Source of the DNA: a phage
Direction: 5' to 3' (one strand)
Length of the DNA stretch: 64,000 nt
NCBI GenBank assembly: GCA_017003895.1
Contig: GCA_017003895.1_4520.1
Shown: positions 1 through 64,000 of the stretch, one piece after another
Layout: each line of letters begins with the position of its first letter
Numbering within the stretch: position 1 is the first letter of the stretch
The notes under the pieces: model-generated
Databases searched by the model: none
Seen by the model: the letters and a program-made list of their open reading frames with translations, nothing else
What the model was told of the DNA's origin: nothing
Translations under genes and position numbers: made by a program

Positions 1-422
1 CCACGATATTCGCCCATTCATTTTTAGATACATCTATTCCGGTTATTGTTACAGGCGATGGTGATAATGCTATTGTTGTGTCAAGATCTGGTGGATATTC
101 CGAAATGACCTATCGTAATGGATTTGAAGAAGCAAGTCGTCTTCAGACAATGGCTCAATATGACGGATATGCTAAATGCACTACTACAGGTAATTTTAAC
201 ATAACGCCTGCTACTAAAATTATATTTGTCGACCAAAAGAACCAATTCAAATCCGAATTTTACGTAGATGAAGTTATTCATGAGTTATCAAATAACAACT
301 CACAAACTCATCTGTACATGTTTACCAACTCAATGGTGTTAGAACCTGTTAACCCAGTTAAGGTTAAAAATGAACTTAAATCTGATTCTACCTCTAAAGA
401 AAATAATTCTACCACAGTCTAA
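1..422 (+). CDS. 27: Baseplate hub subunit gp27, C-terminal part (5' end lies outside the window)
   Basis: Frame is open from the window edge (no stop from nt 3) to the stop at 420-422; overlaps the start of gp28 as in the T4 27-28-29-48-54 cluster. Called by synteny only. Confidence 0.5.
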
Positions 423-903
423 TAAAAAGGTAATGATTCCCAAATTAGGGCTCAAACATTATAATCTTTTAAAGGACGTTAAAGGCCCTGATGAAAACAT
501 GAAAATCTTAGCTGATTCTATTTGTAAAAATATGAGTCCCGCAGATTTTGATTTTGCATGTCTACACATATTGGAATTTAATAACAAACTTAAGTCTGAA
601 GTTGAAAAAGATGGATTCACTTATAAACTAGATGACGTCTATGTATGCCAACGAACAGAATTCCAATTCCAAGGTAATACTTTTTATTTTAGACCCCCAG
701 GCAAATTTGAACAATTCGCTACAATCAGTGAAATGCTATCAAATTGCTTAATAAAAGTTAATGACGAAGAGAAAGAAATTTCTTTCCTTGAGATGCCTGC
801 TTTTGTAATCAAATGGGCAGAAGACCTTTCGACAACTATTGCTATTCCAGGCCCTAATGGTCCTATTAAGGGTATAGCAGAAATTATTGGATTGCTTGAA
901 TGA
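370..903 (+). CDS. 28: Baseplate hub distal subunit gp28
   Basis: 177 aa, same length as T4 gp28; sits between 27 and 29 with overlapping start/stop codons. Confidence 0.65.
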
Positions 904-2672
904 AACCTGAAGAAATGAAATCCATGCGTAGAAATAAGGTCATTGCCGATAATAAACCACAAAAAGTAGCTGCAACAGCAGCTACCGATTCATTAGAAGC
1001 ATTGAATGACATTTCATCAAAACTAGACGATGTCCAAGCCGCGTCTGAACTCACATCACAAAGTGTAGAAGATAAAGGCAATGGAATCATTGAATCAATT
1101 GGAGACTTAAAGAATTCGACAGATAATACTGCTGAAGGCACAGAGCTTATCGCAGAAGTTATTGAAAAACAAACTGAAGTCACTAAAAGTATAAACGAAG
1201 TTTCTAGTGCAATAAGCTCTAAGTTAGACCGATTAGCTACATTATTAGAGCAAAAATTACAAACATCTACCGCTATTCAAAATACAGGAGGCACCTCTCT
1301 TGAAGTAATTGAGAACGCAATACCTGTTAAAGTGGTTGAGAATGAAACTTCTGATGAGTTGTTTAAAGCATTCCCTACACCTGAAAAGATTGATAATAAG
1401 CCAGACGAAGATTTCTTCCCAGCACCGGTTCAAGAAAGTGCTAATTCTACTTCCGATTCTAAAGGCGGAATTAGCTTTAAATTGAGCGATAAAATTGCAA
1501 TGCTCACCAAAACAGTTCAAACCGGGTTTAATAAATCAATATCAATTTCAGACAGAATTGCTGGAATGCTTTTCAAATACACTATAACGGCTGCTATTGA
1601 AGCAGCAAAAATGGCCGCACTTATTCTTGGTATTGTTATCGGTATTGATTTATTGATAGTCCATTTCAAATATTGGACAGACAAGTTCACTTCTGCCTGG
1701 GATTTATTTGATGAAAACTTTACTAAATTCTCCGATGAAGCTAAAGAGTGGGGTAAATTCTTAAGCGATATATTCACCTCTGTTGACTCGATAAAACAAT
1801 TATGGGAAGCTGGAGACTGGGGTGGTTTAACCGTTGCTATTGTCAAAGGTGTAGGAACAGCATTAATGAACTTAGGTGAACTAATTCAATTAGGAATGGC
1901 TAAACTCTCTGCTTCTATATTGCGTGCTATAGGTTTTGGTGATACAGCGGACGAAATAGAAGGACGTGCTTTAGAAGGATTCCAAGAAACTACTGGGAAC
2001 AAATTAAAGAAAGAAGACCAAGAGAAAGTCGCTAAATATCAAATGAAACGTGACGATGGGGAATTAGGAACCGTTTCTAAAGGTCTTGATATGTTACAAC
2101 GCGGCAAAACATTCGTTACTAACTGGGTTCGTGGTAATGACAATAAAGAAGAGTTTAGTACAAGCGATGAGCGTGCTGCGGAATCAGCAAAATTAAAAGA
2201 GTTACCTGAAGAGGAGCGTAAAGAGGCGTATATAAAAGCTAATGAAACTCGTGCGGCACTGGTTAGATTTGAGGATTATATCGATAAAATCGATATGACT
2301 AATCCAGAAAATGCTAAAAACGTCGAGAAGTCTTATGCTGATTTAAGTAAACTTATTAAAGACCCTGAACTTAATAAAACTCCTGTTGTTAAAAAGGAAT
2401 TAGATGCTAGATTTGAAAAGCTAAATAATAAAATGGCTGAAGCCAAAAAGGCTCAGACCACAGTTAAGCCTGAATCTTCGTCTAAATCTCCGGAAGCAAA
2501 ACAAGTTCAGTCAATAGAGAAAGGACGTGCTTCTGAATCTAAACAACAGCAACCGGTAGCGGCGATTAGTAACACAAATAATGTCGTCAAAAAGAATACC
2601 GTAGTCCAGAATATGACCCCTGTAACAAGTACAACGGCTCCTGGAATTTTCCATGCCACCGGTGTTAATTAA
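900..2672 (+). CDS. 29: Baseplate hub subunit and tail-length determinator gp29
   Basis: 590 aa, same length as T4 gp29; start overlaps the gp28 stop (ATGA); position upstream of 48 and 54. Confidence 0.75.
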   Translation: MKPEEMKSMRRNKVIADNKPQKVAATAATDSLEALNDISSKLDDVQAASELTSQSVEDKGNGIIESIGDLKNSTDNTAEGTELIAEVIEKQTEVTKSINEVSSAISSKLDRLATLLEQKLQTSTAIQNTGGTSLEVIENAIPVKVVENETSDELFKAFPTPEKIDNKPDEDFFPAPVQESANSTSDSKGGISFKLSDKIAMLTKTVQTGFNKSISISDRIAGMLFKYTITAAIEAAKMAALILGIVIGIDLLIVHFKYWTDKFTSAWDLFDENFTKFSDEAKEWGKFLSDIFTSVDSIKQLWEAGDWGGLTVAIVKGVGTALMNLGELIQLGMAKLSASILRAIGFGDTADEIEGRALEGFQETTGNKLKKEDQEKVAKYQMKRDDGELGTVSKGLDMLQRGKTFVTNWVRGNDNKEEFSTSDERAAESAKLKELPEEERKEAYIKANETRAALVRFEDYIDKIDMTNPENAKNVEKSYADLSKLIKDPELNKTPVVKKELDARFEKLNNKMAEAKKAQTTVKPESSSKSPEAKQVQSIEKGRASESKQQQPVAAISNTNNVVKKNTVVQNMTPVTSTTAPGIFHATGVN

Positions 2673-2680
2673 GGATTATT

Positions 2681-3790
2681 ATGATTAGTGTAAAAGAAAT
2701 AGTAGTAGATGCAAAGGATTTAAATAAAGCAATCCCAGTCTCAGAAAGTGCTGGGCAAAGCACTAAAACCGAAACAACTACTAAAACTTATGTTGCCCAA
2801 TTTCCTACAGGAAGAGCAGCCGGAAATGACTCCACAGGAGACTTCCAGGTAACGGACCTTTATAAGAATGGATTATTATTTACCGCGTACAATATGTCTG
2901 CACGCGATTCAGGATCCCTCAGGAATTTACGTCCGGCGTATGCCGGGACTTCATCTAATGGTATCATATCAGATTTAACTGATAACGTGAAAGATGCAGT
3001 GACTAAATTCTCAAATGGCTTGCTTCCTGCCGGAGCTAATAAATCTACTATAAATAAAACTCCTGTTGCTAATATACTTTTGCCACGTTCCAAATCTGAC
3101 GTCGATACAACTTCACATCGTTTTAATGATATCGGTGATAGCCTTATTACTAAAGGTGGAGGTACTGCTACGGGTGTTTTAAGTAACATTGCTTCTACTG
3201 CAGTCTTTGGTGCATTAGATTCTATTACTCAAGGGCTTATGGCTGATAATAACGAACAGATTTATACGACTTCTCGTAGTATGTACGGTGGTGCTGAGAA
3301 CCGTACCAAAGTCTTTACATGGGATTTAACTCCGCGTTCAACTGAAGACCTTATGGCTATTATAAACATTTACCAGTATTTTAACTATTTCTCATATGGT
3401 GAGACCGGTAAATCACAGTACGCCCAAGAGATTAAAAGTTATTTAGACGAATGGTACCGTTCAACGTTTATTGAGCCTATGACGCCAGATGATGCAGTAA
3501 AAAATAAGACATTGTTTGAAAAGATTACTGCGTCATTAACAAATGTATTAGTTGTAAGCAACCCTACAATTTGGATGGTTAAAAACTTTGGTTATACATC
3601 TAAATTTGATGGATTAACTGATGTATTTGGTCCATGCCAAATTCAAAGCGTACGTTTTGATAAAACTCCAAATGGACAATTTAATGGTCTTGCTGTTGCT
3701 CCTAACTTACCGTCAACATTTACGTTAGAGATAACAATGCGAGAAATTATTACATTAAACCGTTCTTCACTTTATGCGGGGACTTTCTAA
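2681..3790 (+). CDS. 48: Baseplate tail-tube cap gp48
   Basis: 369 aa (T4 gp48 about 364 aa); synteny 29-48-54. Confidence 0.7.
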   Translation: MISVKEIVVDAKDLNKAIPVSESAGQSTKTETTTKTYVAQFPTGRAAGNDSTGDFQVTDLYKNGLLFTAYNMSARDSGSLRNLRPAYAGTSSNGIISDLTDNVKDAVTKFSNGLLPAGANKSTINKTPVANILLPRSKSDVDTTSHRFNDIGDSLITKGGGTATGVLSNIASTAVFGALDSITQGLMADNNEQIYTTSRSMYGGAENRTKVFTWDLTPRSTEDLMAIINIYQYFNYFSYGETGKSQYAQEIKSYLDEWYRSTFIEPMTPDDAVKNKTLFEKITASLTNVLVVSNPTIWMVKNFGYTSKFDGLTDVFGPCQIQSVRFDKTPNGQFNGLAVAPNLPSTFTLEITMREIITLNRSSLYAGTF

Positions 3791-4752
3791 TGTACTCTTT
3801 AGAAGAATTTAATAACCAAGCTATAAATGCAGATTTCCAACGAAACAATATGTTTAGTTGTGTATTTGCTACTACACCATCGACTAAATCATCTTCACTA
3901 ATTTCGTCAATTGGTAGTTTTGCTTATAATAACTTAGGGTTGGATTCTGATTGGTTAGGATTGACTCAAGGTGATATCAATCAGGGCGTAACAACCCTGA
4001 TTACAGCAGGAACACAGAAATTAATTCGAAAATCAGGTGTAAGTAAATATCTGATTGGAGCAATGAGTCAACGTACGGTACAAAGCTTGTTAGGTGAGTT
4101 CACAGTAGGAGCTTATCTGATAGACTTCTTCAATATGGCATATAATAATACAGGTTTAATGATTTATTCTGTAAAAATGCCTGAGAACCGATTATCTTAT
4201 GAAACGGATTTCAACTATAACTCCCCGAACATCCGAATTACCGGTCGAGAAATGGACCCGTTAGTAATAAGCTTTAGAATGGATTCCGAAGCATCCAACT
4301 TTAGAGCAATGCAGGACTGGGTAAACTCAGTCCAAGACCCTGTAACAGGTCTTCGCGCTTTACCACAAGACGTCGAAGCAGATATTCAGGTTAATTTACA
4401 TGCACGAAATGGTTTACCGCATACCGCTGTCATGTTCACCGGATGTATTCCTGTTAGTGTCTCTTCTCCTGAGTTAACGTATGATGGTGATAATCAGATA
4501 ACAGTTTTTGATGTAACATTTGCTTATCGCGTTATGCAATCAGGTGCTGTAAATAGACAGGCTGCTTTAGAATGGTTGGAATCAGGACTTATTAGTAGTG
4601 TTTCAGGAATGTTTGGAAATAATCAGAATGATTCTGGTCTAGGAAGTGCAGTATCAAGACTTTCTAGATTAGGTGGGACCGCTGGAGGTGTGTCTAATAT
4701 AAACACATTGACAGGTGTGGTGAATTCTACATCAAGAGTTTTAGGACTATAA
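3790..4752 (+). CDS. 54: Baseplate tail-tube initiator gp54
   Basis: 320 aa, same as T4 gp54; start overlaps the gp48 stop; followed by a hairpin terminator. Confidence 0.7.
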   Translation: MYSLEEFNNQAINADFQRNNMFSCVFATTPSTKSSSLISSIGSFAYNNLGLDSDWLGLTQGDINQGVTTLITAGTQKLIRKSGVSKYLIGAMSQRTVQSLLGEFTVGAYLIDFFNMAYNNTGLMIYSVKMPENRLSYETDFNYNSPNIRITGREMDPLVISFRMDSEASNFRAMQDWVNSVQDPVTGLRALPQDVEADIQVNLHARNGLPHTAVMFTGCIPVSVSSPELTYDGDNQITVFDVTFAYRVMQSGAVNRQAALEWLESGLISSVSGMFGNNQNDSGLGSAVSRLSRLGGTAGGVSNINTLTGVVNSTSRVLGL

Positions 4753-4759
4753 GAAAAAA

Positions 4760-4790
4760 GGGAGACAACGTCTCCCTTTAGGGTTTATTT
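4760..4790. terminator. Bidirectional hairpin terminator between convergent gene 54 and the alt operon
   Basis: gggagac-aac-gtctccc inverted repeat flanked by A-run upstream and T-rich sequence downstream; lies between convergent ORFs. Confidence 0.55.
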
Positions 4791-5150
4791 ACGGAATGAA
4801 AGGAATGCTGGTGCTCGGAATGGAGTATCATCTTTAGAGTATTTAACTAATACGACCATTGGTACCTCTGTTTCTAAATGTCCTGTCAATACACCGATAA
4901 AAATTTGATCAGTGTGCTCAGGGACACGAAAGTTTTTAAGAGGTTCCATAGCAATATGGAATGCACCTGGGAATACTCGATTCAATTCGTCAATCACAGC
5001 TTCGTTAAAAACATCATCCGCTGGGATAACATCTTCAACTACTAGTTCTTGACCATTAAAGCGAAGCATAGATTTCATAACGTTTTCCTCATGTTGTTGA
5101 TGGGATGATAGTATCACACATCCATGTGTTTGTAAACTATCCTTGGACAA
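4785..5150 (-). CDS. Hypothetical protein downstream of alt (alt.-1-like position)
   Basis: 121-aa ORF whose start overlaps the alt stop; no recognisable motif. Confidence 0.5.
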   Translation of the reverse strand: MSKDSLQTHGCVILSSHQQHEENVMKSMLRFNGQELVVEDVIPADDVFNEAVIDELNRVFPGAFHIAMEPLKNFRVPEHTDQIFIGVLTGHLETEVPMVVLVKYSKDDTPFRAPAFLSFRK

Positions 5151-7224
5151 ATTTAAACGGAACTGATTCTAAATCCATTAAAGATGCTAACAATTTCAAA
5201 CCTTTAGGTGCACTAGTTTTTTCTACAAATGAGGAGAACGATACCGGCTCATCCGATTCGATTTCACCCGTCATAGCAACCACCTCGCCCGTTTCCATGA
5301 GAACATCACCATCATAAATGACGGCTTCATCCAACTGGTCTGAGGACATGACTTCAGCTTGAATAAATTTAAGGTTGGATTCTAAACCTGCACCGGTGTC
5401 AGATGACGCATCTGTAATTTTATTTATCTGCAAGAGAATGCCTCTAGGCAAAATAATTTCTTGCTCATTAGGGTGATTACTCAACTGTCCTGGATAAATC
5501 ACGTTAACTTTATGGGCGCCATCAATAGCCCATCCAACGTTAACACGGATTTGTTCTGGAGCATGCATAGCTGTTCTTACTTGACTAGGAGAAATAGTAA
5601 CACCTTCGTCATTATTGTCAATGTTAAGCTCTTTGCGAACTTCTTCAGGAGCAAGTCCAAGGGCAACGTTCTCTTTAAACCCGCCGAAAATAATAGGAGC
5701 TAGTGAAGTGGAAACATAGTTTCTGAAGTAGAATACCTTATTTTTAACCATTGCTTCGTAAATAGGCATTCTGATAGACTGAGCTCTATATAACGTTAGT
5801 CCTTCAGGTAAACGGTCTCCATTTAAAAACGCCGAATCAAGACCATCAATAGCGCGTTTAACTTCATCTTCATCTGCAACATCGTAAAAATCTGGTTTAT
5901 AACGACCCAACAACATATTATTGATATCTGTATACGCAGAAGAGGCATATTCACGAATAGCTCGTTTTTCAGCAACAGAGTATTGTTTAGGGTCACGATT
6001 CATTGTTATATTAAAGGTGCCTCTAGCTGATTCTCGTGCATAAGTATACATCACATTAGACAAGAACGCTGATTTACGTTGTTTCCAAGTTCTTTCAGAT
6101 ACTTCAGCTAAAACGTCGTCAGGCAGTTGGAAATTATCACGTCTAAAATCTTCAAACCATTCGTCTTTAATAGAGTCTGCAATTTCATTTGCAGCTTCAA
6201 CAAAAGCAGCTAATGCTTTAACAGATGTTGTTTTTTCGGTTTTAATTTTCTTAGCAAACTTTTCTAAAGTCGGCTTAATAACACTACCATAAGAAACTTC
6301 ATCGGCAAATTTAAAGGATTCATCAATACGATTATAAATCTTATTTTCGATATCAGCAACTAAAGTGCCTTTTGCTGTGGACGATGCTTGGGCTAGTACG
6401 ATTTCATATGCTTCAGGAAGTAATTCGGCTGTAGCCGGGCCACTAACTTCTTTAGCAGAATTTTCGTATTTCTGGAATAACTCACCTTCTTGACGGTCAG
6501 CTTCTAAAGATTGACTTGCTGCAATAGCACGACGAGAAATTTTAGTGCGAGCAATAACAGGCTTATCTTTACGTTTTTCTTCTACCGCGGCAATAGAACC
6601 AGCGATAGCCGTTTCTTTGGTGACCTTTTCACCGGTCTTTTTACTCACATAAACTTCGCCAACATCAGAATCTACTTTCGTGTACAACTCTGTGTTAATG
6701 TTAGGGATGCCTTTAATATCTTCAATGTTGGCATTTTTACGAACCATCATCACATAGGTGTGTTTACCGGTGAATTGATACATTGCCGACAATACTTTAA
6801 AACGACCACCGGTTTTAGTAGAAACTAAACGAGCAAGAAGAGTTTGAAGCTGCTGTCCACGTCCTTTCAATTTCTTGGTAGGGAATCTGAACAGAACCGC
6901 ATCCATACGAAGAGCTTTAACCTGTTCATATACTGTATTGAAAATGGTGTTGATTGCATCAATAGGAGCAGGACCAAGGCCGTTTTTCAATTCAGCGAGA
7001 TTACCCTTTTCAGACAGACTCATAATAACAACATGGGCATATTTGTCGCCAAGTTTAACTTGTTTTACAGCATCGCCTTCAGAAAGGTAAGAGAATAAGC
7101 GAACTACGATGTTTGTATCGATATCACCAATTTTCCAGACTTGTGGAACTTTAGCTTTAGGGTTCAAATTGACGACAGGAAGACTGCCTTCAGATTCAAA
7201 CACTTCATTTAATTGTTCAGACAT
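5137..7224 (-). CDS. alt: Alt ADP-ribosyltransferase (virion-packaged, modifies host RNA polymerase)
   Basis: 695 aa (T4 Alt about 682 aa); C-terminal region has an ART-like R...S-T-S...E arrangement (YRAQS, YVSTSLAP, QEIILPRG); T4 position between 54 and 30. Confidence 0.75.
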   Translation of the reverse strand: MSEQLNEVFESEGSLPVVNLNPKAKVPQVWKIGDIDTNIVVRLFSYLSEGDAVKQVKLGDKYAHVVIMSLSEKGNLAELKNGLGPAPIDAINTIFNTVYEQVKALRMDAVLFRFPTKKLKGRGQQLQTLLARLVSTKTGGRFKVLSAMYQFTGKHTYVMMVRKNANIEDIKGIPNINTELYTKVDSDVGEVYVSKKTGEKVTKETAIAGSIAAVEEKRKDKPVIARTKISRRAIAASQSLEADRQEGELFQKYENSAKEVSGPATAELLPEAYEIVLAQASSTAKGTLVADIENKIYNRIDESFKFADEVSYGSVIKPTLEKFAKKIKTEKTTSVKALAAFVEAANEIADSIKDEWFEDFRRDNFQLPDDVLAEVSERTWKQRKSAFLSNVMYTYARESARGTFNITMNRDPKQYSVAEKRAIREYASSAYTDINNMLLGRYKPDFYDVADEDEVKRAIDGLDSAFLNGDRLPEGLTLYRAQSIRMPIYEAMVKNKVFYFRNYVSTSLAPIIFGGFKENVALGLAPEEVRKELNIDNNDEGVTISPSQVRTAMHAPEQIRVNVGWAIDGAHKVNVIYPGQLSNHPNEQEIILPRGILLQINKITDASSDTGAGLESNLKFIQAEVMSSDQLDEAVIYDGDVLMETGEVVAMTGEIESDEPVSFSSFVEKTSAPKGLKLLASLMDLESVPFKFVQG

Positions 7225-7244
7225 AGTGTTTTCCTTTTAGTAAT

Positions 7245-7252
7245 AATTTATA
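7245..7252 (-). promoter_or_regulatory. Possible late promoter (TATAAATT on minus strand) upstream of alt
   Basis: Plus-strand aatttata gives TATAAATT on the minus strand, about 20 nt upstream of the alt start; one mismatch to the T4 late consensus TATAAATA. Confidence 0.3.
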
Positions 7253-7255
7253 TTT

Positions 7256-7280
7256 ATGCCAAAAAGAGCCCGAAGGCTCT
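7256..7280 (-). terminator. CUUCGG tetraloop hairpin terminator upstream of alt
   Basis: agagcc-cgaa-ggctct inverted repeat; on the minus strand the hairpin is followed by UUUUU. Confidence 0.5.
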
Positions 7281-7489
7281 TAATCCACAATCGGGAGCAA
7301 AGTACGATAAACTTCAAAATTAGGGCCTTTTTCGTACTTATCGAAATTGTCCATAAAAATATGATAGGAATCGTTATTAGGAAAATCTAATATAATCTGA
7401 GAGCAAGAGGTGGAAACATCTCCACCATCCTTCTTAGCTACAATAACTGTTTCTAAATAAGCTTTCATTATAAACCTGTCTGGGACCAC
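7280..7489 (-). CDS. Hypothetical small protein
   Basis: 69-aa ORF between ligase and alt; start overlaps the ligase stop. Confidence 0.45.
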   Translation of the reverse strand: MVPDRFIMKAYLETVIVAKKDGGDVSTSCSQIILDFPNNDSYHIFMDNFDKYEKGPNFEVYRTLLPIVD

Positions 7490-8961
7490 GGTCCAAATAC
7501 GTCTTCAAACGAATCCGCTTCTGTTTTATCAAAACGGAACCCTTTAATAATTGGAAGGAAAATACCTACAGTACCTTCACGGCCTTTAGAATGAACCCAA
7601 CCATTACATTCACAATCAGCGATACGTCCAATTAATTTACCTTCACGAGCTTCGGTCATTAATCGTTCACGGTCCAAATCATGACGCTCATCTAAAGGAA
7701 TAAGAACCTTTACACCGTCAACTGTTTTATGAGTTGTATCTTTAAAACCTGAACCACAATCAGTTGTAATACGACGACAACGTGATACGAGTTCGACACC
7801 ACCTAATTTGTTAGGGTCTTTAGAGTGTTCATAGTATCCTACAACTTCTAAAGCGATATCAATAACTTCTTTAAATTTAATTAGGTTCTTAGAGCGTTTG
7901 TTTTCCCAGTATGAATCACGGTTTTTAAGGATAATACCTTCAAGACCTTGGTCAACATATTTTTTATAAACCACTTTAGCTTCATCAAGATTACGAACTA
8001 TCTGGTTTTCGATAGGTTCAATTCGTTTAAAGCCTTCAGCCATATTTTCAAGAGCAGCAAAACGAACATCGTATTTCTGACCTTTAATTTTGCCGTCAGA
8101 ATAGACTTCATCTAAAGGAACATAGTCCCAGGCTTGAAGAACCATACCTTCCGCTTCTTTAGGAGAAATAGTCCCTTGAAGAGATTTATTTGCTAAACCA
8201 TTTGAAGTGCTACGGTCTGCAACTTGTACTTCTTCGGATTCTTCATTATCACCAAATAAGAACGACAGGTCATTTCCTGAGCTCACAGCCTTTTTAATAT
8301 CAAATGAATGATAAACTAATTCACCGTCGATTAAAACCCCATTAGGGTGTCTTTCACGAGCTTCTTTAGTCATTTCCATTAGTTCATCTGCTAATAGAGT
8401 AAGACCATGGTATTCATTACCTGCACGAGAAAAGAATTGAACACCATCATCGCGAACTTCAGCGAAACAACGAGCACCATCGGCTTTTAATTGAGCAAAT
8501 GCGGGCCATTTAATATTTTTAGTAATCAATTTCTCGTCATATGCAGATGCTAACATCTGTGGTTGCAATTGAATAAGTCCAGGCCACACCTTATTCGCGA
8601 TAGACACTGAAGCACCTACTTCAAGGTCGCGCATCATTACACGACGAAGGACTTCTACATCATCAGGTTTACCGTCAGCGATATAACCCATGAGCTCTTT
8701 AATTGCCGCATTACCGGTGAGTTTACGAGTGGCTAATGTGAACTCAATAAAATCCAACATGTCATCTAATTCAAGAAGACCATACGCTTGAGACCTTTCA
8801 CCTGGTCCTGGCCATTTCTTAATATAATACTGGATACCACGTGCATATGTTAAACGATACACACGTTCAAGTAATTTGTTGTCCTTATTTTTCTTAAGGA
8901 TTTCCTGTTTTGTTTTAGTAGAACCGATCGCAGCTATTTGGTTTAAAATATCTAAAATCAT
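7468..8961 (-). CDS. 30: ATP-dependent DNA ligase gp30
   Basis: 497 aa (T4 gp30 487 aa); adenylation motif KxDG present (QLKADGARCF); T4 position next to alt. Confidence 0.9.
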   Translation of the reverse strand: MILDILNQIAAIGSTKTKQEILKKNKDNKLLERVYRLTYARGIQYYIKKWPGPGERSQAYGLLELDDMLDFIEFTLATRKLTGNAAIKELMGYIADGKPDDVEVLRRVMMRDLEVGASVSIANKVWPGLIQLQPQMLASAYDEKLITKNIKWPAFAQLKADGARCFAEVRDDGVQFFSRAGNEYHGLTLLADELMEMTKEARERHPNGVLIDGELVYHSFDIKKAVSSGNDLSFLFGDNEESEEVQVADRSTSNGLANKSLQGTISPKEAEGMVLQAWDYVPLDEVYSDGKIKGQKYDVRFAALENMAEGFKRIEPIENQIVRNLDEAKVVYKKYVDQGLEGIILKNRDSYWENKRSKNLIKFKEVIDIALEVVGYYEHSKDPNKLGGVELVSRCRRITTDCGSGFKDTTHKTVDGVKVLIPLDERHDLDRERLMTEAREGKLIGRIADCECNGWVHSKGREGTVGIFLPIIKGFRFDKTEADSFEDVFGPWSQTGL

Positions 8962-9227
8962 TTGATGTCCTCGATTTTGGTTACGGTTCTATTATAAGCC
9001 ACTTCATCTAGAAGCGATTTCAGCGTTTTCTGATAAGTTGTAATCCATTTACCGAGTCCTTCAACATAATATTCTGAAATGTAGATGAACCCTTGTTCAA
9101 CACACTCTTTAAATATTTCTGCGTCTTTTACTGAACGAAACAATGGCCAGTCTCGAAAGAACATGTTAACGTGACCGTAGTCACGTGTGGTATTTTTGCC
9201 ATCTGTAATATCATGAACTACAAACAT
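8958..9227 (-). CDS. Hypothetical protein (30.1 position)
   Basis: 89-aa ORF; stop overlaps the ligase start. Confidence 0.5.
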   Translation of the reverse strand: MFVVHDITDGKNTTRDYGHVNMFFRDWPLFRSVKDAEIFKECVEQGFIYISEYYVEGLGKWITTYQKTLKSLLDEVAYNRTVTKIEDIK

Positions 9228-9236
9228 AATTAACCC

Positions 9237-10061
9237 TTAACAATTTATAGACCAAGTCCATTTAGACGAATCTAAAGGAAAGTTTTGAATCGTCCACCAC
9301 GGCTGCATATCAGTTGGTCCTGGGGTTCGCCAGGTATATGGAGTACGTGTTGTCGAGGGGCCACCAATTTGATTAGGCCATGCACCTGGACTTGTTGCAC
9401 CAGATTCTTTAAGCAAATCCGCCAATCGTTTTAAAAGGTCTTCACGATCTGAATCTGAATTATTCTTAGGCAGAACCAAACGAGATTCAATATCATCCCA
9501 CGTGTGTACACGTTGTGCAGTACGAGGAATGGCATCACGTTCACCACGAGCCAACCAATAAATCGGTACATTAAGAATTTCTGCCGCATGGTCACAATGA
9601 TGAGCTAAATCGTCAACGTAACAAATTACGTTATATTTTGTTTTAGCTAGTTCGAATAATTGTTCCTTTGAAGAATCATGACCACACATCATTACTTCAG
9701 AGAAAGCGCCTGGGAACAAAGCATTCAAATTAAATTGTCTATTCAATCGAGCATCAATTGAATCACCTAGCGCCGTCACGGCTACAAAATTATAGTCTTC
9801 TTTTAGTTTATTGATAACTCGAAGAGCATCAGAATAAGGCGCTAAGTAACGAATAAAATCAGAGCTATTATATTTTTCTATTAATTGTTTACCAAGGTTA
9901 TCGTCGGTATTGAACAGTTTACCAGGAGAAATAAATTTTTCGTCCTGAATCATTTTTAAAATATGTTCTAATGGAAGGTTATATTTTTGGGCAAAATAAG
10001 GAAGTCCAGATTGCCAGCTTAAACATACACCATCAATATCAGTCAAAATAGTAGGCTTCAT
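9237..10061 (-). CDS. HAD-superfamily hydrolase-like protein (possible nucleotidase) with unusual W/P/T-rich C-terminal tail
   Basis: N-terminal motif ILTDIDGV resembles the DxDG(T/V) HAD phosphatase motif I; 274 aa; C-terminal 50 aa low complexity. Confidence 0.5.
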   Translation of the reverse strand: MKPTILTDIDGVCLSWQSGLPYFAQKYNLPLEHILKMIQDEKFISPGKLFNTDDNLGKQLIEKYNSSDFIRYLAPYSDALRVINKLKEDYNFVAVTALGDSIDARLNRQFNLNALFPGAFSEVMMCGHDSSKEQLFELAKTKYNVICYVDDLAHHCDHAAEILNVPIYWLARGERDAIPRTAQRVHTWDDIESRLVLPKNNSDSDREDLLKRLADLLKESGATSPGAWPNQIGGPSTTRTPYTWRTPGPTDMQPWWTIQNFPLDSSKWTWSINC

Positions 10062-10525
10062 AAAGAGTCTCTTAATAGGTTTAACACGTCAATAAATTCA
10101 TCTTCAGTTAGTATTGTATCATCTTTTGTTAGGTGGCTGGCCATGCTGTGCTTCAAAATTTTTCCTTTAGAGGCTTGTAAGGCATCACGAAACCCCTTAT
10201 TTTGGATCGCGGCTTCAAAATATGCATTTGTGTATAATTCTTTCCACGCTTCGGAGTATCTTGAAAATGGAACTCCTAACCAGAAGAGAGTCCCACGGTC
10301 CTGAGCTCTTGCGTAAGACCTTCCAGCTTGCTGTGCAGCCAATCCAGACAACCCAAATATACGTCTTTGTTGTTCAACATTTTTCACCTTACATCCTTGG
10401 AGAAATCCTTCAAGACCTCCGAATTGAATACCATCCATAACAAAAGGCCATTGAGCAAAGTTACTTAATGCACATGACGGCCATTTGAAATTACTTCTTA
10501 TTTCTAATTCAGACATCTTTAACAC
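10058..10525 (-). CDS. YbiA/NADAR-like domain protein (DUF1768 family; possible N-glycosidase/ADP-ribose-processing enzyme)
   Basis: 155 aa; FKWPSCALSNFAQWPFVMDGIQF... resembles the conserved (D/G)xxSNF(A/Y)xxP...DG core of E. coli YbiA as recalled from memory. Confidence 0.45.
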   Translation of the reverse strand: MLKMSELEIRSNFKWPSCALSNFAQWPFVMDGIQFGGLEGFLQGCKVKNVEQQRRIFGLSGLAAQQAGRSYARAQDRGTLFWLGVPFSRYSEAWKELYTNAYFEAAIQNKGFRDALQASKGKILKHSMASHLTKDDTILTEDEFIDVLNLLRDSL

Positions 10526-10721
10526 TTATAATTTCAACATCAGCCCAATGTCCATAAGCCGGTAGACGGTCTTTGATAGATAATCCACCGTCATATTTCA
10601 GCATTTTAATTGTTTTAGTATATGGTTCAACTTTTCGGGCCCATGGGCTTACATCAGTCACACGATAAGTAACTTCAACCATTTCTGTACCTAACAATTT
10701 CTGAATTAATTTCTTTAACAT
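10509..10721 (-). CDS. Hypothetical protein
   Basis: 70-aa ORF in operon orientation; overlaps upstream ORF stop. Confidence 0.45.
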   Translation of the reverse strand: MLKKLIQKLLGTEMVEVTYRVTDVSPWARKVEPYTKTIKMLKYDGGLSIKDRLPAYGHWADVEIISVKDV

Positions 10722-10722
10722 A

Positions 10723-10917
10723 TTATCCTCGCTTTAAAGATTTGATTACAGACAGTTCACCACCCATGCGAACGTCTTCAGTTCCATCGACCCATAGGAC
10801 GGTGTAGGCTTCTTTAATAGTAGAATTACCTAATTTAAAAGCAGGTAAAACCTTTGAAATCATTCCGGGGATACCTATACCTTTTAACTGGACAGTTTGT
10901 GATAAGAATAGTTGCAT
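10723..10917 (-). CDS. Hypothetical protein
   Basis: 64-aa ORF tightly packed between neighbours. Confidence 0.45.
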   Translation of the reverse strand: MQLFLSQTVQLKGIGIPGMISKVLPAFKLGNSTIKEAYTVLWVDGTEDVRMGGELSVIKSLKRG

Positions 10918-11204
10918 TAGAACCTCATCTGAAAGCCGTGCGATTTAACATTACCGCCATAAATGTCGGAGGTATTGACTTCACGTGCGGCGCTAGGGTC
11001 GATGTTAATAACATGGTTGAGCTTAGTGATTGCTAAGGTATCACGACCGTTAACAGTACGGAATTCTACCGGGCACACAACATCAGCATAAGCCTTAATG
11101 GATTCACGAGTGGGCTGTTTGTCGGCAGGAACATCTTTACCCGCTTTAGAGAAAACAACTTCACAGAAATTTTTACGAGTATCAAAATAAGTGGTCATAA
11201 ACAT
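10917..11204 (-). CDS. Hypothetical protein (start moved to internal Met with GAGGA Shine-Dalgarno)
   Basis: Track ORF 10917..11237; the first codons would lie inside the hairpin at 11222-11237, whereas ATG at 11202-11204 has GAGGA 7 nt upstream. Confidence 0.45.
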   Translation of the reverse strand: MFMTTYFDTRKNFCEVVFSKAGKDVPADKQPTRESIKAYADVVCPVEFRTVNGRDTLAITKLNHVINIDPSAAREVNTSDIYGGNVKSHGFQMRF

Positions 11205-11221
11205 AATATTTTCCTCAAAGG

Positions 11222-11237
11222 AGGCCGAAGCCTCCAT
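11222..11237 (-). other. CUUCGG tetraloop RNA hairpin (intercistronic)
   Basis: ggaggc-cgaa-gcctcc inverted repeat; no long U tract on the minus strand, so more likely a stability/processing element than a terminator. Confidence 0.45.
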
Positions 11238-11245
11238 TTTTAAGA

Positions 11246-11611
11246 TTAAATATCGAATTCGTTCAGAACTACATCAAAGATTGCTTCTAGGTGTTCAGGT
11301 TTAGCTCGGTTACTCAGGATATGACGAATCCAAGTTTTAACCAGAAGTTTACGATTAACACCATTCCAGCAAGGATGAGTACCTAAATCACGCTGACGGA
11401 AATCATCATCTAATGCAATTTTAAAATTTGAACCTTCCATCGTGATTGAAACCGTGATACCATTTTCAAATCGCATATAAACGTAATTAGGAGTCATGCA
11501 CTGTTCGATTTCACAAACTGTACCGTTTTCGTGTTTCCATAAGCAAATAACTTCAGAAGAACCAGCAATACCGTTAGAAACATATTTACGTTCGAAGTTG
11601 ATGTAGTTCAT
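11246..11611 (-). CDS. Hypothetical protein
   Basis: 121-aa ORF preceded by an early-type promoter. Confidence 0.55.
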   Translation of the reverse strand: MNYINFERKYVSNGIAGSSEVICLWKHENGTVCEIEQCMTPNYVYMRFENGITVSITMEGSNFKIALDDDFRQRDLGTHPCWNGVNRKLLVKTWIRHILSNRAKPEHLEAIFDVVLNEFDI

Positions 11612-11652
11612 TTTATTCTCCAGATGTTTAAGTTGTTTATTGGTACAGGTCT

Positions 11653-11681
11653 ATAATAACATAACCTGTACCAAAGTAAAC
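11653..11681 (-). promoter_or_regulatory. Early (sigma70-type) promoter, GTTTAC-N17-TATTAT
   Basis: Minus strand reads cagTTTACtttggtacaggttatgtTATTATag; -10 lies in the loop of the inverted repeat ggtacaggt/acctgtacc. Confidence 0.55.
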
Positions 11682-11685
11682 TGTT

Positions 11686-12054
11686 TTATGCAACTTTAAT
11701 CCAATTGTCTAAATTTAAAACACCTTTGGCTTTCATTTTTTCTATCAGGTTATCTGCTGTAATGCGTCCATTTTGATACCATGTAACATCTTCAGAGTAA
11801 CCAGTTTCTTCGTCAACATATGTTTCTGAACGAATTTTACCGGTAATAATAGTTTTTAATTCGTATGTGTCACCTGTGAAAAAGTTTGCTAACACAATTT
11901 TCCAAGAGAAATCATCAGAAGGACCTTCAGGGGTCATACAACCTACGAACTCAAATTGCTCTTTGTATAACATCCACTGGAATTCTTTAATTTCGATAGC
12001 TTTATAACCATCGTGGTCTTTACATTTGATGTATGAGTTCAGATTGATTTTCAT
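11686..12054 (-). CDS. Hypothetical protein
   Basis: 122-aa ORF preceded by an early-type promoter. Confidence 0.55.
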   Translation of the reverse strand: MKINLNSYIKCKDHDGYKAIEIKEFQWMLYKEQFEFVGCMTPEGPSDDFSWKIVLANFFTGDTYELKTIITGKIRSETYVDEETGYSEDVTWYQNGRITADNLIEKMKAKGVLNLDNWIKVA

Positions 12055-12096
12055 TTTGTTCTCCAGGTTGTTTTATTGATTAGGTGGTACAAGTCT

Positions 12097-12125
12097 ATAG
12101 TAACACATCCTACAGGAGAGTAAAC
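12097..12125 (-). promoter_or_regulatory. Early promoter, GTTTAC-N17-TACTAT
   Basis: Minus strand reads gtTTACtctcctgtaggatgtgtTACTATag, about 40 nt upstream of the ORF start at 12054. Confidence 0.5.
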
Positions 12126-12154
12126 ATCTTTTTAAACTTTTTCTGCCCTAAACG

Positions 12155-12180
12155 CACAAAAGGGAGACCGAAGTCTCCCT
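12155..12180 (-). terminator. CUUCGG tetraloop hairpin terminator
   Basis: gggagac-cgaa-gtctccc; minus-strand hairpin followed by UUUU; 22-nt identical copy at 27559-27580. Confidence 0.55.
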
Positions 12181-12184
12181 AAAA

Positions 12185-12364
12185 TTATGCAACAACCTTT
12201 CCAAAACGAGAAGCATCATCTCGAAGAACTGCACGTGCTCTGCGCATGATCTTCTCAACTGTTTGATTAATACGAGAGTTCGACCCACGCTTGTATCCAG
12301 CGCGTTTAGAGGTACCATCAACTTTCTTTTCAACTGCTTTCTTTGCTTTAGCTTGTTTTGCCAT
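12185..12364 (-). CDS. Small highly basic protein (59 aa), not in the supplied ORF track
   Basis: Manual translation of the minus strand gives MAKQAKAKKAVEKKVDGTSKRAGYKRGSNSRINQTVEKIMRRARAVLRDDASRFGKVVA; ends just before the terminator hairpin. Confidence 0.45.
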   Translation of the reverse strand: MAKQAKAKKAVEKKVDGTSKRAGYKRGSNSRINQTVEKIMRRARAVLRDDASRFGKVVA

Positions 12365-12659
12365 TATAAATTCTCTTTAAATGAAAATGCAGGACTTATT
12401 GACATTGCCTGCGCAAGCCCTCAAGGGGAACATAGGTTTTGGATATTTAACGACAGGATAACCATAAACCCGTCATCATACCAACCACGACTTAGACAGA
12501 TAACCTTTTTCTGACGCGTGATAGTACAAAATACATTCAAGAGGTACACCGTAAAACTGCCGGGGCCTTAAAACTATAATGATTCGCAAATCATTAATCA
12601 GACAGTTCGACGGCTCCTCGATTTTCTAGCCGCACTTAAGGTAGCGAATCACCTAAAAC

Positions 12660-12908
12660 TTATTTAAGGGTAATAACAAAATGACGTACTGCTTTACGAG
12701 CTGCAGAAGCCAAAGGCTTAGCATATTTCAGTTCATCTTTTGCTTCCAGTTCAGAGGCCAAAGCTGCCTGTACCGGGTTCAGATGTTTGAAATAATGCAG
12801 GATTTCCAGTGCTTCGGCTTCAACATCAATCGACGCGCCGTAGTTTTCGTGACCGTTATTCCATGCGTTTCGTTGCAGTTCAAGAGCGTGTTGTAATTGT
12901 TTAATCAT
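12660..12908 (-). CDS. rIII: rIII lysis-inhibition accessory protein
   Basis: 82 aa, same length as T4 rIII; immediately downstream of gene 31 as in T4. Confidence 0.6.
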   Translation of the reverse strand: MIKQLQHALELQRNAWNNGHENYGASIDVEAEALEILHYFKHLNPVQAALASELEAKDELKYAKPLASAARKAVRHFVITLK

Positions 12909-13024
12909 TTTAAATTCTCAATTCGAGATAATATTTAGTAGCCACGTTCGTCTGAATTTCACCTTCTTTCGACAAGTCTCTCAGTTGTAGGCTACCGCTT
13001 AGAAGAGTGTTCTCTTCATATAGT

Positions 13025-13032
13025 TATTTATA
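13025..13032 (-). promoter_or_regulatory. Late promoter TATAAATA (minus strand) upstream of rIII
   Basis: Plus-strand tatttata is an exact reverse complement of the T4 late promoter consensus; about 115 nt upstream of the rIII start. Confidence 0.5.
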
Positions 13033-13365
13033 TCACTTATAAAGACACGGAATAGCTTTATAGTGGCATGTTACGAATTTCTGTTTAATTTCTTTAGGTT
13101 GTTTAAGTCCCAAAGCCACAAATGGATGTGGAACATTTCGAATTTGTCCAACTGGTAGTGGAGTCAAATCACCGACTTCAACAAAACCTTCAGGAACATC
13201 AGGACCTACAGAATGAACTACACATAGTTCAGGAACTTCACCTTGAACACGTTTACCAATCACAAGTCCTGATTCGGTAACTTCTTCATCACCTGCTTGA
13301 GCGGGTTCAGAAACCAGAATGACATATTCACCAACAGCACGAATTGGGAGTTGTACTTCAGACAT
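13033..13365 (-). CDS. 31: Co-chaperonin gp31 (GroES-like, required for major capsid protein folding)
   Basis: 110 aa; near-identical along its length to my recollection of T4 gp31 (MSEV...[29 protein letters not shown]...[15 protein letters not shown]). Confidence 0.85.
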
Positions 13366-13394
13366 CTTATTTCCTTGTTGTTTGACGATAGATT

Positions 13395-13420
13395 AATAAT
13401 ACCATACTATTCGTAAAGCA
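13395..13420 (-). promoter_or_regulatory. Candidate MotA-dependent middle promoter for gene 31
   Basis: Minus strand has the MotA box TGCTTTA (plus taaagca 13414-13420), a 13-nt spacer and TATTAT (-10). Confidence 0.4.
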
Positions 13421-13422
13421 TA

Positions 13423-13731
13423 TTACATAAGAAGCAAACGTTCTACCGGAGTACCATCAACCGAAATTACTTTATCAAGGCGGAAAGAACGCCACTGACC
13501 TAACTTGGTATCGAATGCTCGAACTGATTCACGAGGTTCAGAACGAACTTCTGATGCCGGATTGTTATTTTCATATTTGACTTCAAGTTCATCGCGAGAA
13601 GCAAACATAGTGCGTACCTCACCGTTAGCCTTTTCAAATACAACACAATGAACGCCTACAGACAGAATAGTTTTAATACGTTCACGAAGAACCATAGTTT
13701 CTTGTTCAGTTAAAATCATATTATTCACCAC
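13423..13731 (-). CDS. Hypothetical protein (31.1 position)
   Basis: 102-aa ORF between cd and 31. Confidence 0.5.
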   Translation of the reverse strand: MVNNMILTEQETMVLRERIKTILSVGVHCVVFEKANGEVRTMFASRDELEVKYENNNPASEVRSEPRESVRAFDTKLGQWRSFRLDKVISVDGTPVERLLLM

Positions 13732-14302
13732 AAAAGTTTCGGATTTGTTCCCAATTCAGAGAACGAAGATTATTACGAGAGTACTGAATTACTTCAATAC
13801 CGGCTTGTTTTAGAATGTCTGCCCAATTTTCAGGAGATCGGTCGTATAATTCTGCATATACAACCTTTTTAATACCTGACTGTGTAATAGCTTTAGTGCA
13901 ATCAGGACACGGAGAAAGCGTCGTATATAACGTAGCACCTTCAATAGAATTACCTTTACGAGCTGCAAATAAAATTGCATTCAGTTCAGCATGGATTTCA
14001 TTATTAGCAGACCATGCACTATGAGCGGCCCGATGTTCTTTAGCCAAAACAAAATTATCCACCCGTCCAAATGCTGTAGTGCCTTCTTTATGCCCAGCAA
14101 CGATGACCGGGCTTGGTTTATTCTTCAACCAACCGTTTTCGGATGCATGTTCGCAACAGTTTGTACCACCTGAAGGAGAGCCATTATAACCTGTAGAAAT
14201 AATGCGTCCATCTTTTTCAATGACGGCACCAACTTTCCATGAACAACATTTTGATTCTTGAGAAATCAAATAAGCAATTTGAAGATATGTGCTAGCTTTC
14301 AT
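13721..14302 (-). CDS. cd: dCMP deaminase
   Basis: 193 aa, same as T4 Cd; zinc-binding deaminase motifs HAELNAI and SPCPDC present. Confidence 0.9.
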   Translation of the reverse strand: MKASTYLQIAYLISQESKCCSWKVGAVIEKDGRIISTGYNGSPSGGTNCCEHASENGWLKNKPSPVIVAGHKEGTTAFGRVDNFVLAKEHRAAHSAWSANNEIHAELNAILFAARKGNSIEGATLYTTLSPCPDCTKAITQSGIKKVVYAELYDRSPENWADILKQAGIEVIQYSRNNLRSLNWEQIRNFCGE

Positions 14303-15294
14303 TATTGAACCTTATTAATATAAGTTAACAGCTCTTTAGTTTGTTCCCAACTGATGCACGCATCGGTAACGGAAACGCCATAGGACATATTATCAGAAAT
14401 TTTTTGATTTCCTTCATGTAGGAATGATTCTATCATAATTCCTTTGACCAAATCATTAGCTGCTAAATTTTTACCAATACCAATTTGATTGCTATAATGC
14501 CCAGCAGCGTTTGCATGGCTACAGTCAACCATTACATAATGATTCAGACCTACTGCACTTGCTTTGTTAGAAGCTTCTTGAATATCAGAAGAATGATAGT
14601 TCGGGCCGTTGGTCCCGCCACGCAATACGATATGCGTATTCTGATTACCTTCAGCTTCAACAATGCCTACAGTACCATCGACGTCCATACCCATATACCG
14701 ATGAGGCCTGGCGGCACTATACATCGCGTCTGTAGCTACTTTAATAGAACCATTGGTTGCGTTCTTGAAGCCTACGCACATCGGTAGACCTGAAGCAATT
14801 TCACGATGTGTCTGACTTTCAGTCGTACGGGCGCCAATAGCAACCCATGAGAAAATACCAGAAAGATACTTAATCGTGAATGGGTCTAATACTTCAGTTG
14901 CTAATGGAAGTCCCATACGTAGAAGTTTACGACACAATGTTCGTGCAACTATAAGACCGTGGTTCATATCAAAACTTCCGTCAAGATATGGATCATTTAC
15001 AAGACCTTTCCAACCTACGGTAGTTCGAGGCTTTTCAAAATAAACGCGCATCACTAACAGAACATTAGGAAGACGAGTTTGAAGTTCAGCCAGACGTTTG
15101 CCGTATTCAACAGCAGCAATAGGGTCATGAATTGAACAAGGACCTACAACGATAAGTTTGCGTGGGTCTTCACCGTTCATAATCGAATTAACTTGTTCGC
15201 GATGAGAAGCCACTTGTGATGCGTAAGCTTCCGACAAAGGAATAATCTCAGCCAGTTCTTTTGGAGAAATAAGTTTTCTGACGACAGGTAACAT
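14302..15294 (-). CDS. 3-deoxy-D-arabino-heptulosonate 7-phosphate (DAHP) synthase, class I (AroG/AroF/AroH-like)
   Basis: 330 aa; matches my recollection of E. coli AroG motifs (VGPCSIHDP, MRVYFEKPRTTVGWKGL, GARTTESQTHRE, VGFKN, ESFLHEGNQ); stop overlaps the cd start (TAATG). Confidence 0.85.
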   Translation of the reverse strand: MLPVVRKLISPKELAEIIPLSEAYASQVASHREQVNSIMNGEDPRKLIVVGPCSIHDPIAAVEYGKRLAELQTRLPNVLLVMRVYFEKPRTTVGWKGLVNDPYLDGSFDMNHGLIVARTLCRKLLRMGLPLATEVLDPFTIKYLSGIFSWVAIGARTTESQTHREIASGLPMCVGFKNATNGSIKVATDAMYSAARPHRYMGMDVDGTVGIVEAEGNQNTHIVLRGGTNGPNYHSSDIQEASNKASAVGLNHYVMVDCSHANAAGHYSNQIGIGKNLAANDLVKGIMIESFLHEGNQKISDNMSYGVSVTDACISWEQTKELLTYINKVQ

Positions 15295-15414
15295 AACAAT
15301 CCTTAGGAGATATAAACAGATTCTGATTCAACAATACCTTTAACCGGATTAGACAGGCTAAGTTGGTAGTGCTCAGATTTATGACCATTCTCGATAGTAA
15401 TGAGATAGCTCTCA

Positions 15415-15651
15415 TTATAGTGTTCCATATACTCGAGTTGCTTCAACAAGACCATCACTGCCTAATTTAAGATTAGTAATTTGGTCACCATCTTTAGGAT
15501 TAACGATTATGAGAAAAGAACGTGGAGATTCTTGAATAACTCGTAATGTTGCATCTTGGAAACGTTCAGACACTTTATTGATGAGTGCTTGAGCAAATTC
15601 TTTTACTTTAATCTGAAATTCGTGTACTGTAATTGGGTTTTCACTTAGCAT
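15415..15651 (-). CDS. Hypothetical protein
   Basis: 78-aa ORF preceded by an early promoter. Confidence 0.5.
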   Translation of the reverse strand: MLSENPITVHEFQIKVKEFAQALINKVSERFQDATLRVIQESPRSFLIIVNPKDGDQITNLKLGSDGLVEATRVYGTL

Positions 15652-15679
15652 TTCTATTTCCTCATTTGTTGGTAGAGTT

Positions 15680-15709
15680 ATAGTATCACAACTCCACCAC
15701 GTTGTAAAC
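15680..15709 (-). promoter_or_regulatory. Early promoter, GTTTAC-N18-TACTAT
   Basis: Plus gtaaac at 15704-15709 and atagta at 15680-15685; imperfect inverted repeat (ggtagagtt/aactccacc) flanks the -10. Confidence 0.5.
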
Positions 15710-15711
15710 CA

Positions 15712-15987
15712 TTAAATTGCTTTGCATTCAATTTTTTGTGTACCGAAATTGATATCACATTGGATAACTAAATCGCCGTCAAGATCAAATACCACGATGA
15801 CGTGTGCAGACCCAGGGAGAAGAGTAATAGCAATAGAATCTACTTGGTCTGGGAGCAAAGCATTGAGTACATGAGTTACTTGAGCATGAACTCTGAGTTC
15901 GGCTGCATTATCAAGCACTTCAAACATATTATTAGCAATAATCTGACTGAAGACTACCTTTACAATTTCAGAATAAGTTGGGAACAT
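15712..15987 (-). CDS. Hypothetical protein
   Basis: 91-aa ORF in operon orientation. Confidence 0.45.
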   Translation of the reverse strand: MFPTYSEIVKVVFSQIIANNMFEVLDNAAELRVHAQVTHVLNALLPDQVDSIAITLLPGSAHVIVVFDLDGDLVIQCDINFGTQKIECKAI

Positions 15988-15994
15988 AATTACC

Positions 15995-16219
15995 TCAGTG
16001 CACAGTATTTACTTTAACTCGAACAACAAATCGCTCGGTTGGTTCACCTACAGGAACAAACTCTACATGATATTCACCTTTGTAACGAGTATTCAGATCA
16101 TTACGAATTCCTGCGAGTTTGTTGATTAATGTAGGACTCATATTAAGTCCCACTAGTTTACGAAGCATTTTGTATGCTTCATCTTCGATTTCATGATGTT
16201 TATCGTACATAGTTTTCAT
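15995..16219 (-). CDS. Hypothetical protein
   Basis: 74-aa ORF in operon orientation. Confidence 0.45.
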   Translation of the reverse strand: MKTMYDKHHEIEDEAYKMLRKLVGLNMSPTLINKLAGIRNDLNTRYKGEYHVEFVPVGEPTERFVVRVKVNTVH

Positions 16220-16391
16220 TTAACCATTCAATTGCCTGGTCGACGTTATCAAATATACCGCCGTCCAAACGTTCTTCATGCTCATAGTCCAGCACATCAA
16301 TACCGAACTGTCCATTTACTAAAGGCCAGGCAACAAACAAATATTCTTTATGCTGTTCGATGGCCTCAATCACTTCATATAATCGTTTCAT
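16200..16391 (-). CDS. Hypothetical protein
   Basis: 63-aa ORF immediately downstream of pseT. Confidence 0.45.
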   Translation of the reverse strand: MKRLYEVIEAIEQHKEYLFVAWPLVNGQFGIDVLDYEHEERLDGGIFDNVDQAIEWLNENYVR

Positions 16392-17478
<1,087 letters not shown>

Positions 17479-17479
<1 letters not shown>

Positions 17480-17778
17480 TATTTGATTCCTAAGAAAGCT
17501 TCAAGAATACGAATGTTGAGTTCGCGCCGGTCTTTATTAATTTCAGCAACGTTTTTATTAATTGACGTACTTCTAACGTTTGAAGAAATAAATTTAATCA
17601 TATGACTTTTGAGTTGTTGCAAATCCAACCCTTTTTCTTTAGCAGCTTTACGAAGAGCTTTACCTGCTTCATCTAGTGCCTTTGCTGCATCTTTGTCATA
17701 ATCTACAAGTGTCATTCCACGGCAGATATCAATATACTCATCAGACCGTTTGATGTAATTCTCTAGTAATGTTTTCAT
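17479..17778 (-). CDS. Hypothetical protein
   Basis: 99-aa ORF preceded by an early promoter. Confidence 0.5.
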
Positions 17779-17806
17779 TTAGATTTCCTCAATTATCCAT
17801 AGGAGC

Positions 17807-17836
17807 ATTATACTCTGCTCCCGAGAGTTTGTAAAC
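17807..17836 (-). promoter_or_regulatory. Early promoter, GTTTACA-N17-TATAAT
   Basis: Minus strand reads aGTTTACAaactctcgggagcagagTATAATgctcc; -10 sits in the loop of ggagca/tgctcc. Confidence 0.6.
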
Positions 17837-18060
17837 TATTTTACTAAAGATTCAATATACTCATGAAGAGCTTTAGTCGCTACTGCCCACTTATTCTGAT
17901 ATTCATTTTTCAGATTAGCACGAGACTGAACTAACAAGCGGTCATTAGTCGGAGGCAAAGATTCTAATCGTTGAATCTGGCGTCCATAAATCATAGCCGC
18001 CATTTCAGATTCATAGATAAGCCCTTTAATGTATTCATGCTGTTCTTTAGTCATTGGCAT
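17836..18060 (-). CDS. Hypothetical protein
   Basis: 74-aa ORF in operon orientation. Confidence 0.45.
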   Translation of the reverse strand: MPMTKEQHEYIKGLIYESEMAAMIYGRQIQRLESLPPTNDRLLVQSRANLKNEYQNKWAVATKALHEYIESLVK

Positions 18061-18341
18061 TTTTCCTCTTTTAAACCACTACGATAATAACATAACATAG
18101 TCTTCTGGTCATGTATATATCTTTTTACGTCGTTTAACCAGATACGAAATTCTTGAGAGTCTTCAAATGGCATTCCAACCCACGGATTACCATCAATAAC
18201 CTTTACTTGCCATTTCTGGTTGTATTCGGAAATAGGCGTAGGCCATGAAGGATGTAAAGTTTCTTTAGGGCTTACTGGCACATCCTGAGTACATCCAACT
18301 AGGAGACCAATAGATAATACAGCCACAGTTAATTTAATCAT
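18051..18341 (-). CDS. Outer-membrane lipoprotein, probable o-spanin (T4 pseT.2 equivalent)
   Basis: 96 aa; signal peptide with lipobox (MIKLTVAVLSIGLLVGC); adjacent to a membrane-anchored partner, as in Rz/Rz1-type spanin pairs. Confidence 0.55.
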   Translation of the reverse strand: MIKLTVAVLSIGLLVGCTQDVPVSPKETLHPSWPTPISEYNQKWQVKVIDGNPWVGMPFEDSQEFRIWLNDVKRYIHDQKTMLCYYRSGLKEEKCQ

Positions 18342-18694
18342 TCTGAGAGCTTCCTGAGGTCTTCTGCAAAGGAATCGAAGGACCTGTTGATTTGTTTTTC
18401 GACCAATCCTGGTTTACTTGCCACCACGTTCTTCTTCTTCGAATCCTTACGGAGCTTTTCATTTTCGGCCTTAAGTTGGTCAACTAAAACACGGTTCTTA
18501 TAAGTCATTTCTTCGATTGACTGATATTGAACCTTGAAGTCGTCTAATACTTTAGCATTGTTTTTAGCTGTATCTTTGACAGAAGCTAATTCAGTATTCA
18601 ACGAATCAACTTTGTTGTTTAAGACCACTATTGTTACAGTAGAAACTAGAGCAAAAGCTGCCGCTATAGCATAAATCGGATTTACTTTAAGCAT
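18338..18694 (-). CDS. Membrane-anchored coiled-coil protein, probable i-spanin (T4 pseT.3 equivalent)
   Basis: 118 aa; N-terminal hydrophobic helix (IYAIAAAFALVSTVTIVVL) followed by charged helical region; overlaps lipoprotein gene start by 4 nt. Confidence 0.5.
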   Translation of the reverse strand: MLKVNPIYAIAAAFALVSTVTIVVLNNKVDSLNTELASVKDTAKNNAKVLDDFKVQYQSIEEMTYKNRVLVDQLKAENEKLRKDSKKKNVVASKPGLVEKQINRSFDSFAEDLRKLSE

Positions 18695-19182
18695 GTTTTA
18701 ATAATCTCAATGATTTCATCTCGGGATAATCCATTGATAAGAACGGTTTTCAAACCATCACACTGGATTTTGTACGATTCAAACAATACACACAACTCTT
18801 CTGCTGTATGATACGGACTTGAAATTCCGAGGCGGTTGAATTTGTCGGTAAGAGGGTCGCAAATGATGTAGAATTTTATACCTGCGATATGTACGTTTGG
18901 TTGACTAATATTAATGAACACATTAGCGTCATATTTAGTCAAATTGTTTTGAAGAAATTCTACCATGGCATTAACTGCTTCCGGCATCGCTTCGCGTTTC
19001 TCTTCAGCGTATCGGGTGGAATACTCTTTTTGTTTTACTTTCTTTTTAAGATTTTTGGCCAGTGTAACACGTAGGTCAGTAAGATAACCAACTGGACGTC
19101 CTTTCTTAAAGACCCGGATTCCGTCAGTTGTGTCTCCAAAAGCGGTTACGACCATATCGTTAGTAATCAATTGCATATTCAT
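18682..19182 (-). CDS. alc: Probable Alc (inhibitor of host transcription on cytosine DNA)
   Basis: 166 aa (T4 Alc 167 aa); T4 position between rnlA and the pseT.x genes. Assigned by size and synteny only. Confidence 0.5.
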   Translation of the reverse strand: MNMQLITNDMVVTAFGDTTDGIRVFKKGRPVGYLTDLRVTLAKNLKKKVKQKEYSTRYAEEKREAMPEAVNAMVEFLQNNLTKYDANVFINISQPNVHIAGIKFYIICDPLTDKFNRLGISSPYHTAEELCVLFESYKIQCDGLKTVLINGLSRDEIIEIIKTCLK

Positions 19183-19212
19183 AATTTTCTCCTCGTATTG
19201 TTGATAAAAGCC

Positions 19213-19242
19213 ATAGTAACACCTTCCTTGGTGTTTGTAAAC
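19213..19242 (-). promoter_or_regulatory. Early promoter, GTTTACA-N18-TACTAT
   Basis: Plus gtaaac at 19237-19242 and atagta at 19213-19218; upstream of the alc start. Confidence 0.5.
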
Positions 19243-19244
19243 CG

Positions 19245-20378
<1,134 letters not shown>

Positions 20379-20394
20379 TCAGTTAGTTTTTTAA

Positions 20395-20424
20395 ATTGTA
20401 CCACAATCCTTGTGGTGTGTAAAC
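20395..20424 (-). promoter_or_regulatory. Early promoter, GTTTACA-N18-TACAAT
   Basis: Minus strand reads aGTTTACAcaccacaaggattgtggTACAATtt, upstream of rnlA; spacer contains the ccacaa/ttgtgg inverted repeat. Confidence 0.45.
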
Positions 20425-20834
20425 TACTTTTTCTTATGTTGGATATTCCAAGGCGGGTTGAACTTTTTGATAAAAAGTGGTTCTTCAAGGTCCATTGTTG
20501 CGATGGTCATTGAACCAAGTTCGTTGGTGACTGAAAGGTCAAAACATTGGCGGGCCCAGAATTCAACCTTTTTGCCTTGCATTAAGGCATCCAAAATCAT
20601 AAGTGATTTTCTTGAATCTGAAGTCTGGTCTTTTCGATTTATGGCTGTTCGATAATAGTTAATGCGTTTCTTTAAATTCTTGGTTTTACCAATATACACA
20701 AGTTCGTCATCTATAGCAATAGCGTATATGACATTTTTCTTATTAGGGACATCAACTGTTTTAATTGTTGCATCTTCTAATAGCTCCAATTCTGTATATT
20801 TAATAAAGGAATATTCGGCGGCAATATCTTTCAT
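20424..20834 (-). CDS. denA: Endonuclease II (GIY-YIG family)
   Basis: 136 aa, same as T4 DenA; GIY-YIG-like N-terminus (NVIYAIAIDDELVYIGKT...R..YY). Confidence 0.8.
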   Translation of the reverse strand: MKDIAAEYSFIKYTELELLEDATIKTVDVPNKKNVIYAIAIDDELVYIGKTKNLKKRINYYRTAINRKDQTSDSRKSLMILDALMQGKKVEFWARQCFDLSVTNELGSMTIATMDLEEPLFIKKFNPPWNIQHKKK

Positions 20835-20842
20835 AATAAAGT

Positions 20843-20856
20843 GGGACCGAAGTCCC
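20843..20856 (-). other. CUUCGG tetraloop hairpin between nrdB stop and denA start
   Basis: gggac-cgaa-gtccc inverted repeat occupying the position where the denA ribosome-binding site would be. Confidence 0.45.
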
Positions 20857-20860
20857 GTCC

Positions 20861-22039
20861 TTAGAAATATTTTTTGTATGAATTAATTACATTTTGGTCT
20901 ACATCATTATCAATTTGTGCGACAAGATAAGAACTGATTTCAACTTCCTGAGGAGCTGCTTGAACTAAATCAGAGTTCAGATATTCACGAATCCAAGGAT
21001 ACGGATGTTTGGTCGGAGCATCAGTGATTGGGCATGGCAAACCACACTGTTTCATACGAGACACAGTCAAGTAATCAACAAAAGCACACATACTCTGCGT
21101 ATTGATACCCGGACATGTACCGTCTTTAAAGAGGTGTGCAGCCCATTCCTTCTCTTGTCTATTTACTTCCATAAAAATGTCAACTGCTTCTTGTTCACAT
21201 TCTTTAGCAATTTGAACCCACTCATCACCATCGGTACCGGACTGAAGTTGACGGATAATGTACTGAGTACCCTTGAGGTGGAGTTGTTCGTCACGAGCAA
21301 TGAACTTCATAATCTTTGCATTACCTTCCATAATTTCCATATTTTTATGGAAGTTGAAAGTACATGCAAATGATACGTAAAAACGAATAGCTTCTAAGGC
21401 GTTGATAACATGCAAACAGAGATAAAGAGATTTCATTAGCTCACGCTTCCAATATGTCTCATGCTCAATAGCATCTTCAATAACGTCTTCGTCTGCATTA
21501 ATTTCTTTTTGGTATTCGATATCAGCTTTAGCGTTTTCCCAATAACGAGTTTTAACCAGAACATCATCGTAATATTTACCTATTGATTCAGCTCGTTTCA
21601 TGATTGCTTCATCTAATACAATCTCATCAAATACTTTGGATGGATCAGTATAAAGATTTCGCATAATATGTGTATATGAACGAGAGTGAATAGTTTCACT
21701 GAATGTCCATGTTGCAACCCACGTATCTAATGAAGGGTCAGAAATCAGTGCCATAAGTACCGCAGATGGGGCCCTGCCTTGGATAGAATCTAATAATGAT
21801 TGATACTTAAGATTGTTTGTAAAGATGTCCTGTTGGAACTGAGGAAGCTTATTGAACTGAGCAGAGTCCAACATCAAGTTTACCTCTTCGGGGCGCCAGA
21901 AAAATGACAATTGCTTTTCGGTCAAATCTTCAAAAACTTTATGGCGTTGAATATCATAACGCGCAATACCGAGTCCAGAACCAAAGAACATCGGTTCGTT
22001 CAAAACATCGACTTGTTGTGTGTTAAAAACTGTACTCAT
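20861..22039 (-). CDS. nrdB: Aerobic ribonucleotide reductase small subunit (uninterrupted)
   Basis: 392 aa continuous ORF (T4 NrdB 388 aa); ferritin-like R2 fold motifs; no intron or homing-endonuclease ORF. Confidence 0.9.
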   Translation of the reverse strand: MSTVFNTQQVDVLNEPMFFGSGLGIARYDIQRHKVFEDLTEKQLSFFWRPEEVNLMLDSAQFNKLPQFQQDIFTNNLKYQSLLDSIQGRAPSAVLMALISDPSLDTWVATWTFSETIHSRSYTHIMRNLYTDPSKVFDEIVLDEAIMKRAESIGKYYDDVLVKTRYWENAKADIEYQKEINADEDVIEDAIEHETYWKRELMKSLYLCLHVINALEAIRFYVSFACTFNFHKNMEIMEGNAKIMKFIARDEQLHLKGTQYIIRQLQSGTDGDEWVQIAKECEQEAVDIFMEVNRQEKEWAAHLFKDGTCPGINTQSMCAFVDYLTVSRMKQCGLPCPITDAPTKHPYPWIREYLNSDLVQAAPQEVEISSYLVAQIDNDVDQNVINSYKKYF

Positions 22040-22077
22040 TATATTTTCTCACTTAGTTTTAACTCATCCATGAGTAA

Positions 22078-22101
22078 ATTATAATCAAAAGTCTTAAAGC
22101 T
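22078..22101 (-). promoter_or_regulatory. Candidate middle promoter for nrdB
   Basis: Minus strand has aGCTTTAa (MotA-box-like), 11-nt spacer, TATAAT; overlaps the nrdA 3' end. Confidence 0.3.
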
Positions 22102-24349
22102 TACAAGCAGAACAATCTTCAGCTTTAGGTGTTTCTAATTCATAGTCATCTGTACCTGACCCATCACGGGTGTTATGATAGTAGAGGTTTTTTCCGCCAA
22201 AGTACCAGAAGTAAAGCAGATCGTCAAGCATTACTGACATTGGCACTTTACCTTTCTCAAATACTGCAGGGTCATAGTAAGTATTAGCAGAAGCAGATTG
22301 GCACACCCATTTCAACATGATAGCAACTTGGGTCAAATAAGGTTTATTACCTTTCTTAGCAAGTTTCCACGCGTAGTCGTAAAGACCCATGTTATGTTCT
22401 ATATTAGGAACAACCTGACGGAAGTTGCCTTCTTTAGATTCTTTAATACTCACTGGACCACGTGGGGGCTCAATCCCGTTTGTAGAGTTCGATACTTGAC
22501 TGCTTGACTCACAAGGCATGAGTGCAGACAACGTTGAGTTACGAATTCCATGTTCTTTGAGTTCAGCTCGAAGTTCTTCCCAGTCACAGACATAGTTCGG
22601 GGCTGCGATTTGGTCAATCTTTTTATTGTACCAGTCGATAGGTAATTCGCCTCTAGACCATTTAGTGTCTGAATAATACTCACAAGGTCCTTTTTCTTTG
22701 GCGAGTTTGATTGATGCTTTGATAAGGCCATATTGCAATCTCTCGAACAATTCATGGGTCAAATCGTTAGCGTCTTCATATGAAGCAAAGTTAGAAGCTA
22801 ACCATGCAGCATAGTTCGTCACACCAACACCGAGATTTCGACGCTTTTTAGCTTTTAAAGCTTCTGGAACCGGATAATCTTGATAGTCTAACAGGTTATC
22901 AAGTGCACGTACTTGTACTTCAGCAAGTTCATTAATTTTATCTTGGTCTTGCCAATCAAATTTATCTAATACAAAAGCAGATAATGTGCATAAACCAATT
23001 TCAGCATCAGGACCATTCACATCATTAGTTGGAATAGCGATTTCACAACATAAGTTACTCTGACGAATTGGAGCTTTTTCACGAATAAATGGAGTGTAGT
23101 TATTTGTGTTATCAACAAACTGTGGATAAATTCGAGCAGTACCAGAACGTTCAGTCATGAACAATTCAAAGAGTTCTAGTGCTTTGATTCTTTTCTTTCT
23201 GATTGTTGGGTCTTTTTCAGCTTTCTCATAAAGCTCACGGAATTTATCTTGATCTTCAAAGAACGAGTAGTATAGTTCGCCTGACATTTCGTGAGGGCTA
23301 AATAAAGTAATATAATCATTTTTACCAAGGCGTTCCATCATAAGGTCATTAATCTGAATTCCGTAGTCCATATGTCGAATACGGTTTTCATCCACGCCTT
23401 TGTTATTTTTCAGAACTAATAGGTTCTCTACTTCTAAGTGCCACATCGGATAATACGCTGTAGCAGCACCACCACGAATACCACCTTGAGAACAAGATTT
23501 TACTGCAGTTTGGAAATGTTTCCAGAATGGAATAACACCTGTATGTCGAACTTCACCCATACCGATCTTAGAACCTTCTGCACGAAGCATGCCGACGTTG
23601 ATACCGATACCAGCTCGTTTAGAAATATATTCAATAATTGATGCTGAAGTTTTGTTAATAGATTTTAACGAATCACCGGCTTCAATAACTACACAACTAG
23701 AGAACTGGCGAGTCGGAGTACGAGCACCTGCCATAATTGGGGTTGGCAATGAAACTTGATGAGTAGAAACAGCATCATAAAAACGAATAATATGTTTCAA
23801 ACGGTCGTGAGTTTCGTCTTGATGTAAGGCCATACCAATAGCCATGATAGCAAACTGGGGAGTTTCATAAATCTTACCAGTTGTTTTATCTTTAACCAGG
23901 TATTTTTCTTTAAGCTGCATAGCACCAGCATAAGTCAGGTCAAAGTCTCGTTCATGTTTAATCTGTGAATCGAGATAAATGATTTCTTCTGCAGAATATC
24001 TAGACAACAGCTCAGGGTCGTATTTGCCTTCATTAACACAGTAAGAAATATGGTCGATAAAAGCAGGTGGTTCAAACTGCCCATATACATCTTTACGAAG
24101 TGCAAACATTAATCCTTTAGCAGCAACATATTGATAATCAGGTTCTTCGACAGAAATCGAGTTAGCTGCAACTTTAATACAAATCTTCTGAATATCTTTG
24201 GTGCTCATCCCATCGACAAGATGGGTCTTAATTTCTTCGTACAATTCATATGGGTCGATTTGTGTTCCTTCACATTGCCAAGTTAAGACTTGAATAATTT
24301 TCTGTGCATCAAAATTTTGGGATACACCACTGCTCTTAGTTACTTGCAT
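22094..24349 (-). CDS. nrdA: Aerobic ribonucleotide reductase large subunit
   Basis: 751 aa (T4 NrdA 754 aa); class I RNR features including C-terminal redox cysteine pair (CSACKL). Confidence 0.9.
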   Translation of the reverse strand: MQVTKSSGVSQNFDAQKIIQVLTWQCEGTQIDPYELYEEIKTHLVDGMSTKDIQKICIKVAANSISVEEPDYQYVAAKGLMFALRKDVYGQFEPPAFIDHISYCVNEGKYDPELLSRYSAEEIIYLDSQIKHERDFDLTYAGAMQLKEKYLVKDKTTGKIYETPQFAIMAIGMALHQDETHDRLKHIIRFYDAVSTHQVSLPTPIMAGARTPTRQFSSCVVIEAGDSLKSINKTSASIIEYISKRAGIGINVGMLRAEGSKIGMGEVRHTGVIPFWKHFQTAVKSCSQGGIRGGAATAYYPMWHLEVENLLVLKNNKGVDENRIRHMDYGIQINDLMMERLGKNDYITLFSPHEMSGELYYSFFEDQDKFRELYEKAEKDPTIRKKRIKALELFELFMTERSGTARIYPQFVDNTNNYTPFIREKAPIRQSNLCCEIAIPTNDVNGPDAEIGLCTLSAFVLDKFDWQDQDKINELAEVQVRALDNLLDYQDYPVPEALKAKKRRNLGVGVTNYAAWLASNFASYEDANDLTHELFERLQYGLIKASIKLAKEKGPCEYYSDTKWSRGELPIDWYNKKIDQIAAPNYVCDWEELRAELKEHGIRNSTLSALMPCESSSQVSNSTNGIEPPRGPVSIKESKEGNFRQVVPNIEHNMGLYDYAWKLAKKGNKPYLTQVAIMLKWVCQSASANTYYDPAVFEKGKVPMSVMLDDLLYFWYFGGKNLYYHNTRDGSGTDDYELETPKAEDCSACKL

Positions 24350-24370
24350 ATATTCCTCAGTATAGGTTGA

Positions 24371-24436
24371 TAGACATTACTCCAAACGGGATAGTATTTA
24401 TCCCGTTAATTTATTATACACTTTTAAACTGAAGCG
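24371..24436 (-). promoter_or_regulatory. nrdA leader: candidate middle promoter plus stem-loop
   Basis: Minus strand has cGCTTCA (plus 24430-24436), 11-nt spacer, TATAAT (plus 24413-24418), then the inverted repeat aacggga/tcccgtt (24386-24408) in the leader. Confidence 0.3.
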
Positions 24437-24691
24437 TTAATTATTCTTAGCAATAATTTCTTTGTATTCTTTAGGAGTCAAGACCGTAATATTGAAATAA
24501 ACCACTGGTTCTTTTTCCATACCGTAACCACCACAAAATTCAAGATATTCATAAATTCGTTCGTGTGAATAGCAAATAAATCGTTCACCTTTAACTGTGA
24601 TTTCACTATTCGGCGAAGGGATATCCAGTTCGGTAGGATTTTTCATTTCAAAAATTGTGGTGCCATATGAATTAATAAAACGTAAAATCAT
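24437..24691 (-). CDS. Hypothetical protein (nrdA.1 position)
   Basis: 84-aa ORF between td and nrdA. Confidence 0.5.
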   Translation of the reverse strand: MILRFINSYGTTIFEMKNPTELDIPSPNSEITVKGERFICYSHERIYEYLEFCGGYGMEKEPVVYFNITVLTPKEYKEIIAKNN

Positions 24692-24692
24692 T

Positions 24693-25553
24693 TTATACCG
24701 CCATTTTAGCTTTGATAGCTGGATGTGATTCGTAATTTTTAAGAATAAAGTCTTTAGGACGAAGTTTTAATACATATTCGATTTGTTCTTCGGTTGATAG
24801 ATGCCTAAATTTGTATGGTAATCCGTTAATAACTAATTCACACAGTTCTTTAGGCTCACGACGTAAAACTTCTTTGCATTGCTCTACGTGGTTGCTGTAG
24901 ATATGCGTGTTGCCGCCTGAGAACACCAAATCACCCGGGATAAGATTACACATCTTAGCTACAATATGAGTCAAGGCGGCGTACGAGGCAATGTTGAATG
25001 GCAAGCCTAAGAAAACATCTACACTGCGTTGATACCATTGTAAATCAAGATGCCCATTACGCACATTAAATTGATAGAACATATGACAAGGAGGAAGAGC
25101 CATTTGATTTATTTCGGCTGGATTCCAGGCAGAAACAATTTGACGACGGTCAGTTGGTAATTTTTTAATACGGTCAATTGTTTCAACTAATTGGTCCACA
25201 CCACTGAAATCACGCCATTGTTTACCATATATGGGACCAAGTTCGCCGCTATGATATCCAAGGTCTTTTGCCTGATTTTCGTAATTATCGTCCCAAATAG
25301 TTTTACCTTCAATTAGACTACCATGAGTACGAAGACGTAATTCATTAACATTAGTAGAACCGGACATGAACCACAATAACTCGGCAATACAAGCTTTCCA
25401 TGCTAATTTCTTAGTTGTTACTGCAGGGAATCCTTTAGTCAGGTCCCAACGTAATTTAGTTCCGAACAGGGCAATAGTGCCGGTACCTGTACGGTCATCT
25501 GTTTCGTAGCCGTTTTCAAGGATATTTTTAATTAAATCTTGGTATTGTTTCAT
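24693..25553 (-). CDS. td: Thymidylate synthase (uninterrupted, no group I intron)
   Basis: 286 aa, same as the T4 TS protein; conserved TS motifs (active-site region PPCH..FQF, DRRQIVSAWNP); one continuous ORF. Confidence 0.95.
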   Translation of the reverse strand: MKQYQDLIKNILENGYETDDRTGTGTIALFGTKLRWDLTKGFPAVTTKKLAWKACIAELLWFMSGSTNVNELRLRTHGSLIEGKTIWDDNYENQAKDLGYHSGELGPIYGKQWRDFSGVDQLVETIDRIKKLPTDRRQIVSAWNPAEINQMALPPCHMFYQFNVRNGHLDLQWYQRSVDVFLGLPFNIASYAALTHIVAKMCNLIPGDLVFSGGNTHIYSNHVEQCKEVLRREPKELCELVINGLPYKFRHLSTEEQIEYVLKLRPKDFILKNYESHPAIKAKMAV

Positions 25554-25566
25554 TTAGCACCTATAA

Positions 25567-26524
<958 letters not shown>

Positions 26525-26806
26525 TCAAAACCCCTTTTCAATAAACCATTCAGTGGCTTTATTAGCGTCAAAGAATAACTCTTCATATGTCTTTTCTTTG
26601 TTTTCAAAAACTGTCACACAAACACGTTGACATTCTCCACAGTATTCTTCTGACATACTCAAAGCGTCAGAAAACATTTCATTAAATTCACTTAAATCGG
26701 GATTATGCAATGCGTTAAAAATTGCATAATCGAATTCGTCATTCATAAATTCAAATACAAAAATCATATTATTTTTCCTCAAACAGACTTTTTCACAATT
26801 TTCCAA
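26525..26806 (-). CDS. Hypothetical protein (frd.1 position)
   Basis: 93-aa acidic ORF. Confidence 0.5.
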   Translation of the reverse strand: MENCEKVCLRKNNMIFVFEFMNDEFDYAIFNALHNPDLSEFNEMFSDALSMSEEYCGECQRVCVTVFENKEKTYEELFFDANKATEWFIEKGF

Positions 26807-27021
26807 TCAGCTTTAAACTGATCGACGTCAGAATGATAAATCCAGAATCCTGCGCTTTCTCCATCTTCATAAAGAGGGCATTCATCACATTCATCTTCCC
26901 ATCCCATATCACGTAAAAGATGTTCAGCTTTTTCAACAAGTTCAGAATCTTTACCAATGATATTAAAATACCATTTACCTCTAACTTCTGAATCTTTGAT
27001 GCTCTGGCGTTGTAATCTCAT
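26779..27021 (-). CDS. Hypothetical protein (frd.2 position)
   Basis: 80-aa ORF preceded by an early promoter. Confidence 0.5.
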   Translation of the reverse strand: MRLQRQSIKDSEVRGKWYFNIIGKDSELVEKAEHLLRDMGWEDECDECPLYEDGESAGFWIYHSDVDQFKADWKIVKKSV

Positions 27022-27056
27022 TTTATTCTCCGCTTCACTTTTGATTTGATAGGGCT

Positions 27057-27086
27057 ACTATAACATAGCCCTATCTTGTTATAAAC
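27057..27086 (-). promoter_or_regulatory. Early promoter (GTTTAT-N18-TATAGT) with -10 inside a 10-bp inverted repeat
   Basis: Plus ataaac at 27081-27086 and actata at 27057-27062; perfect inverted repeat gatagggcta/tagccctatc (27048-27075) with loop ctataaca. Confidence 0.45.
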
Positions 27087-27487
27087 TACTTTTTAAAAGT
27101 TTTTTGCAAAAGTTCGATGATTTCGTCGACGTTGGTTTCATCTACGATACAATGGATTTTTGTTACACCTAAAGTTATACCTTCGTTAGTAGGTTGAGGC
27201 TTTTCTAAAGTTACCTCAGTAAAGTATTTGAATTCTTCAGAGTAAATCTCAAAATACGTCTCAAGTGGGCCACCAGCCGTGTATTCAGTGCCATCTTCCA
27301 TAGTTACACGTACCACACATTCACCAGCACAATCATCACTTTCCATTTCATCTACAACAAAACTAGGTCCGTGCTTCTCTATTAAATTTAGCATCATTAC
27401 ATTGCAACGGCACTCGTTAGCAAAGTCATTTTTTAAATAAAGGGTTAATGATATAAGATTTTCCGATTTCCATTTTGATTTCCTCAT
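27086..27487 (-). CDS. Hypothetical protein (frd.3 position)
   Basis: 133-aa ORF with several cysteines. Confidence 0.5.
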   Translation of the reverse strand: MRKSKWKSENLISLTLYLKNDFANECRCNVMMLNLIEKHGPSFVVDEMESDDCAGECVVRVTMEDGTEYTAGGPLETYFEIYSEEFKYFTEVTLEKPQPTNEGITLGVTKIHCIVDETNVDEIIELLQKTFKK

Positions 27488-27501
27488 GTTGTTGATAAGT
27501 C

Positions 27502-27530
27502 TATACTAACACATCCAGGGAAGAAGTAAA
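27502..27530 (-). promoter_or_regulatory. Early promoter, GTTTAC-N17-TAGTAT
   Basis: Plus gtaaac at 27525-27530 and atacta at 27502-27507; between the gene 32 terminator and the next gene. Confidence 0.45.
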
Positions 27531-27555
27531 CAACTTTTTCGGCAATTTACAGATA

Positions 27556-27580
27556 CTCAAAAGGGAGACCGAAGTCTCCC
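27556..27580 (-). terminator. Gene 32 terminator (CUUCGG tetraloop hairpin + U tract)
   Basis: gggagac-cgaa-gtctccc followed on the minus strand by UUUU; the 22-nt run aaaagggagaccgaagtctccc is identical to 12158-12179. Confidence 0.6.
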
Positions 27581-27586
27581 AATTTA

Positions 27587-28489
27587 TTATAGACCGGCTA
27601 ACAGGTCATCGAGGTCACCATCATCAGAGGACGAGGTAGAGCTCATGAAGTCATCTTCAGTTTTTGCAGAACTAAAGGCTTCCATGTCTTTATCAAAATC
27701 GTCAAGGTCAGAAGCAACTTTATCTGCAACAGAAGCTGCGGCAGCTGCTGCACCGCCCAGAGCGGCAGTACCAAGAACCTTAGCGAAAGATTCATTTAAT
27801 TTTTCAAAGGATTTGAACCGGTCTTTAGCCGTCAAAGTAGTAAGGTCTACCATCTGGTCATACAGTTCTTTCTGGAATGCTTCGTCATTAATACGAGGAA
27901 TTTCAGATTGACCCAAGAATTTAGATTCGTCATAGTTGCTAAAACCTGAAACCTGCTTAGCTTTCAGAACAAAGTTAGCACCTTCAAACGGACAAGTAAC
28001 GTCAACTGGAGTTTCACCCATTTCGGTATCAACTGCAATCATTGCATTGATTTTGTCCCAAATCTTTTTACCAAAACGATATTTAAATACTTTACCTTCG
28101 TTATCTGGAGCTTGAGGGTCTTTAACAACCAGAATATTAGCCCAATAAGAAGTTTTACGTTTCAGTTGAGAATATTCAGCTTTGTTGGTATTGTACAGGT
28201 CATTTTTACTAATGTACTGACATACAGGACAAGAGTCATAATCACCATGTGTAGAAGAGCAATTTTCAATATACCATTTACCATTTTTCTTGAAACCGTG
28301 GTTAACAAGAATTGCAAATGGTAGTGCATCATCAGTTTTTGCTGGCAAGAAACGAATTACCGCTTGACCATTACCGGATGCATCTAACTTCAGCTTCCAT
28401 TCGCCTTTATCTTCTGAAGAGAAACCTTTGTTACCATTCAGTTTAGCCATTTGAGCAGCGAGGTCAGCAGTAGATTTACGTTTAAACAT
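27587..28489 (-). CDS. 32: Single-stranded DNA-binding protein gp32
   Basis: 300 aa (T4 gp32 301 aa); near-identical to my recollection of T4 gp32 in the N-terminal and core regions, acidic C-terminal tail. Confidence 0.95.
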
Positions 28490-28576
28490 TATATTTACCT
28501 TTATTTAGATTATTTAATTTATTTACAGTTGGTTGCTACGACACTTATACCTCGTAGCTGGTATGATTTATTTATA
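28490..28576 (-). promoter_or_regulatory. Gene 32 upstream region with late promoter TATAAATA and AU-rich leader (translational operator region in T4)
   Basis: Plus tatttata at 28569-28576 is an exact reverse complement of the late consensus; AU-rich leader follows. Operator role is inferred from T4 biology. Confidence 0.45.
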
Positions 28577-28605
28577 AAGTAATTTTAACACACAAGAAAT
28601 AAAGC

Positions 28606-29259
28606 TTAATACTTACATGATTTGATTGTTTCTATGAACAATTTCTTAGCAGCATTTCCATCGATTTGAAGTATTTTTCGATATGCCTTTAATTTGGTAG
28701 AATAATTTTGCCAGACTAAGTTATCGGTAAGTTCGTCGTGCTTATCTATAATATTCAAGAATGAATCCAACAACAAGAAGGTTTCAAACGAAATTATATT
28801 GCTTTGTAGCAATTTAAATATGTAGCTCGACTGAACTTTATTATTATAATCAAATATCTCTTGAAGCGCACTAACTTCCACTTTCTTACTGAAATAGTAG
28901 ATGTTACGCACATCTTCAGCAAACGTCTCCTTGGCTTGTTTGAGACGTCCAATATATTCCCTATAGAAAACTAATGCATCAGCGTCTGATATCTCACCAA
29001 TCCATGCATCTTGGTTAGCAACTAAGTTGCTTATGAATATCAAGGTGAGTTCCTTTAATTTATATTTCTCTGCCAGTTTTTCAAAGAAATATTTATCTCG
29101 GCGTTTTTGATACGCATTATCCGAAACACGCATGCACCAGTTATATTTGATTACGTCATACCGACCATTAAAATGTTGTTTGCACATCAAGTATAGTTTG
29201 TATACCGATTTTCCGTTAATATAACGTTCTCCGTCAGGAGGCATGCGTATTTTAATCAT
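28606..29259 (-). CDS. 59: Helicase loader gp59 (loads gp41)
   Basis: 217 aa, same as T4 gp59; strong match to my recollection of T4 gp59 N-terminus (MIKLRMP..GERYI.GKSVYKLYLM.KQH.NGKYDVIKYNW). Confidence 0.8.
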   Translation of the reverse strand: MIKIRMPPDGERYINGKSVYKLYLMCKQHFNGRYDVIKYNWCMRVSDNAYQKRRDKYFFEKLAEKYKLKELTLIFISNLVANQDAWIGEISDADALVFYREYIGRLKQAKETFAEDVRNIYYFSKKVEVSALQEIFDYNNKVQSSYIFKLLQSNIISFETFLLLDSFLNIIDKHDELTDNLVWQNYSTKLKAYRKILQIDGNAAKKLFIETIKSCKY

Positions 29260-29594
29260 AATAAGAAATCTAACGTATTAGTTTTTTCACCACGAGCAAC
29301 TGATGGGCGAAGCATGTTTTCGTCAATTGCTTCGCTTGTAATTTTTTCAACAATTCCTGTAGGAATAAATTTAGCAAATTGTGTTTCTGGAATAGAATTT
29401 TCTTCCAAGAAAGCAGTTGTTGCTTCTAAATAAGACATACCAAATTGTTCAACCATGGATTCGATAATGAATCCGTTTTCTTGTCGGTCAAGCAATTTAG
29501 CGATATCATCTTTATCGTGTTTTACTGCTAATTCTTGTTCAGATAAACCGGCCTCATCAACCGGTTTAATATCACTTAGTGAAAACTGTGTCAT
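29256..29594 (-). CDS. 33: Late transcription co-activator gp33
   Basis: 112 aa, same as T4 gp33; strong match to recalled T4 sequence (MTQFSL.DI.PVDE.GLSE.EL...ENSIPETQFAKFIP). Confidence 0.8.
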   Translation of the reverse strand: MTQFSLSDIKPVDEAGLSEQELAVKHDKDDIAKLLDRQENGFIIESMVEQFGMSYLEATTAFLEENSIPETQFAKFIPTGIVEKITSEAIDENMLRPSVARGEKTNTLDFLL

Positions 29595-29859
29595 AAAGCT
29601 CGACTACCTCTTCGTTTTCGGCTTCAAATTGGTCACGAGCGTCTTTATGATAAAGAGCTAACAAACGATTAAACATTTTTCCATCGACACCAAGCTCTTC
29701 TTTAGCACGAGTACGAATGTCTTTAATCAGTTCATTATAACCAGAAATTTTAAGTTTGTTATCGGAAGCTTCCTTGACTAGTTTAGCCAGTTCTTCACCA
29801 TGCACATCTTGATTAAATTCAACTGCTTCTTTCTTAGCCATGTTTACCTCAGAATTCAT
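29572..29859 (-). CDS. dsbA: Probable DsbA (dsDNA-binding late transcription enhancer)
   Basis: 95-aa basic ORF between rnh and 33 (T4 DsbA 89 aa); assignment by synteny. Confidence 0.5.
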   Translation of the reverse strand: MNSEVNMAKKEAVEFNQDVHGEELAKLVKEASDNKLKISGYNELIKDIRTRAKEELGVDGKMFNRLLALYHKDARDQFEAENEEVVELYDTVFTK

Positions 29860-30766
29860 TAATTACACTTGTTAATTTAGAAAGACCAGATTTTACAAAG
29901 TATGAATAAATCTTGCCTTTAGGTTGTGGTTTATATGAATTATAATACTCTATAATGGTTGAAGCAATATTATCAGGGATATAATCAAAATCAATGAGAA
30001 CCAAATTTTCTTGATACCGTTTATATTCTTCTGCACTTAATAATACTTCAGCTTGAGAACGGTCATTGGCAATTGCTTCAATAATCGATGTTTTCATACT
30101 CGGAGTTCGTTCACCATCAACTCTGGTAAACCAGAAGTCGCCACGAACTCGAACAGATGCAACACCATCCTTACGGTCACCTTTAAGAATTTTAGTCATG
30201 CAATCAATTTCAGCAGAACCGTTCTTAATTTTAACCCATTTTTTCTGTGGTGGCGACCACTGTTTAACGTTAGGATATTTGTGTAATTGTGTAAAGTCAC
30301 CATCTGATGCAACAATACATACTTTATGTCCAGCTAATGACAAATATTTAGTTAATACACCGATATGGTCATCCGCTTCATACTTGTCAATATCCATTAC
30401 AACGTATGGCATGTATTTCTTAATCTCATCAACAACTTGATGGAGTGCAGTAAAATATCCTTCCCAATCCCACTTTGAAGCTTCACGATCGGTTTTACGA
30501 TTTTTCTTGTAATAGTAAGCAAAGTCACGACGCCAATAACCCGAAGTAGCATTATCCATACACAATACAAATTTTGTATAGCCTTGCTTACGGAACATCA
30601 CTACGTTTTTACGAATTGAATTCAAGATTACATGGCGAACCATCGGAACGGTAATTTTATCGCCGTCTTCAAAGTTGTTTAATGCGGCTGCCAATGCAAT
30701 GTTACTAAAGTCGGCAAGTGCAATACCTTCTTTGTAATCTTCATCCAACATCATTTCTAAATCCAT
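29849..30766 (-). CDS. rnh: RNase H (5'-3' exonuclease, FEN-1 family)
   Basis: 305 aa, same as T4 RNase H; N-terminus matches recalled T4 sequence (MDLEMMLDEDYKEGI). Confidence 0.8.
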   Translation of the reverse strand: MDLEMMLDEDYKEGIALADFSNIALAAALNNFEDGDKITVPMVRHVILNSIRKNVVMFRKQGYTKFVLCMDNATSGYWRRDFAYYYKKNRKTDREASKWDWEGYFTALHQVVDEIKKYMPYVVMDIDKYEADDHIGVLTKYLSLAGHKVCIVASDGDFTQLHKYPNVKQWSPPQKKWVKIKNGSAEIDCMTKILKGDRKDGVASVRVRGDFWFTRVDGERTPSMKTSIIEAIANDRSQAEVLLSAEEYKRYQENLVLIDFDYIPDNIASTIIEYYNSYKPQPKGKIYSYFVKSGLSKLTSVINEF

Positions 30767-30798
30767 ATGAACCTCTTGTTCAGTTAGTCAACTTGTCT

Positions 30799-30828
30799 AT
30801 AGTAACACACTCATTTGAAAGCGTAAAT
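30799..30828 (-). promoter_or_regulatory. Early promoter for rnh (ATTTAC-N18-TACTAT), divergent from the gene 34 late promoter
   Basis: Plus gtaaat at 30823-30828 and atagta at 30799-30804. Confidence 0.4.
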
Positions 30829-30843
30829 AGTCTTTTACTCATT

Positions 30844-30851
30844 TATAAATA
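30844..30851 (+). promoter_or_regulatory. Late promoter TATAAATA for gene 34
   Basis: Exact TATAAATA about 35 nt upstream of the gene 34 start. Confidence 0.65.
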
Positions 30852-30885
30852 GTAAAATAGAACACATAATGATAAGAGGACTACC

Positions 30886-33800
30886 ATGGTTGACATCAAA
30901 CGTAAGTTCAGGGCCGAAGATGGTCTTGATGCAGGCGGTGATAAGATAGTTAACGTTGCGCTTGCCGACCGCACAGTTGGCACCGATGGCGTGAACGTTG
31001 ACTTTTTGGTGCAAGAAAACACCGTACAGAATTATGACGATACGCGCGCGTATACAAAAGATTTTATTGTTCTTTATAATAATCGTTTTTATCAAGCTTT
31101 AAGCGATATTCCAGCTCCGGCAGGCCCTTTCTCTTTGGTTAAATGGAAGGCAACTCGTGCAGATGCAGAATGGATTACAGTTCAAGGCGGAGATTTCCAA
31201 TTATCAGTAGGTAACTCTATTGCGGTTGATACTTCAGCTGGCACTGATATTAATTTCACTTTGCCTCAAAATCCTTTAGATGGCGATACAGTTATTTTGT
31301 CTGATATTGGTGGTAGAGTAGGCTATGTAAAAGTTCAAATTACTGCAGCGGCTCAAAGTATTGTAAACTTTAGAGGACAACAGGTTCGTTCAGTTTTAAT
31401 GACGCACCCAAAATCTAAAATGGTCTTCATTTTTAGCAACCGCCTATGGCAAATGTATGTTTCTGATTACGAACGTAATGCAGTCACAGTAACTCCTGCT
31501 ACGCCATATCAAGCACAACCTAATGATTTTATCATTCGACGTTTTACATCAGCCGCTCCTATTAATATTACATTGCCTCGTAATGCTAATAATGGCGATA
31601 TTATTAATTTAGTGGATTTAGACAAATTAAACCCATTATATCACACAATTGTCAAAACTTACGATGATACAACTTCTATACGAGAAGCTGGTGTTCATGT
31701 AGCAGAAGGACGTAATTTTGCTGATGCTCTTTTTATTTTTGATGCAGCATCTAGTTTGTGGAGAGTTTGGGAAGGTGACCAGAAATCTCGTTTACGTATA
31801 GTTCGTAATGATACTGATTTACGCCCTAATGAAGAAGTTCTTGTTTTTGGAACTGATAATAATACAATCTCGACCGTAAATCTTACTTTGCCTACAGATA
31901 TTTTGTCTGGCGATACTGTTAAAATATCGTTGAATTATATGCGTAAAGGGCAAACTGTAAAAATTAAAGCTGCTGAAGGCGATACAATTGCTAGCAGTAT
32001 TTCTTTATTACAGTTCCCAAAACGTTCGGAGTATCCACCTGATGCACAATGGGTTTCTGTTAGTGAGCTGGAATTTAATGGCGATACTTCGTATGTACCT
32101 GTACTTGAGCTAGCTTATATAGAAGATTATTCATCTGAAACAAAATATTGGGTAGTTCAACAAAACACCGTAACCGTCGAACGAGTCGATGCATCGAGCA
32201 ATACAACTCGAGCTCGTTTAGGTGTTATTGCTCTTGCTTCTCAAGCGCAAGCAAATGTTGATTTAGAAAATGCTCCTGGTAAAGAACTGGCTATTACTCC
32301 GGAAACATTAGCAAATCGTACAGCAACTGAAACTCGTCGTGGTATTGCTCGTATTGCAACAACTGCACAAGTTAACCAGAATACCGATTTTGCATTCCAA
32401 GACGACTTGATTATTTCTCCTAAGAAATTGAACGAACGTACAGCAACTGAAACCCGTAGAGGTGTTGCTGAAGTTGCAACTCAGGCTGAAACTAATGCTG
32501 GAACAGATGATACCACTATTATTACTCCTAAGAAATTGGATGCCCGTCAAGGTTCTGAAGTTTTATCTGGTATTGTAAAATACACATCTACGACTGGTAC
32601 TACAGCTGCTACTATTCGCGGTAATGCTGGGACTAACGTTTATAACAAAGCCGTAGATAATTTAACTATTTCTCCAAAGGCCCTTGACCAATATAAAGCT
32701 ACCCCTACTCAGCAGGGTGCAGTAATTCTTGCTATTGAAAGCGAAGTTATCGCTGGCGAATCACAAGCTGGTTGGGCTAATGCTGTAGTGACCCCTGAAA
32801 CTCTGCATAAGAAAACTTCTACTGATGGACGTATTGGTTTAATTGAAATTGCTACGCAAGCAGAAACTAACACTGGAACTGATTATACTAGAGCAGTAAC
32901 GCCTAAGACGTTAAATGATAGGAAAGCTACGGAAGGATTATCTGGCATAGCCGAAATTGCTACGCAAGTTGAATTTGATACTGGAACTGACGATACTCGT
33001 ATCTCGTCTCCACTGAAAATTAAAACTCATTTTGATTCTTCTGACCGTACCAGTGTTAATTCTGATTCCGGACTTATTGAAGAAGGAACCTTGTGGAACC
33101 ATTATACTCTTGATATTTCTAAAGCAAATGAAACACAACGTGGTACACTTCGTGTAGCGACCCAGGCAGAATCTAATGCAGGAACTTTAGATGATGTTCT
33201 TATTACTCCTAAAAAGCTTTTAGGTACTAAGTCCACTGAAACGTCTGAAGGCGTAATTAAGGTTGCTACTCAGGCTGAAACTGTAACAGGAACTTCTGCT
33301 AATACTGCTGTATCACCTAAGAATTTAAAATGGATTGTTCAATCAGAACCATCATGGACTGCTACTACGGCAATTCGTGGATTCGTTAAAACTTCATCTG
33401 GTTCTATTACATTTGTTGGTAATGATACAGTTGGTTCAACACAATCTTTAGAATCATATGAGAAAAATAGCTATGCGGTATCACCATATGAATTAAACCG
33501 TGTACTTGCTAACTACTTGCCGTTGAAAGCTAAAGCAGCTGATAGTAATTTGTTAGATGGTCTAGATTCTCTTCAGTTCATCCGTAGAGACATCGACCAG
33601 ACGGTTAATGGTTCTTTAAGTCTTACTAAACAGACCAACCTGAGTGCTCCTTTAGTATCTACAAGCACTGCTTCTTTTGGTTCCGAAGCATCTGTTACTC
33701 GTAGATTAACTCTTAATGATTCTAGCGGTTCCGAAATAATTTTCACTAAAGGAACCCAATCTCTTAGTAATAAAGAGAATTTCGTTGTTAGAGCATGGGG

Positions 33801-34719
33801 TAATAGCGCTACAGATGGTGCCCGCGATACAGTATTTGAAGCTGGTGACGAAACCGGATACCATTTCTATTCTCAGCGCGCTGCTGATAATAGAGTATCA
33901 TTTAATATTAATGGAACACTTTATTCAACAGGTATTGTTTCTACAAATGGATTAAATGTTACAGGTGTTTCTACCTTTACAGGGCCTATTAGTGCTACAG
34001 GCGAAATTGTTTCTAGTTCTCCTATTGCATTCAGAGCTATTAATGGTAACTATGGTGTTATGCTTTATAATGCTGGTAACAGTTCTTATATTGCATTAAC
34101 TAACTCAGGTGACCAGACCGGGACGTTTAATAACTTACGCCCGATCACGATTAACAACGCCACAGGCTTAGTTCGTCTTGACAATGGTGTTCAAATCACA
34201 AGTGGTGCAACAATAACTACCGGTGGGTTAAATGTAAATAACAGAATTATTTCTAACGGCGTTAAAACTGCCACTGTTTATACCGATAAACCAACAGCTT
34301 CTACTGTAGGTTTTTGGTCTATTGACATTAACGATTCTGCTGTATATAGCCAATTCCCTGGATACTGGACGCGTGATAACAAAGGTAACCGTGACCAAGA
34401 AATTAAATATCCTGGTACTTTGACTCAATTCGGCAATAGCTTAGATTCGCTTTATCAGGATTGGATTTGTTATCCTACAGGTGCAAATGGCGGTAGCATT
34501 CGATATACTCGTACCTGGCAGAAAAATAAAGATGCTTGGACTTCATTTGCAATGGTATTTGATAGTGGCAACCCACCTTCACCTAGCGATGTCGGTGCTA
34601 TCCCGTCTGATAATGCTGTTATTGGAAACCTTACTATTCGAGACTTCTTACAATTAGGAAATGTGAGAATTGTTCCAGACCCGGTTAACAAAACCGTTAA
34701 ATTTATATGGGTTGAATAA
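30886..34719 (+). CDS. 34: Long tail fibre proximal subunit gp34
   Basis: 1277 aa (T4 gp34 1289 aa); first gene of the fibre operon after rnh; internal tandem repeat motifs. Confidence 0.85.
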   Translation: MVDIKRKFRAEDGLDAGGDKIVNVALADRTVGTDGVNVDFLVQENTVQNYDDTRAYTKDFIVLYNNRFYQALSDIPAPAGPFSLVKWKATRADAEWITVQGGDFQLSVGNSIAVDTSAGTDINFTLPQNPLDGDTVILSDIGGRVGYVKVQITAAAQSIVNFRGQQVRSVLMTHPKSKMVFIFSNRLWQMYVSDYERNAVTVTPATPYQAQPNDFIIRRFTSAAPINITLPRNANNGDIINLVDLDKLNPLYHTIVKTYDDTTSIREAGVHVAEGRNFADALFIFDAASSLWRVWEGDQKSRLRIVRNDTDLRPNEEVLVFGTDNNTISTVNLTLPTDILSGDTVKISLNYMRKGQTVKIKAAEGDTIASSISLLQFPKRSEYPPDAQWVSVSELEFNGDTSYVPVLELAYIEDYSSETKYWVVQQNTVTVERVDASSNTTRARLGVIALASQAQANVDLENAPGKELAITPETLANRTATETRRGIARIATTAQVNQNTDFAFQDDLIISPKKLNERTATETRRGVAEVATQAETNAGTDDTTIITPKKLDARQGSEVLSGIVKYTSTTGTTAATIRGNAGTNVYNKAVDNLTISPKALDQYKATPTQQGAVILAIESEVIAGESQAGWANAVVTPETLHKKTSTDGRIGLIEIATQAETNTGTDYTRAVTPKTLNDRKATEGLSGIAEIATQVEFDTGTDDTRISSPLKIKTHFDSSDRTSVNSDSGLIEEGTLWNHYTLDISKANETQRGTLRVATQAESNAGTLDDVLITPKKLLGTKSTETSEGVIKVATQAETVTGTSANTAVSPKNLKWIVQSEPSWTATTAIRGFVKTSSGSITFVGNDTVGSTQSLESYEKNSYAVSPYELNRVLANYLPLKAKAADSNLLDGLDSLQFIRRDIDQTVNGSLSLTKQTNLSAPLVSTSTASFGSEASVTRRLTLNDSSGSEIIFTKGTQSLSNKENFVVRAWGNSATDGARDTVFEAGDETGYHFYSQRAADNRVSFNINGTLYSTGIVSTNGLNVTGVSTFTGPISATGEIVSSSPIAFRAINGNYGVMLYNAGNSSYIALTNSGDQTGTFNNLRPITINNATGLVRLDNGVQITSGATITTGGLNVNNRIISNGVKTATVYTDKPTASTVGFWSIDINDSAVYSQFPGYWTRDNKGNRDQEIKYPGTLTQFGNSLDSLYQDWICYPTGANGGSIRYTRTWQKNKDAWTSFAMVFDSGNPPSPSDVGAIPSDNAVIGNLTIRDFLQLGNVRIVPDPVNKTVKFIWVE
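32270..33350 (+). repeat. In-frame tandem repeats within gp34 (about 7 copies of a 30-40-aa motif)
   Basis: Recurring TPxxL..R(T/K)ATE..G(I/V)A.IATQAE.N.GTDD...I(T/S)PKKL units in the translation; boundaries approximate. Confidence 0.6.
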
Positions 34720-34727
34720 GAGGTTAT

Positions 34728-35852
34728 ATGGAAAAATTTATGGCAAGGTTTGGACAGGGATACGTCCAAACGCCGTTTTTATCGGAAAGCAATTCAGTTA
34801 GATTTAAGCTAAGTATAGCGGGCTCATGCCCGCTTTCAACAACTAATCCGTATATTTTGTTCCAAAACGAGCCTTTAGGGTTGCAGTCTTTTGGTATTGG
34901 ACTAAATGTTAGGGTGATAAATCCGGAAAATGGAACTATAGTTGATAGTAAATTATACAATTTTGCGCCTACAAATAATGCAACTTCAGCTGCATTTATT
35001 TCGTTTGTTAATACGTACGCAGATAATTTCATTTTCGCATTTATTTCTAATAACAAATTTAATTTGCCACCAGAAATAATTGAATGGTTTAAAGCTGCTG
35101 GGAGTTCAGTTATACCGTCAATTGAAGTTGCTAGTCTTGTTGATATTTCATATTCGGCGTTTTATGTTTCAGGTAAAAATACTATTGCATTAGAACACAT
35201 AAAATACAGTAATAAGAAAACAATTTCTGATTACGCAACTCCATTAGATATTGTATATGACTCTATTGCTGATATAGGTGCTACCGGCTATCCTAGACGT
35301 ACATATGAAGCTCTAGAAACGTTTTTATCTCCTGTTGGAGGAACTAACAATGAAATAAAAAGGATGCCTACATCATCCCTTGTTACTCCTATCGCAAACT
35401 ATGGATTAAAGCCTACAGATTTTCTCTATTTGAAATTTCAATTAATGGCTGATGAAGAATTATTAGAGGAAGGAACCACAAGACTTTCAATTCGTTTCTT
35501 TAAGTCTCCATCTAGCTCTCCTATATCATCTAAAGATATAAACTTTGATGGAACTGCCCGGGAGTGGAAGCTATATGAAGAATACGTTGAAATACCAGCT
35601 GAAGCTGATGGCTTTACAGTATATTGTTACCGTACGGCCTCAGCCGGTCAAGGTGGACTAAGAAATGTTATTTTCACTGAAGTATCATGTAACGGAAGTA
35701 TAGCAAAACCCGCTGAGTTTGGTATAAACGGTATTCGTGTTAATTACATTGATGAATCGTTAACAGGTAATGATATAATGGACTTGCCTACTCAGTTATC
35801 TAACGACACAGGTAAGGTATTTGGGCAGGAATTTAAAGAGTACACAGAATAA
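34728..35852 (+). CDS. 35: Long tail fibre hinge connector gp35
   Basis: 374 aa (T4 gp35 372 aa); synteny. Confidence 0.7.
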   Translation: MEKFMARFGQGYVQTPFLSESNSVRFKLSIAGSCPLSTTNPYILFQNEPLGLQSFGIGLNVRVINPENGTIVDSKLYNFAPTNNATSAAFISFVNTYADNFIFAFISNNKFNLPPEIIEWFKAAGSSVIPSIEVASLVDISYSAFYVSGKNTIALEHIKYSNKKTISDYATPLDIVYDSIADIGATGYPRRTYEALETFLSPVGGTNNEIKRMPTSSLVTPIANYGLKPTDFLYLKFQLMADEELLEEGTTRLSIRFFKSPSSSPISSKDINFDGTAREWKLYEEYVEIPAEADGFTVYCYRTASAGQGGLRNVIFTEVSCNGSIAKPAEFGINGIRVNYIDESLTGNDIMDLPTQLSNDTGKVFGQEFKEYTE

Positions 35853-35853
35853 A

Positions 35854-35874
35854 GGAGACTTCGGTCTCCTTTTC
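35854..35874 (+). terminator. CUUCGG tetraloop terminator after gene 35
   Basis: ggagac-ttcg-gtctcc followed by TTTT. Confidence 0.55.
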
Positions 35875-35877
35875 GCG

Positions 35878-35885
35878 TATAAATA
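35878..35885 (+). promoter_or_regulatory. Late promoter TATAAATA for genes 36-37-38
   Basis: Exact TATAAATA about 27 nt upstream of the gene 36 start. Confidence 0.65.
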
Positions 35886-35911
35886 CTTTAATATTAATAA
35901 GGAGACACGAA

Positions 35912-36568
35912 ATGGCCGATTTAAAAGCCGGAAGTACAGTTGGTGGTTCCGTCATATGGCATCAAGGCAATTTTCCTTTAATGCCAGCTGGCGATGACAT
36001 CCTATATAAAACATTTAAATTATACACCGAATATAACAAGCCAAAAGCGGCTGATAACGATTTCGTATCTAAAGCAAATGGTGGGACATATCTCAAAAAG
36101 GTAATCTTTAACGAAGGTATTGCAGTCAAAACAGCAGATGACCAAACGAATGGTATTTTTTCTGGTGGTGGTGACGCCGCGACATTCGACCAAACAAACA
36201 TGGATATTGTTTCGTGGTACGGTGTTGGGTTTAAATCATCTCAAGGTACAGGTGAAAGAACTGTTGTAATTGATACTCACACCGGTAATATAAGTTCTAA
36301 AGGTGTTATTGAAGCATCTCAATTCAGAGCCACAACGTTAGCACCTTTAAATAATTACGACCTTACTCGCAAAGATTATGTTGATAGTCAAATAAATACA
36401 GTTAATGCTAATGCAAACAGTCGTGTACTCCGTTCAGGAGATACGATGACCGGCGCGCTAACCGCCCCAAACTTTTTCTCACAGAATCCTGCATCTCAAC
36501 CCTCGCATGTTCCACGATTTGACCAAATTGTTATTAAGGATTCTGTTCAAGATTTCGGCTATTATTAA
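35912..36568 (+). CDS. 36: Long tail fibre distal connector gp36
   Basis: 218 aa (T4 gp36 221 aa); synteny. Confidence 0.7.
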   Translation: MADLKAGSTVGGSVIWHQGNFPLMPAGDDILYKTFKLYTEYNKPKAADNDFVSKANGGTYLKKVIFNEGIAVKTADDQTNGIFSGGGDAATFDQTNMDIVSWYGVGFKSSQGTGERTVVIDTHTGNISSKGVIEASQFRATTLAPLNNYDLTRKDYVDSQINTVNANANSRVLRSGDTMTGALTAPNFFSQNPASQPSHVPRFDQIVIKDSVQDFGYY

Positions 36569-36576
36569 GAGGACTT

Positions 36577-39500
36577 ATGGCTACTTTAAAACAAATACAA
36601 TTTAAAAGAAGCAAAACTGCAGGAGCACGTCCTGCCGCTTCAGTATTAGCCGAAGGTGAATTGGCTATAAACTTAAAAGACCGTGTGCTTTTTACTAAAG
36701 ATGACCAAGGAAATATTATTGATCTGGGTTTTGCTAAAGGTGGTAGCATTGACGGGAATGTTATTCATACTGGCAATTATAACCAAACTGGCGATTATAC
36801 TTTAAATGGCACCTTCACTCAAATTGGCGATTTCAATCTCAAGGGTATTGCTCGCGTAACTCGTGATATTATTGCTGCGGGTCAGATAATGACCCATGGT
36901 GGCGAACTTATTACAAAAAGTTCAGGTACAGCACATGTTCGTTTTCATGATTCAGCTGACCGTGAACGTGGAATCATTTTTTCTCCTGCTAATGATGGAT
37001 TAACTACACAAGTTCTTAATATTAGAGTTCAAGATTACAAAGCTGGTTCAGAAAGCACTTTCGCTTTTAATGGAAATGGTTTGTTTTCTTCACCAGAAGT
37101 TTTTGGGTGGAAATCTGTATCAACTCCGGTAATTTATACCAATAAAGTTATCACCAATAAAAAAGTTAAAGATGATTATGACATCTATTCGATGGCAGAC
37201 AATGTTCCATTGTCTGAAAGCACTACTGCTATTAATCATCTCCGTGTTATGCGCAATGCTGTAGGCGCTGGTGTATTCCATGAAGTTAAAGATAATGATG
37301 GAATAACTTGGTATACCGGAGATGGCTTAGACACTTATCTTTGGTCGTTTACCTGGTCCGGTGGATTGAAAGCAGGCCATTCTATTTCTGTTGGTACTCC
37401 TGGTGGCAATAAAGGATACTCTGAATTAGGGACTGCTTCAATTTCTCTTGGTGATAATGATACTGGATTTAAATGGCATCAGGATGGATATTTCCATACA
37501 GTAAACAACGGAACAAGAACTTTCATTTACGGTCCTGCGGAAACACAAAGCCTTAGAAAAATGGTTATGGGTTATTCTCCGGATGGTGTTCTTATGACAA
37601 CGCCACCGACAGAAAACTATGCTTTGGCTACTGTTGTTACTTACCATGATAATAATGCATACGGCGATGGTCAAACACTTTTAGGATATTATCAAGGTGG
37701 TAATTACCACCACTATTTCCGTGGTAAAGGCACTACAAATATTAACACTGCAGGCGGATTGTTAGTTACTCCAGGCAATATTGACGTTATTGGTGGTTCT
37801 GTTAATATCGATGGTAGAAATAATTCTTCTACGCTGATGTTTAGAGGTAACACAACAGGATACAGCTCAGTTGATAATATGGATATTAAAGTTTGGGGTA
37901 ATACGTTTGTTGATCCAAGCGGAGGTATCCGTAAAAACATTATGGAAATTTCTGATGCAACTAGCTGGATGAGCTATATTCAAAGACTTACTACTGGCGA
38001 AGTAGAAATGAACGTTAATGGTTCATTTGAATCATCTGGTGTTACTGCTGGAGATAGAGGAGTTCACACAACAGGTGAAATTTCATCTGGAGCAGTGAAT
38101 GCTCTTCGTATTTGGAACGCAGATTATGGAGCCATTTTTAGACGTTCAGAAGGAAGTCTTCATATTATTCCAACTGCTTATGGCGAAGGCAAAGATGGCG
38201 ATATCGGTCCACTTCGCCCATTTAGTATGGCTTTAGATACTGGTAAAGTTACTATTCCAGATTTACAATCAAGTTACAATACGTTCGCTGCTAACGGTTA
38301 TATTAAATTTGTTGGTCACGGAGCGGGTGCCGGCGGTTATGACATTCAATATGCTCAAGCGGCTCCTATTTTCCAGGAAATTGATGATGATGCTGTAAGC
38401 AAATATTATCCTATTGTTAAACAGAAGTTTTTAAACGGTAAATCTGTTTGGTCTTTAGGTACCGAAATTGAATCAGGTACATTCGTTATTCATCATCTGA
38501 AAGAAGATGGTTCACAAGGCCATACATCAAGATTTAATATGGATGGTACAGTTAATTTCCCTGATAATGTTCTGGTCGGTGGTGGTGAAGCTGCTATTGC
38601 TCGTAATGGTAATATTTTCTCGGATATTTGGAAAACGTTTACTTCTGCAGGCGACGTAACTAATATTCGCGATGCAATAGCTACTCGTGTTGCCAAAGAA
38701 GGTGATACGATGACCGGCACTCTTTGGATTAATAAAGATGCTGCTGGAATAGTTCTTAATCCTCCTTTGGCCAGTGATTCATCATTTATTCGTTCCGATA
38801 CGGCCGGGGTCAATAATTGGTATATTGGTAAAGGCGGTGCCGACAACGGTCTAGGTTTTTACAGTTATGTTACACAAGGCGGTGTATATATAACAAATAA
38901 CGGAGAAATATCACTTTCTCCTCAAGGCCAAGGAACATTTAATTTTAATAGAGACCGCCTCCATATAAACGGTACACAATGGACCGCACACCAGGGAGGT
39001 GGTTGGGGAAATCAATGGAATCAAGAAGCACCGGTATTTGTAGATTTTGGTAATGTTGGTAATGATAGTTATTATCCTATTATTAAAGGAAAATCCGGTA
39101 TTACTAATGAAGGATACATATCTGGTGTAGATTTTGGTATGCGACGCATTACTAATACATGGGCACAAGGTATTATTCGTGTAGGTAATCAGGAAAACGG
39201 TTACGACCCACAAGCTGTATATGAATTCCATCATAACGGTACTTTTTATGCTCCAAGCTTACTTAAGAGCAGTAGAGTATCAGCTGGTGGTGGTGACCCT
39301 GCATGGGGCGGGCCGTGTATTGTACTTGGAGATAACGACACCGGTTTGCTTTGGGAAAACGATGGTATTTTCAACGCATATGCAAACGGCCAAGGTGTGT
39401 TTAGTTTTAGACCTGGTTTAGCTCAGACATTCGGTGATGTTAACTTCCACTGTAATGCAGGTATGTATGTTCGTGATAACATTGATGTTAACGACGTTTA

Positions 39501-39828
39501 TATTCGTTCTGATATTCGTTGTAAGTCGGAAATTAAGCTTATTAAGAACGCTCAAGAGAAATCTAAACTATTGGGCGGTTATACTTATCTGCTTAAAAAC
39601 TCTGTTACAGACGAAGTTAAACCGTCCGCAGGTTTAATTGCTCAGGAAGTTCAAGAAGTATTACCTGAACTTGTTTCTGAAGATAAAGAGACCGGACTGC
39701 TTCGTTTGAACTATAACGGTATTATTGGTTTAAATATAGCTACAATCAACGAGCATACTGACGAAATCAAGGAATTGAAATCTGAAATTGCTGAATTGAA
39801 AGCATTAATTAAATCATTGATAAAATAA
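36577..39828 (+). CDS. 37: Long tail fibre distal subunit gp37 with C-terminal intramolecular chaperone (peptidase S74-like) domain
   Basis: 1083 aa; C-terminus (SDIRCKSEIKLIKNAQEKSKLLGGYTYLLKN...LNIATINEHTDEIKELKSEIAELKALIKSL) resembles self-cleaving chaperone domains of fibre/endosialidase proteins. Confidence 0.8.
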   Translation: MATLKQIQFKRSKTAGARPAASVLAEGELAINLKDRVLFTKDDQGNIIDLGFAKGGSIDGNVIHTGNYNQTGDYTLNGTFTQIGDFNLKGIARVTRDIIAAGQIMTHGGELITKSSGTAHVRFHDSADRERGIIFSPANDGLTTQVLNIRVQDYKAGSESTFAFNGNGLFSSPEVFGWKSVSTPVIYTNKVITNKKVKDDYDIYSMADNVPLSESTTAINHLRVMRNAVGAGVFHEVKDNDGITWYTGDGLDTYLWSFTWSGGLKAGHSISVGTPGGNKGYSELGTASISLGDNDTGFKWHQDGYFHTVNNGTRTFIYGPAETQSLRKMVMGYSPDGVLMTTPPTENYALATVVTYHDNNAYGDGQTLLGYYQGGNYHHYFRGKGTTNINTAGGLLVTPGNIDVIGGSVNIDGRNNSSTLMFRGNTTGYSSVDNMDIKVWGNTFVDPSGGIRKNIMEISDATSWMSYIQRLTTGEVEMNVNGSFESSGVTAGDRGVHTTGEISSGAVNALRIWNADYGAIFRRSEGSLHIIPTAYGEGKDGDIGPLRPFSMALDTGKVTIPDLQSSYNTFAANGYIKFVGHGAGAGGYDIQYAQAAPIFQEIDDDAVSKYYPIVKQKFLNGKSVWSLGTEIESGTFVIHHLKEDGSQGHTSRFNMDGTVNFPDNVLVGGGEAAIARNGNIFSDIWKTFTSAGDVTNIRDAIATRVAKEGDTMTGTLWINKDAAGIVLNPPLASDSSFIRSDTAGVNNWYIGKGGADNGLGFYSYVTQGGVYITNNGEISLSPQGQGTFNFNRDRLHINGTQWTAHQGGGWGNQWNQEAPVFVDFGNVGNDSYYPIIKGKSGITNEGYISGVDFGMRRITNTWAQGIIRVGNQENGYDPQAVYEFHHNGTFYAPSLLKSSRVSAGGGDPAWGGPCIVLGDNDTGLLWENDGIFNAYANGQGVFSFRPGLAQTFGDVNFHCNAGMYVRDNIDVNDVYIRSDIRCKSEIKLIKNAQEKSKLLGGYTYLLKNSVTDEVKPSAGLIAQEVQEVLPELVSEDKETGLLRLNYNGIIGLNIATINEHTDEIKELKSEIAELKALIKSLIK

Positions 39829-39833
39829 TAAAA

Positions 39834-39847
39834 GGGCCTTCGGGCCC
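39834..39847 (+). other. CUUCGG tetraloop hairpin between genes 37 and 38
   Basis: gggcc-ttcg-ggccc; no U tract, directly precedes the gene 38 ribosome-binding site (ggagg). Confidence 0.45.
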
Positions 39848-39858
39848 TGGAGGTTTAT

Positions 39859-40638
39859 ATGGCAGTAGTAGGAATTCCTGGTTGGATTGGGACTTCAGCC
39901 GTCGCTGAAACCGGGCAAAGATGGATGTCGGCCGCTTCTAGAGAATTGCGTCTTGGTAACCCATCCTGGATGTCACAATTTGCTGGACGCTCAAGAGAAA
40001 TTATTCATACACTTGGAGCAGACCATAACTTCAATGGTCAATGGTTCCGAGATAGATGTTTTGAGGCAGGTAGTGCACCTATAGTGTTTAATATCACCGG
40101 AAATTTGGTATCATATAGTAAAGATGTTCCATTATTCTTTATGTATGGCGATACGCCAAATGAATATGTTACTTTGAATATTCATGGTGGGGTTCATATG
40201 TGGGGACGAGGTGGTAACGGTACTGTAAACGGAAACCCAGGCACAAATGGCGGTGATGTAATCCAAAATGATATCGGCGGAAGACTTCGTATTTGGAACT
40301 ATGGCGTTATTGCATCAGGTGGTGGTGGTGGTGGTGCAGTGTCATTACAGAATAGCTGGGCGCCAAATGCTACAGCAGGTGGCGGTGGCGGCAGACCATT
40401 TGGCCTCGGCGGCGGTGGCGTTAATTGGCCTGGCGGTAATGCTAGTTATGACGCCCCGGGCGGTGCCGGTTACACTTCCCAATTCGGCGGAGGCAATGGC
40501 GGTGATGCTGGAGGTCGGGGCGGAGATGGATGGGGTAATCACTTATCTAGATCTGGCGGTGGTGCTCCTGGCAGAGCAGTATTCGGAAGTTCACCGTCAT
40601 GGGGTGCTACAGGCACAATCTACGGCTCCTGGATTTAA
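39859..40638 (+). CDS. 38: gp38 receptor-recognising adhesin (T2/T6 type) with glycine-rich motifs
   Basis: 259 aa; conserved N-terminal region then poly-Gly stretches (GGGGGG, GGGGG, GGGG) separating variable segments; differs from the T4-type gp38 chaperone. Confidence 0.8.
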
Positions 40639-40656
40639 ACGATAATACCTCTCAAT

Positions 40657-40664
40657 TATAAATA
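40657..40664 (+). promoter_or_regulatory. Late promoter TATAAATA for holin gene t
   Basis: Exact TATAAATA 8 nt upstream of the start codon at 40672-40674. Confidence 0.35.
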
Positions 40665-40671
40665 TTGATAA

Positions 40672-41343
40672 ATGGGAGGTAATATGGCAGCACCAAAAGT
40701 ATCATTTTCGCCTAGTGATATTTTATTTGGGTTGCTAGACCGCATTTTCAAAGATAACGCCTCTGGAAATATTCTTATTTCAAGAGTTGCTGTTGTAGTT
40801 CTTTTGTTCCTAATGGCACTAATATGGTACAAAGGGAATATTTTTATGGATTATTACGTGAGGTCGAAATATGATACTTACACAGAAGTAATTCAAAAAG
40901 AAAGAAATACACGATTTGAATCTGCGGCTTTAGAACAACTACAAATAGTCCATGTCACATCAAGGGCGGATTTTAGTTCGGTGTATTCTTTCAGACCTAA
41001 AAATCTAAATTATTTCGTCGACCTTATTGCGTATGAAGGTAAGTTACCTAGCACAGTAACTGAAAAATCTATGGGAGGATTTCCTGTTGATAAAACGACA
41101 GCAGAATATTCGGTCCATTTAAGTGGACTTCACTTTACTTCTAAAACAGATTTTGCTTTCTTACCAACCAAATCAAAAACTCCGGAACTGGCGTATATGT
41201 ATAGTTGTCCTTACTTCAATTTAGATAACATATATGCGGGAACTGTTTCTATGTATTGGTATAAGGGGTCGGATGTGTTAAATGAAGAACGCTTGGCTGC
41301 AATATGCAACCAAGCAGCAAGGATATTAGGGCGGGCTAAATAA
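40672..41343 (+). CDS. t: Holin T
   Basis: 223 aa (T4 T 218 aa); one N-terminal transmembrane segment and large periplasmic domain; strong match to recalled T4 T (FSPSDILFG.LDR.FKDNA, SCPYFNLDNIYAG, AQAARILGRAK). Confidence 0.9.
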   Translation: MGGNMAAPKVSFSPSDILFGLLDRIFKDNASGNILISRVAVVVLLFLMALIWYKGNIFMDYYVRSKYDTYTEVIQKERNTRFESAALEQLQIVHVTSRADFSSVYSFRPKNLNYFVDLIAYEGKLPSTVTEKSMGGFPVDKTTAEYSVHLSGLHFTSKTDFAFLPTKSKTPELAYMYSCPYFNLDNIYAGTVSMYWYKGSDVLNEERLAAICNQAARILGRAK

Positions 41344-41616
41344 TTAGTTGTTAGAATACATCGTCAAATGGCGATAAATATTTTCAAAACCTTCATTGAA
41401 TTCACTAATCAGTGTTTTCTTTTCTTCGGCAGTTAAATTTGTAATTAGTTTTCTGAACGAATTCTGATTTAGCTGCCGACCATCTTTTTTAATTCCAATC
41501 TCATTCAAGAATCCGATGAAATTTGCTCGGTCTTCAACAATATCTTCCCTAGAGAATTTAATCAAAATAGAAGCAATAGTAATAATTTCACGTACGATTT
41601 CAATGTCTTTATTCAT
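41344..41616 (-). CDS. asiA: Anti-sigma70 factor AsiA
   Basis: 90 aa, same as T4 AsiA; strong match to recalled T4 AsiA (MNK.I..VREIIT.ASILIKFSREDIVE.RANFI.FLNEIG); stop abuts the t stop with no spacer. Confidence 0.9.
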   Translation of the reverse strand: MNKDIEIVREIITIASILIKFSREDIVEDRANFIGFLNEIGIKKDGRQLNQNSFRKLITNLTAEEKKTLISEFNEGFENIYRHLTMYSNN

Positions 41617-41662
41617 AACGTTTTATTCATTCCACTTAGTTGATATGGATATAGTACCATTA

Positions 41663-41824
41663 TCAGTGTTGATTGTAAACATCTTTTTCTACACTTTTAA
41701 CGTAATTGGTGTAGTCTTCCTGTTCGTACGAGTGTAAGGCCAAGAACTGAACTAATAGTTCATTATAGACTAAAGCCTCACGCTCACGTTCGGCCTCTAC
41801 TACGTTCTGAAGATTATGACTCAT
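41663..41824 (-). CDS. Hypothetical small protein (start uncertain; track ORF extends to 41878)
   Basis: Track ORF overlaps the upstream gene by 53 nt; internal ATG at 41822-41824 removes the overlap. Confidence 0.35.
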   Translation of the reverse strand: MSHNLQNVVEAEREREALVYNELLVQFLALHSYEQEDYTNYVKSVEKDVYNQH

Positions 41825-41825
41825 A

Positions 41826-42200
41826 TCATTCCTTATAACTATCAATATAGTCTTGTATGTCGAAGAATGACATTTCATATTCTAGGGCATTAAGAGCCCG
41901 TTCTTCAGTGTAGTCGGAACCAAAGACGATAGTGATTTCACCAGGCTTCATGTGATTGAAATCGACACTAAAAGGAATACGAGAACATACTTCATCTGCC
42001 ATATCTGCAACAACACTACGATACACTTCTCGGTTAACCTGATAAAGCTCTGCGAGTTCTTCGCAACGAATAACAAGTTCAGTGGCAGGATTTTCTTTGA
42101 TTTTAGTAAGCATAGTCTTTACCCTTATGTTTTTGTTTGCGTTTAGATTGAAGTTCTGATTTCTTCTTGTCCTTATGGACAGAAGCCTTATTGAAATCAT
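41826..42200 (-). CDS. Hypothetical protein
   Basis: 124-aa ORF in operon orientation. Confidence 0.5.
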   Translation of the reverse strand: MISIRLLSIRTRRNQNFNLNANKNIRVKTMLTKIKENPATELVIRCEELAELYQVNREVYRSVVADMADEVCSRIPFSVDFNHMKPGEITIVFGSDYTEERALNALEYEMSFFDIQDYIDSYKE

Positions 42201-42412
42201 GTTTTGCTACAAGATTGTTCATAATGATTTATAACCTCATTTAAACATTTATCAGTAAAAGAAAACTTTTTAGCCACAGAACATTCGATAATGTGTTCTT
42301 TCAAATCTTTAGAGTCAGTATAACCCATCTCAGTAATAAAGTGGCGAATTAAAGCTTTATTCTTATCATTAACAGAATTAAAATAATCTGCTTTAGAATC
42401 AATTATTCTCAT
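42197..42412 (-). CDS. Hypothetical protein
   Basis: 71-aa ORF with overlapping start/stop. Confidence 0.45.
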   Translation of the reverse strand: MRIIDSKADYFNSVNDKNKALIRHFITEMGYTDSKDLKEHIIECSVAKKFSFTDKCLNEVINHYEQSCSKT

Positions 42413-42680
42413 CGTCTAATTTCCTTAATTGATATTGCAACGAGCTAATAATTTCTTCGTTAATTTTAATATACATGTCGCGCAAGAAAGGTTTTAACCC
42501 TTCACGAATAATTGCTAATGTATCACCTTTACATAAATTAACCAAATAGGGATGGTCTAAAGCATCCCAACCAGGCTGATTAGCATACATACCATAGTTT
42601 TCTTCCATCATATGATTAAGACGTTTTATATCTTGGATACGTGATTCAATAGCATCTTTCTGGAGTTGTTTAATATTCAT
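42399..42680 (-). CDS. Hypothetical protein (size and position compatible with T4 Arn, unverified)
   Basis: 93-aa ORF (T4 Arn 92 aa) in the asiA-motA interval; no motif recognised. Confidence 0.4.
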   Translation of the reverse strand: MNIKQLQKDAIESRIQDIKRLNHMMEENYGMYANQPGWDALDHPYLVNLCKGDTLAIIREGLKPFLRDMYIKINEEIISSLQYQLRKLDDENN

Positions 42681-43141
42681 TAATAAAGGTCCTCTGAATA
42701 AAGTTCTTTCTCACTTCCACCACGTTCAATACGTACCTGTCCAGCATATGTTGCAATAATCATTGCTTCTTCACGCGTCCAGTAATTAGAGTATTGGTCA
42801 ATAAAACCTTGGTCGTCACCACAAACTTGTTGCGAGACTAATTGAGGACCAACTATATCAAGTACTTCAGCCATATCTTTAGAGTAATGACGAACTCCAG
42901 GAATAATCAGAGTTCCGCCGCTCTTCAATTTAAACCTATTAGCTGCACATACTATAACACGTTGAACTTTTTGGTCATTGTTCCAATAGCACGTTTGCCA
43001 ACAGATTTCAGGAACTTCATTCATTATATCATCAGCAGAATAATTATAACCGTAGGACTGGAATTTTTCTGCTAGACTTTCAGGAGTCTCACGAGACAAG
43101 GCCAAATCTAATAGCTCTAAACGTTCTTTAAATGATTTCAT
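42680..43141 (-). CDS. Hypothetical protein
   Basis: 153-aa ORF; stop overlaps the next start. Confidence 0.5.
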
Positions 43142-43467
43142 TTAAACCATTCCTTAATACGTTGCCAAATAGATTTTTGTGCTTGTTTATTTACACCAAT
43201 CGAACGAATAACCGGTTGTGACTGCTGATATTCTTTATAATCTTCTTTATAGATTTCGTAAGCTGCATCAACAAATGAACTGATCGCTGACATGTAGTTT
43301 TTACGAAGGCCAAATGGCGCGTCATTATTTTCACGAATAACTGTATATTGGCCTGCTTTAATCTTTACAATTGTCCCTAAATAAGCCCCGTGGTACCAAA
43401 TATCCCATCCTTCCTGAGTAGGTTCTGCACATTTACGAAGTTCGTTAATAATATTCAGCTTATTCAT
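43138..43467 (-). CDS. Hypothetical protein
   Basis: 109-aa ORF immediately downstream of motA. Confidence 0.5.
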
Positions 43468-43477
43468 TATGTATTCC

Positions 43478-44110
43478 TCACAGTACGTTAGTTACAAGGG
43501 TAATGATTTCTTTGGACACATTAGGGAAGTCAATGTAAGTATATTTACCACCGATCTTAATCTTAACATCATTTTCAAGAGAAGTAAACAGCTTTGATTC
43601 AGTTTCTGACATGTTGTATGCAAAGATTCTAAGAGCGCCATCTCGTCGAATTTCAATTTGGCGAATACCTAGAACTCGTTTTGCAAATCTAACTTCCAAG
43701 TTACTACGGTTTTCACCAATTTCCTTAACTTCAACTTTATCTTTAATATTTTCAAAAACAAAGTTTGCTAGTTCATGCATTTCAGGAGTAACTCCACGTG
43801 CTTTTCTAGTGTTACGTTTCTGAAGAAGTTCTGGAGCATTTTCTTGGGCAAAGAGGTCTGCAGCTTTTTGGATAATATCCATTGCTTCGCCGGTTGCCAC
43901 AAGTCCATCACCAGATTTTTCGACTAAACCTTTCTTAATCAATACACCAATGTTAGAGTTAACAACTGATGCATTGTATTCTGCTTCCAGAGCTTCACGG
44001 ACATTGGCAGCAGTGGTGAAGTTGTTCTTAATGATATAAACCATTATTGCAGCAGTTTTTTCATTCAGAGCGTTTTCAGAAGCTTTGATGATGTAAGTAA
44101 CTTTAGACAT
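43478..44110 (-). CDS. motA: Middle-transcription activator MotA
   Basis: Track ORF is 240 aa; the recalled T4 MotA N-terminus (MSKVTYIIKAS) starts at the internal ATG at 44108-44110, giving 210 aa (T4 211 aa). Confidence 0.85.
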   Translation of the reverse strand: MSKVTYIIKASENALNEKTAAIMVYIIKNNFTTAANVREALEAEYNASVVNSNIGVLIKKGLVEKSGDGLVATGEAMDIIQKAADLFAQENAPELLQKRNTRKARGVTPEMHELANFVFENIKDKVEVKEIGENRSNLEVRFAKRVLGIRQIEIRRDGALRIFAYNMSETESKLFTSLENDVKIKIGGKYTYIDFPNVSKEIITLVTNVL

Positions 44111-44147
44111 TTTATTTCTCCAAATTAGTATTTGTTTTGATAGGTCT

Positions 44148-44176
44148 ATAATATCATGTTTGAAGCACATGTAAAC
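44148..44176 (-). promoter_or_regulatory. Early promoter for motA, GTTTACA-N17-TATTAT
   Basis: Plus gtaaac at 44171-44176 and ataata at 44148-44153. Confidence 0.5.
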
Positions 44177-44195
44177 TGTTTTGTGAGAAAAAATG

Positions 44196-44219
44196 CACAA
44201 AAGGGAGCTTCGGCTCCCT
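44196..44219 (-). terminator. CUUCGG tetraloop hairpin terminator between gene 52 and motA
   Basis: gggagc-ttcg-gctccc; followed on the minus strand by UUUU. Confidence 0.5.
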
Positions 44220-44294
44220 AATCATGATTGTCCAACCAATACAGCCAAATCACTAGTGCAGCTATTGCACCGAGAAATCCTAAGGCTAGGGCAC

Positions 44295-45620
44295 TCAAAG
44301 TGCCTCCAAGTCTTTAGTGTACTCTGTCACAACATCAGTAGACTTCCAATACTCATTTTCTTCTTTCTTAGCTTTAGCTTCTTCTGCTAGTTTACGTGCT
44401 TCATCGGAAGTGATATGGAAGATGTTAAGTCCTACCAGTTTATCGACATGTTCTTTATACATTTCGATTTGTGCTAGCTCTTCAGTCAAAGCTTTACGTG
44501 TCTTGCCCTGAATCACAATTTCGCCACTGATAACTTTTTTGATGAAGTGTGCCTTAGCAAAAGCAAGTTTAAATGCTTTTTCAGATTCAAGGATTTTGTT
44601 ATCAATACGTTTCTGAACGTAAGTCTTACGGACTTCAACAAAATCTTTGATTAAGTCCACTACGTTATCGTAGACCGCTAATTTACCCTTTTCATTAATC
44701 ACTGTGATGTTTTGTGAACGACGTTCGATGAGACTAAAATCTTTCATGATTTTTTCATGACGTAGCTCTTCATCGTCAGGAAGCGAGTACTCTTTACGGA
44801 ACTTCACCTTAAATCCAAAGCCGTGTTCACCACAATCATCTTCCCATGAGATTAGACCTTTGTCTTCCAACGGGTCAAGAACCTTACTCACATACGTTTC
44901 ACGGTCGAATTTATATGGGATTTCAGTTATCTGCATTTGAGTGCGAGATGTGAACTTATATGTTCCGTGAATCTCATAACGCCCATCAACTTCATGCACT
45001 TCACCACGGAATTCCGGGAATTCAACTTTTGGTTTAGTGACATTTTTACCTTGAAGAGCTTGTAATACAGCCTTTTTGACCGATTTAAAACTATGAGGCA
45101 GAATATTTGTTGCGTAACCGGTTGCAATACCAGAGACGCCATTCAAAAGAACTGTCGGAATAATAGGAAGATAGAATTTTGGTGGAACGTGTTCTTTATC
45201 TTCATGTGCTGGAGCATATTCAGTATCTTTATATACGTTATAGAAATTTTTACTTACACGAGCAAAAATATAACGAGATGCTGCAGCCTTTTGGACTGTT
45301 CTAGAACCAAAGTTGCCTTGGCCATCTAACAGTGGATAGTTGTTATTCCATGTGTTAGCCATCAATGCACCTGCATCTTGTGCAGAAGATTCACCATGGT
45401 GATAACCTAAATCTGCAACACCTCCTGCAATTGACGCAAGTTTATGAAATTTTTCTTTATTACCACGAGCCAAATCTAATGCACGATGAACCACAAAACG
45501 TTGAACCGGCTTAAATCCATCAATCATGTTCGGGATTGCACGGTTTTCAACGGTGTACATCGCATATGCTAAGGCTTCGTTATCAATAATACTTTTTAGA
45601 TTACGAGAATTCAATTGCAT
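44295..45620 (-). CDS. 52: DNA topoisomerase II medium subunit gp52 (GyrA-like)
   Basis: 441 aa (T4 gp52 442 aa); GyrA-like cleavage-religation domain with catalytic-tyrosine region; T4 position next to motA. Confidence 0.85.
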   Translation of the reverse strand: MQLNSRNLKSIIDNEALAYAMYTVENRAIPNMIDGFKPVQRFVVHRALDLARGNKEKFHKLASIAGGVADLGYHHGESSAQDAGALMANTWNNNYPLLDGQGNFGSRTVQKAAASRYIFARVSKNFYNVYKDTEYAPAHEDKEHVPPKFYLPIIPTVLLNGVSGIATGYATNILPHSFKSVKKAVLQALQGKNVTKPKVEFPEFRGEVHEVDGRYEIHGTYKFTSRTQMQITEIPYKFDRETYVSKVLDPLEDKGLISWEDDCGEHGFGFKVKFRKEYSLPDDEELRHEKIMKDFSLIERRSQNITVINEKGKLAVYDNVVDLIKDFVEVRKTYVQKRIDNKILESEKAFKLAFAKAHFIKKVISGEIVIQGKTRKALTEELAQIEMYKEHVDKLVGLNIFHITSDEARKLAEEAKAKKEENEYWKSTDVVTEYTKDLEAL

Positions 45621-45624
45621 ATTT

Positions 45625-45765
45625 TCACCATATTAATGAACGAATATCCATTATAACATCTGAAATGAAAAGCACTACTTGGATTAGCCCAAACATCACA
45701 CCGTAGTACAGAACCGTAAGCAGCAACAAGAGCCCGAAGGCTCCTGCTAAGATTTTCTTAATCAT
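45625..45765 (-). CDS. Small hydrophobic membrane peptide (46 aa), not in ORF track
   Basis: Manual translation MIKKILAGAFGLLLLLTVLYYGVMFGLIQVVLFISDVIMDIRSLIW; stop 4 nt before the gene 52 start. Confidence 0.4.
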   Translation of the reverse strand: MIKKILAGAFGLLLLLTVLYYGVMFGLIQVVLFISDVIMDIRSLIW

Positions 45766-45911
45766 TACTCGCCTTTTAACACGTTAAGAAGAGCTAAGAC
45801 CGCTAAGGTACCTTGTGATATGGCCTGTTGAAATACTGTTGTTTCGCCTGTAACTAAAGTGTTAACGAATAAAAACGACCAACACAGCAATGCAATAATC
45901 CATGCTACCAT
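45765..45911 (-). CDS. Small hydrophobic membrane peptide (48 aa), not in ORF track
   Basis: Manual translation MVAWIIALLCWSFLFVNTLVTGETTVFQQAISQGTLAVLALLNVLKGE; stop overlaps the next start (TAATG). Confidence 0.4.
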   Translation of the reverse strand: MVAWIIALLCWSFLFVNTLVTGETTVFQQAISQGTLAVLALLNVLKGE

Positions 45912-45919
45912 TTTAATTA

Positions 45920-45957
45920 CCTCAAAAATAAATTAAAGGCCTAACTTAATAGGCCTG
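45920..45957 (-). terminator. Rho-independent terminator downstream of ndd
   Basis: Inverted repeat aggcct(N8)aggcct followed on the minus strand by a U-rich tract. Confidence 0.45.
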
Positions 45958-45963
45958 TATAAA

Positions 45964-46410
45964 TTAATAACTCTGCAGAATGAATTTGAAATTATCTGCC
46001 AGAAGACGGTTCATTTCAGTGAGTGTTTGATATTCTGATGTATGGTTGCGAGTGAATGCCAGAGCCAATTGACCTTTACCATAACCAGTGGTCAGTGGTT
46101 TCATGTTCTTAGCTGCAACAAAGATTACATCATATTCAATATTGTTAGTGCCCATGGTACGGGCTAGTTGCGAACGGCCTTGACGAATGTGAGAAAGAAT
46201 TGCATCCAACCCTTGTTTAGAACGTTGACGTCCTACAAAGAATCGTGCTGCTACTTGTCGCCAATCAGATGAACCTTTAACGAAGAAGTAAAAACCTTCA
46301 CGAGAACGAAACTCTTTAGAAACTTCAGAACCGTATTCACCATTACGAACTACTGCAACAACTTCACCGCCAACTGCCAGAAGGTCTTTACGAGTTAAAT
46401 ATTTGGACAT
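45964..46410 (-). CDS. ndd: Nucleoid disruption protein Ndd
   Basis: 148 aa (T4 Ndd 151 aa); shares recalled T4 Ndd motifs ([55 protein letters not shown]). Confidence 0.8.
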
Positions 46411-46454
46411 GCTAATTTCCTCAATTGATTAATGTTTTTGTAATCCATGAGAGC

Positions 46455-46483
46455 ATTATACTCTGCTCTCAAGAGTTTGTACA
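46455..46483 (-). promoter_or_regulatory. Early promoter for ndd (TGTACA-N17-TATAAT) with -10 in hairpin loop
   Basis: Minus strand reads tTGTACAaactcttgagagcagagTATAATgctc; inverted repeat gagagca/tgctctc (46449-46470) flanks the -10. Confidence 0.55.
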
Positions 46484-46486
46484 ATT

Positions 46487-46687
46487 TTATTCGGCCATAT
46501 CAGAACGTTCAAAAAGCTCTTCAACAGTTAAACATTCAGTGTCATCCTCAATAAAGAATCGGGTCCAACACGTTGGGGCGATGCAGTTATGAGTTTGTCC
46601 AGCTATAGAAGCTACACGAATAAGCTGCTGTCCATTATTCAGGACAAATTTTTCACCAATTTCAACATCTTTAAAAAGCTTAGCCAT
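46487..46687 (-). CDS. Hypothetical protein
   Basis: 66-aa ORF preceded by an early promoter. Confidence 0.5.
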   Translation of the reverse strand: MAKLFKDVEIGEKFVLNNGQQLIRVASIAGQTHNCIAPTCWTRFFIEDDTECLTVEELFERSDMAE

Positions 46688-46715
46688 TTTGTGTTCCTCA
46701 TGTTTCAGTAGGACT

Positions 46716-46745
46716 ACTATACCATAATCCTACTGTGTTGTAAAC
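46716..46745 (-). promoter_or_regulatory. Early promoter, GTTTACA-N18-TATAGT
   Basis: Plus gtaaac at 46740-46745 and actata at 46716-46721; imperfect inverted repeat around the -10. Confidence 0.45.
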
Positions 46746-46937
46746 AATTAAATTACATTAAAATATGTTAAAGCCAACCATGTTCCAGTGAACGAACATG
46801 CAATGTAAAAAACCGTATCACAAAATGTTCTTAGTACAATAAGAAGTGCATTTTTCATAAGTACCTCAATGCAATTGAAAATATTATACAAATCATAGGG
46901 ATACTAAGCAACCATATTCCGATCCACATTTTAGAGC

Positions 46938-47201
46938 TCATATCTCAACTTCCACGAGTTCCATATATCCTTTGTTGATAACCTCTTTAAGGTCTTTAGA
47001 AAGAATGACATTAAAATGGTCATTCATATGTCCATTAACCAGACGAGTTATTTCGGCTTCAGATGACATATAAGGCACGTCCGAGTCCCAATGAGATAGT
47101 CCCAAATGGGTATAAATCATCCCTTCGTCGTCTGCAGTGTTGTACATTGAAACAAATTCGCCTGTTACTTTATGTTTTGCGTAGAAAAATTTAAATTTCA
47201 T
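46938..47201 (-). CDS. Hypothetical protein
   Basis: 87-aa ORF preceded by an early promoter. Confidence 0.5.
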   Translation of the reverse strand: MKFKFFYAKHKVTGEFVSMYNTADDEGMIYTHLGLSHWDSDVPYMSSEAEITRLVNGHMNDHFNVILSKDLKEVINKGYMELVEVEI

Positions 47202-47227
47202 AATGTTATCCTCTTTTAGATAGGACT

Positions 47228-47257
47228 ACTATATCATAGTCCTACTTAGTTGTAAAC
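47228..47257 (-). promoter_or_regulatory. Early promoter (GTTTACA-N18-TATAGT) with -10 in hairpin loop
   Basis: Plus gtaaac at 47252-47257 and actata at 47228-47233; perfect 7-bp inverted repeat aggacta/tagtcct (47222-47243). Confidence 0.5.
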
Positions 47258-47269
47258 ACTTTTATGAAA

Positions 47270-47827
47270 TTAAAGATGAAGATACCACCCGTTGTAGTTG
47301 CTCTTGCGGACGATTTTCTTTAGGTCTTCATGGTCTCCCACGAACTTTATAGAATAAGAGAAGACGTCGGGTGAGGTTTCTTTGACATCTAATATAATAA
47401 TGCAATCTGCGACTCGATGGTTCAAGAAGGGCCCTATATTGATTCCATTACCACCCGGATAATCGCCGCTGTATCCTGTGGTAACCGAAATCCATTTAGA
47501 ATCTACCTGGTGCGTCTTGACTTCGACACGCAACCCGCAGTATTTAGGATGAGCTAACACGTCCCATGCATACGTGTACGGGTCTTCTACGTCTTCAATA
47601 CCTTTATTAACATATCCATCTAGCCAATTTGCTACTACATACTCTGCAAAGACTGCAACCTTACAACGTCGAACTACATCTTCTTTGTTTTGATCAGGAT
47701 TTTGGCTCAGGGAATATCGAGCGGTGTCAGCAATCTTCACCTTCATTTCACTAGTCAAAAACTCATTCGACAGGATAAATGTCGGAAGATTCTTCAGTCT
47801 CAACAGTCCCAAGTTCGTCTTTACCAT
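47270..47827 (-). CDS. Possible endonuclease IV (denB) by size and position; start uncertain
   Basis: Track ORF 47270..47890 (206 aa) overlaps the upstream ORF; starting at Met22 gives 185 aa, the T4 DenB size. No motif recognised. Confidence 0.4.
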   Translation of the reverse strand: MVKTNLGLLRLKNLPTFILSNEFLTSEMKVKIADTARYSLSQNPDQNKEDVVRRCKVAVFAEYVVANWLDGYVNKGIEDVEDPYTYAWDVLAHPKYCGLRVEVKTHQVDSKWISVTTGYSGDYPGGNGINIGPFLNHRVADCIIILDVKETSPDVFSYSIKFVGDHEDLKKIVRKSNYNGWYLHL

Positions 47828-48050
47828 AGATACCTCTGATGTGTAGTTCGCCAAAATAAATGCGGTCACCTTCTTCAAGATATTCTGCATCTACCGGTGG
47901 GATTTCAATAACAACTTCGTCGCATTCTAACCAGCCGTAGTGTGCATCACCAGGATGTTTTACCAATTTAGCACAATAAACTGATTTACACTTATGATGA
48001 CCACGAAGATTAGCAATTTTGGATTCTGATACGTCAAATGGATGAATCAT
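47763..48050 (-). CDS. Hypothetical protein
   Basis: 95-aa ORF immediately downstream of rIIB. Confidence 0.4.
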   Translation of the reverse strand: MIHPFDVSESKIANLRGHHKCKSVYCAKLVKHPGDAHYGWLECDEVVIEIPPVDAEYLEEGDRIYFGELHIRGIYGKDELGTVETEESSDIYPVE

Positions 48051-48060
48051 AATTACCCCT

Positions 48061-48086
48061 AAAGAAAAAAGGGGACCGAAGTCCCC
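48061..48086 (-). terminator. CUUCGG tetraloop hairpin terminator after rIIB
   Basis: ggggac-cgaa-gtcccc; followed on the minus strand by UUUUUU. Confidence 0.55.
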
Positions 48087-48091
48087 AATTA

Positions 48092-49027
48092 TTATTCTGC
48101 AAATAATTCAGTAACGTCTGAAATTACTTCATACCGACAAGTACGCATCTTAGCATCGCCATAGTCAACTGGGATGGATACAACATCACGTGGATGAACT
48201 TTAACCTTAACAACTTTATCTGAGCTAGAACCAAAGTAACGAATATATGATTTAGCACAAACATGTAGACCACGGGAGCAGGTTTGAGTATCATCATCGT
48301 TAACACGAGTACGAGGCATTGAAACAACTTTACCAGGCGAGTTATCAAATGTGCCACTATAGCAATCTAAATAGTCTTTACGAACTACTTTCCATGCATA
48401 GAAATACCCATCTTCAGTGATTTCAATATCGTTTGCAACCAAGAAGTCGAATAAACGTTGTACAGCTTTTTCGCTTGGGTTTTCTAACAGGTTTTCAAGG
48501 AACGGCAGGTAGAATTTAAAGTCTTCGCCTTTTTCCATGGAATCAATAATACGGTTAACCAGTCCTGAACGAATTTCTATACCTTGATAAAATAAACTAC
48601 CACCTTCAATAGTAACATTACCATCAACAAACTTACTAATAGCTTTCTTGATGTTAATAAGTTCGACAGCTTTACTAAGGTTTCCTGCGACCAAATTAGC
48701 TTTAATTTCTTCAAAATTTGCATGACTTGATGGGGTCGCATTGTATGCTACGCGTCCTTCAATGATTGAAATAAATTTAGATGACGCGTTCCATACTATT
48801 TCAGGACGGTGTCCGCCGATAATAGGTTCATCATTTTCTGGGACCTGTTCTTCGTCTTCAAATTCAGCTGCTTTCTCTTCAGCTTTAAAATTCTTAACAA
48901 TCTTACGAAGAGTATCTGTTGAAATGTCAAAGTAATCGGCAATTTCTTTACGGGTCCATTTGCCTGATTCAACCAGCCCGTAAGCTTCTAACTGTTCTTC
49001 TTGGGACAAGCATTTGATATTGTACAT
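48092..49027 (-). CDS. rIIB: rIIB (rapid-lysis / exclusion-related membrane-associated protein)
   Basis: 311 aa (T4 rIIB 312 aa); N-terminus MYNIKCL as recalled for T4 rIIB; directly downstream of rIIA. Confidence 0.75.
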   Translation of the reverse strand: MYNIKCLSQEEQLEAYGLVESGKWTRKEIADYFDISTDTLRKIVKNFKAEEKAAEFEDEEQVPENDEPIIGGHRPEIVWNASSKFISIIEGRVAYNATPSSHANFEEIKANLVAGNLSKAVELINIKKAISKFVDGNVTIEGGSLFYQGIEIRSGLVNRIIDSMEKGEDFKFYLPFLENLLENPSEKAVQRLFDFLVANDIEITEDGYFYAWKVVRKDYLDCYSGTFDNSPGKVVSMPRTRVNDDDTQTCSRGLHVCAKSYIRYFGSSSDKVVKVKVHPRDVVSIPVDYGDAKMRTCRYEVISDVTELFAE

Positions 49028-49036
49028 AATGTTTCC

Positions 49037-51250
49037 TTATTTGGCCGCTTCCACGGCCTTCATGAATTTAACGATTTGAGCGACCTGTTCTTTGGAAAGA
49101 GTACCACGTCGTCCCATGTATTCTGACACAATATGATAATTGGTTTCGAATTCAATAACCATTTTATCATCATTATCGTAAGCATTATCTTTAAGCTTAT
49201 CGAAAATTTTAGCACATAATTCTAACTTCTTATTCAGGTCTCTGTTATCAGCACCTGCGAATCGATTCCATCCCCAGCGATTATTTACTGTTGAGAGTTT
49301 TGCAAAGTCTTTACTGATTTCTTTGTTCTTAGAGCTAAAATACTTACTAAGGAAGTTAAGCTCTTCATTACGAGTAATATGGTTTAGATAGGGCTGTGCT
49401 CTACGACTTGGTGATACATACTCATCATAATCTACTTTATCGATTAGCGTAATATAGTCATTAATTGATTTTTCGAACAAGCATTCTACTTCGCCAAGTT
49501 TACGAACTTTCTTAGCAATCTGTGGGCGAACTACAGTGAACTCTTTAATACCTGACAAATCAGCAATACGAGTCAAGAAATTAGAGTCATAGTTTAACCA
49601 ACCTTTATCTGCGACAAGACATTCAGCATTAGAACGATTACGAATTACAACATAACCTTGAATCTCATCAGCTTTACTAGCCGGAATAAAGAGATCTTCT
49701 GATACCCAAACATCGTTTTCATTCTTAAAGAACCGATGAGCACTTGGGGATTTAGGACGAGGCTGCGATGAACGTTCTTTAACTTCAATCCATGGTTTAA
49801 CTAATGCAAGAATTTCAGAGGTCTTATAAAATTTAAGGCTATCACCAGCGAAAATAACCTTTAATCGTTCCAGAAGTTTCATTGCAACTTCATCTTCCGG
49901 GTTAATGAATAATACGCTACTACCATATCCAGAAGGAACCTTATCAACGAGTGTTGATGCATCTGTGGAAGTCAAAGCATCGTTCAGAGCACGCATCATT
50001 GGTACGCGGCCTTTCACATCATCAATAACAATATCAATATGCTTACGACTAATACCTAGCAGGCTATTAATTGAAATAGTTGTAGACGAGCTTCCGCTTT
50101 CACGAATACGACGAAGTCGTGGGTCTGAAACGATATCATATACAACACCAAGGTTGCACCATTCAGGTCCCATTTTAAAACGTTTGTACAACTCAGAATA
50201 AGTTAGTTGTTCTTTAGAATATTTCAGTGATTCAATATTAGAACCGGCTTTTTCCATGTATTTACGAGCAGAGTAACCAAGAGAATCGATTTCACGGAAT
50301 ACATGACGTGGATATTCACAATCAATCCATTTCTTAGAATCTTCAGCAAATAATTTTGCATCGATTTCTGCAACGCGTTTATGGATATTTGCTACTGTAC
50401 GTTTATCAAATGACAATGCTTCACGAGACGGGGCTACATCTAGTTCACCCATAGGGAATTTAATATAAGCTGTAGTGCATCGCGTCATCATCCATGTTTG
50501 TTCTTTAATAACACTTCCGATTGGATATACAATACCACCATAAACAGCCATGATATTACCACGTTCACCCCATGGAGCTTCCTTGGCTAAATATACATCG
50601 TCAAATTCAGGAAAGTATTTAATATCTTTAACACCGCGAACTTCTGCAATATCACCTAGAGGACGCATAACATAAGCAATTTCGGATGCGAACTTTTCAA
50701 AATCTTCTGGGTTAACAGGCACAACTACTTCAACGCCGGTTCGGTCATCAGGACCCATCTTATCTACAAAGGTTGGCTTAATTTGTGGACCACTGTCATC
50801 TTGATAAATTACATAACCACGAACTTCACCATTATGATAAGAAGTAATGTTAAACGTATCAGTATATGCTAATGGAGCTTTAGAACCGAGACCGAAACCA
50901 CCAATGAAATCGTTACTCGATGTTTTAGTTGAAGCAAAATATGAGTTATAGATTCCTGGCTCTTCGTCGTTACCTCGAATGGTGAAATCACTCATACCAG
51001 GACCAAAGTCTCGAACTACAAAACGTGGGTCTAAACGACCTGGAGCCTGAACAATAAACTTATCAGTGCAACCATTAAGAATTTGTCCATCGATACAGTT
51101 TGTGATTAATTCACGTACACAAGCCAATTCTTTGTTTGTATAAAGGTCATTAGACAAAATCTTATAAACTTTGCTATTGCCTTGAATAGTGAATGCTGTG
51201 CTCTTACCGCCTGAACCAATAATCGTTTCTTTAGCCGTTTCAATAATCAT
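49037..51250 (-). CDS. rIIA: rIIA
   Basis: 737 aa (T4 rIIA 725 aa); synteny rIIA-rIIB; N-terminal GHKL-ATPase-like region. Confidence 0.75.
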   Translation of the reverse strand: MIIETAKETIIGSGGKSTAFTIQGNSKVYKILSNDLYTNKELACVRELITNCIDGQILNGCTDKFIVQAPGRLDPRFVVRDFGPGMSDFTIRGNDEEPGIYNSYFASTKTSSNDFIGGFGLGSKAPLAYTDTFNITSYHNGEVRGYVIYQDDSGPQIKPTFVDKMGPDDRTGVEVVVPVNPEDFEKFASEIAYVMRPLGDIAEVRGVKDIKYFPEFDDVYLAKEAPWGERGNIMAVYGGIVYPIGSVIKEQTWMMTRCTTAYIKFPMGELDVAPSREALSFDKRTVANIHKRVAEIDAKLFAEDSKKWIDCEYPRHVFREIDSLGYSARKYMEKAGSNIESLKYSKEQLTYSELYKRFKMGPEWCNLGVVYDIVSDPRLRRIRESGSSSTTISINSLLGISRKHIDIVIDDVKGRVPMMRALNDALTSTDASTLVDKVPSGYGSSVLFINPEDEVAMKLLERLKVIFAGDSLKFYKTSEILALVKPWIEVKERSSQPRPKSPSAHRFFKNENDVWVSEDLFIPASKADEIQGYVVIRNRSNAECLVADKGWLNYDSNFLTRIADLSGIKEFTVVRPQIAKKVRKLGEVECLFEKSINDYITLIDKVDYDEYVSPSRRAQPYLNHITRNEELNFLSKYFSSKNKEISKDFAKLSTVNNRWGWNRFAGADNRDLNKKLELCAKIFDKLKDNAYDNDDKMVIEFETNYHIVSEYMGRRGTLSKEQVAQIVKFMKAVEAAK

Positions 51251-51262
51251 ATTTTTCTCTCA

Positions 51263-51463
51263 TCACAAGTTACGTTTAAAAATTTCTGCTACTTCAAGAA
51301 GTTCTTCTTTAGTAGCTGTATCGGTTTGTATTTTATATCGAATTTCTTTAAAGCGTTCTTTAAATGACTCTGCTGATTCGATATCAAAAAATCTTTGGAT
51401 AAGTCGGAATTCCCGGAGCACCGCTTTATCAAAAAGTTCCAAGTCCACGTTATACGTTCTCAT
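51263..51463 (-). CDS. Hypothetical protein (rIIA.1 position)
   Basis: 66-aa ORF just upstream of rIIA. Confidence 0.5.
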   Translation of the reverse strand: MRTYNVDLELFDKAVLREFRLIQRFFDIESAESFKERFKEIRYKIQTDTATKEELLEVAEIFKRNL

Positions 51464-51555
51464 AATATTCTCTTCAGTAGATTGCTAGGGCACTATTACT
51501 AAAGACCATATAATTTATCATCTTATGTGTAATAGTGCCTCAGGCTATTCAGGAT

Positions 51556-52656
51556 TTACGCTGTGAAGATTTTATCCCACATCGCAACAACTGCATCTCG
51601 ATTATACTTCTTCCATACTGCTTCAGCACGTTTAACTCGAGCTTCGTATGTGTCAGTGAATTCTAATACAGCTTTTGTGTAAAGCGCAACTACTTCTTTC
51701 TTAGGAGTGGAGGAATCAATTTCTACACGCACAGTATCTGGGTCGTATTCGAATGTCGCATGAGGATAATCCTTAAAAACTAACTGGATTACAGGGACAC
51801 CTTTAGAGATGGCTTCAATAGAACTATTCTCTACCGTACCTGTGTCAGGACATGTATTAATAAGTGCTTTAGCTGTTTTAAGACGTTCCATGATTTCACT
51901 GTGTGGAGCATCAATAATAACAGGATATTTAGCTGGTGGTGCCCATTTGCTTGGACAATAACCAATACCATTTTCGCCTAGTGCTTTAATTGCTTCAAGA
52001 GCAACATCAGTGCGACGCATCTTAGTGTCATAACGTTGAGCACTAATAATCAAATCAGTTGCCGGGAGAACTTCTGGCTTTTCAGACAAACAAATAACCG
52101 GGTAGTCATCAGGTTCAAATAATGGATTTTCACGCCAGTAGTCATAATCAATTTTGTCAGTAAGAGCTGAAGTCATATGACAATATTTACGTTCAAATTC
52201 ACGGAATGCTTTAGTAGGAGCATAGCTCTTCCCACCGTTCTTGTGAATCTGGATAGTCTGATCCCAAATTTGAACAATACCACGAGACACAGGTTCAAAC
52301 GGCGTAGCCATAAAATTCTTATGAACTTTAGAGAGTCCAGCATCTTTAATTGCCTGAACGGTTAGTTTAGTCGGTTCCATAGTAACAACAAAATCGTATT
52401 CATGGATGCCGGCTAGTTCAACAATCTTACGAGCCATAGTATAACTCATACCTAGACTGAATTTAGTCAGATGACCAACAGGATGGTGTGTAACTTTCCA
52501 GTCACCAAACGTGTCATTATCAAAGCCGATATAATCAATATCAGCACCGATGGACACAAGATATTTCAACACATTTAAATGTACTGCTTCAAGTCCACCT
52601 TGTACACGGTCAGGATTAAATGGGACTGCACGAGATGGGATAAACATAACTTTCAT
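51556..52656 (-). CDS. GT-B fold glycosyltransferase-like protein (GT4-like); candidate DNA or sugar-modifying enzyme
   Basis: 366 aa; N-terminal ...VQGGLEAVH... (GGxE-like) and C-terminal ...TGTVENSSIEAISKGVPVI...YDPD... resembling the GT4 nucleotide-sugar binding signature. Confidence 0.55.
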   Translation of the reverse strand: MKVMFIPSRAVPFNPDRVQGGLEAVHLNVLKYLVSIGADIDYIGFDNDTFGDWKVTHHPVGHLTKFSLGMSYTMARKIVELAGIHEYDFVVTMEPTKLTVQAIKDAGLSKVHKNFMATPFEPVSRGIVQIWDQTIQIHKNGGKSYAPTKAFREFERKYCHMTSALTDKIDYDYWRENPLFEPDDYPVICLSEKPEVLPATDLIISAQRYDTKMRRTDVALEAIKALGENGIGYCPSKWAPPAKYPVIIDAPHSEIMERLKTAKALINTCPDTGTVENSSIEAISKGVPVIQLVFKDYPHATFEYDPDTVRVEIDSSTPKKEVVALYTKAVLEFTDTYEARVKRAEAVWKKYNRDAVVAMWDKIFTA

Positions 52657-52672
52657 AATTAAGCCTTATTAA

Positions 52673-52690
52673 AATTAAAATGAAGCTCCC
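52673..52690 (-). terminator. CUUCGG tetraloop hairpin after gene 39
   Basis: aagctcc-cgaa-ggagctt; followed on the minus strand by a U-rich stretch. Confidence 0.45.
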
Positions 52691-52698
52691 GAAGGAGC

Positions 52699-54516
52699 TT
52701 AGGACATCCATTCTTTACGAAGTTCTGAATCATCACCCATCAACATTTCAAATAGTTCTTTCCAATTTTCAGGAAGTTTAACTACGTCGTACACAGGGTT
52801 CTGAATCATTTCACGATATTCTGACTTTTCAAGGGAGCCTAATCCCTTGATGTATCGAATACTATGCTTAGGCAGTGTATCTTTAACTTCTTCATACTCA
52901 GCTACAGTATAAAACCATTTTTGAGTTTTGCCAATTTGTGCAATAATTACAGGCGTTTTAACAAAGCGAATACGTCCCTGTTCAAACAATTCAGGCCAAT
53001 TACTAAAGAAAGCAAGCAAAGCCGGATAAATACTTCCAAGACCGTCATGATCGGCATCGGTCATAATTGCAATATTACGATAGTTCGTATTCTCTGCCTT
53101 TTCGCCAAGAATAAGACCTGTGATAGCACAGATATCAAAGAGCTCTTTGTTCTTCATCATATCAGCATATGACATACCCCAGCTATTCATCACCTTACCA
53201 CGTAACGGGAATCCACCGTGTAGTTCACGGTCACGAACATCAATGAGATAACCAATTGCCGAATCACCTTCTGTTAAGAACAATGTCGTATCTGCATCTT
53301 TACCGCATTGGTTAGCTTTAATATGCTTATGAACCTTAGCTTTAGTTGCCTTTTTAGCTGCTTTAGTTTCTGCAGCCTTTTCTGCTGCCAATTTACGAGC
53401 TAATGCTGCTTCAACAATAGGCATAATCAAGGCTTCGTTTTTAAGAAGTGCCTGAGCAATTTTCTTAGCATCTAATTGGATATGATTACGAATATCACCA
53501 TACGTTGACGTTAAACGTTCTTTAGTCTGAGAATCAAAACGCATATTGCTCATGTCTCTAATAAACATCAACATTGTGAGGCATTCTTTAACACGAGCTT
53601 TAGTGACTTCAATACCCTTATATTTCTTTTTAATACCTGGCAAAAGATGTTCGCAGATATCATCCATTACACATTCAACATGATGACCACCATTTTTAGT
53701 ATGGATGTTATTCACATAAGTTAAATGACGGAAGCCATCTGGTGATGTTGTGAATGCTATAGAGACTTTATCATTTTCTTGAATGATGTTATCTTCACCA
53801 AATTGTTTAGCAAATCGTTTAAAATTACCATCAACCTTTTTACCATTAAATGTGAACTTGATATCAGGATAAACGACTGCCAATGTTTGAAGTCGGTCTA
53901 AAGTAATATCTAAATAAATTTGAGATAAATTATGCTCTTCAAATGAAGAGAAATCAGGAGTGAAGATTACTTTAGTGCCTTTACCTTTAGATTTCTTAGA
54001 AGACCATGATTTGTTTTCCATTCCGTTTGAACAGTTAACAGTGATTTCGTTTTCGCCATCTGACGTGATGCCTGTAAACAACGTAGAGAAGATATTAGTT
54101 AAACTACTCCCGACGCCGTTCATACCACCAGTCTTGCGTTCAGAGTCATCACCAAAGTTACCACCGGCCTTTGGAATAGTCCAGGCTGCTACAGGCCCAG
54201 GAATTTGTTCACCTGTTTGGTCAGTAACTAAACCTTGAGGAATACCACGCCCGTTATCTTCCACCGAAACTTGATTATTTTTAATTTGCACATCAATTTT
54301 ATTTGCAAACTTAAATGATGTACGAATAGCTTCATCAACCGAGTTGTCAATAATCTCATCGATTAATTTAACCAGACCAGGAACATATTCAACTTGTTGA
54401 TATTTACCAAACAAAAAACGCTCATGTGCTTCTTTAGCAGAAGAACCAATATACATACCACTACGTTTCTTAATATGTTCTACATCTGACAATACCTTAA
54501 TTTCATTTTTAATCAT
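52699..54516 (-). CDS. 39: DNA topoisomerase II large subunit (GyrB-like), single uninterrupted ORF covering the T4 gene 39 + gene 60 equivalent
   Basis: 605 aa; GHKL ATPase N-terminus, toprim-like region and C-terminal segment in one frame; no bypass element or separate gene 60. Confidence 0.85.
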   Translation of the reverse strand: MIKNEIKVLSDVEHIKKRSGMYIGSSAKEAHERFLFGKYQQVEYVPGLVKLIDEIIDNSVDEAIRTSFKFANKIDVQIKNNQVSVEDNGRGIPQGLVTDQTGEQIPGPVAAWTIPKAGGNFGDDSERKTGGMNGVGSSLTNIFSTLFTGITSDGENEITVNCSNGMENKSWSSKKSKGKGTKVIFTPDFSSFEEHNLSQIYLDITLDRLQTLAVVYPDIKFTFNGKKVDGNFKRFAKQFGEDNIIQENDKVSIAFTTSPDGFRHLTYVNNIHTKNGGHHVECVMDDICEHLLPGIKKKYKGIEVTKARVKECLTMLMFIRDMSNMRFDSQTKERLTSTYGDIRNHIQLDAKKIAQALLKNEALIMPIVEAALARKLAAEKAAETKAAKKATKAKVHKHIKANQCGKDADTTLFLTEGDSAIGYLIDVRDRELHGGFPLRGKVMNSWGMSYADMMKNKELFDICAITGLILGEKAENTNYRNIAIMTDADHDGLGSIYPALLAFFSNWPELFEQGRIRFVKTPVIIAQIGKTQKWFYTVAEYEEVKDTLPKHSIRYIKGLGSLEKSEYREMIQNPVYDVVKLPENWKELFEMLMGDDSELRKEWMS

Positions 54517-54566
54517 GTTGTCTCCTCGTTATGAAGGTATTCTATCATCCGAAATCTAAAGCAAAA

Positions 54567-54580
54567 AGGGCCGAAGCCCT
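54567..54580 (-). terminator. CUUCGG tetraloop hairpin terminator upstream of gene 39
   Basis: agggc-cgaa-gccct; followed on the minus strand by UUUUU. Confidence 0.5.
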
Positions 54581-55005
54581 TATTTAAATTTAATTTTCTG
54601 AAGTGCATCAATTGCAGCTAAACGCCCTTGTTCACTTTTAACTGTAATGACCACATCGCCTGATACGATCACCGATCCATCAACAAATTCTATAGAGCCT
54701 TTTTTGAAATCGACAGATGTATCTGGTTCCGGAACTTCTTCAAAGAATTTAAATTCTGCACCATAAAGCAGAATATCACCTTGCATACTATGAATAGTTC
54801 GGCCATAATCGCCTACGGCTTCTACAGCAATAACCGAAACACCGTAACCAATCATCTCTTCCACAATAAAATCTTTGGACAATAAAGTAGTATGCAGATT
54901 AGTATTAAGACGTTTACCAGTCGTATTAAGAATTCTCAAGAAATTATCTTCTTGACCTTTGATAATACGATATTTCTTACCAACTTCAAAACCTTTAAAA
55001 GCCAT
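54580..55005 (-). CDS. Hypothetical protein
   Basis: 141-aa ORF upstream of gene 39. Confidence 0.55.
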   Translation of the reverse strand: MAFKGFEVGKKYRIIKGQEDNFLRILNTTGKRLNTNLHTTLLSKDFIVEEMIGYGVSVIAVEAVGDYGRTIHSMQGDILLYGAEFKFFEEVPEPDTSVDFKKGSIEFVDGSVIVSGDVVITVKSEQGRLAAIDALQKIKFK

Positions 55006-55007
55006 AA

Positions 55008-55187
55008 TTAACCCTTCTTAAGTAAGTCGTAAAAACCACCGTTCACATGTTTAGGAGCAGAAACCCGACGAGTAGACAGACGATGACATTCAGGGCAAAC
55101 ATCGTTTTCTCGTTCAGAAATCCTTTTAATTTTTTCATATTCATGTCCGCAATCTTCAGATTGGCATTTATAGTCGTATAACGGCAT
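55008..55187 (-). CDS. Small zinc-ribbon protein (FmdB-like CxxC...CxxC), not in ORF track
   Basis: Manual translation MPLYDYKCQSEDCGHEYEKIKRISERENDVCPECHRLSTRRVSAPKHVNGGFYDLLKKG; two CxxC pairs. Confidence 0.5.
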   Translation of the reverse strand: MPLYDYKCQSEDCGHEYEKIKRISERENDVCPECHRLSTRRVSAPKHVNGGFYDLLKKG

Positions 55188-55192
55188 TATTA

Positions 55193-55603
55193 TTATTCCT
55201 TAAAATGTGCTTTCAACATTTGATACAAAGACCATGCCTGGTCGTTATTTTCGATAGTAATTGTCATCACCGGAAATTCAGACAATTCGTCAAGTTCACC
55301 AGAATCTTGCTCTTCGGACGCTTGATACGGATTTCCAACTTCGTCAAAGAACTCTGCTTCATTCGTGGAGAGCCAGATAAAGTTTTCATCAAGGATATCA
55401 CCGCCTGTTGCGTATCCAACCGTGCCAGTAGATGTCACAATTTTAGTAGGACGTCCAAGATGGTCAACATCTAATACTTTAAATGGTTCCATGCCAAGAC
55501 GTCGTGCATAAATCCCATTATCAGTGTGGTCTTTAATAAACTCTTCTTGGGCACGTTTATCTTTAAATTGGTACCATGAGTTAACGCGGAATTTATTAGC
55601 CAT
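55193..55603 (-). CDS. Hypothetical acidic protein
   Basis: 136-aa ORF in operon orientation. Confidence 0.55.
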
Positions 55604-55830
55604 TAGTAAGTTTCCTTCCAGTAAGTTGTACCGTTTTCAGTGATTTCACGGAAGATACCATAGATAGGCATTTCATCACCGAGTTTTTCGTAAACGTAAA
55701 CCACTTCGGTGTAGCATAAAAATTCGGTCCAGTTTTTCTGTACAACAACTAAATCAGGATTAAACAGAACATCTTCAAACTCATCGATGTTTGAATCAGT
55801 AGTTACGTTTTTAATGATTTGACGTTTCAT
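55603..55830 (-). CDS. Hypothetical protein (start moved to internal Met downstream of promoter)
   Basis: Track ORF start at 55875 lies inside the promoter; ATG at 55828-55830 has AGGAGA Shine-Dalgarno. Confidence 0.45.
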
Positions 55831-55859
55831 AATATTCTCCTCTTGTTTTGATAGGTCTA

Positions 55860-55889
55860 TAGTATCATAGACCATAGTTGTTGTACATC
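55860..55889 (-). promoter_or_regulatory. Early promoter (TGTACA-N18-TACTAT) with -10 in hairpin loop
   Basis: Plus tgtaca at 55884-55889 and atagta at 55860-55865; inverted repeat ggtcta/tagacc (55855-55874). Confidence 0.45.
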
Positions 55890-56412
55890 ATTTTAGCAAA
55901 ATAAAATCAACTTGTTCTGCCAATGAACGTCTAAACATTAATTGACAACTTCCGAGGATGAAATCAGGTGCTTCATAGACTGCGATGTAGTATCCTTTAG
56001 CTTTCAAGAGTTCAACATCCACCTGGTCATCAAACCATGCATAAACCGCATCAACACTTTCAAATCCAAAATAGAACCCTTGAGCCCAATCTTCATTCAA
56101 TTCAAATGTGTGCTCAATTCTATAGTATCTTAAGATATTTTGTTCAAGGAGTTTGTCTTCATTTACTGTAGGACGATTAGGGACATTATAGTTGTCGCCA
56201 TGATGGTAGAAGTTACCTGAGAGTATTCCATGTTTATCAAGGAACTCCCATGTTTCTTCAGAGTTGTCGGTGCCCGACCAACCGTACGGCGAGCGAGGTT
56301 CTTTATTCCAAGAGGTTTCCCAAATTCTGACGGCTTTACCGTCTTTGATAGCAATTCCTGGTAATGATTCACGTTGAGTACAAAAACTACGTTCTACACG
56401 GTAAACTAACAT
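55888..56412 (-). CDS. Hypothetical protein
   Basis: 174-aa ORF preceded by an early promoter and AGGAGA RBS. Confidence 0.55.
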   Translation of the reverse strand: MLVYRVERSFCTQRESLPGIAIKDGKAVRIWETSWNKEPRSPYGWSGTDNSEETWEFLDKHGILSGNFYHHGDNYNVPNRPTVNEDKLLEQNILRYYRIEHTFELNEDWAQGFYFGFESVDAVYAWFDDQVDVELLKAKGYYIAVYEAPDFILGSCQLMFRRSLAEQVDFILLK

Positions 56413-56438
56413 ATTATTCTCCTCTTGTTGATATGGTT

Positions 56439-56467
56439 ATAATATCAAAACCAGAGGAGAAGTAAAC
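56439..56467 (-). promoter_or_regulatory. Early promoter, GTTTAC-N17-TATTAT
   Basis: Plus gtaaac at 56462-56467 and ataata at 56439-56444. Confidence 0.5.
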
Positions 56468-56471
56468 AACT

Positions 56472-56891
56472 TTATGCGAAAGCAGCTGGGCTATATTTTT
56501 TAATTTGGAATTCAGGAACTACCATGAACTGACCAGCGAAAACGATGTTATAAAGCTTAACACCATCTTCTACCCAACGGTCGCTAATAAATCCGGCGAT
56601 TTGCTTAGTTTTCCATGGCGTTCCATCAGTTGCCGCAGCAATAGTGAATTCATGGTCTTTTTCAACAGAAACTGATCTGCATAGTCCCCATTTGAACGCT
56701 TTTTCTTCTGGCTCAATGAACTGGCTTGAGACGTAGCCAATATTACCATTAGCATCACGAACTTTAACTTGGTTACGACCAAAAACCGGATCACTCACAG
56801 AAAGAACTTCAACCAACTTCCCGGCAACTTTAGAGCGAGAAGCAACAGATACATATACGTAATCACCTGTAGAGAGATTTACAATATTCAT
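56472..56891 (-). CDS. Hypothetical protein, paralog family member 1 of 3
   Basis: 139 aa; shares SRSK(A/V)AGKLVEV and GFISD.WVEDG.KLYNIVF motifs with the two upstream ORFs. Confidence 0.55.
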   Translation of the reverse strand: MNIVNLSTGDYVYVSVASRSKVAGKLVEVLSVSDPVFGRNQVKVRDANGNIGYVSSQFIEPEEKAFKWGLCRSVSVEKDHEFTIAAATDGTPWKTKQIAGFISDRWVEDGVKLYNIVFAGQFMVVPEFQIKKYSPAAFA

Positions 56892-56900
56892 AATAATTCC

Positions 56901-57386
56901 TTAAGCTTTACGAGGAGACACATAGCGAGTGATTTCGGATTCTTTAACAACTCGGAAGTCACCTAAGAATACGATATTGTATAACTTTTCACCATCTTCT
57001 ACCCATTGGTCACTAATGAAGCCACACATGGTATCAGTTGTGCTTGGATAACCATATTCATCGATGAAGTCAAATTCTTTATCAGTCTGGAATTCAACAC
57101 CTTTACACAAGGCCCATTTGAACTGTACATTAGGCTCTGTGGATTCAACTTTTTCTCTTGAAGCAAAAGCACTACTCGCAGGAGTTTCCAAGAACTTTGC
57201 ACGAACATAAGCGAACTGAGTTTCCCTCGACCCAAGACTAGGAATAATACGAACTTTTACCTCAGAATCTTCATCTTTAACGCCTTCTTTAAGTTGAATA
57301 CTTACAACTTCGACCAATTTTCCTGCTGCTTTAGAACGAGATTTGTTAGATACGCGAACGATTTCACCAATAATACCAAGATTCAT
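56901..57386 (-). CDS. Hypothetical protein, paralog family member 2 of 3
   Basis: 161 aa; same conserved N- and C-terminal motifs as 56472..56891. Confidence 0.55.
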   Translation of the reverse strand: MNLGIIGEIVRVSNKSRSKAAGKLVEVVSIQLKEGVKDEDSEVKVRIIPSLGSRETQFAYVRAKFLETPASSAFASREKVESTEPNVQFKWALCKGVEFQTDKEFDFIDEYGYPSTTDTMCGFISDQWVEDGEKLYNIVFLGDFRVVKESEITRYVSPRKA

Positions 57387-57415
57387 AATTTTCTCTCTTT
57401 GTTTAAGTTGAATTC

Positions 57416-57444
57416 ATTATACTCCACCCGTCCTTGGATGTACA
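57416..57444 (-). promoter_or_regulatory. Early promoter, TGTACA-N17-TATAAT
   Basis: Plus tgtaca at 57439-57444 and attata at 57416-57421. Confidence 0.5.
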
Positions 57445-57447
57445 ACA

Positions 57448-57942
57448 TTAATTAAGGATATTAACCACAGCACTACGTGGAACTACACTAAAATCACCTG
57501 CATGAACAACGTTCAGAAGTTCAACACCGTCTTCAATCCACTGATCAGTCACCCATCCATTTACTGGACCAGCGAATGGGCGTCGAATTGAAACATATTT
57601 ACACAACAAATCAGTAGGCTCAATAGGCTTAATCAGAGTACCGTACATACAAGCGATATCCATATCAATACAGATATCTTTAACGGGTTCTACTTCTTCA
57701 ATCAACAGTTCAAAGTCGGTGCTTGGAAGGGCGGTGGTAGAAATTGTACCATATGAATTTTTAATTTCTAAGAATAACCAAGGGCCTTCAACTTGTTTGA
57801 TGAAGTTAACAATAGTGAAACTATTACCTTGAGTGGCACCTAAAATTTCACAAAACTTTTCATAAGCTCGCACTGAAGCACCGTACCAGTTGATTTGTTT
57901 TTCATCTTTCAGGATGTAAGTAGCCGTAGTATTGATATTCAT
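57448..57942 (-). CDS. Hypothetical protein, paralog family member 3 of 3 (start moved to internal Met)
   Basis: Track ORF start 57984 lies inside the promoter; ATG at 57940-57942 (MNINTTATYIL) is downstream of it; C-terminus GWVTDQWIEDGVELLNVVHAGDFSVV matches the paralog motif. Confidence 0.5.
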   Translation of the reverse strand: MNINTTATYILKDEKQINWYGASVRAYEKFCEILGATQGNSFTIVNFIKQVEGPWLFLEIKNSYGTISTTALPSTDFELLIEEVEPVKDICIDMDIACMYGTLIKPIEPTDLLCKYVSIRRPFAGPVNGWVTDQWIEDGVELLNVVHAGDFSVVPRSAVVNILN

Positions 57943-57972
57943 AATGTTTTCCTGTTTGGTTAAGATAGAAAG

Positions 57973-58002
57973 ATTATACTCCAACCATCCTTGGTTGTAA
58001 AC
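57973..58002 (-). promoter_or_regulatory. Early promoter, GTTTACA-N18-TATAAT
   Basis: Plus gtaaac at 57997-58002 and attata at 57973-57978. Confidence 0.5.
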
Positions 58003-58007
58003 TGGTT

Positions 58008-58685
58008 TTATCGCTGTTTTACACTTAACGGGTCAGGATTCTCAGGTACATCTTCAAGGCCAAGCGCATAACGCTGAGCGTATTTTAACATCAAAATATC
58101 TTTAGCACAATCATGAACACTATCATGGGCAACGAATCCTTTTAGCGTACCCATCGGTAATGGACACATACTTAATCCTCGTGTCAACGAGTAAGCTTCG
58201 ATTGCCGTACGAATATCGCGTTGAGCCCAGAATTTAACCGGTTCTAATTTATCAGTATCAATATCTGGTTCAAGAACACCTTCATCACGATAGAGGTCAC
58301 GAATCAAATCGACTAAGATTGGGAAGTCAAAGCTCATACCACGGCACCACATCTGTGATTTCCATTGGTCAACTTTATTAGCTCGGCAATAATCTAAAAA
58401 GATTTTAATGCCTTCAAGCGTAGTGACATCATCTTCAGACGGAGCCAAGTTTTTACGCGCTTCAGCCGATTGTTCTTTCCACCATTTCATAGTGGATTTA
58501 GCGAAAACTCGCTTCCCTTTCTGAGAAGCTAAATTAAATTTAATTCGCTTACCTCGTTGAACAAGTTCTTCAAATGATTCAACAACTTCAGGGTCTGAAT
58601 TATATGCAATAACCGCAAGGTCAATAACAGCCGCTTTTGATGTATTGCCGAATGTTTCAAAATCTATAATAACATCAGTGCTCAT
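58008..58685 (-). CDS. dexA: Exonuclease A (DEDD-family 3'-5' exonuclease)
   Basis: 225 aa (T4 DexA 227 aa); N-terminal exo motif VIIDFETFG; T4 position next to dda. Confidence 0.8.
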   Translation of the reverse strand: MSTDVIIDFETFGNTSKAAVIDLAVIAYNSDPEVVESFEELVQRGKRIKFNLASQKGKRVFAKSTMKWWKEQSAEARKNLAPSEDDVTTLEGIKIFLDYCRANKVDQWKSQMWCRGMSFDFPILVDLIRDLYRDEGVLEPDIDTDKLEPVKFWAQRDIRTAIEAYSLTRGLSMCPLPMGTLKGFVAHDSVHDCAKDILMLKYAQRYALGLEDVPENPDPLSVKQR

Positions 58686-58694
58686 AATTTTCTC

Positions 58695-60008
58695 TCAAAT
58701 AAAATGGACGTCAAAACGACCACGAGTTGTGCCGACATACAATAACTGTTTAGCTAATTCTGAATCGGCATAATGGATACACGGTGTATAAACAAAGGCC
58801 GTGTCAACAGACATACCCTGGGCCTTATGGAAGGTTGATACTGGTAGTGCCTTCACCTTAGTGAACATACGTTTAGCATCCCAGAATTCGCTCCATGGAG
58901 CTTTACCACCTTTATTCCAGAATTTGTATGTTTCTGCGGTCTTAGCCAAAAACAAATTGAATTTATAAAGCTCTTCTTCAGAAGAAATAACCTTTATATC
59001 TTCGCGGATGTATTCTTCATCATCACCATATGTTTCTACTGTAAGATTCCAGTATCGTATCATATATTCGCCTGAAACACCACGTGCTTTAACGAATGTA
59101 GACGTTTCTACAGCATCTCGAATACGAACGAATTGCCCATTATTGAAAAGCATTTCGGTCATATTTTTACCATCTAGCTTATATGTCTTAGTAAACGGCT
59201 CTTGTAGAACAATGACTTCATCTTTAATAAATGGCTTTTCTGTTTCAAGAAGTTTTCGGCGAATAATTGAATTTAACTTGTCTACTGACTTATTTGTGAA
59301 TGCCATCATTCGATTTTCGAAAAGGTCTTCAGGAGTTTTAACGACGTTAAAATAGTTCATCATATACGATTTAAGGTCTGTATATCCGTGAACACCGTGT
59401 CCATCAACTACTTTATCGTAAATCCATTTGCCATTACGAATATCAGTCGCAACATCAATAATTGGTGCATTGCTACGTTTAACTTCTGTAAGGTTGCATT
59501 GCACGAAGTCTTTGTGAGTGAAGAAAGGACTTAGATACGCAGTTGATTCGCCTGGGTCTACCGGTCGAATCTGGCATCTGTCACCAATTCCAATTACTGT
59601 ACACCATTTAGGGATACTAGCTAACATTATTTTAAACAGAGGACGGTCGCACATTGACGCTTCATCAAATAACAGTACACGACACAAGGCTAAGTCGGGA
59701 ACCTTTTTCTGCTCAAACAATACGTTTTCTTCGTATGTAGTTGGGTTGATTTTAAGAATGCTATGAATAGTCGATGCTTCTTGACCCGCAAGTTTGCTTA
59801 GAACCTTTTTAGCAGCATGTGTAGGGGCTGCTAAAATAATACCTGATTCTCCAGAAGAAATAAGGGCTTCAACGATGAATCTAGTAAGGGTTGTTTTACC
59901 TGTACCGGCAGGCCCATTAATAGTTACGTGATGTTTCTTTTCTTTAATAGCTTTCATAACAACGTTGAAGGCGTTTTTCTGGCCTTCGGTCAAATCATCA
60001 AATGTCAT
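58695..60008 (-). CDS. dda: Dda DNA helicase (SF1B)
   Basis: 437 aa (T4 Dda 439 aa); Walker A GPAGTGKTT and Walker B LLFDEASM. Confidence 0.85.
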   Translation of the reverse strand: MTFDDLTEGQKNAFNVVMKAIKEKKHHVTINGPAGTGKTTLTRFIVEALISSGESGIILAAPTHAAKKVLSKLAGQEASTIHSILKINPTTYEENVLFEQKKVPDLALCRVLLFDEASMCDRPLFKIMLASIPKWCTVIGIGDRCQIRPVDPGESTAYLSPFFTHKDFVQCNLTEVKRSNAPIIDVATDIRNGKWIYDKVVDGHGVHGYTDLKSYMMNYFNVVKTPEDLFENRMMAFTNKSVDKLNSIIRRKLLETEKPFIKDEVIVLQEPFTKTYKLDGKNMTEMLFNNGQFVRIRDAVETSTFVKARGVSGEYMIRYWNLTVETYGDDEEYIREDIKVISSEEELYKFNLFLAKTAETYKFWNKGGKAPWSEFWDAKRMFTKVKALPVSTFHKAQGMSVDTAFVYTPCIHYADSELAKQLLYVGTTRGRFDVHFI

Positions 60009-60316
60009 CGTAAAGTCCCTGCAATTGGAATACTAACAATACGGCCTGTGTCCAGAATTCGTTGATACAATCTTTGCGTCTCCGCATCTAGTTTAACGTG
60101 TTTCATTTCAAGCTTATTAAACCAGAACTTACGCGGAGTTTCGACCATTCTTAGAACTCCCATTTTTAAATCTGTTTTATACTGTGTTTTCAAAGTATCG
60201 AAAACTTTATCTGCAATATCCTTTCTAAAAAATACTGCAGGACGATGCTCATCAAGTGGAACCGGGACGGTAAATCCTTCCATATCTCGATAAACTATTG
60301 CATATACATAAACCAT
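60005..60316 (-). CDS. Hypothetical protein (dda.1 position)
   Basis: 103-aa ORF; stop overlaps the dda start. Confidence 0.5.
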   Translation of the reverse strand: MVYVYAIVYRDMEGFTVPVPLDEHRPAVFFRKDIADKVFDTLKTQYKTDLKMGVLRMVETPRKFWFNKLEMKHVKLDAETQRLYQRILDTGRIVSIPIAGTLR

Positions 60317-60318
60317 AA

Positions 60319-61065
60319 TTAACCTTTAATTAGTTGGAATAATGATGCGCTAAGTGGTAAGCCGCGTTTCAATTTTAATTTACCAATGAAACCAATCTTT
60401 TCAAAACGTTGCAGACCTTGGATAACTTTATCATATGTATCGAAAAGCGATTCAGCGTCAGTTAATTTAGTTTTAGTTTTCCAGTCAGAACCTTTAAGAA
60501 GAACGTTGAGTTTAGTAAGTTCATGGCCTTCTGCTTGATGTGAGCCATTAATGCGTGCTTTCAAAGCAACAATTCTAAGTTTAGATTCGTTAGATAAAGG
60601 TTGATTTTTCATCATGTTCGCCATATGCTTAACACGATTTTCACGTTTTGCTCGGATTTTTAAAATAGCACCATAAACCTTTTTAATTTGGGCCCATTTC
60701 TTCTCGTCGAGATTAAGTTTCTCTACTTTACGGGCAGAAGGATTAGCAATACGTCTTGCAACAGCGTCACGTTTCTCAATAAGTTCTTCTAGTGTTAAAT
60801 CAGAACGAGCCGTGTTATATTTTTTCTTAACTGGGATAACATTACCTTTAATGTAGCCTATATCATTATTAAAACGTTCTAAGGATAATTTCTCACCTTC
60901 AACAGAGTTATTGAAAGATTCACCTGAGTAAGCGCAGACCTTTTGATCAAGAATGTTTTTAAGGTAATTAAAGTCTAAGTTAAAATCCTTAGAGCGTCTC
61001 TTCGCAGAAGCTCTGGTGTGGTCAAGACGACGATTGATTTTGTTAATTTTATTATTTGATAACAT
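60319..61065 (-). CDS. Probable Srd (sigma-related, anti-sigma-like) protein
   Basis: 248-aa basic ORF at the T4 srd position between dda.1 and the mod genes; assigned by size and synteny only. Confidence 0.45.
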   Translation of the reverse strand: MLSNNKINKINRRLDHTRASAKRRSKDFNLDFNYLKNILDQKVCAYSGESFNNSVEGEKLSLERFNNDIGYIKGNVIPVKKKYNTARSDLTLEELIEKRDAVARRIANPSARKVEKLNLDEKKWAQIKKVYGAILKIRAKRENRVKHMANMMKNQPLSNESKLRIVALKARINGSHQAEGHELTKLNVLLKGSDWKTKTKLTDAESLFDTYDKVIQGLQRFEKIGFIGKLKLKRGLPLSASLFQLIKG

Positions 61066-61115
61066 AATATTTTCCTCTGTCTTACGGACGTTAAGGTCAT
61101 TTAGCTGATAAGCTT

Positions 61116-61143
61116 ATAATATCATGCCCTCAGGTAGTGTACA
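61116..61143 (-). promoter_or_regulatory. Early promoter, TGTACA-N16-TATTAT
   Basis: Plus tgtaca at 61138-61143 and ataata at 61116-61121; local palindrome ataagcttat. Confidence 0.4.
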
Positions 61144-61218
61144 CTCTTTTTTCGTAAAATGCTTTAATTTTTTATGTGTTATAATGGTTCTGAGTTCCAT
61201 TCGGTTATTCCAATTTAG

Positions 61219-61827
61219 TCAGTAACTGACAATAGACAGATTCCAGATTGTATAGCGTCCATCTTGAATAATAGAATCTACACGCAGTGTAGTCCCTATA
61301 GGGAGCATAAATTCACATTCGTCGGATATAAGTCTAGCATTAGACCGTCTTGTCGCTTCAGGGAAAGCTCCATTGAACTCACAAGATGGCGCGGCCAGAA
61401 TCATGTTAAGCATATGTTCACGGAAGTTGAAAGCAAATGGTGCATCTTTGATGCAGAACATATTAAATGTTCCGTAAAAATTATACGAAGCAAAGTTACG
61501 TGCTACACCGAACACTGGGCTGAAGCTCATTACTCTGTCAAATTTAATAATACTACCAATGCCTTTATCATCAAGTGTGGCCATAGTTTTCTTAGAGATT
61601 CCACGATACATTGTCTCAGGAACAGAAGACGTCCAATTTCTACGAACGATTGAACTTAACTCCTGTTGAATACAGTCTGGCTTGTTTTCCATACACTGCC
61701 ACAGTACACTTTGTTCAATGTCGCTGAATTGACTATCAATTTCGTACTGCAATACATCTTGATATTCGGGGTTTTGAGCACGACGAACAATTTCTTCAAT
61801 TTCACACTCGTTATACGGCATAAACAT
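61219..61827 (-). CDS. Mod-family ADP-ribosyltransferase (modA/modB paralog; probably ModA by position)
   Basis: 202 aa; R-S-E ART triad candidates (MYRGIS, SFSPVF, ECEFMLP); paralogous to the adjacent ORF. Confidence 0.7.
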   Translation of the reverse strand: MFMPYNECEIEEIVRRAQNPEYQDVLQYEIDSQFSDIEQSVLWQCMENKPDCIQQELSSIVRRNWTSSVPETMYRGISKKTMATLDDKGIGSIIKFDRVMSFSPVFGVARNFASYNFYGTFNMFCIKDAPFAFNFREHMLNMILAAPSCEFNGAFPEATRRSNARLISDECEFMLPIGTTLRVDSIIQDGRYTIWNLSIVSY

Positions 61828-61855
61828 TTAGGTTTCTCCTGTGGTTGATAAAGGT

Positions 61856-61884
61856 ATAGTATCATCATCGGAAGAGTTTGTACA
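61856..61884 (-). promoter_or_regulatory. Early promoter, TGTACA-N17-TACTAT
   Basis: Plus tgtaca at 61879-61884 and atagta at 61856-61861. Confidence 0.5.
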
Positions 61885-62466
61885 CTAAAAATTCAACATT
61901 TTCAAATGAATGATTTTGTATAATCGAGATAAAGGGTCATATTCTAAGTCTTCAATTTCCACAATCTCAAATCTAGAGATACCTGAGACCATGTACTCTT
62001 GTTCAGATTCAATCATATCTAGGACGTCAACACGCTTTTCTTCCATAACATGCTTAGGGTTCTTTCCGGCGAGTACAATGTTAACCATGTTTTGGTAGTA
62101 ATCAAAAATGAATGGAGCATTCCTGAGACTAAGAATAGTGTACGTCTGATATTCCCATCTCCCAGAGAATTGACGAGCTGTACTGAAATCAGTTGTGAAC
62201 GATGTTACTCGTCCAGGAGACCAATGGCATCCAACAGAAAGAAGTGAAAGACGTTCTACTTCTTCTGGAGTTACACCACGGTAGAGTTCTACTGGTACTG
62301 TAGAAGTCATATGCTTACGAACAAGATGGTCTAATTCATAGTGGAAATCCGGGTCTTCCTTAGAATCGGTGCAAGCCCAGAGAATGTTTTGTTCTTGGCG
62401 GGTGAATTTGCTATCAATCAGATTTGTTAGGTATTCACGTTCTTGAAGTTCAGATTGACATGTCAT
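61885..62466 (-). CDS. Mod-family ADP-ribosyltransferase (modA/modB paralog; probably ModB by position)
   Basis: 193 aa; R-S-E ART triad candidates (LYRGVT, SFTTDF, EQEYMVS). Confidence 0.7.
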   Translation of the reverse strand: MTCQSELQEREYLTNLIDSKFTRQEQNILWACTDSKEDPDFHYELDHLVRKHMTSTVPVELYRGVTPEEVERLSLLSVGCHWSPGRVTSFTTDFSTARQFSGRWEYQTYTILSLRNAPFIFDYYQNMVNIVLAGKNPKHVMEEKRVDVLDMIESEQEYMVSGISRFEIVEIEDLEYDPLSRLYKIIHLKMLNF

Positions 62467-62493
62467 GATAGACCTCCATTTAAAGATAAGCCT

Positions 62494-62522
62494 ATCATAA
62501 CACGAGAGGAGGGAATGTAAAC
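62494..62522 (-). promoter_or_regulatory. Early promoter, GTTTACA-N17-TATGAT
   Basis: Plus gtaaac at 62517-62522 and atcata at 62494-62499. Confidence 0.45.
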
Positions 62523-62682
62523 TACTTTTTAAGCTTTCCTACTAAAGGACCATCAGGACCAGGTTGTTCTAACATGAATAACGATGCTTTAAAAAGCAAT
62601 GTCAACCCTTTCACCATTCGATACCATGTCTCAAAGTCTTTTTCCTTGATTTCTAGTAAGAATTTCTCTTTCAATTTCTCTT

Positions 62683-62871
62683 TCATTTCCAAGGACTCCA
62701 TGGCGGAGGGTCGTCATAATAAGAGGCAAGGTCTTTCAGGGCTTCAACAGGTAAACTAAAGCCGTGTCGTTGTATAATACTATCTAGTTCATCAACAAGT
62801 TCACTACGATGCACTTTAGGAGCCTCAACTTCAGGCTCGTCAAACATACTCATAAGGTCCATATTATTCAC
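62683..62871 (-). CDS. Hypothetical acidic protein
   Basis: 62-aa ORF; start overlaps the upstream ORF stop. Confidence 0.45.
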   Translation of the reverse strand: MNNMDLMSMFDEPEVEAPKVHRSELVDELDSIIQRHGFSLPVEALKDLASYYDDPPPWSPWK

Positions 62872-63328
62872 CTAAATAAAAACTAGGCTGCTCGGAGAAT
62901 GTTTCTAGCGCTACACCTTTTGTCTTAAAAAATTTCCAAATAGCTCGTTGCAAATGGATTAAATCTGCTAATGATGTAATAAAGTATTTTTTGGCAAAAT
63001 ACTTGTGGTCTCGCTTTTCAAACAAGTCTAAACGCTTTTCAGGATTCACATAAACAGCATTTTCCGTAGATTCATAACCTAAGTCCTTTATGCCTTCTTC
63101 AAGACTAAACGGAGAATTTTTAGAACGAGTAATAGCTCCAACTCGCTCTACACGAATTTTGTAACCTTTAGGAATCTGCAATTTGCAGAATTCTTCTACG
63201 ATATATTGCGGATTATTTAGACTTTTGTTAATGAGAATAGCTATTTCTAGTGGAGTCTTATCTTCTACTGGTATATGTTTAAACGACTTGGCTTCAAGCA
63301 AATACATTTTAAATAACATAGCATCCAT
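62864..63328 (-). CDS. Hypothetical protein
   Basis: 154-aa ORF in operon orientation. Confidence 0.5.
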   Translation of the reverse strand: MDAMLFKMYLLEAKSFKHIPVEDKTPLEIAILINKSLNNPQYIVEEFCKLQIPKGYKIRVERVGAITRSKNSPFSLEEGIKDLGYESTENAVYVNPEKRLDLFEKRDHKYFAKKYFITSLADLIHLQRAIWKFFKTKGVALETFSEQPSFYLGE

Positions 63329-63503
63329 TATAATTTCCTCGATGGTTCACCCATATAAAGTTTTACAATACGTTCGCCTTCATCTTCGACGAGCTTTTCT
63401 TCATGTTTCTGGAGTTCTTTGACCATTTTCTCTTCAAAAACATCTAACCAATCTTCTGGTTCGACTCCATCATTCAAGCTTTTAAACCATTTTACTATTC
63501 TGT

Positions 63504-63692
63504 TCATTCACAGCTCCCTGAGCTTGAACCACAATCAGAATAACTTGACCCAGAATCACCAGGCCAAGACGATACGTATGAATGATTATAACTTGAAGAG
63601 CTTGAAGCAGACTTAGGACGAACAACTTCTTCCATCATTCCATCACCGATATATTCCCAACTTTTTTCGTGTGTATCAGGAATCGGCATCAT
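63504..63692 (-). CDS. Hypothetical Ser/Gly/Cys-rich small protein (start uncertain)
   Basis: Track ORF 63504..63815 overlaps the upstream ORF in another frame; internal ATG at 63690-63692 (MMPIPDTHEK...) removes the overlap. Confidence 0.35.
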   Translation of the reverse strand: MMPIPDTHEKSWEYIGDGMMEEVVRPKSASSSSSYNHSYVSSWPGDSGSSYSDCGSSSGSCE

Positions 63693-63705
63693 ACCTTCGC
63701 CTGGT

Positions 63706-63933
63706 TTAACAGCAAACAACTTCTTCAGTATCGTAAGCATTAATTGTTCCTCGAACAAAACGAACACCACCGTCATCCCAACGGATTTCGGCATTAAATT
63801 TGACGTCTTCACCATCCATCATGAATGAGTGTACGACTACATCATCGTAATATCCAAGACCGTATTTCAACGAAACTTCTTGAGCAATCAAAGCACCTAA
63901 TGTGTTATTAGGTTTAATCCAACGATTTAACAT
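63706..63933 (-). CDS. Hypothetical protein
   Basis: 75-aa ORF preceded by GTTTAC and a weak -10. Confidence 0.45.
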   Translation of the reverse strand: MLNRWIKPNNTLGALIAQEVSLKYGLGYYDDVVVHSFMMDGEDVKFNAEIRWDDGGVRFVRGTINAYDTEEVVCC

Positions 63934-64000
63934 ATTGTTCTCCTCTTGAGTAAGTAAAAATATCTTAACACAGTTTTTAGTGGTTGTAAACTGTAGAAAC

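Follow-up and report, generated by a model that had tools for sequence, protein, structure and literature searches.

A Mosigvirus gene of the RB69 ORF003c/gp3 family, encoding a GT-B glycosyltransferase and putatively adding the second arabinose of 5-hydroxycytosine DNA

Arabinose has been reported in the DNA of phage RB69, and ORF003c was proposed as its arabinosyltransferase from HMM/HHpred comparisons (Thomas et al., 2018; PMC6024577). The modified base in Mosigvirus DNA has since been described as 5-hydroxycytosine carrying ether-linked arabinofuranose, and not hmC (PMC13326640; PMC13390438), with the RB69 structure determined by MS and NMR as beta-D-Araf-(1->3)-alpha-D-Araf-5-hydroxy-dC (Lee et al., 2026; PMC13326640). 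In the same phage, a second GT-B protein split by a sequencing error, gp46:47, has been proposed as the first (alpha) transferase, and gp3 (ORF003c) has been proposed as "beta-arabinosyltransferase 2", marked putative (PMC13326640). The gp46:47 protein had been missed in 2018. The trisaccharide of phage DLP3 has an additional 1->5 linkage; its purified glycosyltransferases were inactive singly, activity requiring gp76 and gp77 jointly, and together these two proteins provide RB69 DNA with a third arabinose in vitro, using UDP-Araf (PMC13326640). Mono- and di-arabinosyl-dC occur at 1:4 in the Mosigvirus NP (PMC13390438). Bas46 and Bas47 are described as doubly arabinosylated (Mahler et al., 2025, as cited in PMC12923530), and deletion of an Aat in Bas46 is described as producing a defence phenotype (Mahler et al., 2025, as cited in PMC13216743). 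At the simpler end, the DNA of Shewanella phage Thanatos carries a single pentose, and one glycosyltransferase of this phage (TH1_063) has been experimentally characterised; elsewhere it is named as the single ara-GT (PMC13326640).

Crystal structures of a glycosyltransferase from phage HY126 were released in 2025 under PDB entries 9iqz and 9ir0. A literature search, with the 2026 work of He et al. and the 2025 work of Mahler et al. outside its scope, found no direct assay of the Mosigvirus enzyme. The former, in Nat Chem Biol, is said to characterise an "Afh" pathway in HY126, and the two PDB entries presumably stem from it; in the latter, in Cell Host Microbe, the transferases are reportedly named Aat.

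The DNA analysed here, referred to as the window, is a stretch of 64,000 nucleotides from a phage (NCBI GenBank assembly GCA_017003895.1, contig GCA_017003895.1_4520.1). A 366-aa ORF lies between rIIA.1 and the topoisomerase gene, exactly where a preliminary description of the window had placed it, and the features of the locus are as follows.

51263..51463, minus strand: rIIA.1 homologue, 66 aa, neighbour of the 366-aa ORF
51556..52656, minus strand: GT-B glycosyltransferase gene, 366 aa, an ATG-started ORF in the ORF list
51787..51831, minus strand: codons E276-I290 (ENSSIEAISKGVPVI), predicted nucleotide-sugar binding helix and strand, from invariance and model
52015..52035, minus strand: codons R208-R214 (RYDTKMR), predicted equivalent of the GT4 "GR-x-K" phosphate-binding motif, from alignment
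52588..52599, minus strand: codons G20-G21-L22-E23, predicted GT4-type "GGxE" loop, from invariance and model secondary structure
52664..52667, minus strand: AAGG Shine-Dalgarno of the 366-aa ORF, 7 nt upstream of the ATG, read from the sequence
52683..52700, minus strand: 7-bp GC-rich hairpin with a UUCG tetraloop, from a terminator-like scan
52699..54516, minus strand: fused gp39/gp60 topoisomerase subunit, 605 aa, neighbour of the 366-aa ORF

The ORF shares its strand with both neighbours and with the whole early region, and its base composition is ordinary for that region. Comparison with the RB69 orthologue revealed 72 nucleotide differences that lead to only 9 amino-acid changes, for which reason the gene is considered clearly functional; the ORF is a real coding sequence, under purifying selection along the whole gene. 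The UUCG hairpin overlaps the gene 39 stop codon, and a weak U-rich tract comes after it. The hairpin has a folding energy of -10.5 kcal/mol and a z of -1.6, not significant alone, and probably acts either as a leaky terminator or to stabilise the RNA; the 366-aa gene is therefore most likely co-transcribed with gene 39. No convincing sigma-70-like promoter was detected by scanning the 42-nt spacer between gene 39 and the ORF. The sigma-70-type scan yielded 5 sites, fewer than the 7.5 of the shuffled expectation, and we claim no promoter of the gene's own. The intergenic regions on either side gave no match in an Rfam scan.

Searching 50,697 phage records by tblastn with the 366-aa protein gave matches in 212, of which 156 are RB69-type E. 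coli/Shigella phages with 95-99.7% identity. Identity is below 60% in the other 56; those listed are Acinetobacter phages, at about 42% and with two matching places each. RB69 ORF003c/gp3 (NP_861693.1; NC_004928 2520..3620) is 97.5% identical to the window protein, and the order and strand of rIIA.1, the 366-aa gene and gene 39 are common to the window, RB69 and Bas47; the preliminary description was exact in placing ORF003c at about this position in RB69. Bas47 encodes a protein, bas47_0105, with 99.7% identity and one substitution (S191N), annotated as "putative hmC-arabinosyltransferase". The HY126 glycosyltransferase, crystallised in its apo form (9iqz) and with UDP (9ir0), is 98% identical (PDB sequence match E=5e-197). 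In PHROGs, the protein matches phrog_8302, of "unknown function", with E=4.4e-221 and residues 1-366 aligned to profile positions 1-366. Judged by these sequence matches, it belongs to the RB69 ORF003c/gp3 family, PHROG 8302.

The closest DNA over 14 kb is that of phage AlbertHofmann/Bas47 at 96.8%, the maximum for any deposited phage. The window can be assigned to a Mosigvirus (RB69-like phage) because its matches are of RB69 type, the RB69 neighbours are kept and Bas47 is the closest DNA; with the surrounding 14 kb at most 96.8% identical to deposited phages, it would represent another Mosigvirus isolate. The gene is already known, predicted in 2018 and followed by its structure and pathway in 2025-2026, and is not a discovery. 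The preliminary description was also right in stating that T4 has no comparable gene at this locus, where the slot holds genes 60, 60.1 and mobA and no glycosyltransferase, and that the glucosyltransferases of T4 map elsewhere in its genome.

The 366-aa protein is a GT-B glycosyltransferase. It has two Rossmann-like domains, an inter-domain cleft and a C-terminal helix that returns to the N-domain. The nearest solved folds are BshA, PimA, WaaG, sucrose-phosphate synthase and tetrahydrobiopterin glucosyltransferase, all close structural neighbours being GT4 enzymes. These matches, together with the crystal structure of the 98%-identical HY126 protein, bear out the preliminary reading of the gene as GT-B glycosyltransferase-like. 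A single-sequence AlphaFold model reached a pLDDT of 38 and was discarded, being used in no search. Zero families were returned for the protein by Pfam, even at E<=10, and zero by NCBIfam; sequence-profile libraries alone would wrongly suggest "no glycosyltransferase". A family profile searched against 1.84 billion representative proteins gave 26 matches at E<=1e-3 and only 8 at E<=1e-30, a very small family; the weakest of the 26 are ordinary GT4 proteins. Among 18 aligned relatives, 12 match Pfam Glycos_transf_1 (PF00534) and 11 match Glyco_transf_4 (PF13439), which therefore constitute a transitive sequence bridge from the 366-aa protein to GT4. When the shallow family profile was compared by hhalign with T4 a-gt and b-gt, each as a single sequence, no signal emerged (0.2% probability). 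A sequence relation to these two enzymes lies beyond so shallow a comparison, and a fold-level similarity is not contradicted by it.

Several segments had been singled out in the preliminary description as GT4/GT1-like signatures, namely RVQGGLEAV (residues 17-25), GTVENSSIEAISKGVPVI (residues 273-290) and EYDPD (residues 303-307). They are present and are not chance features, and both the GGxE and the second Glu are kept; the C-terminal segment departs in part from the GT4 canon. Both the E. coli-phage branch and the Acinetobacter-phage branch keep G20/G21, R208, E276, E281, G286 and P288 without change, and G21, E281, G286 and P288 are invariant in the 18-sequence alignment, which includes relatives only 13-23% identical. 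In the model, the GGxE loop comes after strand beta1 (residues 2-6) and leads into helix alpha1 (residues 21-35), and GG(x)E is retained in almost all of the 18 distant relatives. In the C-terminal Rossmann domain, the RYDTKMR loop comes after the first strand (residues 203-206). Its R208 and R214 are invariant across the two phage branches and, in Pfam-recognisable GT4 relatives, R208 aligns with a conserved R and R214 with K/R. Within the third segment, where the model has a helix at 277-284 and a strand at 289-294, E276-x4-E281 replaces the GT4 E-x7-E and is followed by EA-x3-G-x-PV, with E281-A-x3-G286-x-P288-V kept in all 18 aligned sequences. The canonical first Glu aligns with T272, a placement that, like that of E-x4-E, is uncertain in a MAFFT alignment at such low identity.

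Alignment with the T4 alpha-GT has been published for three of these positions: G20 corresponds to G15, which contacts the beta-phosphate, the Arg at 208 (numbered 207 by the authors) to R204, and E281 to E311, which contacts the ribose (Thomas et al., 2018; PMC6024577). Binding of a nucleotide-sugar donor by the 366-aa protein is thereby supported indirectly; it is predicted because the 98%-identical HY126 protein was deposited "with UDP" and because E281, R208 and G20-G21 match the T4 alpha-GT contacts.

It is likely that the 366-aa gene encodes the Mosigvirus DNA arabinosyltransferase RB69 ORF003c/gp3, a UDP-sugar-dependent GT-B enzyme, operating within a mechanism of four steps. Initially, dC would be replaced by 5-hydroxy-dC, formed at the mononucleotide level by a thymidylate-synthase homologue whose gene lies elsewhere in the genome. 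A first glycosyltransferase, unrelated in sequence and of the RB69 gp46:47 type, would then place alpha-D-arabinofuranose on the base O5. In the third step, the 366-aa enzyme would bind UDP-arabinofuranose in its C-terminal Rossmann domain, with E281 contacting the ribose, and R208/R214 and the G20-G21 loop contacting the diphosphate; UDP binding has been observed for the 98%-identical orthologue, together with its fold. In the fourth step, with the DNA already polymerised, O3 of the first sugar would receive a second D-arabinofuranose from the enzyme, yielding beta-D-Araf-(1->3)-alpha-D-Araf-5-hydroxy-dC, and the bulkier disaccharide would afford added protection against DNA-targeting host defences. 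The disaccharide structure has been demonstrated in RB69/NP DNA, and DNA- and UDP-Araf-dependent chain extension has been demonstrated with the Acinetobacter-phage homologues. From these findings we infer that the Mosigvirus enzyme would perform the second transfer, and likewise the residue roles and the stereochemical course. Its assignment to the second, beta-1,3-linked, sugar-on-sugar arabinose and not to the base-proximal one follows a published proposal and is putative. Given that the DLP3 glycosyltransferases are inactive singly and active as gp76 plus gp77, the lone Mosigvirus enzyme may behave differently from the DLP3 pair or may need a partner.

Since the two linkages are alpha and then beta, presumably formed from one donor, and both Mosigvirus transferases look GT4-like, one of them must invert. 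A more specific scheme, in which the ORF003c/gp3 family would be an inverting beta-(1->3)-arabinofuranosyltransferase on a GT4-like scaffold, extending a DNA-attached sugar and with E276-x4-E281 marking the switch, is regarded as rather unlikely. The E-x4-E motif might, speculatively, be related to inversion or to the furanose donor.

The preliminary description had linked the gene to a non-canonical DNA sugar modification, which agrees with the published work (PMC6024577; PMC13326640; PMC13390438), and had assumed an hmC phage, which does not hold for the Mosigvirus base, 5-hydroxycytosine (PMC13326640; PMC13390438). It had also proposed looking for agt/bgt. When T4 agt/bgt and ten RB69 proteins of the polymerase-to-uvsX region (arabinosylation-cluster genes and DNA polymerase) were compared with the window by tblastn, no match with E<0.07 was obtained, and thus no agt/bgt homologue was found over the window. 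The RB69 arabinosylation cluster occupies 24.0-30.6 kb, which falls about 10 kb past the window end by coordinate mapping (window position = RB69 position + about 49,033). As the remaining pathway genes map outside the window, it is from genus membership that the full arabinosylation pathway would be expected in this phage.

Homologues of the gene occur in varied contexts. In Acinetobacter phage Apostate, the arabinosylation cluster ends with two paralogues in tandem (orf069/orf070); its gene order runs from arabinose-5-phosphate isomerase through sugar pyrophosphorylase/kinase, phosphatase, thymidylate-synthase homologue and first glycosyltransferase to kinase. Metagenomic contig L009 carries a 41%-identical homologue with a 4-nt overlap onto the start of a first-glycosyltransferase homologue. 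The latter belongs to phrog_3891 and has 45% identity with Apostate orf072; a thymidylate-kinase-like gene comes next. In a third uncultivated T4-like phage, the family gene is situated beside DNA ligase and dsbA. These arrangements make the gene a mobile module in T4-like genomes, repeatedly associated with arabinosylation genes. Between them, the Acinetobacter paralogues share 57% identity, while their identity with the window protein is 43% and 41%. Their greater closeness to each other makes them co-orthologues of the lone Mosigvirus gene, duplicated after the split, and they therefore allow no one-to-one mapping of function. One-to-one orthology with DLP3 gp77, implied elsewhere (PMC13326640), is unsupported by these identities.

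The distribution of the family bears on whether the 366-aa enzyme would instead be the only arabinosyltransferase, or the first, and put arabinose directly on the modified cytosine, as originally proposed for ORF003c in 2018 and in the sense of the Bas47 "hmC-arabinosyltransferase" annotation. A tblastn search with the first-transferase fragment RB69p047 gave 349 phage records, including JS98-like, Klebsiella, Enterobacter, Serratia, Proteus, Edwardsiella and Yersinia phages and Shewanella phage Thanatos. The ORF003c/gp3 family is limited to 212 records, all from Mosigvirus-type phages (one copy) or Acinetobacter phages (two among those listed), and is missing from about 137 of the 349. It is seen only in T4-like phages that also carry the first-glycosyltransferase gene, and only in phages with more than one arabinose. 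Thanatos has one sugar and no copy of the family gene, Mosigviruses two sugars and one copy, and DLP3-type Acinetobacter phages three sugars and two copies; copy numbers of 0/1/2 therefore track 1/2/3 arabinoses, and so follow the number of extra sugars. It is instead gp46:47 that adjoins the 5-hodCMP synthase and is kept by all arabinosylating lineages, the mono-arabinosylated Thanatos among them, and a sole or first transferase at the present locus is accordingly judged improbable.

A different acceptor altogether, for instance a lipid or polysaccharide of the host envelope, a protein or a small molecule, would make the link with DNA modification coincidental. The nearest solved folds (BshA, PimA, sucrose-phosphate synthase, tetrahydrobiopterin glucosyltransferase and WaaG) do act on small molecules, lipids or glycans, about 20 kb separates the Mosigvirus gene from the arabinosylation cluster, and the metagenomic homologue beside DNA ligase and dsbA adjoins no sugar genes. 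Such a coincidence is nonetheless very improbable, as the Acinetobacter-phage homologues use DNA in vitro and are embedded in the arabinosylation cluster, the L009 homologue overlaps the first arabinosyltransferase gene, and the family is confined to T4-like phages with the first transferase. Equally hard to credit is that the protein is a non-catalytic or accessory glycosyltransferase-like subunit that only helps another transferase, for instance as a targeting or stabilising partner of gp46:47. The joint requirement for DLP3 gp76 and gp77 suggests obligate partnership for some family members, and the canonical first Glu of E-x7-E is replaced; against this, the nucleotide-binding residues do not vary, UDP is bound in crystals of the orthologue, Mosigviruses make the disaccharide with one copy only, and purifying selection extends along the whole gene. 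The transfer of the second arabinose by a catalytically active enzyme thus remains the preferred reading.

The 366-aa gene forms part of the pathway that gives RB69-like phages their di-arabinosylated 5-hydroxycytosine DNA. According to the literature, this modification is an obstacle to many restriction enzymes, to DNA glycosylases and to some CRISPR systems; the modified DNA is hard to sequence or engineer, and is exposed to certain type IV enzymes such as BrxU. In roughly 150 Mosigvirus records, the gene is mostly annotated as "hypothetical protein", with some instances of "ATP-binding protein" or "hmC-arabinosyltransferase". The annotation "DNA arabinosyltransferase (second arabinose), GT-B" is suggested.

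When compared to known systems, the protein shares its fold with GT4 enzymes such as BshA, PimA, MshA and WaaG at 10-15% identity, with E-x4-E in place of their E-x7-E. Its proposed acceptor is a sugar on duplex DNA and its proposed donor a furanose nucleotide. GT4 enzymes are normally retaining, whereas the product proposed here is beta-linked. No sequence homology was detected to the T4 alpha-glucosyltransferase (GT72) or beta-glucosyltransferase (GT63). The first (alpha) arabinosyltransferase, represented by RB69 gp46:47, DLP3 gp79 and Thanatos TH1_063 (PHROG 3891), acts in the same pathway, is also GT-B-like (PMC13326640) and adjoins the ORF003c/gp3 family in Acinetobacter phages and L009. 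It differs in its length of about 300 aa, in having no pairwise similarity to the 366-aa protein, in its wider distribution (349 versus 212 records) and in always adjoining the 5-hodCMP synthase. DLP3 gp76/gp77, which correspond to Apostate orf069/orf070, belong to the same family, with 41-43% identity over the full length and shared GGLE, QR, CPSKWAP and GTVEN-x3-EAIS-x-G-x-PV motifs, and use UDP-Araf and arabinosylated DNA; they are a tandem duplicate inside the arabinosylation cluster and act jointly, whereas Mosigviruses have a single copy. Closest of all are the RB69, HY126 and Bas47 orthologues, which are the same gene, of the same 366-aa length and in the same position, and differ from the window protein by a handful of substitutions, all of them outside the invariant positions.

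The glycosyltransferase of the window, a putative DNA arabinosyltransferase and orthologue of RB69 ORF003c, also has homologues in two uncultivated T4-like phages, where they share 34-41% identity and lie at other genomic positions:

L009 450..3019, contig of Logan SRR26937416: homologue locus
L008, contig of JGI 3300045321: homologue locus

In the former, the homologue overlaps the start of a homologue of the first arabinosyltransferase, followed by a thymidylate-kinase-like gene, while in the latter it adjoins a DNA ligase gene and a dsbA-like gene. Taking into account these differing positions and neighbours, it is suggested that the gene travels between T4-like genomes as a module. The orthologues found with tblastn have been labelled inconsistently in public records, most being listed as "hypothetical protein" and one (PV204681) as "ATP-binding protein", while the label is "putative hmC-arabinosyltransferase" in Bas47 and "putative DNA alpha-glucosyltransferase" for the Acinetobacter homologues. 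Tegunavirus is given as the organism in one of the matching records.

A different arrangement has been detected in Shigella phage JK45, where a full-length orthologue is accompanied by an additional ORF:

MK962757.1 2520..2930 (locus L007): extra 411-bp ORF, downstream of the orthologue and before rIIA.1

This ORF is also matched by the glycosyltransferase protein in tblastn, in two pieces, extending the locus to 1.6 kb versus the usual 1.1 kb. The gene appears to have undergone partial tandem duplication here, with its 3' part copied. The JK45 record is assigned to Tequatrovirus, yet the glycosyltransferase gene present is of the Mosigvirus type.

In the window, the stop codon of the glycosyltransferase gene and the start codon of rIIA.1 are separated by a 92-nt spacer (51464..51555), which contains a strong hairpin:

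51489..51539, minus strand: hairpin

The stem is perfect over 11 bp (GGCACTATTAC / GTAATAGTGCC) and encloses an AT-rich loop with GATAAATTATAT inside, the predicted folding energy being -25.2 kcal/mol (z=-3.9), with equally good folding in none of 200 shuffles. Rfam gave no match. The hairpin may serve in processing, in stability or as a terminator, or it may conceal a promoter for rIIA.1/rIIA. It is conserved in Bas47 and occurs with one stem mismatch in RB69, whereas the T4 gene 60-rIIA.1 spacer lacks it.

Two further regions were compared with RB69 or T4:

56472..57984, minus strand: ORFs of 139, 161 and 178 aa in succession, with a similar C-terminal segment
52699..54516, minus strand: gene 39, single 605-aa product

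The three ORFs share the segment …GFISDQWVEDG.KLYNIVF.G.F.VV… and constitute a small tandem paralogue family; two RB69 genes at corresponding positions are annotated as MotB-like transcriptional regulators. The gene 39 product is one chain, an unsplit gp39+gp60 topoisomerase subunit like that of RB69. The gene 60 bypass element is missing from this region of the window, as are 60.1 and a mobA insertion, all of which are present in T4.

Follow-up and report, generated by a model that had tools for sequence, protein, structure and literature searches.

Three adjacent open reading frames on the minus strand of a 64,000-nt stretch of phage DNA (the window) raise the question of which genes they are, whether they are copies of one another, and what they do early in infection. 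A preliminary description had reported frames of 139, 161 and about 164 aa between positions 56472 and 57942, where we found them, and regarded them as three paralogous early genes of unknown function, to be followed up by pairwise alignment, structure prediction and a search for homologues and copy-number variation. The last part of that description did not hold. Pfam, PHROG and the literature place the genes in a named and partly characterised family, as motB.1, motB and a second copy of motB. From their sequences, the identity of the three genes appears close to certain. Overall, we consider it likely that they form a motB.1-motB-second motB early segment with a MotB-like role on DNA and H-NS; that the acidic 161-aa orthologue would itself use the H-NS/DNA mechanism is proposed by homology with T4, with moderate confidence.

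The window is the early region of a T4-like phage of the RB69 type (Mosigvirus). A 3-kb segment was 99% identical to Mosigvirus vB-Eco-KMB38 and 96–98% identical to many Escherichia and Shigella phages. Neighbouring genes were assigned from open reading frames together with Pfam and PHROG matches, and the resulting order was dda (58695-60008), dexA (58008-58685), motB.1, motB, the second motB copy, motB.2 (55888-56412) and cef (55603-55875). Beyond cef lie goF (55193-55603), a 39.2-like zinc-ribbon gene (55008-55187), a GoF-like gene that is a paralogue of GoF (54580-55005) and the topoisomerase gene 39 (52699-54516). The motB.2 orthologue, the next frame downstream of the cluster, encodes 174 aa and is 34% identical to T4 MotB.2. 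The cluster sits in the dispensable early region of the phage, with dda and dexA upstream and motB.2, cef and goF downstream; this is the dexA-cef interval of the Tevenvirinae early region, where the MotB family is located. RB69 has the identical order of dexA, motB.1, motB, a 139-aa MotB-like gene, motB.2 and cef. In T4, the position directly after dexA is held by motB.2, whereas here it is held by motB.1. An Rfam search of positions 54000-60500 returned a single match, a Y_RNA inside the coding part of motB.1 that scored 25.9 bits (E 0.06), short of the gathering score of 38; we took it as chance.

The 161-aa frame (56901-57386, minus strand) is assigned by sequence as the MotB orthologue. 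Its product matched the Pfam motB family (PF17613, 'modifier of transcription') with an E-value of 7.5e-54 over profile positions 5-157 of 162, and it was 58.6% identical to T4 MotB (E 1.5e-60). Together with the 139-aa product, it belongs to phrog_1671 ('MotB-like transcriptional regulator'). It also resembles T4 MotB in its two-domain layout, in lying in the same dexA-cef interval, and in having an early promoter match at the homologous place. However, motB is trailed here by an extra copy that T4 lacks.

The 164-aa frame (57448-57942, minus strand, counted from its ATG) is identified by similarity as the MotB.1 orthologue. The match to phrog_2333 covered its full length (residues 1-164, E 1.7e-82), and the product was 37% identical to T4 MotB.1 over 134 aa (E 1.6e-26), 51% identical to a 166-aa Sf25-type protein and 46–48% identical to Tequatrovirus proteins of 143–145 aa. 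Read mechanically, this frame reaches a TTG at 57984, but that codon belongs to the promoter and precedes the -10 hexamer; at 164 aa, the product has the length of its homologues. It has the same type of N-terminal domain as T4 MotB.1 and, when compared with the intact 143-aa form, the same MotB-type C-terminal core, but it carries an insertion of about 20 residues between the domains. Its dN/dS was about 0.3.

The 139-aa frame (56472-56891, minus strand) appears to be a full-length member of the MotB family and a working gene. Its product matched phrog_1671 with an E-value of 6.6e-51 and was 37% identical to T4 MotB, and it contains both MotB domains with the linker between them nearly missing. 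It was 95% identical to RB69p010, a 139-aa protein annotated as 'MotB-like', whose gene occupies the same site right after motB with the same 9-nt junction; we found no material difference between the two.

How closely the three are related depends on which pair is compared. Pairwise alignment placed the similarity far beyond chance, yet the copies are not equivalent. With BLASTP, the 139- and 161-aa products were 41% identical over 150 aa (E 1.4e-27), and the 164-aa product matched the other two in its C-terminal part only: 29 residues of the 139-aa product (E 1.6e-9) and 36 residues of the 161-aa product (E 3e-9). All three scored above the PF17613 gathering score of 25 bits –182.4 for the 161-aa, 75.6 for the 139-aa and 35.1 for the 164-aa product–, the last through residues 84-159 only (profile positions 78-153). 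In the multiple alignment, the C-terminal motif described for all three was confirmed, as a core of about 40 residues reading LCKxV...G(W/F)(I/V)(T/S)D(Q/R)W(I/V)EDG(V/E)(K/E)L(Y/L)N(I/V)V..G.F.VV. The N-terminal motif SRSKxAGKLVEV, also attributed to all three, was present in the 161- and 139-aa products and missing from the 164-aa one. The N-terminal half of the latter is unrelated to the other two, and it lacks their two-domain MotB architecture (SRSK/KOW-like barrel plus C-terminal domain), so we classed it as MotB.1 and not as MotB. Thus, the locus is one pair of full paralogues and a third gene that has one domain in common with them. A tblastn search of the window for further copies of the C-terminal domain found only these three.

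This is in line with the literature, where groups of MotB homologues have the C-terminal domain in common and differ in their N-terminal domains (Patterson-West et al. 2021, PMC7827196). T4 MotB.1, encoded just upstream of motB, is one such homologue, and one of the two genes was probably duplicated from the other (PMC7827196). In our searches, the C-terminal domain was joined to varied N-termini, in MotB.1 types of 143–169 aa and in classes of about 180 and about 250 aa, and proteins of 147–149 aa from Klebsiella and Enterobacter phages combined a MotB-like N-terminus with a MotB.1-type C-terminus. The family is narrow in distribution: among 1.84 billion representatives at 50% identity, a profile search retrieved 30 clusters at E ≤ 0.001, and word-indexed searches returned only proteins from T4-like phages or from bacterial assemblies in which phages of this kind are probably present.

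Structure prediction resolved two beta domains in the 161-aa product and gave its C-terminal barrel a Tudor/SH3-like form. The AlphaFold2 model, built on a 51-sequence alignment, had a mean pLDDT of 79, with domains at about residues 1-67 and 87-161 and a disordered linker at residues 70-85 (pLDDT < 50). The C-terminal domain modelled alone, from an alignment that took in MotB, MotB.1 and other classes, reached a pLDDT of 95.1 and formed five strands. On these models, the common C-terminal domain is confidently predicted to be a Tudor/SH3-like barrel, and the N-terminal domain of MotB is modelled as a KOW/SH3-like barrel with a basic SRSKxAGKLVEV loop. The matches, at the level of fold only, were to the KOW domains of Spt5, NusG and RfaH, to ribosomal proteins and to Tudor domains; at the sequence level, the KOW profile of the NusG-Spt5 type (Pfam PF00467) gave no qualifying match. 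A fold search of BFVD gave significant E-values to MotB and MotB.1 family members only, and a sequence search of the PDB with MotB and MotB.1 orthologues gave no meaningful match (E 0.35 and 0.055, to unrelated chains).

The literature assigns the C-terminal domain of MotB to the OB fold (PMC7827196). We considered this cold-shock-like assignment and rejected it, as our model was not closest to OB-fold proteins. The Tudor/SH3-like model therefore differs from the published fold, which may be of use to those working on T4 early genes.

Kim et al. (2025, PMC12152347) proposed an LSm-like barrel, related to GoF and Frd.2, for the N-terminal domain of MotB.1. When we compared the MotB.1 alignment with GoF-like proteins, profile to profile, the result was not significant (probability 0.9%, E 0.063), so for this assignment we rely on the literature. 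A weak match of the GoF paralogue (54580-55005) to phrog_2333 (E 0.0012) tends in the direction of the proposal.

Regarding expression, we scanned 3.3 kb (55500-58800) for the sigma-70 consensus, so that the sites given here are consensus matches only. The two best were TTTACA-N17-TATAAT (57973-58001, minus strand, 11 of 12 consensus positions), between dexA and motB.1, and TGTACA-N17-TATAAT (57416-57444, minus strand, 10 of 12), before motB. The 164- and 161-aa genes follow them directly, and in this form the claim that each of the two upstream copies has its own early promoter was borne out. The number of promoter-like sites in the scanned region was 13, no excess over the 9.9 ± 2.9 expected from shuffled sequence. 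The two stretches of promoter plus leader were 75% identical over 53 nt (57947-57999 on the motB.1 side), and the homologous site before motB in T4 reads TTTACA-N17-TATAAT. Hairpins in the two leaders were no stronger than chance (z -0.5 and -0.1).

The second motB copy appears to depend on the transcript of motB. The stop codon of motB is followed by the start of the second copy after 9 nt (TAA GGAATTATT ATG; junction at 56892-56900, minus strand), not 10 nt as previously given, and a Shine-Dalgarno-like AAGGA overlaps the stop codon. The spacing is kept in RB69 and RB3, and the scan found no promoter or terminator match between the two genes. Given the short gap, the position of the AAGGA and the lack of such matches, the two are probably co-transcribed, as the preliminary description had suggested, and probably translationally coupled.

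Whether the second copy contributes anything distinct is a separate matter. It might be a redundant duplicate that is being lost, and the copy-number variation across phages lends this some weight. With the 139-aa product, tblastn found matches in 761 phage records at 972 places in total. A copy at least 80% identical was present in 208 of the 761, and the total of 972 is consistent with about 208 of the records having two places each. The remaining records (about 553) had a match below 60% identity only, with a single motB place among the matches listed, so that the second copy is missing from most records that carry MotB. Moreover, the nearest relative, KMB38, which is 99% identical, has a nonsense codon at position 93 of the second copy, where a 93-aa fragment is annotated. 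However, the dN/dS of the second copy was 0.11–0.15, below the 0.22–0.35 of motB, which marks it as a constrained gene under purifying selection. It is intact in RB69, in RB3 and in the window, with the 9-nt junction conserved, and in the Tequatrovirus RB3 it again stands directly behind motB. It was also 89% identical between a Mosigvirus and RB3 despite only 67% identity in the flanking dexA. We thus consider loss of a redundant duplicate unlikely, though it is the strongest of the alternatives, and favour a functional second motB copy.

The function proposed for the segment comes from T4, where MotB is a toxic, abundant, early protein (Patterson-West et al. 2018 and 2021; PMC6070864, PMC7827196). 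According to these studies, T4 MotB binds DNA non-specifically whether the DNA is modified or not, needs DNA in order to copurify with H-NS and StpA, and alters the H-NS footprint. It raised the expression of 75 host genes, about one third of them in the H-NS regulon, and doubled the burst size. Two later reviews (PMC12449154, PMC13096335), relaying Son et al. 2021, state that MotB compacts DNA and derepresses H-NS silencing. Early relief of H-NS silencing is likewise the outcome proposed for T7 gp5.5, T4 Arn and LUZ24 gp4 (PMC7827196, PMC12449154). Those proteins bind H-NS directly or mimic DNA, whereas MotB joins H-NS only with DNA, and they have no sequence or fold relationship to MotB.

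In the explanation we favour, each product of the cluster would consist of two small beta-barrels. MotB and its extra copy would have a KOW/SH3-like N-terminal barrel, MotB.1 would have a different N-terminal domain (LSm-like in the literature), and all three would end in the Tudor/SH3-like barrel. Host RNA polymerase would transcribe the genes right after infection from the two putatively strong sigma-70 promoters, with the second motB copy read from the motB transcript. By homology to T4 MotB, for which alone this step has been demonstrated by experiment, the 161-aa protein most likely forms a coat on host and phage DNA whatever the sequence, with contacts made by the basic N-terminal barrel, by the C-terminal one or by the two together. 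It would thereby remodel H-NS/StpA-DNA complexes early and improve burst size. More tentatively, the 139-aa copy most likely takes part in the same process, in a similar or cooperating capacity, and MotB.1 may couple the same C-terminal module to another nucleic-acid-binding barrel. Two findings count against this explanation. Deletion and amber mutants of T4 motB.1 had no phenotype and MotB.1 left an RNA reporter unaffected (PMC12152347), and the second copy in KMB38 is cut short by the stop codon described above.

In its charge, the 161-aa product departs from this model. The case that T4 MotB binds DNA started from its basic charge (pI 9.23, as published), but the 161-aa product is acidic, with a pI of 5.23 and a net charge of -3 (+3 in the N-terminal and -5 in the C-terminal domain). 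DNA binding, reported for T4 MotB, is for this protein presumed from homology. The other two products had pI values of 7.79 (139 aa) and 4.51 (164 aa). Across MotB orthologues, pI ranged from 4.7 to 9.5 with no clean pattern, which implies that basic charge is not a conserved trait of the family, and it scattered within each clade with no clean correlation with the presence of a second copy. Because of its acidity, tight non-specific DNA binding by the 161-aa product is not assured on transfer from T4, and this is our main reason for caution. The variable charge likewise limits the transfer of the T4 DNA-coating model to other phages, a point that may also be of use in work on T4 early genes.

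The same acidity bears on a second alternative, in which the main target of the proteins is RNA or the transcription and translation machinery, and they do not serve as DNA-coating nucleoid proteins. It arises because barrels of the KOW, LSm-like and Tudor-like kinds typically bind RNA or protein; the fold matches given above point in this direction, as does the reported LSm-like N-terminus of MotB.1. We regard a mainly RNA-directed role as improbable and prefer the DNA and H-NS role.

Of about the same low probability is a more speculative idea, that the C-terminal barrel serves all three proteins for docking or oligomerisation, and that two-copy phages have divided the job of MotB between the copies. 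If so, MotB, the linker-less copy and MotB.1 would assemble on one partner, either DNA-bound H-NS or each other. They would then form a small phage chromatin-like set, the differing N-terminal barrels bringing in DNA or RNA, and the acidic MotB and the near-neutral copy would split the job of the single basic MotB of T4.

As for the host-takeover or anti-defence functions suggested previously, takeover agrees with the role reported for T4 MotB, and specific anti-defence found no support beyond the countering of H-NS. A dedicated locus against one particular bacterial immune system is very improbable: the genes are early-expressed, variable in copy number and in a dispensable region, and H-NS itself can be viewed as a xenogeneic-silencing defence (PMC7827196, discussion), but the literature searched ties them to no defence system, members of the family were found in T4-like phages only (30 representatives at 50% identity in a search of 1.84 billion proteins), and PADLOC gave no matches, which is weak evidence since its library holds defence and not anti-defence models.

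As a discovery, the cluster that best fits a MotB-like early segment carries little weight, since its genes fall in a family that already has a name and annotation and is in part characterised, and hundreds of phage genomes list them as MotB-like. The three-gene arrangement, the domain sharing and the copy-number variation are already published, including for RB69, which was described with two motB copies, one motB.1 and a 29-aa peptide (PMC7827196, section 3.2). New here are the Tudor/SH3-like model of the C-terminal domain, the purifying selection on the second copy, the acidic MotB of this phage and the split motB.1 of the T4 and RB69 reference sequences.

This last point may also help those working on T4 early genes. 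The motB.1 gene is intact in the window. In the T4 reference it is truncated to 119 aa by an extra G, so published work based on NC_000866.4 may have used a MotB.1 without half of its conserved C-terminal domain; resequenced T4 genomes do not have the insertion. In the RB69 reference, a single-base insertion splits the gene into a 132-aa and a 29-aa open reading frame.

At the evolutionary level, Tequatrovirus RB3 carries motB and its second copy at 2018-2920 of KM606994, the counterpart of window positions 56472-57386, and the similarity of this pair to its Mosigvirus counterparts is far higher than that of the flanking genes to theirs. Between RB3 and Mosigvirus, the second motB copy is 89% identical with a dS of 0.53, and RB3 motB is likewise 89% identical to that of RB69. 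The flanking dexA reaches only 67% identity (dS about 2.1), and motB.2 only 43%. Such closeness compared with the flanks suggests that the motB pair was passed between the genera as a module. In the 99%-identical relative vB-Eco-KMB38 (OR525701, 2176-2592), the second motB copy is interrupted by a nonsense codon in place of W93 and is annotated as a 93-aa fragment.

The motB.2 gene lies in different places among these phages. With its own promoter and hairpin, it follows the second copy of motB in both the window and RB69, and it comes directly behind dexA in T4 (NC_000866.4, 3162-3662) and RB3 (KM606994, 994-1497). It is a promoter-plus-gene cassette occupying two different positions across phages. 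A stable hairpin is predicted on the minus strand at 56413-56471, 5' of the motB.2 orthologue (55888-56412), with a folding energy of -17.4 kcal/mol (z -3.1). Its stem is formed by UUCUCCUCU and AGAGGAGAA, and it sequesters the gene's Shine-Dalgarno sequence. A third promoter match (56466..56439) has its -10-like element, TATAAC/TATTAT, within the loop region. T4 motB.2 has an equivalent upstream hairpin, which is stronger (-23.7 kcal/mol, z -5.1) but unlike that of the window in sequence. This arrangement resembles a device known from T4, in which translation is blocked on read-through transcripts but proceeds on promoter-proximal ones.

Regulatory stretches are also repeated within the locus. 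The promoter and leader of motB (57390-57442) and those of motB.1 (57947-57999) share 75% identity across 53 nt (repeat D3), and therefore the two regulatory regions look duplicated or homogenised together with their genes. The ribosome-binding regions of cef (55828-55847) and motB.2 (56410-56429) share 95% identity across a 20-nt stretch (AACAAGAGGAGAATAWTATG), and because of this likeness motB.2 is flanked by a 19-nt inverted repeat (55835-55853 and 56443-56461; 95% complementary).

For motB.1, the counterparts of the window gene (57448-57942) are interrupted in two reference sequences. In T4 (NC_000866.4, 2722-3151), one extra G at nucleotide 347 of the gene (ATTGGAAGAT vs. ATTGAAGAT) cuts the product to 119 aa, and the remaining part of this product's conserved C-terminal domain (EDGVELLNVVHAGEYSVVPRSAVVAILN) lies directly 3' in a different frame. 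Among the matches listed, the 551-nt T4 query aligned with 550 nt in 13 other records: 11 resequenced T4 records (T4T among them), RB55, and RB59. The 143-aa product is annotated in MT984581, and this intact protein (P0131) is present on 256 contigs. NC_000866.4 was the source of the MotB.1 constructs in Kim et al. 2025 (PMC12152347), and the monomer mass of 13.8 kDa given there is that of the truncated form. In RB69 (NC_004928, 3377-3873), two single-T insertions break up the reference sequence of motB.1. Since the 132-aa RB69 motB.1 product and the next ORF, RB69p012 (29 aa), together match the window gene, which is intact at 164 aa, the 29-aa peptide, classed as 'Category 3' by Patterson-West et al. 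2021 (PMC7827196), is by sequence comparison the C-terminal remnant of motB.1.

The mechanical ORF of cef, 90 aa when read from 55875, probably overstates the length of the gene, because the Pfam T4_Cef match covers residues 16-89 and relatives annotate a product of about 75 aa. Finally, the window contains two GoF-like genes, at 54580-55005 and 55193-55603. The former, a 141-aa ORF adjoining gene 39, matches phrog_622 (E 8.5e-22), which goF also matches, but has only 23% identity to the goF orthologue; its counterparts are present in RB69 and RB3.
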